Of a DNA stretch of 44,134 nt, positions 1 to 44,134 are shown piece after piece. Numbering within the stretch: position 1 is the stretch's first letter; every line of letters starts with the position of its first letter. The position numbers and the translations under genes are program-made. The notes under the pieces were generated by a model. That model did not search any database and was not told the DNA's origin. It saw only the letters and a list, made by a program, of their open reading frames with translations. Source of the DNA: an uncultured Megasphaera sp. (lineage in GTDB: Bacteria; Bacillota; Negativicutes; Veillonellales; Megasphaeraceae); NCBI GenBank assembly GCA_900548635.1, contig URLP01000001.1, forward strand, positions 1-44,134, read 5' to 3'.

Positions 1-1
1 C

Positions 2-325
2 CCGGGCTTCGAAGGCGGCCAGATGCCGTTGTATCGTTTGCTCCCGAAACGCGGTTTTAAAAATGTTTGGGCTAAAGAATATGCAGAAGTTAACGTTTCT
101 GTACTCAACCGCTTTGAAGACGGCACGACTGTTGATCCCGTCGCTCTCGTTGAAGCTGGCATCCTGAAAAATGTCCGCGACGGCGTCCGCGTCCTCGGCA
201 ATGGTGAACTCACCAAAAAGCTCACCGTCGTTGCAAACGGCTTCACGAAATCCGCAAAAGCGAAAATCGAAGCTGCCGGCGGCAAGGTTGTAGTACCGGG
301 AGAAGAACCGGTAGCAGAACAGTAG
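2..325 (+). CDS. rplO: 50S ribosomal protein L15 (5' truncated by window)
   Basis: Frame reads [19 protein letters not shown]...AKIEAAGG, the L15 signature; precedes secY. Confidence 0.97.
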
Positions 326-337
326 GGGTGATTTGCG

Positions 338-1600
338 GTGTTAGAAAACATCCAAAACGTGCTCAACGTTCCGGAATTCCGGAAACGGGCGGTCTTCACC
401 CTCATCATGTTCGTCATTTTCCGACTCGGCGTCCATATCCCCGTTCCGGGTGTTGATTCGTCAGTCATTGAAAGTCTTTTCAGCAGCGGCAACCTGTTCG
501 GACTCCTCGACTTGTTCGCCGGCGGAGCACTGAGTAAGTTCTCCATCCTGGCCATGAGCATCACGCCGTACATCAACGCGTCGATCATCATGCAGCTGCT
601 GACCGCCGTCGTCCCGACCTTTGAACAATGGGCCAAGGACAACCAGGACGGCCGCGATAAGATCCAGAAGGTCACGCGGTACGGCACGGTAGTCCTGGCA
701 TTGATCCAGGCTTTCGCCATGAGCTATGCGCTGAAAGTCAACAATGCCCTCATCGTCGACAGCTGGGCCATGGTCGTCATGGTCTCCCTGATCCTCACCG
801 CCGGCACATGCTTCCTCATGTGGCTCGGTGACCAGATCACAGCTGGCGGTATCGGCAACGGCATTTCACTCATCATCTTCGCAGGTATCGTAGCGCGCTT
901 CCCGCAGGGCTGCATGACGATTTATCAGTATATCCAGGCTGGTTCGATCAACATCTTCCAGGCCTTGCTTTTTGCTGTTATCGCCTTGTTCATGATCGTC
1001 GTGGTCATCGAAGTCACCCAGGGCCAGCGCCGCGTCACGGTCCAGTATGCGAAGCGTATCGTCGGCCGTAAGATGTATGGCGGTCACTCGACACACATTC
1101 CGCTGAAAGTCAACCAGGCCGGCGTCATCCCCATCATCTTTGCTTCGTCTGTACTGATGTTCCCGATTACCATCGCACAGTTCGTACAGAATCAGACAGT
1201 CCAGTGGATTGCAAGCTACTTTGCATGGGGCACTGTGACCAACACGGTCATGTACGCCGTTCTGATTATGTTCTTCACATATTTCTACACGGCTATTTCG
1301 CTGAATATCCCGCAGCTTACGGCAAACATGCAGAAGTACGGCGGCTTCATCCCCGGCATTCGCCCCGGCCAGCCGACGGCTATGTATATCGACCGCATCA
1401 TGACGAGAATCACCCTCGCCGGTGCCTTCTTCCTGGCTTTCGTAGCCATCCTGCCGAACTTCATCGGCTGGATCACGGGCATCCAGGGTGTCTACTTCGG
1501 CGGCACAGCCATCCTCATCGTCGTCGGTGTTGCCATCGATACGATGAAACAGGCAGAATCCTTAGTTTTGAATAGACAATATCAAGGATTTATGAAATAA
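338..1600 (+). CDS. secY: Preprotein translocase subunit SecY
   Basis: Multi-TM protein with HIPVPG, SITPYINASII, GIGNGISLIIF, FIPGIRPG motifs; GTG start. Confidence 0.98.
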   Translation: MLENIQNVLNVPEFRKRAVFTLIMFVIFRLGVHIPVPGVDSSVIESLFSSGNLFGLLDLFAGGALSKFSILAMSITPYINASIIMQLLTAVVPTFEQWAKDNQDGRDKIQKVTRYGTVVLALIQAFAMSYALKVNNALIVDSWAMVVMVSLILTAGTCFLMWLGDQITAGGIGNGISLIIFAGIVARFPQGCMTIYQYIQAGSINIFQALLFAVIALFMIVVVIEVTQGQRRVTVQYAKRIVGRKMYGGHSTHIPLKVNQAGVIPIIFASSVLMFPITIAQFVQNQTVQWIASYFAWGTVTNTVMYAVLIMFFTYFYTAISLNIPQLTANMQKYGGFIPGIRPGQPTAMYIDRIMTRITLAGAFFLAFVAILPNFIGWITGIQGVYFGGTAILIVVGVAIDTMKQAESLVLNRQYQGFMK

Positions 1601-1616
1601 TAAGGGGGTAGTTTGA

Positions 1617-2267
<651 letters not shown>

Positions 2268-2269
2268 GC

Positions 2270-3025
2270 ATGATTATTTTAAAATCGAAACGGGAAATTG
2301 AGTATATTCGCGAAGCTGGCCGCATTACGGCCAACGCCCTTCAGCTGATGAAGAAACTGGCAAAACCCGGCATCACGACGGGTGAACTCGACCAGCGCTG
2401 TGAAGAATACATCCGCAGCTGCGGCGCTTTTCCGAGCTGCAAAGGCTATTACGGGTTCCCGGCGACTATTTGCGCCAGCGTAAATGAAGAAGTCGTCCAC
2501 GGCATCCCGGGCCACCGCAAGCTTAAAGATGGCGATATAATCAGCATTGATTTGGTTGTCAACAAGAATGGCTACCATGGCGATTCGACGGTAACGATTC
2601 CTGTTGGCCACGTCCGTCCGGCGACCCTCAAGCTCTTGAAGGTCACGGAAGAAAGCCTTTATAAAGGCATCGAACAGGCCGTCGCAGGAAACCACCTCGG
2701 AGACATCGGCCACGCTGTCCAGGCCTATGCCGAATCCTTTGGCTACGGTGTCGTCCGCGATTACGTCGGCCACGGCATCGGCACGGACATGCACGAAGAT
2801 CCGGAAGTCCCGAACTACGGCATGCCGGGTCACGGCGAACTGCTGGAACCGGGCATGGTCCTGGCCATTGAACCGATGATCAATATGGGCACCGAAAAGG
2901 TCCGCCAGTTAAGCAACGGCTGGACCGTTGTCACGCGTGACGGCAAACCGGCAGCCCACTTCGAACATACAGTAGCCATCACGGAAAACGGTCCTGAAAT
3001 CCTGACCATCCCCGATGCAGAATAA
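2270..3025 (+). CDS. map: Type I methionine aminopeptidase
   Basis: [31 protein letters not shown] motifs. Confidence 0.97.
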
Positions 3026-3026
3026 G

Positions 3027-3296
3027 ATGGAACGGACACAGATGATACCTGTCTGCACGGTCGTAGAAAGCCTGGCAGGCAGGGACAAAGGCCGCTTGTA
3101 TGTTGTTGTCGGCAGTCTGGCTTATCCCTACGTATGGATTGCTGACGGTAGAAAGTACAACCTGGATAAGCCGAAGAAAAAGAATTGCCGGCATCTCCGG
3201 ATTTTGGCAGCGAGCGTATCCAGTGACAGCGCTGGTCCCTCGCGAATCAGCAATGAATGGATACGGTCCGTCCTGAACCGGGCTGTGAAGAATTGA
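3027..3296 (+). CDS. KOW-domain (L14e-like) RNA-binding protein; start uncertain (3015/3027/3042)
   Basis: [15 protein letters not shown]...ADG...KPKKKN; usual map-infA position in Firmicutes. Confidence 0.85.
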
Positions 3297-3310
3297 CCAG
3301 GGAGGTTACT

Positions 3311-3529
3311 ATGTCGAAGACAGATGTCATTGAAGTAGAAGGCGTCGTCGTTGAAGCTTTGCCAAACGCCATGTTTAAAGTCAAGCTTGAAAACGATCAC
3401 ATCGTGTTAGCGCACGTCTCCGGTAAAATGCGGATGAATTTCATTCGTATCCTTCCGGGCGACCGGGTAACACTTGAATTGACACCGTATGATCTGAATC
3501 GCGGTCGTATCACGTACCGCTTTAAGTAA
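3311..3529 (+). CDS. infA: Translation initiation factor IF-1
   Basis: GGAGG RBS then [22 protein letters not shown]...RGRITYR. Confidence 0.98.
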
Positions 3530-3552
3530 GAGTATTACGCAGGAGGTTAATG

Positions 3553-3666
3553 ATGAAGGTAAAACCGTCAGTTAAAAGAATTTGCGAAAAATGCAAAATT
3601 ATCAAACGTAAAGGCCGCGTCATGGTCATTTGCGAAAATCCGAAACATAAACAGAAACAGGGTTAA
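3553..3666 (+). CDS. rpmJ: 50S ribosomal protein L36 (zinc-binding type); not in ORF track
   Basis: Hand translation [46 protein letters not shown]. Confidence 0.98.
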
Positions 3667-3689
3667 TATACCAGGAGGTGAATGAATAG

Positions 3690-4058
3690 ATGGCACGTAT
3701 AGCCGGTGTGGATTTACCACGTGATAAACGAGTTGAAATTGGTTTGACTTACATTTTAGGTATCGGTCTTTCTTCTTCCCAGAAGATCCTCGCTAAGACT
3801 GGCGTAAACCCGGATACCCGCGTTCGCGACCTGACTGAAGACGAAGTACAGAAGATCCGTGAAGTCATCGGTGCTGAATATAAAGTAGAAGGCGACCTTC
3901 GCCGTGACACGGCAATGAACATCAAACGCCTGATCGAAGTTAATTCGTATCGCGGCAAACGTCATCGTGCAGGTCTTCCGGTCCGCGGTCAGCGCACAAA
4001 GACCAACGCACGTACGCGCAAAGGTCCGAGAAAAGCTGTAGCAGGCAAGAAGAAATAA
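3690..4058 (+). CDS. rpsM: 30S ribosomal protein S13
   Basis: [10 protein letters not shown]...[18 protein letters not shown]. Confidence 0.98.
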
Positions 4059-4086
4059 GATTCTTTAAGTAAGGAGGGAAACGATT

Positions 4087-4476
4087 TTGGCTAAGAACGT
4101 AAGAAGCAACAAAAGAAAAGAAAAGAAACATGTAGAATCGGGCGCAGCACATATCCGTTCTACTTTCAATAACACGATCGTTACGATTACTGACGCAAAA
4201 GGCAATGCACTGTCCTGGGCAAGTGCCGGCGGCCTCGGTTTCCGCGGTTCCCGTAAGAGCACTCCGTTCGCAGCACAGATGGCTGCTGAACAGGCTGCCA
4301 AAGCTGCCATGGAACATGGCCTCCGTCAGGTAGAAGTTTTCGTTAAAGGCCCGGGCTCCGGCCGTGAAGCTGCTATCCGCGCACTGCAGGCTGCAGGTCT
4401 TGAAGTCAACTCCATCAAAGACGTAACTCCTATTCCGCATAACGGCTGCCGTCCGCCGAAACGGAGACGCGTATAA
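4087..4476 (+). CDS. rpsK: 30S ribosomal protein S11
   Basis: [40 protein letters not shown] start. Confidence 0.98.
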
Positions 4477-4529
4477 TTCGTAAATAATTAACCAAGGTGT
4501 TTTGATTCTGAAATAGGAGGATTTTCCTA

Positions 4530-5510
4530 ATGATCGATGATAACAAGTTTAAAGTTAATCCCGTTGAAATCAAAGAAGACGGTACCTATGGAAAATTCGT
4601 ATGTGAACCTCTCGATCGGGGTTACGGAATCACATTGGGTAATAGTTTGCGGCGTGTCCTCCTGGCCTCTCTGGATGGCGTAGCAATCACTTCGATTAAA
4701 ATCGATGGTGTGCTCCATGAATTTTCGACCATCCCCGGCGTTCGGGAAGATGTTTCGGAAATCATCCTCAACCTCAAACAGGTTCGGATGAAATTCCTGG
4801 ACGATGATGTTGACGAACTCGACATCACTGTCGATATCTCTGGTGAATGTGAATTCACTGCAAACGATCTTAACGTAAACTCAGACATTGAAATTTTGAA
4901 CCCGGATCTTCATATTGCCACGCTGGATACGGATGCTCACATCCGCATGCAGTGCCACATTGAACGCGGCAAAGGGTATGTTCCTTCTACGAAGAACAAG
5001 AAAGAAACGGATATGATCGGGGTCATCCCCATCGATTCCATCTTTTCGCCTATTGTGCGCACCAATTACGAAGTAGGCAATATCCGGGTCGGCAACGAAA
5101 TGGATTACGATTCGTTGACGCTTGAAGTAACGACGGACGGCAGCATCTCTGCTGAAAACGCCGTCGCCAAAGCTGCATCCATTATGATCAGCTACCTGAA
5201 TTACTTCCAGGACATCGCTACGGACGCTAAAGTCAACGATGCATTGGCACCCTTTACCAATGCCGACGGCGAAGAACCGGAAGAACCGGCAGAACCGGAC
5301 CTCTCGGAAATCAAGATCGACGTCCTGGATCTCTCCGTACGTGCTTCGAACTGCTTGAAACGCGCCAATATCTATACCTTGGCGGACCTCGTAGAACGGA
5401 CGGAAGATGACTTGTCGAAGATTCGCAACCTCGGCAAGAAGTCTGTCGACGAAATCATTGAAAAGTTGCAAAAAGAAGGTTACTACTTGAAATCGAGTAA
5501 CGAAGAATAG
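4530..5510 (+). CDS. rpoA: RNA polymerase subunit alpha
   Basis: EPLDRGYGITLGNSLRRVLL, LHEFSTIPGVRED, alphaCTD LSVRASNCLKRA..NLGKKS. Confidence 0.98.
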   Translation: MIDDNKFKVNPVEIKEDGTYGKFVCEPLDRGYGITLGNSLRRVLLASLDGVAITSIKIDGVLHEFSTIPGVREDVSEIILNLKQVRMKFLDDDVDELDITVDISGECEFTANDLNVNSDIEILNPDLHIATLDTDAHIRMQCHIERGKGYVPSTKNKKETDMIGVIPIDSIFSPIVRTNYEVGNIRVGNEMDYDSLTLEVTTDGSISAENAVAKAASIMISYLNYFQDIATDAKVNDALAPFTNADGEEPEEPAEPDLSEIKIDVLDLSVRASNCLKRANIYTLADLVERTEDDLSKIRNLGKKSVDEIIEKLQKEGYYLKSSNEE

Positions 5511-5527
5511 TTCGAGGAGGATGAACG

Positions 5528-5866
5528 ATGGCTTATAGAAAGTTGGGACGAGACAGCTCCGCACGCAAAGCATTGCTGCGCAGCATTGTCACCTCTTTAT
5601 TCCAGCATGAACGCATTGAAACGACAGAAGCAAAGGCAAAAGAACTTCGCAAAGTCGCTGACAAAATGCTTACCCTCGCAAAACGCGGCGACCTCCACGC
5701 TCGCCGTCAGGTCTTGGCATACATGATGGATGAAGACGTAGTCAAAAAACTGTTTGACGAAATCGCACCGAAATACAAAGATCGCCAGGGCGGTTACACA
5801 CGCATCATCAAAACTGGCGTTCGCCAGGGCGATGCTGCTCCGATGGTAATCATCGAATTAGTATAA
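5528..5866 (+). CDS. rplQ: 50S ribosomal protein L17
   Basis: MAYRKLGR...[10 protein letters not shown]...[16 protein letters not shown]. Confidence 0.98.
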
Positions 5867-5878
5867 GCTTGGAACGAC

Positions 5879-5913
5879 AAAAAAAGGAGCTGTCTCGCGA
5901 CAGCTCCTTTTTT
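5879..5913 (+). terminator. Rho-independent terminator of the alpha operon
   Basis: AAAAAAAGGAGCTGTC-TCGC-GACAGCTCCTTTTTT. Confidence 0.85.
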
Positions 5914-5943
5914 GCAGTTAGCAGTCGGCCGTCCGCGGTCCGC

Positions 5944-6014
5944 CTCGGACTCAGATGCAGCGTGCCGCTGCGACAGACTCAAACTGACAATGCGTCCTCG
6001 GGTGCCCCTACGGG
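5944..6014 (+). repeat. REP-like class-A element (CTCGGACTCAGAT-hairpin-GACAGACTCAAA-ACTGACAATGCGTCCTCGG)
   Basis: Close similarity to copies at 18935, 24769 and 25875. Confidence 0.85.
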
Positions 6015-6141
6015 TAACACCGTGTACGTATTCCAGAAAGGCCCCTAACAGGGGCCACCGCAGGGGACGCCCTAATCGGCGTCCCGCGCGCTCCTGCACC
6101 ATCAGGTGCCTTACATCAAACTCAACAAGGAGGAATGAAAA

Positions 6142-6576
6142 ATGCACTACCGTATGATGCTGGCGGTGAACTTTACGCCGGAACGCCTGGACCAGGTCAA
6201 GCTCCTGGCCCTGCTGACCAAATCGAAAGTGAAAGCCGTCAAAGAAGAAGAAAAAAATGAAACTGTTGGCAAAGTCCTCGGTCTGACGGACGAAGAAATC
6301 GCTGAAATCGCTGCCATGAAGCAGGAAACAGAAGCGACGAAAGTCCACGAAAAGATGAACGAAGACGAAAAACTGCCGCCGGTCACTAAAGAAGCCCTGA
6401 TCCTCTGCGGCTTCGACAACAACGCCGTCAACCTGCTCCTAAGCAGCATCCGCCGGGGCCGCCTGAAAAACGTCCCCCTCAAGGCCATGCTGACGCCGAA
6501 CAACATTTCCTGGACCATCGAAACGATCCTTCAGGAACTGTCGAAGGAACATGAATATTTCCATAAAAAGAGGTAA
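6142..6576 (+). CDS. DUF3783-like hypothetical protein
   Basis: GGAGG RBS; C-terminal LKAMLTPNNISWTIETILQELSKEHE resembles DUF3783. Confidence 0.7.
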   Translation: MHYRMMLAVNFTPERLDQVKLLALLTKSKVKAVKEEEKNETVGKVLGLTDEEIAEIAAMKQETEATKVHEKMNEDEKLPPVTKEALILCGFDNNAVNLLLSSIRRGRLKNVPLKAMLTPNNISWTIETILQELSKEHEYFHKKR

Positions 6577-6582
6577 GGTCAG

Positions 6583-7113
6583 ATGAGACCGACGACACTT
6601 TGTTTTCCCGTCCGCGAGGACGGGAAAATTTTATTGGGCCGCAAGAAACGCGGCTTCGGCGTGAGCAAATGGAACGGCTTCGGCGGCAAGATCGAAAAGG
6701 GTGAAGACTTCCTCCAGTGTGCCGTCCGCGAGCTCCGGGAAGAAACAGGCCTCATCGCCAAAGAAGAAGACCTCGAATTCACAGGCTTCCTCGACTTCCA
6801 CTTCCCGGCCTCACCAGAACTCAACCACATCGGCTACGTCTACTTCCTGCACCGCTGGAATGGTACCGTCGAGGAAACAGAAGAAATGGAACCGCACTGG
6901 TTTGACCCAAAGGACTTTCCCTACGACGAAATGTGGAAAGGCGACCGCACCTGGATTCCCATGCTCCTCAAAGGAGAAAAAGTAAAAGGCATCATCACTT
7001 TCGCCGCCGACAACGACAGAGTCGCGAAGATGGAATTCAGCCGAATAGGAGCCTGGGGGCGCCGCCGTCCGCAGGCGGCCGTCCGGAAAGGCCCCTTATT
7101 AGGGGAGCCTTAA
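6583..7113 (+). CDS. NUDIX hydrolase, 8-oxo-dGTP diphosphatase (NUDT1-like)
   Basis: KKRGFG..KWNGFGGKIEKGE....CAVRELREETGL Nudix box; ETEEMEPHWF, PYDEMW. Confidence 0.9.
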   Translation: MRPTTLCFPVREDGKILLGRKKRGFGVSKWNGFGGKIEKGEDFLQCAVRELREETGLIAKEEDLEFTGFLDFHFPASPELNHIGYVYFLHRWNGTVEETEEMEPHWFDPKDFPYDEMWKGDRTWIPMLLKGEKVKGIITFAADNDRVAKMEFSRIGAWGRRRPQAAVRKGPLLGEP

Positions 7114-7167
7114 AATTTATGGAATGTTTAATATAGTATAATATACTGGTTAGGAGATGGCGGTTTA

Positions 7168-7923
7168 ATGATAGACAGGGATTTTGTGGTGGCCCAGTTC
7201 CGGCGTTATGTCGATGGCTTTGATCAGTCTGAGGAGGGCGTGCGCTTGAAGTATGCTCATTCGCTGCGGGTCAGTGCCCTTTGTGAGGAAATTGCGGCGA
7301 GTCTTGGTTTGCCCTCGGCGGACCGGGATTTGGCCTGGCTCATCGGTGTGCTCCATGATATCGGCCGTTTCGAGCAGCTGCGGGAATATCATACCTTTGT
7401 CGATTACCGCTCTATGGACCATGCCAAGTACGGCGCCCACTATCTCTTTGCCGACGGCCATATCCGCGATTTCCTGGCCGATGAGGCTGATGACGACGTC
7501 ATCTGTGCGGCCATCGATCAGCATAATGTCTATCAGCTGCGGGACGGTCTGACGCCGCGCCAGCTCCTCTTCTGCCGCCTCATCCGCGATGCGGACAAGT
7601 TGGATATTTTCCGGGTCTATGTCATGTATCTGGAGCAGGGGAAGAATATCTGGCATACGAATCTGGATGATTTCGAAAAGCAGGCTGTTTCGCCGGCTGT
7701 CCTGGCCCAGGCGCGGCAGAAAAAGCTCGTGCGCACGCAGGATAAGAAGAATTTCATCGATTTCTATATCGGCGCCCTTTGCCTCTATTTCGATTTGAAT
7801 TATCCTAAGAGCCGGGAGTTGGCCTGGGAGCAGGGATACTACGGCAAGCTCCTGGCCTTTCATTCGCAGAACGGCGAAAGTGAAGCGGCGCTGGATGAAA
7901 TACGCCGCCTGGTCCGTGCTTGA
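7168..7923 (+). CDS. HD-domain phosphohydrolase
   Basis: HSLRV, LHDIGRF, DHA, IRDADKLD motifs. Confidence 0.88.
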   Translation: MIDRDFVVAQFRRYVDGFDQSEEGVRLKYAHSLRVSALCEEIAASLGLPSADRDLAWLIGVLHDIGRFEQLREYHTFVDYRSMDHAKYGAHYLFADGHIRDFLADEADDDVICAAIDQHNVYQLRDGLTPRQLLFCRLIRDADKLDIFRVYVMYLEQGKNIWHTNLDDFEKQAVSPAVLAQARQKKLVRTQDKKNFIDFYIGALCLYFDLNYPKSRELAWEQGYYGKLLAFHSQNGESEAALDEIRRLVRA

Positions 7924-8023
7924 AGTTCATTTGCAACGACTTCGCTTTATTGATACAATGTATATGCAATAACTCGATAAATCTTCTATTATATATGATG
8001 TAAAGTATAGGGGGATAAAAGGT

Positions 8024-8965
8024 ATGGAAATTTTGGTTACTGGCGGTGCCGGTTTCATTGGCTCGCATTTGCTGCAGCTGCTGCAGGCACGGGGCATACA
8101 GACCGTGGTCTTTGATAATCTGGGCAGCGGTTCGCAGGAATATGTGCCGGCGGGCATGGAACTGGTCGAAGGCGATGTCCGCGATGCGGCTGCCGTCGAT
8201 GCTGTCATGGCGGCGCATCATTTCGACGCCGTCGTCCATCTGGCTGCGCAGACCATGGTGCCGACGTCCGTGGAAGATCCGGTCCTCGACTGCCAGATCA
8301 ATCTGGAAGGCGTCCTCCATATCTTGGAAAGCTGCCGCCGCCACGGTGTGCCGCACGTCCTCTTTTCGTCCAGTGCGGCCGTTTACGGCGACAACCTGAA
8401 TATCCCCCTGCAGGAGACGGAAGTACTCGCGCCGACGTCGCCTTACGGCATCACGAAGATGACGACGGAACATTATCTGCGCGTCTATCATGAACTCTAC
8501 GGCATGGATGCCACGGTCTTCCGCTTTGCCAACGTCTACGGCGAACGACAGGGAGAAAAGGGCGAAGGTGGTGTGGTCAGCATTTTCTGCAAGCTCCTTT
8601 CCCAGGGCAAGGGCATTACGGTCTTCGGTGACGGCAAACAGACCCGGGATTTCGTCTACGCCGGTGATATCGCCCGGGCTATCGTCCAAGCGCTGGATCT
8701 CAAAGGCTATCATACGATCAATGTTTCGACGGGGCAGGAAACGAGCATCAACGACCTCATCCATTCCTTCGAACAGGCCGTAGGGCATAAGATCGACGTC
8801 ACCTACACGGCACCGCGCACGGGCGATATCCTGCGCTCGGTCCTCAGCAACGGGAATTTGGTGAACGAACTGGGCATCGAACCGGAAATGGATTTGCCGG
8901 CAGGGATTAAGCGGACCTATGAATGGTACTGCGGGTCGGACTCAGATGCGGCTGCGCCGCGATAA
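8024..8965 (+). CDS. NAD-dependent epimerase/dehydratase (UDP-glucose 4-epimerase-like)
   Basis: VTGGAGFIGSH, HLAAQ, SSSAAVYG, YGITK (YxxxK), RFANVYG, TRDFVY. Confidence 0.92.
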   Translation: MEILVTGGAGFIGSHLLQLLQARGIQTVVFDNLGSGSQEYVPAGMELVEGDVRDAAAVDAVMAAHHFDAVVHLAAQTMVPTSVEDPVLDCQINLEGVLHILESCRRHGVPHVLFSSSAAVYGDNLNIPLQETEVLAPTSPYGITKMTTEHYLRVYHELYGMDATVFRFANVYGERQGEKGEGGVVSIFCKLLSQGKGITVFGDGKQTRDFVYAGDIARAIVQALDLKGYHTINVSTGQETSINDLIHSFEQAVGHKIDVTYTAPRTGDILRSVLSNGNLVNELGIEPEMDLPAGIKRTYEWYCGSDSDAAAPR

Positions 8966-9112
8966 ACTCAGAAGGAATAAGGGGCTGTCGCTTTTTGCGA
9001 GCAGCCCCTTTCGTAGTTCGTGGTTCGTTTGGCGTTCGCGAAACGGGCTCGCTGGCGCATCGCCGCGGCTCGGATTCAGATGCGGCGTGCCGCCGGTTAT
9101 GGCGGCCCCTAC
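8936..9112 (+). repeat. Cluster of two class-A REP-like hairpins, a terminator-like hairpin and a GTAG-REP end (CCCCTAC)
   Basis: TCGGACTCAGAT GCGGC-TGC-GCCGC at 8936; CTCGGATTCAGAT GCGGC-GT-GCCGC at 9069; hairpin 8979-9011. Confidence 0.75.
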
Positions 9113-9186
9113 TTGACAGCTTCTGTAAAACATGACACAATTAATTAGATATGCCTATATAAACATTATATACAGGAGGAGCAGCC

Positions 9187-9900
9187 ATGGCAGATGATCG
9201 TATTATTACGGCTTTGGACGTCCATTCGCTGGACGATATGAAGAAGCTCGTCACTACGCTTGGTGACAGTGTTTCTTTTTATAAAGTCGGTATGGAATTG
9301 TTTTACAGTGCCGGTCCCGATGCGGTGCGCTATTTGAAGGATCAGGGAAAGCATGTTTTCCTCGACCTCAAGGTCCATGATATTCCCAACACGGTGGCCC
9401 AGAGTATCCGTGCTCTGACGCGTCTCGGCGCCGATTTGATGACACTCCACGGTACGGGCGGCCGGGCCATGATGGAAGCGGCAGCCGAAGCGGTCCGCGA
9501 TGAAGCGGCGAAGTTGAATATTGAACGGCCGCGCCTTTTGGCGGTCACGGTCCTGACCAGCATCGATGAAGAAGCATGGAAGGAAATCGGCGGCAAGTAC
9601 AGTATTGCCGAATCCGTCAAGAATCTGGCGAAACTGGCGAAGGAAGCCGGCATCGACGGGACTGTTTCTTCGCCGTATGAAGCGAAGGAAATCCGGGAAA
9701 TGAATGGGCCCGATTTTCTCATCGTCACGCCGGGCATCCGTCCGACCTTTGCCGTCGCCAACGACCAGAAGCGCTTTACGACGCCGTCCCAGGCACTCCG
9801 CGACGGGGCTTCTCATTTGGTCATCGGCCGGCCGATTACGAAAGCCGCGGATCCGAAGGAAGCAGCCGAAAAGATTTTAGCAGAAATTCAGGGGGTATGA
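9187..9900 (+). CDS. pyrF: Orotidine-5'-phosphate decarboxylase
   Basis: ALD, YKVG, FLDLKVHDIPNT, VTVLTS, VTPGIRP, LVIGRPI. Confidence 0.97.
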   Translation: MADDRIITALDVHSLDDMKKLVTTLGDSVSFYKVGMELFYSAGPDAVRYLKDQGKHVFLDLKVHDIPNTVAQSIRALTRLGADLMTLHGTGGRAMMEAAAEAVRDEAAKLNIERPRLLAVTVLTSIDEEAWKEIGGKYSIAESVKNLAKLAKEAGIDGTVSSPYEAKEIREMNGPDFLIVTPGIRPTFAVANDQKRFTTPSQALRDGASHLVIGRPITKAADPKEAAEKILAEIQGV

Positions 9901-9906
9901 TTCACT

Positions 9907-10494
9907 ATGATGACAGAAGAAGAAGTAAGACAGTTGTTAGTTGACACGAAAGCCGTTCTCGAAGGCCATTTCCTTTTGACGTCCGGCCTGCACAGCCCGC
10001 TTTATGTTGAAAAATTCAATGTCCTCCAGCATCCGGAATATACGGAAAAGCTCTGCAAGGAATTGGCAGAACGCTTCAAGGACCAGAACGTCCAGACCGT
10101 CATGGGCCCCATGACCGGCGGTATTTTGCTTGCTCATGAAGTCGGCAAAGCCCTCGGTACGCGCGCTATCTTCACGGAACGTGAAAAGGGTGTAATGACG
10201 CTGCGCCGCGGCTTCCATATCGAACCGGGTGAACGCGTCCTCATCGTCGAAGATATCGTCACCACCGGCGGTTCTGTTCAGGAAGTCGTCAATGTCGTCA
10301 AGAAAGCCGGCGGCGTCATCGTCGGTGTCGGTCTCCTCGTCGACCGCAGCGGCGGCAAGGCTGAATTCGGCGTACCGAAAGATAAGGTCCAGGCCCTGCT
10401 TCACTTGACGGTTCCGACGTACAAACCGGAAGAATGCCCGCTCTGCAAACAGGGTATCCCCATGACGGAACGCGGCAGCCACCATCTGAAATAA
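9907..10494 (+). CDS. pyrE: Orotate phosphoribosyltransferase
   Basis: GHFLLTSGLHS, LIVEDIVTTGGS PRPP motif, VDRS. Confidence 0.97.
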   Translation: MMTEEEVRQLLVDTKAVLEGHFLLTSGLHSPLYVEKFNVLQHPEYTEKLCKELAERFKDQNVQTVMGPMTGGILLAHEVGKALGTRAIFTEREKGVMTLRRGFHIEPGERVLIVEDIVTTGGSVQEVVNVVKKAGGVIVGVGLLVDRSGGKAEFGVPKDKVQALLHLTVPTYKPEECPLCKQGIPMTERGSHHLK

Positions 10495-10519
10495 TCTGGA
10501 TCAGGAGATGTTTGTTTAA

Positions 10520-11455
10520 ATGGAAATGTTATCGGCCATAGGGCCTTTCTTCGTCGCCGGCCTCCTGGGCACTGTGTTCGCCCGCTTCACGGGTATCAAT
10601 ATGAGCATGTGCGTCCTCCTCATGTTCCTCTACATGGGGGCCAAGCCTGTCGAATGCATCGCCGCTATGTTGATGTTCAATGTCTTTACGTATTTCACGG
10701 TCTACTCGCAGCTTCACGTCATGAAGATCAAGAGTTTCACCTTCTTCCCGGGCGTGCGTCTGGCCATCCCGATTTTAATCACCATCGCTTTGGCAGCCAT
10801 TAGCCCGTTCATTGGTATCGTCTTCTTCGTCTTTACGTTCCTCATGGAAATCTTTGCCAAGATTTATAAGGAAATGGACATTAAGTCGCGGCCGACGAAG
10901 GGGAAAATCGGTCAGATGGTCGTCATCGCCGGCATCCTGACGACAATTGGCACGGCCCTCGTCCAGTTCGTCCCGGAAAATTATTACTACATCGTCGCCG
11001 GCGTGGCCATCCTCGTCTACTGCTTCGTCATGTGGCGCAGCAGCGACCGCCGCAAAGGCTTGACGCTCTGGGATAAACTCCTCTACGCCTCGACCTTCGT
11101 CACCGGCCTGAGCGGCATCGATGCGACGGATTGGATCCATGCGCAGCACCGCAATCCGGAATCGGTCCTCTCGCGCTGCTATCCGATCGTTATCAACAGC
11201 GCGATGATCATCGCGCTCCTCGCTTCGTACGCTATGTACCAGTATTTCTCCTTAGGGGCACTCTTCGCCACCATCGGCTCGGCCGTCGGCATCCGCCTCT
11301 TCGGCTTATACGGTCACAGCGATAAAGGAAGTTTCTCGTACCTGACCCTGGGCATTGCCGTCCTGGTCGCCCTGGTCTTCATGATCATCCAGCCGGTACC
11401 GACAGGCTTCCCTGTCGTGCCCATGGCAGATGACACAGGATTCTTTAATTTCTAG
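10520..11455 (+). CDS. Multi-pass membrane protein of unknown function
   Basis: AGGAG RBS; many hydrophobic segments; 25 bp after pyrE. Confidence 0.8.
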   Translation: MEMLSAIGPFFVAGLLGTVFARFTGINMSMCVLLMFLYMGAKPVECIAAMLMFNVFTYFTVYSQLHVMKIKSFTFFPGVRLAIPILITIALAAISPFIGIVFFVFTFLMEIFAKIYKEMDIKSRPTKGKIGQMVVIAGILTTIGTALVQFVPENYYYIVAGVAILVYCFVMWRSSDRRKGLTLWDKLLYASTFVTGLSGIDATDWIHAQHRNPESVLSRCYPIVINSAMIIALLASYAMYQYFSLGALFATIGSAVGIRLFGLYGHSDKGSFSYLTLGIAVLVALVFMIIQPVPTGFPVVPMADDTGFFNF

Positions 11456-11632
11456 GCGCCTAAGGGGCTGCCGCATGAAGGTTTCGACCGTCATGGGGCA
11501 GTCTTTTTTTCTTTTCCAGCAGCAGGAATCCTTCATTTTTTGTCGAATCTCTTATTTAGATGATAAAGTTTGTTTTACTAAAAACTGCAAACTAAAAACT
11601 AAAAACTAGTTTTCCATAAGGGAGGGATTCGT

Positions 11633-12133
11633 ATGATGAAAAAGGGATTACTTTTAATGGCCGCTGCGGCCGTATTGGCCTGTAGTCCTGCTTTTGCTTA
11701 TGATGAAGGGCCCATCATGGGTCCCTACACGTCGCTGCCGGGGCTGACGGCGATCCAACAGTGCCAGCTGACGGTGGCCGGTAAGGTCATGGACCCGGCT
11801 GACGGGGCAGTGCTGCAGAAGAACGACGTCGTCATGATCCCTCTGCGCAAGGTCGCGGAACAGCTCGGCTATACGGTCACCTGGGATCCCGACGATCAGA
11901 GCGTGCGCGTAGAAATGAATATTGCCTATATCATCGTCAAACCCGGTGAAGATTGGTACGAACGCATCGGCACGATCAAGAAAGTCAATTTGAATCATAT
12001 CTTCCAGTACGGCGCAGGTCCGGTCAATGTCAACGGTACGATGTATGTGCCGGCCCAGCTCTTCGAAGCCTTTTACAACAACGTCACGATTACGCCGCAG
12101 GCCGTGACGATTACGCCGGCAGACCGCACCTAA
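11633..12133 (+). CDS. Secreted protein with copper amine oxidase N-terminal (stalk) domain
   Basis: Signal peptide ending AFA; MIPLRKVAEQLGYTVTWD and NGTMYVP motifs. Confidence 0.82.
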   Translation: MMKKGLLLMAAAAVLACSPAFAYDEGPIMGPYTSLPGLTAIQQCQLTVAGKVMDPADGAVLQKNDVVMIPLRKVAEQLGYTVTWDPDDQSVRVEMNIAYIIVKPGEDWYERIGTIKKVNLNHIFQYGAGPVNVNGTMYVPAQLFEAFYNNVTITPQAVTITPADRT

Positions 12134-12140
12134 AAAGTGC

Positions 12141-12169
12141 TTGACTTTATAGGCCCCGGCCGATACAAT
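12141..12169 (+). promoter_or_regulatory. Sigma-A promoter of the pyrB operon
   Basis: TTGACT-17 nt-TACAAT. Confidence 0.7.
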
Positions 12170-12184
12170 ATAAAGAAGAATATG

Positions 12185-12316
12185 CGGCAGTCCCGTGAGG
12201 CTGCGCGATTCTTATACTTTCAGATTGTACCTTTAATATAGTCCGGAGAGGCTAAAAAGGGACATATTTTGCCATGCTCATTATATGACCTTTGCCCTGC
12301 GGCAGAGGTCTTTTTT
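12185..12316 (+). promoter_or_regulatory. PyrR-binding attenuator leader (two binding loops plus terminator)
   Basis: AGTCCCGTGAGGCT (~12189) and CCTTTAATATAGTCCGGAGAGGCTAAAAAGG (12230-12260) match the PyrR loop; terminator GACCTTTGCC-CTGC-GGCAGAGGTC-TTTTTT at 12287-12316. Confidence 0.88.
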
Positions 12317-12331
12317 TACAAGGAGGATTTG

Positions 12332-13276
12332 ATGGTTAGTATACAGGGCAAAAGCCTGTTGGGGCTCCAGGGCGTACCGAAGGAAGAGATTGAACTCATC
12401 CTGCGCGTCGCTAAGAAAATGAAATCCGTCGTCAACAGCGGCGATAAGAAATTATCGCTCTTGAAAGGGAAATCCGTCGTCAACATGTTCTGGGAACCGA
12501 GCACGCGTACGCGCGGCTCCTTTGAAATGGCGGCCAAATACCTCGGCGCTGACGTTATCAACTTCACGCCGCGGGGCAGCTCCATCCAGAAAGGCGAAAG
12601 CTTCCGCGATACCCTTTTGACGGTTACGGCGATGGGCGTCGATGCCATCGTCATGCGTCAGAAACAGGAAGGTTCGCCGTGGTTCGCCCACCGCTGCGTC
12701 AAGCCGCTGATCATCAATGCCGGTGACGGCGCGCACGAACATCCGACGCAGGGCCTCCTCGACATGTTCACGATCCAGGAAGTCAAAGGCCATATCGACG
12801 GCCTGAAAGTCGTCATCGTCGGCGATATCGACCACGGCCGCGTCGCACGTTCCAACATCTACGGTCTGAAGACCATGGGCGCTGACGTCCATCTCGTCGG
12901 CCCACGCACGCTCCTCCAGCCGGAACTGGAAGCCATGGGCGTTACGGTCCACTACGATTTGCAGGAAGCCATCAAAGATGCCGACGTCATCAACGTCCTG
13001 CGCATCCAGAAGGAACGCCAGGGCATCGGCTTCTTCCCCAGTGCCGGCGAATACAATTCGCTCTTCGGCATCAACCGCGACCGCCTGAAATGGGCGAAAG
13101 ACGACGTCCTCGTCCTTCATCCGGGCCCGATGAACAGGGGCATCGAAATCGAACCGGATACATGCTACAGCAAGTATTCGTCCATTCAGGAACAGGTTAA
13201 GAACGGCGTATCCGTCCGCATGGCTGTATTATATCTGACAATTATGGGAGGCGATGATGTTGACATTACTCGTTAA
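12332..13276 (+). CDS. pyrB: Aspartate carbamoyltransferase catalytic subunit
   Basis: AGGAGG RBS before ATG 12332; FWEPSTRTRGSF, NAGDG..EHPTQ, LHPGPMNRG. Confidence 0.97.
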   Translation: MVSIQGKSLLGLQGVPKEEIELILRVAKKMKSVVNSGDKKLSLLKGKSVVNMFWEPSTRTRGSFEMAAKYLGADVINFTPRGSSIQKGESFRDTLLTVTAMGVDAIVMRQKQEGSPWFAHRCVKPLIINAGDGAHEHPTQGLLDMFTIQEVKGHIDGLKVVIVGDIDHGRVARSNIYGLKTMGADVHLVGPRTLLQPELEAMGVTVHYDLQEAIKDADVINVLRIQKERQGIGFFPSAGEYNSLFGINRDRLKWAKDDVLVLHPGPMNRGIEIEPDTCYSKYSSIQEQVKNGVSVRMAVLYLTIMGGDDVDITR

Positions 13277-14546
13277 AGGCGGCAGAGTCATCAATCCGGC
13301 GATGCAGCAGGATGAAATTTGTGATATCCTCATTGAAAATGGCAAGATCAAGGAAGTCGGCGCGAATCTGCAGGCCGACGGGGCAGAAGTCTTCGATGCC
13401 AGCGGCCTCGTCGTAGCCCCGGGCTTCATCGACATGCATGTCCATCTGCGTCAGCCCGGCCAGTCCGGCAAGGAAACGATTGCGACCGGCACAGCCGCAG
13501 CCGCAGCCGGCGGCATCACCCGCGTCGCCACGATGCCGAACACGAAGCCAGTCATCGATTCGGCAATCATCGTCGACGGCATGAAGTATAAGATCGAACG
13601 GGAAGCGAAAGTCAAAGTCGAAATCGTCGGCGCCATTTCCAAAGGCCTCCAGGGCCAGGAACTGTCAGCCATGGGCGCCATGGCCAAGGAAGGCGTTGCC
13701 GCCTTTTCCGATGACGGCCGCTACGTAGAAAACTGCGATTTCATGCGCAAAGCCATGGAATACGCCAGCATGTTCCACAAGGTCATCATCGACCACTGCG
13801 AAGAACAGAGCCTCGTTGAAGGCGGCAACATGCACGAAGGCATCGTCTCCAATGAACTGGGCATCAAAGGCCGTCCGGCCGTTGCCGAAGACATTGCCGT
13901 CGCCCGCGACATTTTCCTCGCCGAAGCGACGCATACGCCGGTCCACATCGCGCATATCAGCACGAAGAATGCCGTCGAACTCGTTCGCCAGGCCAAGAAG
14001 CGCGGCGTCCAGGTCACGGCAGAAGTCACGCCGCAGCACCTCATCCTGACCGATGAAGCTCTGCGCACTTTTGAAACACGCTTTAAAGTCAACCCGCCGA
14101 TCCGCTCGGAAGAACACCGCGCGGCCTGCGTCGAAGGTCTGAAAGACGGCACTATCGACGCTGTCGTCACGGACCACGCACCGCATGAATGGGAAGAAAA
14201 GGACCAGGAATTCAACCTCGCCCCGAGCGGCTTCGTAGGCCTCGAAACGAGCGTCGGCGCTATGCTGACTTATATGTATCATACGGGCAACATCGACCTC
14301 ATGACCCTGGTCAATGCCATGTCGACGGCTCAGGCCAAGATCCTCGGCCTCGACGCCGGCGTCATCGCGGTGGGCAAAGATGCCGATTTGACCGTACTTG
14401 ATCTCGATAAAGAATGGACGGTAGATTCCTCGAAATTCTATTCCAAGGGAAAAGCTTCGCCTTTCGATGAAATGATCTTCAAGGGCAAAGCAGCCGCTAC
14501 CATCGTCAATGGTAAAATTGTGATGAAAAACGGGGAGGTTTTATAA
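13254..14546 (+). CDS. pyrC: Dihydroorotase
   Basis: PGFIDMHVHLRQPG, MPNT, HIAHIS, KVNPPIR, TDHAPH. Confidence 0.96.
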   Translation: MMLTLLVKGGRVINPAMQQDEICDILIENGKIKEVGANLQADGAEVFDASGLVVAPGFIDMHVHLRQPGQSGKETIATGTAAAAAGGITRVATMPNTKPVIDSAIIVDGMKYKIEREAKVKVEIVGAISKGLQGQELSAMGAMAKEGVAAFSDDGRYVENCDFMRKAMEYASMFHKVIIDHCEEQSLVEGGNMHEGIVSNELGIKGRPAVAEDIAVARDIFLAEATHTPVHIAHISTKNAVELVRQAKKRGVQVTAEVTPQHLILTDEALRTFETRFKVNPPIRSEEHRAACVEGLKDGTIDAVVTDHAPHEWEEKDQEFNLAPSGFVGLETSVGAMLTYMYHTGNIDLMTLVNAMSTAQAKILGLDAGVIAVGKDADLTVLDLDKEWTVDSSKFYSKGKASPFDEMIFKGKAAATIVNGKIVMKNGEVL

Positions 14547-15604
14547 TGAAAGGTGTCCTCATATTAGAGAACGGACAGAAGTTTTACGGCAACATGCTGA
14601 TGGATGAACCGGCTGTCGGCGAAGTTGTCTTCAATACGGGCATGACAGGCTACCAGGAAACGTTTACGGACCCGTCCTATGCCGGCCAGATCATCACCAT
14701 GACGTATCCGCTCATCGGCAACTACGGCTTGTTCCATGAAATCGAACAGGCAGAACGGCCCTATGCTGCCGGCTTCATTGTCAGCGAACTTTGCGAAGAA
14801 CCGAGCAACTGGCAGAACGAAGGCAAGCTGTCTACCTTTATTATGACACACCACATCCCCTGCCTCTACGGCGTCGATACGCGTGCCATTACGCGGGCCA
14901 TCCGCAGCCACGGCGTCATGAAAGGTGTCATCGTCCCGGAAACGATGGACGAAAGCGCCATTAAGGAACTCTTTGATACGCCCTTGGAAACGCAGCTCGT
15001 CCGCCGCGTCACGACGCGGGAAATCAAGCACATCGGTGACGGCCGCTTCCACGTCGCCGTCATGGACTACGGCGCCAAAGCCAACATCCTGCGCGACCTC
15101 GTCCGCAACGACTGCCGCTTGACGGTCTTCCCGGCCGAAACGAAGGCGGAAGAAGTCCTGGCTATCAACCCGGACGGCATCTTCCTGAGCAACGGCCCTG
15201 GCGACCCGAAAGATGTGCCGTACATCGTCGAAGAAGTCAAGAAAATGATCGGCAAGAAACCGATTTTCGGTATCTGCCTTGGCCTGCAGATGCTCGGCCT
15301 GGCCCTGGGCGGCAAGAGCCGCAAGCTGACCTTCGGTCACCGCGGCGCCAACCATCCGGTCAAGGATATCCGCACGGGTCGCGTCTACATCACGTCCCAG
15401 AACCACGGCTACGTCATCGACGAAGCCTCGCTGCCTGACGAAGTCGTCATTACCCACCGCAACCTCCACGACAACACGCTTGAAGGTTTTGAAGTCCCGT
15501 CCAAGAAAATCATGTGCGTCCAGTACCATCCGGAAGCTTCGCCGGGACCGACAGATAATTTGTACTTGTTTAAACAGTTCGTCAAGATGATGGAGGAAAA
15601 CTAA
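14546..15604 (+). CDS. carA: Carbamoyl-phosphate synthase small subunit
   Basis: [42 protein letters not shown]. Confidence 0.97.
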
Positions 15605-15605
15605 G

Positions 15606-18600
15606 ATGATAGAAGGATTGAAGAAAGTACTCGTTATCGGTTCGGGCCCGATTATCATCGGTCAGGCCGCCGAATTTGACTATGCCGGCACCCAGGCCTG
15701 CCGTGCCCTGAAAGAAGAAGGGCTGGAAGTCGTCCTCATCAACAGCAACCCGGCAACGATCATGACGGATGAAGACATTGCCGACCGCGTTTACATCGAA
15801 CCGATTTCCCTCGACTATGTTACGGAAGTCATCGAAAAAGAACGGCCTGACGGCCTCCTGGCAACCCTCGGCGGTCAGGTCGGCTTGAACATGGCCGTTC
15901 AGCTCGCCAATGCCGGCGTCCTGGAAAAATACAATGTTCAGCTTTTGGGGACGCGCCTGTCGGCGATTGAAGAAGCGGAAGACCGGGAACTCTTCAAGAA
16001 AGCCATGAAGGACATCAACCAGCCGGTACCGGAAAGCGATATCTTTGAAGATGTCCCGTCGGCTATCGAATTCGCCGATAAGATCGGCTACCCGATCATC
16101 GTCCGTCCGGCCTTTACCCTCGGCGGTACAGGCGGCGGTATCGCTCATGACGAAGACGAATTGTTCATGATTGCCACGCGCGGCATCAAACTCAGCCCGA
16201 TTAACCAGATCCTCGTCGAACGCTCTGTGGCCGGCTGGAAGGAAATCGAATACGAAGTCATGCGCGACAAGGCCGATAACTGCATTATCGTCTGCAATAT
16301 GGAAAACATCGACCCCGTCGGTATTCATACGGGCGACTCTATCGTCGTCGCGCCGAGCCAGACCTTGAATGATTTGCAGTACCAGATGCTGCGTACGGCC
16401 TCTCTGGCTATCATCCGCCGCTTGAAGATCGAAGGCGGTTGCAACGTTCAGTACGCCCTCGACCCGAACAGCAATCAGTATTACGTCATCGAAGTCAATC
16501 CCCGTGTCAGCCGTTCGTCGGCTCTGGCTTCTAAGGCAACGGGGTATCCTATCGCGAAAGTAGCTGCTAAAGTTGCTACGGGCTTGACTTTGGACCAGAT
16601 CACCAATGCCGTCACGGGCAAGACGACGGCTTGCTTTGAACCGACCTTGGACTACTGCGTCGTCAAGTTCCCGCGCTGGCCTTTCGAAAAATTCGCCCTT
16701 GCCGATAAGACCCTGGGCACGCAGATGAAGGCTACTGGTGAAGTCATGGCTCTCGACCGTTGCTTTGAAGGGGCTCTCCTCAAAGCGGTCCGCTCCTTGG
16801 AAATCGGCGTCAACTATATTTCCATGAAGAAGCTCGAAAGCAAATCCCTTATCGACATTGTCGAACTCTTGCAGAAGCAGGATGATGAACGTCTCTTCGT
16901 TGTCGCTCAGGCCCTGCGCCTCGGCATCAGCGAAGAAAAGATCCACTACATCACGGGCTACGACCTCTGGTTCATCCATAAGATCAAGAACATCATCGAC
17001 CTCGAAAATGACTTCAAGCGCAACAACCTCACGGTTGACAATGTCCGCCTGGCCAAACGCTACAGCATGCCCGACGTCATCATCGCCGGCCTTACGAACA
17101 AGACGGAAGACGAAGTCCGCCAGTTCCGCGTCGACCACGGCATTACGCCGACCTTCAAGATGGTCGATACGTGCGCTGCTGAATTCGAAGCCGAAACGCC
17201 GTACTACTATTCGTGCTATGCTGACGAAGACGAAGTCAAGCCCCTCGGCAAGAAGAGCGTCATCGTCCTCGGTTCCGGCCCGATCCGCATCGGTCAGGGC
17301 ATCGAATTCGACTACTGCTCCGTCCATTCGGCCTGGGCCCTGCGCAAAGCCGGCATGAACAGCATCATCATCAACAACAACCCGGAAACGGTCAGCACTG
17401 ACTTCGATACATCGGACAGCCTCTACTTTGAACCGCTCACGGTGGAAGACGTCATGGCTGTCGTCGACAAGGAAAAACCGGTCGGCGTCATCTGCCAGTT
17501 CGGCGGCCAGACGGCAATTAACTTGGCAGCTCCTTTGGCAAAACGGGGCGTCACCGTCCTCGGCACGTCCGTCGACGGCATGGACCGCGCTGAAGACCGC
17601 GAACGCTTCGACGAAGTCCTGGCCAAATTGAACATCCCCCGTCCGGACGGCCGCATCGCTACGAGCGATAAAGAAGCCATGCAGGTTTCCCAGGAACTGA
17701 CCTTCCCGCTTATCGTCCGCCCGTCGTACGTCCTCGGCGGCCGCGCCATGGAAATCGTCTACAACGAAAAAGAATTGGAACGCTACCTGCGTGAAGCCGT
17801 TATCGCCTCGCCGGACCATCCGATCCTCATCGATGAATACATGGTCGGCCGTGAAGTCGAAGTCGACGCCGTTGCCGACGGCACGGACGTCTACATCCCG
17901 GGCATCATGGAACAGGTCGAACGGGCCGGCGTCCATTCTGGTGACTCCATTGCCGTCTATCCGCCGCAGCACTTGGACCAGGATATGATCGACCAAATCG
18001 TCGATTATACGACACGCATTTCCCTGGAACTGCAGGTAAAAGGTTCGGTCAACATCCAGTTCGTCGTCTCCCGCGGTAAATTGTACATCATCGAAGTCAA
18101 CCCGCGTTCGAGCCGTACCGTTCCGTTCCTGAGCAAGGTTACGCACTTCCCGATTGTCGAAATCGCAACGCGCATCGCCCTCGGTGAAAAACTGAAGGAC
18201 ATGGGCTACCACAGCGGCCTCATGCCGGCGAAGAAACACGTCGCCGCCAAGGCACCGGTCTTCTCGTTCAGCAAGATCGGCCTCGCCGAAATCGCCCTCG
18301 GGCCGGAAATGAAGTCCACCGGCGAAGTCATGGGCATCGGCCATTCCTATTCCGAAGCCCTCTACAAAGCCGTTAACGGCGCGAAGATGAAGATTCCTGC
18401 CGGCGGCACGATCCTCGTTACCGTCGCCGACCGCGATAAAGCTGAAGCCCTGCAGCTGGCCGAAGGCTTCAAGGAACTGGGCTATCACATCATCGCCACC
18501 GAAGGCACGGGCAAATACTTCAACGACCACGGCATGCCTGTCGATATCGTCCGCAAGATCCATGAAGGCGGCCAGAACATCGCCACCATGATCCGCAACG

Positions 18601-18809
18601 GCAAGATCGACCTGGTCCTCAACACCTTGACCTACGGCAAGCATCCGGAACGCGACGGCTTCAATCTCCGCCGCATGGCCGTAGAACTCGCCGTTCCCTG
18701 CCTAACCTCCCTCGACACAGCCCGTGAAGTCCTCCGCGTCTTTGCCAATAAAGGCAAAAACGAAGGCTACCATCACGTCGCTGCCCTGCAGGATTACGAC
18801 ATGGAATGA
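15606..18809 (+). CDS. carB: Carbamoyl-phosphate synthase large subunit
   Basis: [15 protein letters not shown], two ATP-grasp repeats (IEVNPR twice), MGS-like C-terminus. Confidence 0.98.
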
Positions 18810-18849
18810 GTTAGTCGTTAGCAGTTAGCAGCTAGTAGTTCGCAGCTCT

Positions 18850-18885
18850 AAAAAGCACCCCGCAATAAAGTGGGGTGCTTTTTTT
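18850..18885 (+). terminator. Terminator after carB
   Basis: AAAAAGCACCCC-loop-GGGGTGCTTTTTTT. Confidence 0.85.
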
Positions 18886-18934
18886 GTGTGCCTCTCCTGT
18901 GGCCGGGAGGGGAACCACGAAGTCGCCATAACGG

Positions 18935-19308
18935 CTCGGACTCAGATGGCGCTGTGCGCCTTTAGACTCAAACTGACAATGACGCTTCGGGATACCCGAA
19001 GCGCATAGCGGGTTCGCCACGCGCGAACCCCTACGTGCCAGGCCTAAGGCCGTGTCTTAAACGATGACGCTATCATTACCACGGAAACGCCTACGGGCCA
19101 GGTCTAGGGCCATGTATTATTTAATATCGCCTGTATGCGATTTTGTAGGGGCGCCCGCGTGAACGCTGGGTATCTCGACTCGGGATACTAGTCGTAAAAA
19201 TTCCGCGTGCGACATCGCCAAAGGCGATAAGCCGCTGCTTTCAGGCGCTCCTGCGCCTATACAATCCCCTGAACCTGACGCTGCGGAAGGCAGCATCTGA
19301 ATCCGAAG
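18935..19308. repeat. Composite REP element: class-A forward, GTAG-REP reverse, spacer, partial GTAG-REP forward, class-A reverse
   Basis: CTCGGACTCAGAT at 18935; GCGGGTTCGC-CAC-GCGCGAACCCCTAC 19008-19034; GTAGGGGCGCCCGCG 19145; GCTGC..GCAGC ATCTGAATCCGA 19280-19306. Confidence 0.8.
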
Positions 19309-19363
19309 CATCGGCAGGCGCCTATGTGGTATAATATTCTCAGTACGAGAAAGGGTGATATGT

Positions 19364-19870
19364 ATGAAGATGAAACACGGTATACTCACGTTGTCTTTGG
19401 GATTGGCCATGGCTCTAGGCGGTTTTTCCGGCAGCCAGGCTTTTTTTAACAGTCCTTTAGCGGCAAACAGTCATTACCGGCCTGTGAATTTCGGCATGGG
19501 CTATGAAATGTACGTCGATCTGAGCTCGGTGGAAACGGTGAAGGATGACGGTCAGGGCTGGATTTTCAAGGTCAATATGCTGCGTTCGCCCGAAGATTCG
19601 GGGACCATCGAAGGGGCGTATCCGCTGACTTATAAGATTGCCCACGGTCAGGCCTGGCTGTATAATGATTCGACTCACAGCTGGCAGGAAATCCCGATGC
19701 GTAAGAAGGAACTGAAGCACAACCAGATTGCCGATTTCGTGGCCGTCAACCTCTGCTGGAAGCAGAAGACCGGCCAGTATCTGAATGATGACTACGGTTA
19801 TGCCAAGGGCATGGAGCATTACTACAAGGGGGAGCAAACACCGACGCAGTCCGGCGCGGCCCGGCACTGA
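19364..19870 (+). CDS. Secreted N-terminal domain, probably the 5' part of a frameshifted LD-carboxypeptidase fusion
   Basis: Signal peptide (MKMKHGILTLSLGLAMALGG..SQA); overlaps a start-less S66 frame. Confidence 0.65.
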   Translation: MKMKHGILTLSLGLAMALGGFSGSQAFFNSPLAANSHYRPVNFGMGYEMYVDLSSVETVKDDGQGWIFKVNMLRSPEDSGTIEGAYPLTYKIAHGQAWLYNDSTHSWQEIPMRKKELKHNQIADFVAVNLCWKQKTGQYLNDDYGYAKGMEHYYKGEQTPTQSGAARH

Positions 19871-20760
19871 AGCGGGGCGACTGTATCGGCGTAGCGGCGC
19901 CGGCGACGCATGACGAGGGACAGGATATTTCCAGTGCCGTCTCGCGCCTTAAGGATGCAGGCTACCGCGTCAAGCTGATGCCGACGGTAAAAGGGCAGTA
20001 CGGCTTTTTTGCCGGCACCGATGAAGCGCGGGCCCGGGATTTGAACGCTCTTTTTGCCGATGACGACGTGAAGGCCATCGTCTGCCTCAACGGCGGCTAC
20101 GGTTCAGCCCGCGTCCTGGATAAGCTCGACTACAAGCTGATTGCGGCCCATCCGAAGCTCGTCGTCGGCTTCAGTGACGTCACAGCCCTGCAGACGGCCC
20201 TCTGGGAAGAATGCCGCCTGGTCACGGCGAACGGTCCCCTGATGGTTACTCTCGGCGGCTCGGATGACTACACGGCAGGTCAGTTTTTCAGAGGCCTGCA
20301 GACGGAAAATTGGCAGGGGAACCTGGCTCTGCCGGTAGGACGCAGGCTGGAGGCCATCGTTCCCGGCACGGCCACAGGCCCTTTGGTCGGCGGCAACCTG
20401 ACGGTCCTCACGTCCCTCGTCGGCACGCCCTATGCCCTGGATGGGAGAGGCTGCATCCTCGTCCTGGAAGATACGGGTGAAGATGCGTACCGCATCGACC
20501 GCATGCTCAACCAGCTCTGGCAGAGCGGCCTTTTAAAACGCGTTGCCGCCATTGCCTACGGTGATTTTACCGATTGCCCTAACGACCCGGGCGACTTCAC
20601 GACGGACCAGGTCTTGGATTATTATGCTCATCTGGCTGGGAAACCTGCCATCAAAGGCCTGCCCGTCGGCCACACCAGGGACAAGGCCTTCCTGCCTTAC
20701 GGCCTCACGGCGACCGTCGTGGCCGGAGACAAAGAAGCCGTTTTGCGTTGGGGGAGGTAG
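19861..20760 (+). pseudogene. LD-carboxypeptidase (peptidase S66) domain lacking its own start codon
   Basis: Frame reads PALKRGDCIGVAAPA upstream of ATG 19978; GGYG, GFSD(Ser), GGNL, LED(Glu), GH(His) all present. Confidence 0.8.
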
Positions 20761-20798
20761 GATGAACGATTATTTATGTAAAAATTACTGTATAATTC

Positions 20799-20842
20799 TT
20801 GACAAAATATTAAAATGCATATATAATGAATAAAAATTCAAG
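20799..20842 (+). promoter_or_regulatory. Sigma-A promoter with overlapping ARG box (ArgR operator)
   Basis: TTGACA(20799)-17 nt-TATAAT(20822); palindrome TGAATAAAAATTCA at 20827-20840. Confidence 0.85.
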
Positions 20843-20885
20843 CAATAGTCAGGGCACAGCCCATGTGATATAGGAGTGATGAAGT

Positions 20886-21830
20886 GTGAAAACGAAAGTA
20901 TTCATTGATGGTCATGAAGGGACGACGGGCCTTCGGATCCATGAACGGCTCAGTAACCGCCAGGATATCGAATTGGTTCCCATTGCCGATGACGTCCGCA
21001 AGGATCCCGATGCCATCCGGGCCTGCATGAAGCAGGCGGACATCGCTTTCCTTTGTCTCCCTGACGGTGCCGCTGCTGAAGCCGTGGAACTTGCCAAAGG
21101 CTGCGGCGTCCGCCTTATCGATACATCGACGGGGCGGCGGGTGGCACCGGGCTGGACCTACGGCTTCCCGGAACTGTCGCTGCAGCAGGCAGAAGCGATT
21201 GCCAAGAGCGACCGCGTCGGCAACCCGGGCTGCCATGCGAGCGGGGCTATTTCGATTTTACAGCCCCTGACGGAAGCGGGCATCGTCCCGGCCGATTATC
21301 CCGTCACGGCTTTTTCCCTTACAGGCTACAGCGGCGGCGGCAAGAAGATGATTGCCCAGTACGAAGGCGAAAAGAGCGAAGACCTCTTCGCACCGCGCCA
21401 GTACGGTCTGGTCCAGCAGCACAAACACTTGCCGGAAATCGTCACGATTTGCCATTTGACACAGGAACCGGTTTTTACGCCCATTGTCGATGATTATTAC
21501 AGCGGTATGGAAGTCATGATTCCTTTCTTCAGCCACTTGCTGGCGAAAAAGGTGACGGCCCACGACGTCTGGCAGGTCTTGGCCAGCCATTACGACGGCT
21601 GCCCCTTTATCCATGTCCTGCCCTTCGGTGAAGACAAGGGCGGCTTCATCGCAGCCAATGAGATGAGCGGCTACGACGACATGGAAATCGTCGTCACCGG
21701 CAATGACGAACGTATCATGGTCACGTCCCTCTTCGACAACCTCGGCAAAGGCGCTTCCGGTGCAGCTATACAGAATATGAACCTTATGATGGGCATTGAT
21801 CCCACGACAGGGCTTAATTTAAAGTATTAG
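20886..21830 (+). CDS. argC: N-acetyl-gamma-glutamyl-phosphate reductase (type 2 ArgC)
   Basis: VFIDGHEGTTGL, YGFPEL, NPGCH, TGYSGGGK, DNLGKGASGAAIQNMN. Confidence 0.96.
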   Translation: MKTKVFIDGHEGTTGLRIHERLSNRQDIELVPIADDVRKDPDAIRACMKQADIAFLCLPDGAAAEAVELAKGCGVRLIDTSTGRRVAPGWTYGFPELSLQQAEAIAKSDRVGNPGCHASGAISILQPLTEAGIVPADYPVTAFSLTGYSGGGKKMIAQYEGEKSEDLFAPRQYGLVQQHKHLPEIVTICHLTQEPVFTPIVDDYYSGMEVMIPFFSHLLAKKVTAHDVWQVLASHYDGCPFIHVLPFGEDKGGFIAANEMSGYDDMEIVVTGNDERIMVTSLFDNLGKGASGAAIQNMNLMMGIDPTTGLNLKY

Positions 21831-21857
21831 ATGAATAAGGTGAAAGGTGGAGTCAGT

Positions 21858-22583
21858 ATGAGTCAGGTTTATGATAGCCTCAGCGTACCGCAAGGATTTC
21901 AGGCTGCCGGTACGTATAGTGGATTATGTAGCAGCCGTGTAAAATTGGATGTCGCTATGATCGTAAGCCGACGGGACTGCTCCATCGTTACCGCTACGAG
22001 TCAGGGCCTGATGACTCAGGAAGGTAAGGTGCTGCTCCTGCACAACGGTATGGCCCTGCCCGATGGGCCCAGGGGCCATGAGATTTCTCAGGAAGTCTGC
22101 CAGGCTGCGGGGAAATGCATGGATGAAGCGCCCGAAGATATCGCCTTAGTTGCCAGCGGGGCCAAGGGCCAGTATTTCCGCCCGTCCCTGCTCATCCACA
22201 GTCTCAAGACGCTGACAGCTGGGTTAGGGAATGACAGTCAGCCGCTGGAAGCAGTTCTGGATAACTCCGGTGATGTCACAGCTTATCAGGTAGCCTTATC
22301 CAGTGGTACGCCGGGCTGTTCCTTGAGCGGTATCGCCGCCGACGGTACGGCTGACAGCGACGGCTTATGTGTTATCATGACCGATGCCCAGGCCGATAGT
22401 GCTGTCATCGAAGGAGCTCTGGTTCAGGCCAAGGCAGCTATCGATACGGAGAACTTTACGTTCATCGTCATGGCCAATGGCATGGCCGGCAGCAGCCCGT
22501 GCAGCCAGGAGGCTCTGGCCGATGGGTTAGCACAGTTATTAAAAAAATTAGGCTTTCAAAATTCTTTGAAAGCTTGCAGCTAA
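21858..22583 (+). CDS. Shortened, degenerate ArgJ (ornithine acetyltransferase)-like protein
   Basis: VPQGFQAAGTYSGL...DVAMIVS, IMTDA and VMANGMAG match the ArgJ layout; catalytic motifs absent; between argC and argB. Confidence 0.7.
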   Translation: MSQVYDSLSVPQGFQAAGTYSGLCSSRVKLDVAMIVSRRDCSIVTATSQGLMTQEGKVLLLHNGMALPDGPRGHEISQEVCQAAGKCMDEAPEDIALVASGAKGQYFRPSLLIHSLKTLTAGLGNDSQPLEAVLDNSGDVTAYQVALSSGTPGCSLSGIAADGTADSDGLCVIMTDAQADSAVIEGALVQAKAAIDTENFTFIVMANGMAGSSPCSQEALADGLAQLLKKLGFQNSLKACS

Positions 22584-22601
22584 ATGGGGGAAGTTATTAC
22601 C

Positions 22602-23510
22602 ATGTTTAAGAGAATTGAACTCGTCTCGGAAGATGTCAAATCCGTCACCAATGCCCAAAAGGCACAGATTTTGATGAACGCTCTGCCGTACATCAAGAAA
22701 TATAGCGGCAAAATCGTCGTCGTCAAGTACGGCGGCAATGCCATGATTAACGAAGAGTTAAGGAAATCGGTCATGGGCGATATCGTCCTTTTGAACCTCA
22801 TCGGCGTCAAAGTCGTCTTGGTCCACGGCGGTGGTCCGCATATCAAGGAAACGCTGAACCGCTTGGGCATGGAATCGAAGTTCCTCAACGGCTTGCGCGT
22901 GACTGATGCGGAAACGATGAAAGTCGTCCAGATGGTCTTGGCCGGCCAGGTCAACAAGGATTTGGTCAACCTTATCGGGACGATTGGCGGCAAGGCTATC
23001 GGTCTCTGCGGCTTGGACGACCAGATGATCAAAGTACAGAAGCAGAGCGATGAACTGGGCTATGTTGGCCGCATTACAGACGTCGATGTTTCTATCATCA
23101 AAGATAACTTGGATAAAGGGTATATCCCGGTCATTTCGACTATCGGTACCGATACCAATGGCCAGGCATACAACATCAACGCCGATACGGCAGCGGCTAA
23201 GATTGCTGGCGCTCTCAATGCAGAATGTATGTTGTCCATGACTAATATCGACGGCGTCCTTAAGGATAAGGACGATCCCGATTCGCTGCTCACGGAAATC
23301 ACCCTTGAACAGGCACGGCAGCTGGAAAAAGACGGCATCATCGCCGGCGGCATGATTCCTAAGGTCCAGTGCTGCACCGATGCCATCAAGGCTGGCGTCA
23401 AGCGCGTGTTCATCATCAACGGCACGGTTCCCCATGCCATCCTCATCGAAATGCTCACGGAAGAAGGCCTGGGCACGATGTTCGTAGGACATTACTCTAT
23501 CGGTAAATAA
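22602..23510 (+). CDS. argB: Acetylglutamate kinase
   Basis: VVKYGGNAM, VHGGGP, GLRVTD, YNINAD, GGMIPKV; alternative start 22584. Confidence 0.97.
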   Translation: MFKRIELVSEDVKSVTNAQKAQILMNALPYIKKYSGKIVVVKYGGNAMINEELRKSVMGDIVLLNLIGVKVVLVHGGGPHIKETLNRLGMESKFLNGLRVTDAETMKVVQMVLAGQVNKDLVNLIGTIGGKAIGLCGLDDQMIKVQKQSDELGYVGRITDVDVSIIKDNLDKGYIPVISTIGTDTNGQAYNINADTAAAKIAGALNAECMLSMTNIDGVLKDKDDPDSLLTEITLEQARQLEKDGIIAGGMIPKVQCCTDAIKAGVKRVFIINGTVPHAILIEMLTEEGLGTMFVGHYSIGK

Positions 23511-23529
23511 AGAAAGAAGGAATCCCCTA

Positions 23530-24702
23530 ATGGCAGAAGATTATAAAACCCTTGATAAAGAATATATCGTCAATGTATACAACCGGGTCGGGGCTGTATT
23601 GGATCACGGCAAAGGCGCGATTTTATATGACGTCGATGGCAAGAAATACATCGATCTCAGCGCCGGTATTGCTGTCAACATTTTTGGTGTCTGTGATGAC
23701 GTGTGGATTCATGCCGTCGAAACGCAGCTCCATAAATTGAGCCATATTTCCAACGTCTTCTTTACAGAACCTCAGACCGTCTTGGCCGAAAAACTCTGTC
23801 AGAAGACAGGCATGAAGAAGGTGTTCTTCTCCAACTCCGGTGCCGAAGCCAACGAATGTGCCATCAAAACGGCTCGGAAATATTCCCACGACAAATACGG
23901 TGACGGCCGTTATACGATCGTTACTTTGAAGAACAGCTTCCACGGACGGACCATTGCGACCTTGACGGCTTGCGGCCAGGATTCGCTCCATGAAGATTTC
24001 GGACCCTTCGTCGACGGTTTCGTTTATGCTGAACCCGATAATTTTGACGATATGAAGCGGCTTTGCGAAGAAAATAGCGTCTGCGCTATCATGATGGAAA
24101 TGGTCCAGGGCGAAGGCGGCGTCCATCCTCTTGATAAGGAATACGTCCAGAAAGTAGAAGCATATGCTCACGCTCACGATATCCTGATCATCGTCGACGA
24201 AGTCCAGACTGGCAACGGCCGGACGGGCTACCTCTATTCCTACATGGGCTATGGCATCCATCCCGATATCGTTTCCACGGCGAAAGCCATCGGCGGCGGC
24301 CTGCCCCTCGGTGCGACCATGTTTGCAGCATCGACGCAGCACACCCTGACCAACCACACCCACGGTTCGACCTTTGGTGGCAACCCGATCTGCACGGCCG
24401 GCGGCATTTCCATCATCGACCGCCTCGACGACGACCTTATGGCAGAAGTTCGGGAAAAAGGGAAATACATCAAAGAAGAACTGGAAAAATGTGAACACGT
24501 CGACCACGTATCGGGCATGGGCCTCATGATTGGCGTCGCCCTCAAAGATAAAGCCCTCATGGATGTCGTAGAAGGCTGCGTCGACCATGGCGTCCTGGTC
24601 CTCACGGCCAATGGCCTCCTGCGCCTCCTGCCGCCTCTCAACATCCCTTGGGATGAACTGAAAGAAGCCATCGAAATCGTCAAGAAAGTCATTGATAAGT
24701 AA
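23530..24702 (+). CDS. argD: Acetylornithine aminotransferase
   Basis: FSNSGAEANE, SFHGRT, VQGEGG, DEVQTG.GRTG, AKAIGGG, HGSTFGGNP. Confidence 0.95.
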   Translation: MAEDYKTLDKEYIVNVYNRVGAVLDHGKGAILYDVDGKKYIDLSAGIAVNIFGVCDDVWIHAVETQLHKLSHISNVFFTEPQTVLAEKLCQKTGMKKVFFSNSGAEANECAIKTARKYSHDKYGDGRYTIVTLKNSFHGRTIATLTACGQDSLHEDFGPFVDGFVYAEPDNFDDMKRLCEENSVCAIMMEMVQGEGGVHPLDKEYVQKVEAYAHAHDILIIVDEVQTGNGRTGYLYSYMGYGIHPDIVSTAKAIGGGLPLGATMFAASTQHTLTNHTHGSTFGGNPICTAGGISIIDRLDDDLMAEVREKGKYIKEELEKCEHVDHVSGMGLMIGVALKDKALMDVVEGCVDHGVLVLTANGLLRLLPPLNIPWDELKEAIEIVKKVIDK

Positions 24703-24768
24703 GAGGTTATAGTTTGTAATTTGTAGTAAAAACGGCTCGCCGCTTGATGCGGCGGGCCGTTTTTTAAT

Positions 24769-25053
24769 CTCGGACTCAGATGCTGCGTACCGCAGCGACA
24801 GACTCAGACTGATAATGCGTCCTCGGATGACCCCTGCGGCGCATAGCGGGCGCCCCGCGTGGGCGCCCCTACATTGCAAACGGAATTCCCACAAAAAAAT
24901 ATTTTTCATGACGAATGGGAATATCCTCAAACGGTGTAGGGGTCGCCACGTGGGCGACCCGCGCGAAGCCTGTGGATAGCCGGAATTTATGACAGATTGT
25001 GTGTGTGTAATATAATTTGAGTTTGCCGCGGCGAAGCCGCATTTGAGTCCGAG
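24769..25053. repeat. Symmetric composite REP element upstream of the RAYT
   Basis: Class-A forward 24769; GTAG-REP reverse 24846-24872; GTAG-REP forward 24936-24962; class-A reverse 25018-25053. Confidence 0.88.
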
Positions 25054-25112
25054 CAGATATTTTTTGGGAAAACATCGTCACCGAATCTGTTCAGTTTAGC
25101 AACAATAGTTCA

Positions 25113-25232
25113 GGCGGGCGCCCCGCGTGAATTGTGTGCATAGCCGGAATTTATGACAAATGGTGTACGGCCGTAATACAATCCAGAATTTCAGGATGCG
25201 CAGCATCCATCTGAGTACAAGCAGATTATTTT
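25113..25232. repeat. Partial direct duplication of the right arm of the composite element
   Basis: ATAGCCGGAATTTATGACA core followed by a degenerate reverse class-A hairpin GGATGC-GCA-GCATCC ATCTGAGT. Confidence 0.7.
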
Positions 25233-25289
25233 CATTTTATTCTCATTTTCCTCTGGTAACATGAAAGAAAAACAGCAAGGAGTGATTTT

Positions 25290-25742
25290 ATGTTATCGAA
25301 ACGGAAAAATATCCGGCTGCCTCATTATGATTACAGTCAAAACGGCATGTATTTCGTTACTATCTGTACGAAAGGGAAGCGGCACTTATTCGGGGATATT
25401 TGCAATTCGAAAATGCAGCTCAATTTGTTGGGAAAATTGATTCAGGCCCAGCTGTTGGCGATTCCCAATCAATACATCGATACCAAGATGATTTACTCAA
25501 TCATTATGCCCAATCACGTTCATTTTATCGTCAGCATCGAAACGGGCAATCATGCCGTCCGACTGGGGCGCATCGTCAATAAATTTAAAGGCTTGTCAAC
25601 GCGTAAAGCCGGCATTCCGCTTTGGCAGCGGGGGTATTTTGAACACGTCGTCCGTACGGAAGCGGAATTATTGGCAATTATGAAATACATTGAAAATAAC
25701 CCTGCACGCTGGGAATTACGGCAGCAAAATTTTCATATCTAG
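25290..25742 (+). mobile_element. REP-associated tyrosine transposase (RAYT/TnpA-REP, HUH Y1 family)
   Basis: RKNIRLPHYDYS..G.YFVTICT, MPNHVH (HUH), LWQRGYFEHVVR, YIENNP (catalytic Tyr); REP-like repeats on both sides; AGGAG RBS. Confidence 0.92.
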
Positions 25743-25874
25743 CATGGTCACCTCAAAAATGGCGAAAATTGCTATCTCATTATTGTGAAACCTCAAAAAA
25801 TGCGAAATTTGAGGTTTCACTTTTATTTTGTTATCAAAAATATTTCTGCGATACGATTCGGGCTGGCGCAGCTC

Positions 25875-25962
25875 CTCGGATTCAGATGCTGCGTGCCGCA
25901 GCGACAGACTCAGATTAACAATGCGTCCTCGGGGGCCCCTGCGGCGCATAACGGGATTCCTG
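25875..25962 (+). repeat. Class-A REP-like element downstream of the RAYT
   Basis: CTCGGATTCAGAT GCTGCG-TGC-CGCAGC GACAGACTCAGA..AATGCGTCCTCGG..CCCCTGCGGCGCATA. Confidence 0.85.
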
Positions 25963-26090
25963 TAAATTCCATTTCACATCCTCTGGAAACTATTTGTGAA
26001 ATATTTTTCTTGCTATCTGTCTTGGGATTGCGTACAATAGGGCTGTATTATAAAAATTACTGCAAAGGAAGAGGATAAGGAGAGAAAAAT

Positions 26091-28250
26091 ATGAAACATT
26101 TGAAGATAGCGTACAGCTTTGACGTACAGTATTATTTTGTAGACAGCGAACGGGAAATCGTACCCATTGAAGAGACGGATTTTACCGATGTCGCTGTCGC
26201 TGTTGTTTCTGACCAGGATTTTGCCTATATCGACAAAATCGACGCCACGGGTTTCGGCATCCCCATCATGGTCATCATGCCAGGCGGCGAGAAGATGCCG
26301 GATCAATATATTGATAAAGTCGATGTCGTCTTTACGGAAGAAATGGTCAATAAGAGCCGTTGCATTTCGACAGCCGAACGGTTGGCCAGCCGTTATGAAC
26401 ATGCTGTGCTGCCGCCGTTTTTTGCCGACCTCGTCGATTATGTCAGTGAAAAGAATACGCCTTTTGACTGTCCGGGCCACCAAGACGGCCTGTTTTTCAA
26501 GAAGCATCCGGCAGGACGCTATCTTTATGATTTTTATGGACCTCATATTTTTCAATCCGATATCTGCAATGCCGATGTAACCCTTGGTGATTTGCTCATC
26601 CATGAAGGGCCGGCCTTGGAAGCCCAGGATTTTGCAGCCCAAGTCTTCCATGCAGACAAGACTTATTTCGTCCTCAATGGGTCTTCGTCGTCCAATAAGG
26701 TCGTCACCAATGCCTTGTTGACGCCTGGCGACCTAGTCCTCTATGACCGCAACAATCACAAGTCCGTGGCCCTCGGGGCCCTCATCCAGGCCGGGGCGAC
26801 GCCCGTTTATTTGGAAACGGCCCGCAATCCCTACGGCTTCATCGGCGGCATCGACGCTCACTGTTTCGAGGAAGACTATCTGCGTAAGTTGGCAGCCGAA
26901 CGGGATCCGGAAAAAGCTAAGGCCCAACGACCTTTCCGCCTGGCTGTTATCCAGCTCGGTACTTATGACGGGACGCTGTATAATGCCCGCTACGTCGTCG
27001 ACCGTATCGGTCATCTCTGCGATTATATCCTCTTTGATTCGGCTTGGGTCGGCTATGAACAATTCATTCCCATGCTCAAGGACTGCTCGCCGCTGCTTCT
27101 CGATTTGCATGAAGATGATCCGGGTATCATGGTTGTCCAGTCGGTCCATAAGCAGCAGGCCGGCTTCTCCCAGGCGTCGCAGATCCATAAGAAGGATAAT
27201 CACATCCATAACCAGTCACGCTACTGCAACCACAAGACTTTCAACAATGCCTTCATGGCGAATGCATCGACTAGTCCTTTTTATCCCATGTTCGCAACGA
27301 TTGCCGTCAATGCCAAAATCCATGCCGGTGCGGCTGGCCGCAAGATGTGGATGGACTGTGTGAAAATGGGTATCGAAGCCCGCAAGGATATCCTGCGCCG
27401 CTGCCATTATATTCGGCCTTTCGTAGCGCCGACAGTATACGGCAAGCCCTGGCAGGATGGCCATACCGATGACATGGCTAATGACCTGGCTTATTTCACC
27501 TTTGAACCGGATGCTAAGTGGCATGCTTTCGAAGGCTACGGTCCGGGCCAATATCTCGTCGACCCGTGCAAGCTCCTCTTGACGACACCAGGCATCAACG
27601 CCGAATCGGGACAGTACGAGGATTTCGGCATCCATGCCAATATCTTGGCGACGTATCTGCGCGGCAACGGCGTCATTCCGGAAAAATGCGATTTAAACTC
27701 GATTCTCTTCCTACTGACACCGGCTGAAAATAAGAATAAGATGCGCCTTCTCGTGTCCCAGCTGGTTCGATTTGAACGCTTCGTCGATCACGATGTACCC
27801 ATGCAGGAAGTCCTTCTCGGCGTCTACAACTCGCATCCGGACCGCTATGCAGGCTATACAATCTGCCAGCTTTGCCAGGAAATGCACGATTTCTATAAGG
27901 CACGGAACGTCAAGGACCTGCAGAAGAAACTTTTCCGCCGCCAATACTTCCCGGAATACGCCATGAATGCTCAAGATGCGCAATATGCTTTCATCCGCGG
28001 TCAGGGAGAACTGGTACCTCTCGATGAAATCGAAGGCCGCATTGCCCTGGAAGGGGCGCTGCCCTATCCGCCAGGCGTCCTCTGCGTTGTCCCGGGTGAA
28101 CGCTGGTCCCATACAGCCGTCCAGTATTTCAAGGCCCTTGAAGATGGACTCAATGAACTGCCGGGCTTCGCTTCGGAAATCCAGGGCGTCTACCTGGAAA
28201 AAGAAGACGACGGCCGCATCCACGCTTATGGGTATGTGCTGAAGGAATAG
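26091..28250 (+). CDS. Ornithine decarboxylase (fold-type I, SpeC/SpeF family)
   Basis: CPGHQ, DICNADV.LGDLLIHEG, DRNNHKS, FDSAWVGY, QSVHKQQAGFSQ PLP-Lys, LPYPPG. Confidence 0.93.
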   Translation: MKHLKIAYSFDVQYYFVDSEREIVPIEETDFTDVAVAVVSDQDFAYIDKIDATGFGIPIMVIMPGGEKMPDQYIDKVDVVFTEEMVNKSRCISTAERLASRYEHAVLPPFFADLVDYVSEKNTPFDCPGHQDGLFFKKHPAGRYLYDFYGPHIFQSDICNADVTLGDLLIHEGPALEAQDFAAQVFHADKTYFVLNGSSSSNKVVTNALLTPGDLVLYDRNNHKSVALGALIQAGATPVYLETARNPYGFIGGIDAHCFEEDYLRKLAAERDPEKAKAQRPFRLAVIQLGTYDGTLYNARYVVDRIGHLCDYILFDSAWVGYEQFIPMLKDCSPLLLDLHEDDPGIMVVQSVHKQQAGFSQASQIHKKDNHIHNQSRYCNHKTFNNAFMANASTSPFYPMFATIAVNAKIHAGAAGRKMWMDCVKMGIEARKDILRRCHYIRPFVAPTVYGKPWQDGHTDDMANDLAYFTFEPDAKWHAFEGYGPGQYLVDPCKLLLTTPGINAESGQYEDFGIHANILATYLRGNGVIPEKCDLNSILFLLTPAENKNKMRLLVSQLVRFERFVDHDVPMQEVLLGVYNSHPDRYAGYTICQLCQEMHDFYKARNVKDLQKKLFRRQYFPEYAMNAQDAQYAFIRGQGELVPLDEIEGRIALEGALPYPPGVLCVVPGERWSHTAVQYFKALEDGLNELPGFASEIQGVYLEKEDDGRIHAYGYVLKE

Positions 28251-28279
28251 TGCGGTACGAAATCTCGTCAAATGCGTAA

Positions 28280-28424
28280 CGGGCTCGCCACGTGCGAGCC
28301 CCTATATCGAATACGGGATTCCTGCAAATACTTTTTTATGTCAAATGGGAATTGTCCCCAAACAGCGTAGGGGTCGCCATGTGGGCGACCCGCGTGAATT
28401 TTGTGTATAGCCGGAATTTATGAC
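28280..28424. repeat. Inverted GTAG-REP pair (REPIN-like core)
   Basis: CGGGCTCGC-CACGT-GCGAGCCCCTAT 28280-28305 and GTAGGGGTCGCC-ATGT-GGGCGACCCGCG at 28367; spacer and tail resemble 24872-24995. Confidence 0.85.
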
Positions 28425-28472
28425 AAAAGGGATTGTACATGATGACGTTTGCCATCATGTACAATCCCTTTT
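28425..28472. terminator. Bidirectional terminator between the decarboxylase gene and metF
   Basis: AAAAGGGATTGTACATGATG-loop-CATCATGTACAATCCCTTTT. Confidence 0.8.
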
Positions 28473-28522
28473 CGTGTGTTTTTTACGATGAACGACGAAC
28501 GGCCTACGATAAACGATGCCCT

Positions 28523-29377
28523 CTACAACAATGTTTTTACGGCTTCGGCGATTTTTTTGGCGATATACGGGTTATTCATGGTGTAGACGTGGATGCCGTC
28601 TACGCCGTTAGCCAGGAGATCGGCAATCTGGTCGACGGCGTAGGCGATGCCGATATCGCGCATGGATTCGGGAGTGTCACCGTATTTGGCAATGGCCCGC
28701 TGGAATTTGATGGGAAGCGTGGCGCCGCACATGGTGACCATGCGTTCGATTTGAGCTTTGTTAGTGACGGGCATGATGCCGGCTTCGATGGGAACATTGA
28801 TACCGGCGATTTCACAACGTTCGAGGAAGCGGTAGAAAAGGGCGTTGTCAAAGAAGAGCTGGGAAATGAGTTCGCTAGCGCCGGCGTCGACTTTGGTCTT
28901 TAAGTTGCGGATGTCGGCGGCCAGGGTCTTTGCTTCCGTGTGGCCTTCGGGGTAGCAGGCGCCGATGACGTTGAATTCCGGCGCCTGTTCTTTGATGAAG
29001 GCCACGAGGTCGCTGGCGTGTTCGAAGTCGTGCGCCCGTTCGCGGCCCGGGACTTCATCGCCACGCAGGGCCAGGATGTTTTCGATGCCTGCTTCTTTCA
29101 GTTCTTTCAGGTCCTGCAGGGCTGCTTCTTTCGTCAGGTAGATGCAGGGCATGTGAGCGGCTGTTTCGCAGCCCAGGGCTTTGATGCGGCTGGCGACTTC
29201 GACCGTGCGGTTGCCGCCGGTACCGCCGGCGCCGCAGGTGACGCTGATGAAGTCCGGATGGAGTTTGCTCAGTTCTTCCAGCGTCGGATAGACCGTTTCG
29301 ATGGGAATATCCTTCTTCGGCGGAAAGACTTCAAAAGAAAAGACCGTTTTTTTGGCAAAAAGCTCGTTCGTATGCAT
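28523..29377 (-). CDS. metF: 5,10-methylenetetrahydrofolate reductase
   Basis: SFEVFPPK, FISVT.GAGG, ILALRGD, YPEGH, SQLFFDN, HVYTMN. Confidence 0.96.
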   Translation of the reverse strand: MHTNELFAKKTVFSFEVFPPKKDIPIETVYPTLEELSKLHPDFISVTCGAGGTGGNRTVEVASRIKALGCETAAHMPCIYLTKEAALQDLKELKEAGIENILALRGDEVPGRERAHDFEHASDLVAFIKEQAPEFNVIGACYPEGHTEAKTLAADIRNLKTKVDAGASELISQLFFDNALFYRFLERCEIAGINVPIEAGIMPVTNKAQIERMVTMCGATLPIKFQRAIAKYGDTPESMRDIGIAYAVDQIADLLANGVDGIHVYTMNNPYIAKKIAEAVKTLL

Positions 29378-29432
29378 ATATTGTTTCCCCCTTGATTTTA
29401 CAGAATTCCGTGGACTGCATGATGAAAAGCAA

Positions 29433-29475
29433 CCCCTCAGTCAGCTGCGCTGACAGCTCCCCTATTAGGGGAGCC
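29433..29475. repeat. Double-hairpin intergenic repeat (CCCTCAGTCAGC..GCTGACAGCTCCCCT..AGGGGAGCC)
   Basis: Two stacked palindromes; second hairpin recurs at 7090-7109 and, degenerate, near 6040. Confidence 0.6.
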
Positions 29476-29575
29476 TTCCAGACAATAATCATTGTAAACA
29501 AAAGGACCGCCGCGAGCGCGACAGCCCTTTTCGGATACTTTCATTATATGGGATAACGAAGTCAATGTCCAGCTG

Positions 29576-30406
29576 TTAGAAGCTCGGCAGGATAGCACCC
29601 TGGTATTTGTCTTCGATGAATTTCTTGATTTCCGGAGACTGGAGGGCTTTGACGAGTTTTTGAATTTCCGGACGGTTTTCATCACCTTCGCGGATGACGA
29701 GGACGTTGGCATACGGCGAATCCTTCGGTTCCAGGAAGAGCGCGTCTTTCAGCGGATTGAGACCGGCTTCCATAGCAAAGTTGGTATTGATCAAGGCGAT
29801 GTCTACGTCATCGATGGAACGGGGAATCTGAGCGGCTTCGAGTTCGACGAACTGGAGGTGTTTATCGTTCTTTTCGACGTCCTGTACGGTCGACGTGATG
29901 TTACCGCCATCTTTCAAGCCGATGAGGCCGGCACTCTGCAAGATGAGGAGGGCGCGGCCGCCGTTGGTCGGGTCATTCGGGATGGCGACTTTGGCGCCGT
30001 CAGCGACGTCTTTCAAGTCCTTGACTTTATGGGAATAAATGCCCATCGGTTCGACATGGATCTTAGCGATGGCTTTCAATTTTGTGCCGTGTTCGCTGTT
30101 GAATTTGTCGAGGTACGGTGAATGCTGGAAGAAGTTGGCGTCGATTTCCTTATCGTTCAGGGCCAGGTTCGGTTTGACATAGTCCGTGAATTCGACGACT
30201 TTCAGGTCGACCCCTTCTTTGGCGAGGAGCGGTTTGACTTCATTCAGGATTTCACCGTGCGGTACGGGCGTGGCGCCGACGGTGACCGTCACGTTTTTGG
30301 AAGACGAGCCGCTAGAAGCGGAATCACTGCCGCAGCCGGCAGCCAGGACGGCGATGGCCAGCAGGACTGAAGCGGCGAGAATGGAAAGTTTCTTGAGATT
30401 TTTCAT
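29576..30406 (-). CDS. metQ: MetQ/NlpA methionine ABC transporter substrate-binding lipoprotein
   Basis: Lipobox LAAGC; GATPVPHGEIL, FTDYVKPN, DANFFQH, IPNDPTNGGRAL, SPYAN. Confidence 0.95.
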   Translation of the reverse strand: MKNLKKLSILAASVLLAIAVLAAGCGSDSASSGSSSKNVTVTVGATPVPHGEILNEVKPLLAKEGVDLKVVEFTDYVKPNLALNDKEIDANFFQHSPYLDKFNSEHGTKLKAIAKIHVEPMGIYSHKVKDLKDVADGAKVAIPNDPTNGGRALLILQSAGLIGLKDGGNITSTVQDVEKNDKHLQFVELEAAQIPRSIDDVDIALINTNFAMEAGLNPLKDALFLEPKDSPYANVLVIREGDENRPEIQKLVKALQSPEIKKFIEDKYQGAILPSF

Positions 30407-30458
30407 AAAGATTCCTCCTAATGATGTAGTATAGACTTTTCTGTTCCGTCATTATCCA

Positions 30459-30597
30459 TAAAAAAGACCTCTTTCCGAAAGAGAAAGAGGTTTGATAGCT
30501 AGTTCTTTATCTCTCGGAATGCATCCGCAGGAATTGGCACCGTCGTTATCGGTTGCCGGGCTTCATAGGGCCAGTCCCTCCACCACTCTGGATAAAT
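30459..30597 (-). ncRNA. SAM-I (S-box) riboswitch with terminator
   Basis: Minus strand TTATCCAGAGTGGTGGAGGGACTGGCCCTATGAAGCCCGGCAACC...GGTGCCAATTCC...GAGAGATAA (aptamer ~30505-30597); terminator 30459-30493. Confidence 0.95.
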
Positions 30598-30694
30598 GTC
30601 GTTCTAAAGTTGTCTTGATTCTTAGTTTATCATGGATAAGCTATTTGTCAAGGTCTATCTTAAGGGCATTGACAAAACTATACTTAATGGCCAG

Positions 30695-30869
30695 AGTGCC
30701 GATAGCAGCGACAAGGAAATCAAGATCGGAGCCACAGCGGGTCCTCATGCTGAAGTCGTCGAAGCCGTGGCTAAGGAAGCAGAAAAACAGGGGATTCACA
30801 TCAAAGTCGTCTGGCGTCAAGAAGTTTATTGCTGACAAATACAACGGTACGATCGAACCGGCTGAATAG
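30695..30869 (+). pseudogene. Internally deleted relic of a second metQ/nlpA gene
   Basis: N-terminal DKEIKIGATAGPHAEVVEAVAKEAEKQGIHIKVV joined out of frame to C-terminal VKKFIADKYNGTIEPAE*. Confidence 0.8.
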
Positions 30870-30924
30870 ACGGGCATAAGCCTTGACAATGAGCGCCTTA
30901 CAAGTATATAATGAAACAAAATCT

Positions 30925-31202
30925 AAATGGATTTGTCAATGAACGAAACGAGTATATCCGATGTGGCAGTTCCAGCGAGCCGATGGCAGTGGGAGTTCGG
31001 CACGGACCGGCGGATAGAATGGATTCGGGAGATGCGGCCTGAACGGTGACCAGTAGGGTGCGACGGTGTATTTCCACCGCTATCAAAGAAACGTGTATCG
31101 CTTATGCCGTACATGTAGAGCTGGACTCACTGAGTCAATCTGGGTGGCACCGCGGAAGAAAACAAACCTTTCGTCCCTGTATAGGGACGGAAGGTTTTTT
31201 TG
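30925..31202 (+). ncRNA. T-box riboswitch, Trp specifier
   Basis: Stem I AGTA/GAA loop with GAA-TGG-A (31020-31022); T-box AATCTGGGTGGCACCGCG; terminator CCTTTCGTCCCT-GTAT-AGGGACGGAAGG-T7; TTGACA/TATAAT promoter 30883-30912. Confidence 0.92.
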
Positions 31203-31230
31203 TTGTCTTCAGACAGAAGGGGAGAGAAAG

Positions 31231-32046
31231 ATGCTGGAAATGAAAGATGTCAGTTTCAATTATGGCAATGGCGTGCCCGTGTTGGAACATATAAATGTAG
31301 AAATCGGTGAGGGTGAATTCATCGGTCTCGGCGGCCGCAACGGCTGCGGCAAGACGACGGTGACGCGCCTTTTGATGGGCCTGGAAAAGCCTGTTTCCGG
31401 AGAAATCCTTTATAACGGCAAAGTGATCAACGATGATGACGCCTCCGTGCGCAGCCATTTCATGGGCTACGTCTTCCAGCGGCCGGAACGGCAGATGTTC
31501 CGCCCGACGGTGCGCGAAGAAGTAGCCTATGGGCCGCAGCAGCTGGGCATGAGTAAGGCGGAAATCAATGAAGCCGTCGACGAAGCCCTGGCAGCGACGG
31601 AGCTGACGGACCTGGCCGAAGCCTATCCGCCCAACCTGAACCGCGGCGAAAAGCAGCGCGTCGCCATCGCTTCGGCCATCGCCATGCATACGAAATACAT
31701 CGTCCTCGACGAACCGACGAGCGGTCAGGACAGTGAAGACAAGGACCAGCTCATGGCCCTTTTGACGGATCTCAATAAAAAGGGCATGACCATCCTGATC
31801 ATCAGCCACGACATGGACATTTTTGCTGAATACTGCCAGCGCGTCCTGGTCATCGGCAATCATACGAAGGCCTTTGACGGCACGCCGCAGGAACTCTTCA
31901 CGCAGCGCGATGACCTCTATGATCTGGGCCTGAGCCGGCCCGACGCTGTGACCTTGTCCATGGCAGTTCCCGATTTCCCGTATTGTAAATCCATGAAAGA
32001 ATTCACAGCGGCCATGCTGGAAAGAATAGGAGGTACGAAAAAATGA
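31231..32046 (+). CDS. ECF transporter ATPase (A component)
   Basis: GRNGCGKTT Walker A, VFQRPE, LNRGEKQRVAIA, LDEPTSGQD, ISHD. Confidence 0.93.
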   Translation: MLEMKDVSFNYGNGVPVLEHINVEIGEGEFIGLGGRNGCGKTTVTRLLMGLEKPVSGEILYNGKVINDDDASVRSHFMGYVFQRPERQMFRPTVREEVAYGPQQLGMSKAEINEAVDEALAATELTDLAEAYPPNLNRGEKQRVAIASAIAMHTKYIVLDEPTSGQDSEDKDQLMALLTDLNKKGMTILIISHDMDIFAEYCQRVLVIGNHTKAFDGTPQELFTQRDDLYDLGLSRPDAVTLSMAVPDFPYCKSMKEFTAAMLERIGGTKK

Positions 32047-32729
32047 TGAAGCGCTTTGTTCCTGTTACGAAATTGATCGGCACCTTTGCCTTTTCTTTCT
32101 GGGCTCTGGTCATGCATACGACGCTGCCCCTGGTCGTCTTAGTCATCATTGAACTCATCCTTTTGGGTCTGTGCGGCAGTCTTTCGCGCAACATCAAGGC
32201 CGTCTTCAGTTTGATTGTCTTTGCTGTCTTCCTGGCCGTGGTCCAGCTCCTTGGCGGCGGCTCTTTGGAATCGGCGTATGTCACGGGACTGCGCATGCTG
32301 GCTATGACCATCGTCTTCATCATCCTCCTGACGACGACACGCCTGCAGGATTTGACGGCGGCCCTGGTCAAGCAGATCAAAATCCCTTATGAGTATGCCT
32401 TCATGTTCACGGCGGCCCTGCGTTTCGTGCCGGACTTCATTTCTGAAAGCAAAGCCGTCCAGGAAGCCCAGGCCTGCCGCGGCCTTTCGACGAAAGGCAA
32501 TGTCTTCAAGAAAGTCATCAATTATATGAGCGTCGTCCAGCCGCTGATGCTCAAGTCCCTGGGCCGTTCGGAAACGATGGCCCTGAGCCTCGAACTGCGC
32601 GGTTTCGGCAGCGATGAACACAGTTTCATGAGTAATGTCCGCCCCAAGGGCCGCGATTACATCGGCATTGCCGTCATGCTGGCCCTGAGCTGCTTCGTCG
32701 TTTATTTACGCCTGATGGATTTGGTTTAG
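32043..32729 (+). CDS. ECF transporter transmembrane T component
   Basis: ALRFVP, AQACRG and LELRGF arginine motifs. Confidence 0.93.
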   Translation: MMKRFVPVTKLIGTFAFSFWALVMHTTLPLVVLVIIELILLGLCGSLSRNIKAVFSLIVFAVFLAVVQLLGGGSLESAYVTGLRMLAMTIVFIILLTTTRLQDLTAALVKQIKIPYEYAFMFTAALRFVPDFISESKAVQEAQACRGLSTKGNVFKKVINYMSVVQPLMLKSLGRSETMALSLELRGFGSDEHSFMSNVRPKGRDYIGIAVMLALSCFVVYLRLMDLV

Positions 32730-32741
32730 GAGGGTAAGAAG

Positions 32742-34217
32742 ATGAAAAAAGTAGCAGATATTTCGAAATTAGAATTTCATCACCGTCAGGGCGGCCAGTT
32801 CCGCTGGATCACGATTACGACGCTCATGCTGGCCATCGGTACGATCCTGCACCTCGTTTCGCCGAGCGTCGGCGGCGTCACGCCGAACTGGACGATTGCG
32901 ACCTACTGCGTGGCTATCTGCCTGACCAAGCCAAGCTATAAACAAGCGCTGGGCATCGGCCTCGTCGCCGCCCTGGTCAACGTCTTGACCTCGAAATCGG
33001 GCTTCCCGTACGGCAACCTGATCAGTGAACCGTTGGGCGCCCTGACCTGTACCTTCATCGTCAAGAACCTGGCCTTCATCAAGTTCAAAGGCCATTCCTG
33101 CCTGCCTGTCCTTACGGGCTTTGCGGCAACTTGCGTCAGCGGCGGCGCTTTCGTCACGATCCTGAAAATTGTCATGAACCTGCCGAACGTCGTCTACTTC
33201 ACAGCCATGCTGCCCCTGGTCGTAGTCATCGGCGCCCTCAACGGTGTCGTCACGCCGCTTATGTACTTCCCGGCCCTGCGCCTCTTCGTTTCGCGGGGCA
33301 TCCTCGATTCCCTGGAAGAACGGGAAGTCACGTCGGACCACAGCATGTACGACCTGAAGCCGACCCAGGAGGGCCTTATTTCCATGGAACATCTTTCCTA
33401 TATTTACAATAAACAGAAGACGCCCGTCCTCGACGACGTCAATTTGACGCTGCATAAAGGCGACTTCTTAGTCATTACCGGCGAAAGCGGCAGCGGCAAG
33501 AGTTCCCTCTGCATGGCCATGACCGGTGCCATTCCGCATTATTTTGGCGGCGTCATGAAGGGCATGGTCTATGTCGACGGCCAGGCGACGACGCAGACCA
33601 CGATTTCCCAGCTTGCTTCCCGTGTCGGCGCCATGCTCGACGACTATGACAGCCAGCTCGTGGCCATGACGGTGGAAGAAGAAATCGCCTTCAGCCTGGA
33701 AAATCAGGGTGTTGCGCCGGATAAGATCGGTCAGGCTATCACGGAAGCCCTGGAAAAGGTCAATATGACGCCCTACCGCCACCGTCAGGTGACGAAGCTC
33801 TCCGGCGGCCAGCGCCAGCGCCTGGTCATTGCCGATGTCCTGGCCACGAATCCGGACATCCTCGTCTTCGACGAACCGACGAGCGCTCTCGATCCGGAAG
33901 GGACGCACGAATTCTACGAACTGATTCACGACCTGAACGTCAAATACGGCCACACCATCGTCGTCATCGAACATACGCTGGAAGCGGCCCTGCCTTATGC
34001 CAACCGCCTGGTCCTCATCGATCACGGCCACATCCTCAGCGATGCCGATGTGGAAACGACGCTGCGCTACATGTACGACCATGACATCTATACCAGTGCC
34101 ATCCCGAAAATCTTCACCTGTCAGATGGACCTGGAAAAAGCGGGCTGCCGCTTTGATGCGCCGTGGCTCTCGACGGAAGCAGCTGTAGCCGCCGTAAAGA
34201 AAGGGGGCGAAGCATGA
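32742..34217 (+). CDS. TrpP-like ECF S component fused to an ECF ATPase
   Basis: Hydrophobic N-domain (LMLAIGTILHLVSP..GGVTPNW) resembling TrpP; C-domain GESGSGKSS, LSGGQRQR, FDEPTSALD. Confidence 0.85.
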   Translation: MKKVADISKLEFHHRQGGQFRWITITTLMLAIGTILHLVSPSVGGVTPNWTIATYCVAICLTKPSYKQALGIGLVAALVNVLTSKSGFPYGNLISEPLGALTCTFIVKNLAFIKFKGHSCLPVLTGFAATCVSGGAFVTILKIVMNLPNVVYFTAMLPLVVVIGALNGVVTPLMYFPALRLFVSRGILDSLEEREVTSDHSMYDLKPTQEGLISMEHLSYIYNKQKTPVLDDVNLTLHKGDFLVITGESGSGKSSLCMAMTGAIPHYFGGVMKGMVYVDGQATTQTTISQLASRVGAMLDDYDSQLVAMTVEEEIAFSLENQGVAPDKIGQAITEALEKVNMTPYRHRQVTKLSGGQRQRLVIADVLATNPDILVFDEPTSALDPEGTHEFYELIHDLNVKYGHTIVVIEHTLEAALPYANRLVLIDHGHILSDADVETTLRYMYDHDIYTSAIPKIFTCQMDLEKAGCRFDAPWLSTEAAVAAVKKGGEA

Positions 34218-34780
34218 AACTCCTCTGTTTAGGCGACAGCCTGACTTACGGTTTCGATGTCAGGCCTGCGGAAAGCTGGACGTCCCGGCTTTCCGCAGCG
34301 ACGGGCATACACATCGACAACGAAGGGGAATGCGGCGATACGACGCTGGGCATGGCCTACCGCCTGTCGCAGTTCGACCTTGACCGCTACGACGCCTTCT
34401 TCGTCATGGGCGGCTCGAACGACATCCTTTTGGACGGAGAACTGGCTGATATTTATAAGAATATGGAAAATATCTGTATGGACCTGAAAACTACAGGCAG
34501 GCCGGTCTATCTTGGCATCCCGCCCCTGACGAAAAAAGAAAGCGCTATGTACGGCTGGCAGAAGGCAGAAGACGTAGAAAAGCACAACGCCCGCCTCAGC
34601 CTCTACCGCAATTGGCTGCTGGGCTACACTGCGGAACAGGGCTTTACCGTCATCGACTTCTATAAAGCGCTGGCGGACGCCGAAAAAAAGAGCGGCCAGA
34701 ACCTTTACGCCGACGGCGTCCATCCTACGGCAGACGGCTACGCCGTGCTGGCGAAAGCCGCGATTGCCGCTTTTAAATAA
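34214..34780 (+). CDS. SGNH/GDSL hydrolase
   Basis: CLGDSLTYG, GGSND, DGVHP; overlaps the stop codon of the upstream gene. Confidence 0.92.
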   Translation: MKLLCLGDSLTYGFDVRPAESWTSRLSAATGIHIDNEGECGDTTLGMAYRLSQFDLDRYDAFFVMGGSNDILLDGELADIYKNMENICMDLKTTGRPVYLGIPPLTKKESAMYGWQKAEDVEKHNARLSLYRNWLLGYTAEQGFTVIDFYKALADAEKKSGQNLYADGVHPTADGYAVLAKAAIAAFK

Positions 34781-34881
34781 AAAGGGGCTGTCGCATTAAG
34801 CGATAAGCCCCTTGCTAATATTCGCTCCTACACGGCAAACGACGTGAAAAAAGGGATTATGCATAATGGCATAATCCCTTT
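34780..34881. terminator. Two hairpins terminating convergent genes
   Basis: AAAGGGGCTGTCGC..GCGATAAGCCCCTT (34780-34813) and AAAAAAGGGATTATGC..GCATAATCCCTTT (34847-34881). Confidence 0.65.
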
Positions 34882-34886
34882 ATCAT

Positions 34887-36224
34887 TTAATGCCCTGCCG
34901 GTGCCTGGGCGTTGGCTTTGGCACTGAGGAGGACGTCTTTCTTTGTAGCGCCGTTGACTTTATATTTCAAGGTCAGGATGAGGAGACCAGCGCAGAACAT
35001 GAAGACGGCCATCAGGTAGTAGCCGAGGTCGAAGCTGCCTGTCTGGGCCTGGACCCAGGCCATCATGTTCGGACCGAACATGCCGCCCAGGTTGCCGCAG
35101 GAGTTGATGAGGGCGATGGAGCCGGCAGCGGCCGGGCCGGAAAGGAAGGTCGTCGGGATGGTCCACCATACACCCATGGAAGCGTGGATGCCGATGGCCG
35201 AGAGGCAGATGAGGAAGAGGGCAGCGCCCATGCTGTGAGCGAAAGGCGAGAGGCCGAGGCCGACGGCGCCGACGGCGAGGCAGCCAAAGACGTGCCATAC
35301 TTTATCGCCCGTAACGGTAGCCGTATGGCCGATGACGAGCTGGACGACGAGAGCCGCCATCATGGGGATGGCGATGGCGCCACCGATGAGGGACGTGGAC
35401 CAGCCGGAGAGGTTCTTGAGGACTGTCGGCATCCAGAAGTAGAAGCCCCAGAAACCAACGACCCAGAGGAAGTAGATGAGGCAGAGTTTCAATACTTTAG
35501 GATCTGTGAATGCCTGGAGAACGGTGTATTTCTTGACGCTCTGCATCTTGGCCTGTTCTTCATTGTACATGGTCGTGAGGTATTCTTTTTCTGCATCCGT
35601 CAGCCACGAAGCCTGGTCGGGACGGTCTTTGACGGCAAAGAAGAAGTAGAAAGCAAAGCAGAGAGCCGGGATGGATTCGAGGATGAAGAGTTCCTGCCAG
35701 CCGAGGAGACCGAAGAAAGAGTGTTCCAAAAGGACGCCGGCAATCGGTGCGCCGATGATCGTCGAGAGCAGGAGGGACGTCAGCATGAGCGACGTAGCGC
35801 GGGCCCGTTCAGCTGCCGTGAACCAGCGTGGGAACAAGAGAGAATAGATGACCGGATAGAGACTGGCTTCTGAAGCGCCCAAGAGGAAGCGGCAGAGGTA
35901 GAACTGCCATTCCGTCGTGACGAAGGCCATGCAGAGGCTGACAGCGCCCCAGGTGAACATGATGCGGGAAATCCATTTCGATGCCGAGAACTTAGCGGCA
36001 AAGAGGGAACCCGGGATTTCCAGGAGCAAGTAGCCAGCGAAGAAGATGCCGGCGCCGAAGCCGTAGACTTCCGGCGAGAGCCAGGGCAGGGTCTGGGTCA
36101 TGGTCAGTTTGGCATAGGAAATATTGACGCGGTCGATGCAGGCTATAATCGAGACGAGAAAGACCGGTAAAATGATGCGAAGATCTCTCCGTCGTTTAAG
36201 ACTGTCGAAATTGATGTTTTCCAT
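34887..36224 (-). CDS. MFS transporter, anion:cation symporter-like (TtuB/HpaX-type)
   Basis: IDRVNISYA, GIFFAGYLLLEIPG, RIMFTWG, RFLLG, LINSCGNLGG. Confidence 0.92.
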   Translation of the reverse strand: MENINFDSLKRRRDLRIILPVFLVSIIACIDRVNISYAKLTMTQTLPWLSPEVYGFGAGIFFAGYLLLEIPGSLFAAKFSASKWISRIMFTWGAVSLCMAFVTTEWQFYLCRFLLGASEASLYPVIYSLLFPRWFTAAERARATSLMLTSLLLSTIIGAPIAGVLLEHSFFGLLGWQELFILESIPALCFAFYFFFAVKDRPDQASWLTDAEKEYLTTMYNEEQAKMQSVKKYTVLQAFTDPKVLKLCLIYFLWVVGFWGFYFWMPTVLKNLSGWSTSLIGGAIAIPMMAALVVQLVIGHTATVTGDKVWHVFGCLAVGAVGLGLSPFAHSMGAALFLICLSAIGIHASMGVWWTIPTTFLSGPAAAGSIALINSCGNLGGMFGPNMMAWVQAQTGSFDLGYYLMAVFMFCAGLLILTLKYKVNGATKKDVLLSAKANAQAPAGH

Positions 36225-36271
36225 GATGAATTCCTCCTAAATGAGTAATATAGTCATAAGATAAACATGAA

Positions 36272-36525
36272 ATAAAAAAGACTCCCGTCCACAAGGGACG
36301 GAAGTCATATCCGCGGTACCACCCAATATTCCTCGCCAAAAAAGCAAGGCACTTTTCAACGTACTATCATACGCGTTTCCTGTAACGTGGATCAGACGGT
36401 GCAGTTTACTTGGTTCGACTGCAATTCTCGGAGATGATTTTCCATTTTCCTTCCATCGCCGGCTTTCACCATACCCGGCTCGCTGTGCACTTCCGTAAAA
36501 ATGTACTCTTTCTCGTCATTGAATG
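36272..36525 (-). ncRNA. T-box riboswitch, Ile specifier
   Basis: Minus strand AGTA/GAA loop with GAAA-ATC-A (36436-36438); TTGGGTGGTACCGCGG; terminator GACTTCCGTCC-CTTGT-GGACGGGAGTC-TTTTTT; TTGACA-17-TATGAT promoter 36562-36590. Confidence 0.92.
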
Positions 36526-36672
36526 TCAATGTATATACTCGATGTTTAACTTACGGTCCCAATCATAGACCATGGGAATCGATTTGTCAAGCTTTTTGTC
36601 GTAAAAAGAATTATCCCTTGAAGGTTTCTGCTGTTATTCCTGTTTCTTTTTTTCTTAGGTTTGCCGTCAACG

Positions 36673-36707
36673 AAAAGGCCTGCCGCTAAAAGCGACAGGC
36701 CTTTTTT
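36673..36707 (-). terminator. Terminator after tmRNA
   Basis: AAAAGGCCTGCCGC-TAAAA-GCGACAGGCCTTTT, usable in both directions. Confidence 0.75.
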
Positions 36708-36710
36708 ATT

Positions 36711-37061
36711 TGGTGGAGATGAGGAGAGTCGAACTCCTGTCCGCAAATGCTGCCCCATGAACTTCTCCGAGCGCAGACCTTGTTAGGATCTTAAACCGTT
36801 TTCGTACAAGGACAAACTAGACGATTCCAGCCTGTGAGTTTCCCAACACGGCTGCCAGGCAAAGCCATGCGGTATCCCGCTAAGTGACGTCTGCGAGCTG
36901 CCCGCAGGATTAGCAGCAGGAGACGTTAGCCGCACTTAGGCAGCTAAAGCAAAATTGTTTTCTTTTGCGTTTAATTTGAAAGGTTCACCGATTTACGGGC
37001 AGATGAAACCCCGGCTCGCTATTCATGATACAACCATCCACGTCGAAACCTTTACATCCCC
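36711..37061 (-). ncRNA. ssrA: tmRNA; tag peptide (A)AKENNFALAA
   Basis: 5' GGGGATGTAAAGGTTTCGAC; 3' GGACAGGAGTTCGACTCTCCTCATCTCCACCA; tag frame 36936-36968. Confidence 0.97.
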
Positions 37062-37369
37062 ATGCATGGGGACACTGGAAGCGTGGATACGCATACGCTT
37101 TCAGTACTATTAAGTATAACACAGATTTTACCCTTTGCCAATAGCTATAAGGTATGTAAATAGAATATTACAAATGATGGAAAAACAGGCTATATGACGT
37201 CTTATATGCTACACTAATTAAAATTTAGCGCGGCATATTGGGAATATAATTTTACAAAACGGTCAAAATAGTATACACTATGAATGTACAAAGTTGAAGT
37301 AAGGTAGCCTTTTTGGACTGCCTGTGGGTCAGGCACAGCTTCCCCGATTATCTGCAAGGAGGAAAAAAC

Positions 37370-38383
37370 ATGACAGTAAAAGTAGGTATCAGCGGTTTTG
37401 GCAGGATTGGCCGCTGCACGCTCCGTACGTCCCTGCTGCAGCCGGAAATTGAAATCGCAGCTATCAATAATCGTTCCGTAGGTCCCATCATGGCGGATCT
37501 CTTGAAATTCGACACCGTCCACGGCCGCTGGGATCACGATGTATCCTATGATGAAGCAAAGAGCCAGCTGATCATCGACGGCCGCCGCATCCCCGTCACG
37601 AACGACACGGATCCGGCCGATATTCCCTGGAAGAAACTGGGCGTCGACATCGTCGTCGAATCGACGGGTAAGTTCAAAGACCGCAAATCGGCGTCGAAGC
37701 ACCTGGCCGGCGGCGCAAAGCGGGTCATTATCACGGCACCGGGCAAGGATCCGGATAAGACGATTGTCATGGGCGTCAATGAAGAAACGTACGATCCGGA
37801 AAAGCACCGCATCATTTCCAACGGCTCGTGCACGACGAACTGCCTGGCGCCGGTCGCCAAGGTCCTCTCCCGGGAATTCGGCATCGTCCGCGGCATGATG
37901 ACGACGGTCCATGCCTATACGAACGACCAGCGCCTCGTCGACGGCGTCCATAAAGACCTGCGCCGGGCTCGCTGCGCCACCCAGTCCATCATCCCGACCT
38001 CGACAGGGGCGGCAAAAGCCGTAGCCCTCGTCCTGCCGGAACTGCAGGGCAAATTCATGGGCATGGCCCTGCGCGTGCCGACGCCGAACGTCTCCATGAC
38101 GGACCTCGTCGCCGTCCTGGAAAAGAAAGTCACTGTCGAAGAAGTCAACAGTGCGCTCAAGAAGTGGGCTGAAGGACCGCTCAAAGGCATTATGGCCTAT
38201 TCGGAATCGCCGACCGTTTCTTCAGACTATATCAGCGATCCCCACAGCTCCATCGTCGATGCGCTGGATACACAGATCGTCGACGGCGATATGATTAAAG
38301 TCGTGGCCTGGTACGACAACGAATGGGGTTATTCGCTCCGTGTCAACGACCTGGCAGCATATATGGCATCGAAAGGCATCTAG
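37370..38383 (+). CDS. gap: Type I glyceraldehyde-3-phosphate dehydrogenase paralog 1 (possibly NADP-preferring)
   Basis: [47 protein letters not shown]. Confidence 0.93.
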   Translation: MTVKVGISGFGRIGRCTLRTSLLQPEIEIAAINNRSVGPIMADLLKFDTVHGRWDHDVSYDEAKSQLIIDGRRIPVTNDTDPADIPWKKLGVDIVVESTGKFKDRKSASKHLAGGAKRVIITAPGKDPDKTIVMGVNEETYDPEKHRIISNGSCTTNCLAPVAKVLSREFGIVRGMMTTVHAYTNDQRLVDGVHKDLRRARCATQSIIPTSTGAAKAVALVLPELQGKFMGMALRVPTPNVSMTDLVAVLEKKVTVEEVNSALKKWAEGPLKGIMAYSESPTVSSDYISDPHSSIVDALDTQIVDGDMIKVVAWYDNEWGYSLRVNDLAAYMASKGI

Positions 38384-38531
38384 GAGATAAAGAATGATTA
38401 CTAAATACATAGAATAAAATAGAAATTCATGTCACAATGTTCATAGCAGGTATAAGGATAGAAGGTGAACATTATGACGATGTATATTCTTCTATGTTTT
38501 ACATACCAGAAGAGAGGAAAGGGTGTATAGC

Positions 38532-39557
38532 ATGGTAAAAGTTGGTATTAACGGATTCGGGCGCATCGGCAGAAGCTTCTTCAAGATTGCCCAGCGCTAT
38601 AAAGATGAAATTGAAATCGTCGGCATCAACGATGTGGGCTCGCCGAAACAGATGGCGCATCTGCTGAAATATGACAGTATTTACGGGCCCATGAAGAAGA
38701 AGGTCACCTATGATGCCAGCAACATCATCGTCGATGGCAAGGCTTATCCCCTGTTCCAGCAGCAGGACGTGAAGAACGTCGACTGGAATGCCTTGGGCGC
38801 CCAGATTATCATCGAATCGTCGGGGAAATACGCCGGCCGCCGCACACCGAGCTCCCAAGACCGACTGCCTCTGGGCGGCAGCGTCAAGAAAGTCATCATT
38901 ACGGCACCGTCGACCATCGACGATATCACCATCGTCCTCGGCGTCAATGAAGATAAATATAATCCGAAGAAGCACCGCGTTATTTCCTGCGCGTCCATGA
39001 CGACCTGCGGCCTGGCAGCCATCCTCAAGCTGATGGACGATACGTACGGCGTCAAGCGCGGCATGACGACGGCCATCCATTCGTACACGACGGACCAGAA
39101 GATCCTCGACGTCTCGCATAAGGATTTCCGCCGCGCCCGTGCGGCCGGCGCGTCCATCATCCCGACGACGACAGGCGCTGCCGAAGCGATTACGAAAGTA
39201 CTGCCCCAGTTCAAAGGGAAATTGAGCTGCCGCGCCGTCCGCGTGCCGACGCCGGACGTCTCCATCGTCGACATCGTCCTGGAACTAGATGATAAGAACG
39301 TAACCCTGGAAGACCTGAACAGCACGCTGAAGAAAGCCGCTGCCTGGAAATACAGAGGCATCATCGACACCAATGAAGACGAACTCGTCTCCGTCGACTA
39401 CCGCGGCAACGAATATACGACGACCGTCGATATCCCCCTGAACATGGTCATGGAAGGCGGCATGGTCAAGATCTTCGCCTGGTACGACAACGAATGGGGC
39501 TACGCCCGCCGTGTCGTAGAAATGGTTAAGTATTTGACCTCGCAGGGACTGGAGTAA
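38532..39557 (+). CDS. GAPDH-family protein with substituted active site (SCASMTTCG)
   Basis: [40 protein letters not shown] retained; catalytic Cys position is Met. Confidence 0.9.
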   Translation: MVKVGINGFGRIGRSFFKIAQRYKDEIEIVGINDVGSPKQMAHLLKYDSIYGPMKKKVTYDASNIIVDGKAYPLFQQQDVKNVDWNALGAQIIIESSGKYAGRRTPSSQDRLPLGGSVKKVIITAPSTIDDITIVLGVNEDKYNPKKHRVISCASMTTCGLAAILKLMDDTYGVKRGMTTAIHSYTTDQKILDVSHKDFRRARAAGASIIPTTTGAAEAITKVLPQFKGKLSCRAVRVPTPDVSIVDIVLELDDKNVTLEDLNSTLKKAAAWKYRGIIDTNEDELVSVDYRGNEYTTTVDIPLNMVMEGGMVKIFAWYDNEWGYARRVVEMVKYLTSQGLE

Positions 39558-39651
39558 TTAAAATTTGCAGTTTGTAGTTTGCAGTTTGTAGCAGTTTGAT
39601 GTTTGCAGCTGTGGGTGTTTTCGGCAAACGAACCACGCCAAACGAACCACG

Positions 39652-39688
39652 AAAGGGGCTCGTCGCTTCGCGACAGCCCCTTTTTTTG
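39652..39688 (+). terminator. Terminator after the gap paralog pair
   Basis: AAAGGGGCTCGTCGC-TTC-GCGACAGCCCC-T8. Confidence 0.8.
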
Positions 39689-39781
39689 ATGCATTTTATT
39701 CCCATCTTTTACACGCTCTTTATGGTGCTTATGATATAATAAAATGTAGAATCACTATCCTAGGAAAGAAGGTTTTTTGTT

Positions 39782-40546
39782 TTGCTCTTATATATCATTA
39801 AATGGCTTTATGCCTGGATCCTGCCGATGGGCGGCATTGTCCTGGCACTGCTCATCCTGATCTTTTACATGTTCCGCAGGAAGAGTCAGGGCCGCTGGGT
39901 GCTGGCTGTGATTACGGCTGTCTTTTATCTCCTCTCTATCGAACCTGTGTCGAATGCCCTTATCCATCCCCTGGAAACGGCTTATGACCAGCCCCGGGGC
40001 GCGGATGCCCAGGGCGATGTCATCGTCCTCCTCGGCGGCGGCTCCCGGGCCGGCGTGCCCGATTTCGACGGCACCGGCCAGGTCGGCAGTGCCGCGGCGA
40101 ACCGCTTCCTCATGGCCCTGCGCCTGCAGAAGGCCAAGGATTTGCCCATTCTCCTTTCGGGCGGTACGATCCTTAAAGGCGATGCCAACGAATCGGCTAT
40201 CGAAAAGCGCATGCTCCTTTCCTTAGGCGTGCCGGAAGACAAAATCTTCATGGACGACAAGAGCCGCAATACGGCGGAAAATGCCGCTTTTTCCAAGAAC
40301 ATCTGCGCCGAACAAGGCTGGAGCCATCCCATTTTGGTGACCAGCGCCTTCCACATGCCGCGCTCGGTCCGCTTCTTCCAGCGCGAAGGCCTGGATGTGA
40401 CGCCGTATCCCTGTGATTACCACACGAGCGCCGTCACCAACTGGTCCGGTTATTCCGTCGTGCCCCAGTCGTTTTACCTCTTCAACTCCTGTTTAGCCAT
40501 CAAGGAATATGTCGGCATCGCCGCTGCTTCCTTGCGAATGCAATAA
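39782..40546 (+). CDS. YdcF/ElyC family (DUF218) membrane protein
   Basis: IVLLGGG, LSGG, SRNTAENA, LVTSAFHMPRS, KEYVG; TTG start. Confidence 0.9.
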   Translation: MLLYIIKWLYAWILPMGGIVLALLILIFYMFRRKSQGRWVLAVITAVFYLLSIEPVSNALIHPLETAYDQPRGADAQGDVIVLLGGGSRAGVPDFDGTGQVGSAAANRFLMALRLQKAKDLPILLSGGTILKGDANESAIEKRMLLSLGVPEDKIFMDDKSRNTAENAAFSKNICAEQGWSHPILVTSAFHMPRSVRFFQREGLDVTPYPCDYHTSAVTNWSGYSVVPQSFYLFNSCLAIKEYVGIAAASLRMQ

Positions 40547-40548
40547 AT

Positions 40549-40600
40549 CGGGACATAAAACGTCCATGGTATTGCAAAAACGTACCCGATGTGGCATACT
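40549..40600 (+). promoter_or_regulatory. Putative CggR operator half-site and promoter of the glycolytic gap
   Basis: CGGGAC-N6-CGTC (40549-40564) next to TTGCAA-17 nt-CATACT with extended TG. Confidence 0.6.
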
Positions 40601-40664
40601 TACAGTGTAAGTAGTAAGGCCCTCAAGTTCTTAGAATAATATGAAAAATTTATTTCGTTTTTAA

Positions 40665-41708
<1,044 letters not shown>

Positions 41709-41770
41709 TTTGTAGCGACGCATTTCCCAACGGGTAAACAGCCTCCCGTTACAAATCAGAATTGAACCCT

Positions 41771-41808
41771 AAAGGGGCTGTCGCTCGCGCGGCAGTCCCT
41801 TTTATTTT
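41771..41808 (+). terminator. Terminator-like hairpin between gap and gpmI
   Basis: AAAGGGGCTGTCGC-TCGC-GCGGCAGTCCCTTTTATTTTTT. Confidence 0.65.
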
Positions 41809-41838
41809 TTCTCAAGTTAAAAGGAGTCAAAAACTGTA

Positions 41839-43362
41839 ATGACGAAAAAGAAACCTGTAATGCTGGTCATCATGGATGGTTTTGGCTGCAGCCCTATCGC
41901 CAAAGATAACGCCGTAGCCCAGGCAGATCTCAAGGTCCTGCCGAAACTTTGGAAAGAATATCCCCATTCCTATCTCGGCGCTTCCGGTGAAGATGTTGGT
42001 CTGCCGGACGGCCAGATCGGCAACTCGGAAGTAGGGCATCTCAATATCGGCGCAGGCCGCATTGTCTATCAGGCACTGACGAAGATCACGAAGGACATCA
42101 AAGATGGTGCTTTCTTCAAGAAACCGGTCCTCGTCGAAGCTATGGAAAACGCCAAGAAGAACGACTCGGCCCTCCATCTCTTAGGCCTCGTCTCGCCGGG
42201 CGGCGTCCACAGCAGTGAACAGCATCTTTACGGTCTTTTGGAAATGGCCAAGCGCTATGACTTGAAGAAAGTCTACATCCACGCCTTCCTCGACGGCCGC
42301 GACGTACTGCCCCGCAGTGCCGGCGAATACCTGAAGGAACTGGAAGACAAATGCGCAGCACTCGGCGTCGGCGAAATCGCTACGATCAGCGGCCGCTATT
42401 ATGCCATGGACCGCGACAAGCGCTGGGAACGCGTCGAAAAAGCCTACGATGCCGTCGCTCTCGGCGAAGGCCCGCAGGAAGCGGATGCCCAGACATGCCT
42501 GGAACATTCCTATGCCGCAGACATTTCCGACGAATTCGTCATTCCGACTGTCATCCATAAACACCCCGTTCAGGACGGCGACAGCATCGTCTTCTTCAAC
42601 TTCCGCCCGGACCGTGCCCGTCAGCTGACGACGGCTTTCGTCGTTCCCGATTTCGATGGCTTTAAACGGCCGAAGAAGCTCGATACGTACTTCGCCACCA
42701 TGACCCGCTATGAAGATGACCTGCCGGTCCACGTCGTCTACGATAAGGAACGCATCCCGGATACGCTCGGCGAAGTCCTGGCCAAGGCCGGCAAGACGCA
42801 GCTGCGCATCGCTGAAACGGAAAAATACGCGCACGTCACGTATTTCTTCAACGGCGGCGAAGAAGAACCGAACCCCGGCGAAGACCGCATCCTCGTACCG
42901 TCGCCGAAGGTCGCGACCTATGATCTGCAGCCGGAAATGAATGCGCCTATCGTCACGGAAAAAGTCATCGAACAGATCAAAGCCGACAAATACGACATGA
43001 TCATGCTCAACTTCGCCAACCCCGACATGGTCGGCCATACAGGCGTCCTTTCGGCAGCCATCAAGGCCGTCGAAACCGTCGATACCTGCGTCGGCAAGAT
43101 TATCGATGCCCTGCTGCCGATGAACGGCCAGCTCCTGATCATCGCCGACCACGGCAATGCCGAAAAGATGGCGGACCCCGAAACGGGATGCCCCTATACG
43201 GCACATACGACGAACCACGTACCGTGCATTTTGGTCAGTGAAGCCCACAAGGACGGCCATCTCCACGACGGTATCCTGGCCGACGTGGCACCGACCATGC
43301 TGACCCTGGCCGGTATGGATATCCCCGCTGAAATGACGGGCAAATGCCTGCTCGACCAGTGA
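41839..43362 (+). CDS. gpmI: 2,3-bisphosphoglycerate-independent phosphoglycerate mutase
   Basis: GNSEVGH, GRYYAMDRD, NFRPDRAR, AETEKYAHVT, NPDMVGH, ADHGNAE. Confidence 0.98.
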   Translation: MTKKKPVMLVIMDGFGCSPIAKDNAVAQADLKVLPKLWKEYPHSYLGASGEDVGLPDGQIGNSEVGHLNIGAGRIVYQALTKITKDIKDGAFFKKPVLVEAMENAKKNDSALHLLGLVSPGGVHSSEQHLYGLLEMAKRYDLKKVYIHAFLDGRDVLPRSAGEYLKELEDKCAALGVGEIATISGRYYAMDRDKRWERVEKAYDAVALGEGPQEADAQTCLEHSYAADISDEFVIPTVIHKHPVQDGDSIVFFNFRPDRARQLTTAFVVPDFDGFKRPKKLDTYFATMTRYEDDLPVHVVYDKERIPDTLGEVLAKAGKTQLRIAETEKYAHVTYFFNGGEEEPNPGEDRILVPSPKVATYDLQPEMNAPIVTEKVIEQIKADKYDMIMLNFANPDMVGHTGVLSAAIKAVETVDTCVGKIIDALLPMNGQLLIIADHGNAEKMADPETGCPYTAHTTNHVPCILVSEAHKDGHLHDGILADVAPTMLTLAGMDIPAEMTGKCLLDQ

Positions 43363-43402
43363 TTAAACATTGTTCTATCGCATCATGAAGGGAGAGAGTA
43401 AG

Positions 43403-44134
43403 ATGGAACAAGATACACTGAGTATCTTTCAAAAAATAGCTCCCGATGTCATGGGAACAATCAAAGAACGATATTTACTGCTGCGGCATATTGCCGACGC
43501 AGAGCCTGTCGGACGCCGTACACTGGCGGGCCTTTCGGGCCTTTCGGAACGCGTCGTCCGCTCCCATGTCGACGTCCTGCGGCGCAGCGGCATCGTGCGC
43601 TTCACGACCCTGGGCATCGCCATGGAGCCGGAAGGCAAGCGCCTCATGCCGGACCTTCTGGAATGTTTCCTGCGCCTCAACAACCTCGACGACATGCAGC
43701 GCCAGATCCGGCAGAAACTGGGCCTGAAGAATGTCTATATCGTTCCCGGTGACAGTGACAGCGATAAGACGGCAAAAGAAGAACTGGGACGCCGCGGCGC
43801 CCTGCTCCTGAATGACCTTTTCGGCAGCGTCGATACCGTCGCCATCAGCGGCGGCTCGACCATGGCCGAAGTGGCGCGCATGCTGCCGGAATGCCTGGCC
43901 AACGTCACCATCCTGCCGGCCCGCGGCAGCATGGGCAACCACGTCGAAGTCCAGGCCAACTACATTGCGGCCAACGTTGCCGCCAAGACCCACAGTTCGT
44001 ACCGCATGATCCACATCCCGGAAGGCCTGAGCGATTCAGCCCTGCAGATGATGCTCAAAGCCGACCGTCAGACCCAGGAAAACGTAGCCATGACGGCCCG
44101 GGCCCAGGTCGTTATCTTCGGCATCGGCCGGGCC
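43403..44134 (+). CDS. cggR: Central glycolytic genes regulator (SorC/DeoR family), 3' truncated; not in ORF track
   Basis: Hand translation MEQDTLSIFQKIAPD..ERYLLLRHI..EPVGRRTLA..LSERVVR..VPGDSD..AISGGSTM..PARG. Confidence 0.9.
   Translation, partial: MEQDTLSIFQKIAPDVMGTIKERYLLLRHIADAEPVGRRTLAGLSGLSERVVRSHVDVLRRSGIVRFTTLGIAMEPEGKRLMPDLLECFLRLNNLDDMQRQIRQKLGLKNVYIVPGDSDSDKTAKEELGRRGALLLNDLFGSVDTVAISGGSTMAEVARMLPECLANVTILPARGSMGNHVEVQANYIAANVAAKTHSSYRMIHIPEGLSDSALQMMLKADRQTQENVAMTARAQVVIFGIGRA

Follow-up and report, generated by a model that had tools for sequence, protein, structure and literature searches.

The gapP2-gapX locus

The window, by which we mean the whole stretch of 44,134 nucleotides of uncultured Megasphaera sp. 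DNA that was analyzed, comes from an assembly of 202 contigs (82% completeness) with only three GAPDH genes, all of which lie in the window on its + strand. The first, gapP2 (37370..38383), is the active-site-intact "paralog 1" of a preliminary description of this DNA, and its nucleophile motif is intact. The second, gapX(Met) (38532..39557, stop codon included), codes for a type I GAPDH homolog of 341 aa in which Met takes the place of the nucleophile. The third, gapP3 (40680..41708), is the native, canonical housekeeping GAPDH, with 99-100% identity to the closest single-GAPDH relatives. The spacing reported earlier is correct, as paralog 1 ends at 38383, 148 bp before gapX(Met), and the third gap gene starts at 40680. 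MVKVGI at the ATG is the start in all gapX orthologs; an alternative in-frame GTG start is possible at 38523, upstream of this ATG.

gapP2 and gapX(Met) sit on an inserted two-gene cassette of ~2.7 kb (37068..39779 by blastn limits) that is absent from the four closest relatives examined. Immediately to its left is the tmRNA gene ssrA (36711..37061, - strand; 187.9 bits, E 3e-76), and the first native gene to its right is a DUF218 gene (39782..40546, + strand). Beyond gapP3, the same strand carries gpmI (41839..43362; syntenic, with 83-94% identity across relatives), which we take to be the phosphoglycerate mutase gene on account of its length and its location within the cluster, and the 5' part of cggR (43388..44134), which runs off the contig and whose 3' end is found together with pgk on contig C198 of the same genome. 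In the window and in relatives together, the genes around gapX are gapP2, cggR, pgk, DUF218, gapP3, gpmI, and an MFS gene. The spacer between gapP2 and gapX(Met) (38384..38531, + strand; 148 bp) is AT-rich, with 31% GC. We found no terminator-like or promoter-like site on its + strand, and no cggR remnant was detectable in the spacer or in the cassette flanks. Downstream of the pair lies a strong hairpin with a run of T residues (39650..39690, + strand), part of a repeated palindromic element that shows very high depth and many loose ends in an independent assembly (X6); the earlier placement of a terminator only after the pair is thus upheld. Codon usage is host-like, as had been proposed, with an RSCU correlation with native genes of 0.89 for gapX(Met) and 0.93 for gapP2.

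The active-site stretch of gapX(Met) reads VISCASMTTCGLAA in the ORF translation and has also been given as HRVISCASMTTCGLAA. Met156, at the catalytic Cys position, is encoded by ATG (38997..38999, + strand), where relatives have TGC or TGT. Three residues before it lies Cys153 (TGC, 38988..38990, + strand), which is species-specific and is replaced by Gly or Ser in other Met-type sequences, and three residues after it lies Cys159 (TGC, 39006..39008, + strand), which is common to most members of the clade that keep the nucleophilic Cys (the Cys-type members). The three codons stand exactly where the preliminary description had placed them (TGC 38988, ATG 38997, TGC 39006), but its count of four substitutions against the canonical motif falls short, as five of the 12 residues differ (N>C, C>M, N>C, C>G, and P>A). 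The catalytic-base histidine, His183 (CAT, 39078..39080, + strand), is kept within IHSYT, and an alignment of the three paralogs shows that GFGRIGR, IND, RRARAA, TTTGAA, RVPTP, the S-loop, and WYDNEWGY are kept as well. Pfam recovers both domains, PF00044 (Gp_dh_N) at residues 2-101 (E 3e-32) and PF02800 (Gp_dh_C) at residues 161-318 (E 1e-53), giving a two-domain architecture of full length, in agreement with the earlier statement that the ORF is full length and the GAPDH motifs are retained.

On TIGR01534, the NCBIfam equivalog model of type I GAPDH, gapX(Met) scores 361.4, just below the cut-off of 367.2, which gapP2 and gapP3 pass with 438 bits each; on every other GAPDH equivalog model, gapX(Met) is also below the cut-off. 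Erythrose-4-phosphate dehydrogenase (Epd) was rejected as an assignment (NF010058, 274.8 vs 539; TIGR01532, 263.1 vs 530.55), and so was the ArsJ-associated GAPDH (NF033735, 323 vs a cut-off of 450). The A-S-C-T-T nucleophile motif of type I GAPDH reads A-S-M-T-T in gapX(Met). The catalytic His, the phosphate-site Arg and Thr, and the GxGxxG and Asp positions are invariant in the 22 gapX orthologs and in 36 Met-type proteins, their roles in gapX being those that we presume from the GAPDH literature. The thioester mechanism of GAPDH requires Cys, for which a thioether is no substitute, and ordinary GAPDH turnover by gapX(Met) is therefore very unlikely.

The Met codon, its clade, and selection on gapX

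Is the Met codon real? A sequencing, assembly, or binning artefact, that is, a miscalled codon or a chimeric contig, might be suspected from the fragmentation and incompleteness of the assembly and from a repeat at 39618-39660 that breaks other assemblies. However, the X6 contig over 37300-39367, from an independent DNA assembly, spans the gapP2-gapX junction and shows no difference at 38997-38999, nor does an RNA-library contig (X15, 38483-39647) that covers the whole gapX gene, RNA-library contigs being no proof of transcription. The same ATG is found at the nucleophile codon of four further species-level genomes. The ssrA-DUF218 site is empty in the four closest relatives examined, and to the left and right of the insertion the synteny with them is restored at one and the same point, which is evidence against a chimeric contig. 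An artefact is thus contradicted by the data, and we regard its probability as negligible. That the change from Cys to Met is not an error, as had been argued from the single sequence, now rests on five species-level genomes, an independent assembly, and the members of the Met clusters that cover the site, of which 40/41 have Met and 1/41 has Ile. Two of the RNA-library contigs, X15 and X17, diverge from the window upstream of 38483, and therefore near-identical gapX copies exist in another context. The stretch 38358-38482 is not covered by X15 and is covered only partially by X17 and X19; no RNA contig bridges the 148-bp spacer, an observation that is neutral on co-transcription.

Among 39 genomes of the family, 23 have a gapX ortholog at 70% identity or more, with ATG at the nucleophile codon in 5/23 and TGC or TGT in 18/23; in one further genome (G038), the same slot holds a 50%-identical, Cys-bearing gene. 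The five Met genomes form a single clade (UFboot/aLRT 100/98). In a search of 5.8 billion proteins, the matches within the gapX clade have at least 64% identity and then fall to 53% or less, where ordinary GAPDHs begin. The source names of the clade are Megasphaera, Anaeroglobus, and Colibacter, and most of its members keep the Cys, in SGASCTTCGLAA or SGASCTTGCLAA. Met is confined to the four closest clusters (99, 91, 86, and 83% identity) and is present on hundreds of contigs, its proteins carrying the database label "type I glyceraldehyde-3-phosphate dehydrogenase". A scan of one genome per species across 185,579 species for the pattern A-S-M-T-T...WYDNEWG returned three records only (M. hexanoica, M. 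hominis, and one Negativicutes MAG), the pattern being back-translated with TCN serine codons and WYDNEWG, such that other codons or motifs are missed and the Met genome G016 was not returned. When 201 genomes of the order were sampled, gapX was confined to this family, with 0/162 in the three other families. gapX is thus a family-restricted paralog lineage, inside which the Met forms are one clade and the other members have Cys. Since three base changes separate TGC or TGT from ATG, the nucleophile site must have passed through other residues before Met.

The loss of the nucleophile has not been followed by decay. Pairs of gapX genes from the Met clade give Nei-Gojobori dN/dS values of 0.016-0.069, at dS values that run from 0.31 up to saturation, and the median for pairs of Cys-type gapX is 0.070. 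The median dN of gapX over the same five genomes (0.079) is within the range of gapP2 (0.051), gapP3 (0.101), gpmI (0.148), and cggR (0.200), from which the constraint on the Cys-less gapX is comparable to that on the real enzymes next to it. Variants across four sequencing runs are synonymous to non-synonymous in a ratio of 5:1 for gapX and 10:1 for gapP2. In 36 distinct Met-type proteins, 102/341 sites vary, against 1/25 in the cofactor and substrate pocket (the M156I singleton), the 25 positions being those that we take, from the GAPDH structural literature, to line the pocket; the difference (Fisher one-sided p = 0.0012) is indicative only, as the genomes and sequences are related and both the counts and the test overstate their independence. 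The preliminary description had allowed for a motif unique to this strain and under relaxed selection, which is not what we observe, and its view of a selected paralog that has no nucleophile and is not decaying finds support in the dN/dS values and the kept pocket. If gapX(Met) were a passenger with no function, or a pseudogene in decay, that travels with gapP2 or persists only through its place in an operon, the loss of the catalytic residue would be explained, and every Met-clade genome is left with two GAPDHs predicted to be active. Yet the ORF is intact in 5/5 Met genomes despite near-saturated synonymous sites, dN is below that of gapP3, gpmI, and cggR, and it is the pocket specifically that is conserved. 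These data contradict such an account, which we consider highly improbable.

The replacement of Cys by Met came with no burst of remodelling in the Met clade. Nine columns alone split it from the Cys-type sequences (C156M, L199F, G272W, D330E, F334Y, I104R, 105, 264, and the C-terminal residue), among which L199F, G272W, D330E, and F334Y are fixed in the Met clade. Compared with 72 canonical GAPDHs, the gapX clade differs at 19 positions that are at least 93% conserved there and that lie around the active-site helix and the anion loops, and the active-site helix is remodelled already in Cys-type gapX (N153G, N159C, P163A, K218E, and G233C). Since the whole clade departs at these 19 conserved positions, the selected role of gapX may have shifted before the Cys was lost.

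The flanking cysteines, which had been described as two new residues forming a C-x2-M-x2-C redox or metal site, do not follow the Met. At -3, the 41 Met-type sequences have Cys in 2, Gly in 28, and Ser in 11, the two with Cys being the window's protein and its 99% twin, such that the novelty of this residue stands but only for one species. The +3 Cys is not new, as it is present in 18/22 gapX orthologs, most of the Cys-type included (Gly or Asn in the other 4/22), and is thus older than the Met replacement. A redox or metal site is therefore not supported, its motif being unconserved among Met-type orthologs and its +3 Cys already standing beside a Cys nucleophile. Cys159 also bears on whether gapX(Met) could still be an enzyme, using Cys159 as another nucleophile, oxidizing an aldehyde hydrate directly, or acting on a different substrate. 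Such a reading draws on the presence of Cys159 in 5/5 Met genomes, on the invariance of His183 and all anion-site residues, and on the early remodelling of the active-site helix in Cys-type members. It is opposed by the absence of a clade-wide +3 Cys, by the position of this residue, which helix geometry would put one helical turn from the nucleophile position, and by the one natural variant with Ile at the site, which suggests a merely hydrophobic requirement. To our knowledge, all characterized members of the GAPDH superfamily use covalent Cys catalysis, which also counts against it, and we hold a surviving enzymatic activity to be improbable.

Co-inheritance and joint transfer with gapP2

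Genes of the gapP2 type (at least 70% identity) occur in exactly the 24/39 genomes whose gapX slot is occupied, and 15/39 genomes have neither. The only GAPDH of these 15 pair-less genomes is of the gapP3 type. In relatives with the pair, the gene order is DUF218-gapP3-gpmI-gapP2-cggR-gapX-pgk on one strand, such that gapX occupies the classical gap slot of the cggR-gap-pgk operon and gapP2 is directly upstream of cggR. Pair-less genomes have DUF218-gapP3-gpmI-cggR-pgk with tight spacing in 11/11 examined of the 15. The tandem arrangement reported for the window is real, but it is a derived state: cggR lies between gapP2 and gapX in 19/22 relatives, and the two are adjacent in G004, G009, and G011 and in the window. 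Because cggR lies between the two genes and is retained, each loss or gain of gapP2 and gapX takes two events, and the pair-less genomes fall in at least two, probably three, lineages of a CarB tree (read without the row of G024).

The genome of the window belongs to a lineage that is otherwise without either gene, and both arrived together. In CarB and SecY, the window is 97-98% identical to ten genomes that lack the pair and only 90-92% identical to the other four genomes of the Met clade, and the CarB tree places the window genome inside the pair-less clade (aLRT 99). At columns diagnostic of the Met clade, the window is Met-like in 9/9 for gapX and 5/6 for gapP2, and in 0/3 for gapP3, 0/3 for gpmI, and 0/7 for cggR; a tree of gapP2 likewise puts the window with the Met clade (99/99). 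This pattern indicates that gapP2 and gapX were acquired jointly by gene transfer, as a two-gene insertion. Of the 148-bp spacer, only the last 18 nt (the RBS region) match donor-clade genomes. The closest sampled donor-clade genes have only ~83% DNA identity, and the actual donor is therefore unsampled.

The linkage to paralog 1, which the preliminary description had put forward for checking, is thus strict in this family: of the 39 genomes, 24 have both genes and 15 have neither, and the two were co-transferred. This shows that gapX is functionally coupled to gapP2, where coupling does not mean contact. The coupling is equally present for Cys-type gapX and leaves the loss of the Cys unexplained. 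Diagnostic substitutions shared by gapP2 and gapX were considered as evidence of contact and rejected, as the first count was confounded by the transfer; in a transfer-corrected control, diagnostic substitutions amount to 1.8% in gapP2 vs 2.0% in cggR, with no excess in gapP2.

The gene order also speaks to a role that gapX(Met) could have alone. Moonlighting GAPDHs have been described, and gapX(Met) might act as a sensor of NAD(P)H or triose phosphate, a buffer, or a scaffold, for example on pgk, CggR, or RNA, with no contact to gapP2. The ancestral place between cggR and pgk, kept in 19/22 relatives, is in line with this, as is the conserved pocket, and a lineage-specific surface insertion (SSQDRLPLGG) could form a partner patch together with the Met-clade changes I104R and N105T/E. 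However, in the window gapX has moved away from cggR and pgk and is still with gapP2, the phyletic coupling is with gapP2, and none of the 11 pair-less genomes examined is without cggR or pgk. We consider a stand-alone, non-catalytic role rather unlikely.

Function of gapX(Met) and comparison with known systems

The explanation that we favor, and to which we give about an even chance of being right, is that the selected, thiol-less, and expressed-looking gapX(Met) would be a non-catalytic, ligand-binding partner of gapP2, probably as a subunit of a mixed oligomer. Its job is probably non-enzymatic. With Cys replaced by Met, the canonical thioester mechanism would be lost, and because the pocket for NAD(P) and for the phosphate and substrate is conserved and appears intact, gapX(Met) could still bind NAD(P)(H) as well as phosphorylated ligands. 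In G. stearothermophilus GAPDH, binding of NAD and G3P survives the replacement of Cys149 by Ala or Ser. Within a mixed GAPDH oligomer, gapX(Met) might then tune the activity or the coenzyme use of gapP2, in the mode of a dead paralog (a prozyme). We prefer a non-catalytic subunit or partner of gapP2 because chloroplasts are known to combine GAPDH paralogs in mixed tetramers.

A more specific form of this proposal concerns the coenzyme. At the position of the Asp of NAD-type enzymes, gapP2 carries Asn-Asn-Arg-Ser in 22/22 orthologs; gapX keeps that Asp, and its S-loop Asp-Val-Ser-His is invariant. It is possible, although we offer it only tentatively, that gapX(Met) is a bacterial GAPDH prozyme, an obligate non-catalytic subunit whose pocket and S-loop would complement an NADP-type gapP2 in a mixed tetramer and determine which coenzyme it prefers or in which direction it runs (gluconeogenic or glycolytic), the pair forming a mobile two-gene metabolic module exchanged among gut Megasphaera. 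gapX has in common with prozymes a lost catalytic residue with fold and length kept, purifying selection afterwards, and co-inheritance with an active paralog.

GAPDH is a textbook enzyme, of which the Cys nucleophile is treated as a defining feature. We found no description of a naturally Cys-less GAPDH paralog in a full-text literature search. In the accessible part of a review of aldehyde dehydrogenases, the word "pseudoenzyme" is applied to ALDH16 only (PMC12041015). In the accessible part of another study, "gapA" serves as the marker of glycolysis for Megasphaera hexanoica (PMC12342382); its supplements have no match for glyceraldehyde, gapA, or phosphoglycerate kinase, and we found no M. 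hexanoica expression data. What is new here is a Met variant, widespread and long conserved, with a coupling to one particular active paralog and a mobility shared with it. If our explanation is true, central carbon metabolism would have in gapX(Met) a clear natural pseudoenzyme, one that moves with its active paralog and provides a tractable system for what a GAPDH fold can do without catalysis. It would also flag a mis-annotation that touches metabolic models and marker-gene studies of the lactate-using, caproate-producing Megasphaera of gut and rumen. The Cys-type gapX orthologs, too, may then have a selected role beyond turnover, and the gapP2/gapX pair would become a candidate for an accessory module in the control of redox state or gluconeogenesis.

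The closest well-studied relative of the whole clade is the GAPDH of Geobacillus stearothermophilus (PDB 1gd1; engineered NADP-accepting forms 3dbv and 4dbv), which has the same fold and length and aligns with gapX from end to end (E 2e-108), point variants of this enzyme being among the best-matching solved structures. gapX shares with type I GAPDH the GxGxxG motif, the Asp after the second strand, the catalytic His, the Arg and Thr anion sites, and WYDNEWGY, and its S-loop LDVSH resembles LDASH of 3dbv, the best PDB match; it differs in Met for Cys and in a 4-residue surface insertion. The Cys-type gapX of Megasphaera, Anaeroglobus, and Colibacter, in the cggR-gap-pgk slot, are orthologs of gapX(Met) with 70-78% identity, and share with it the clade signatures and the linkage to gapP2. 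Unlike gapX(Met), they keep the Cys and fit the GAPDH active-site pattern.

Loss of the nucleophile recurs sporadically in the GAPDH family. Among the 150 nearest 50%-cluster representatives, five full-length proteins are Cys-less (P0156 with Ser, P0169 with Ala, P0170 with Pro, P0194 with Asp, and P0204 with Gly). None of these has Met, two are also without the His, and their clusters have 1-4 members each, labelled only "glyceraldehyde 3-phosphate dehydrogenase" or unnamed.

For the proposed mode of action, a precedent is the deoxyhypusine synthase of trypanosomatids, in which, according to the accessible text, a dead paralog activates the active one in a heterotetramer, and with which gapX shares a disabled paralog under selection beside an active one (PMC3663545). 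Unlike this prozyme as described there, the putative partners gapX and gapP2 are bacterial and travel as a mobile two-gene cassette. In chloroplasts, both GAPDH subunits, GapA and GapB, are catalytic, unlike gapX(Met), and GapB has a regulatory C-terminal extension. gapX has no such extension, its 341 aa ending with the usual C-terminal helix of the family. The chloroplast GapA/GapB A2B2 enzyme (PDB 2pkq, 7q53, and others) is nonetheless among the best structural relatives of gapX by sequence (~309 bits), has an S-loop of the Ser type like that of gapX, and provides the precedent for a mixed tetramer.

A second genomic context of gapX

Two RNA-library assemblies (X15 and X17) contain contigs that match the window at 95% identity or more across gapX, the GAPDH paralog with Met at the nucleophilic Cys position (38532-39557), and that depart from it upstream of position 38483, where both carry one common foreign sequence. 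Nearly identical copies of gapX must thus be present with different upstream surroundings as well.

gapP2 and GAPDH-family variants

In gapP2, the active-site-intact paralog at 37370-38383, the Asp of NAD-dependent GAPDHs is replaced by Asn-Asn-Arg-Ser, a feature invariant across 22 of 22 orthologs, and this substitution suggests, from sequence, a preference for NADP. Three genomes whose gapX keeps the Cys (G011, G004 and G009; loci L046, L052 and L055, respectively) are, like the window, missing cggR between gapP2 and gapX, giving the order gapP2-gapX-pgk.

Elsewhere in the family, the nucleophilic Cys is replaced in five cluster representatives by Ser (P0156), Ala (P0169), Pro (P0170), Asp (P0194) or Gly (P0204), and two of the five are missing the His as well. 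P0292, a metagenome variant of an M. hominis-like protein, has Ile rather than Met at this position and differs from its cluster representative at 3 of 341 residues. The nearest cluster representatives include very long proteins (P0124, 2089 aa; P0140, 1862 aa; P0243, 958 aa) with one to four GAPDH-like stretches each, which may be fusions or repeats.

Surroundings of the gapP2-gapX cassette

Imperfect heptamers (TTTGCAG/TTTGTAG) form a run just 3' of the gapX stop codon (39563-39616), and a related GCAGTTC/GCAGGCC run occurs in the closest relative (L057, ~10510-10550) at its empty site. Two G+C-rich, terminator-like palindromes of similar sequence are found at 39618-39660 and 41771-41802. 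The former is a repeat with many contexts; in the independent DNA assembly run X6 its depth is ~940 versus 13, with numerous differing loose ends.

On the other flank, an MFS transporter gene (34887-36224, minus strand) is preceded upstream by a T-box leader (36291-36528, minus strand; RF00230, 125.7 bits), and the tmRNA gene (36711-37061, minus strand; Rfam RF00023, 187.9 bits) lies farther upstream. Islands at tmRNA genes usually integrate at the 3' end, whereas the gapP2-gapX cassette sits on the promoter side.
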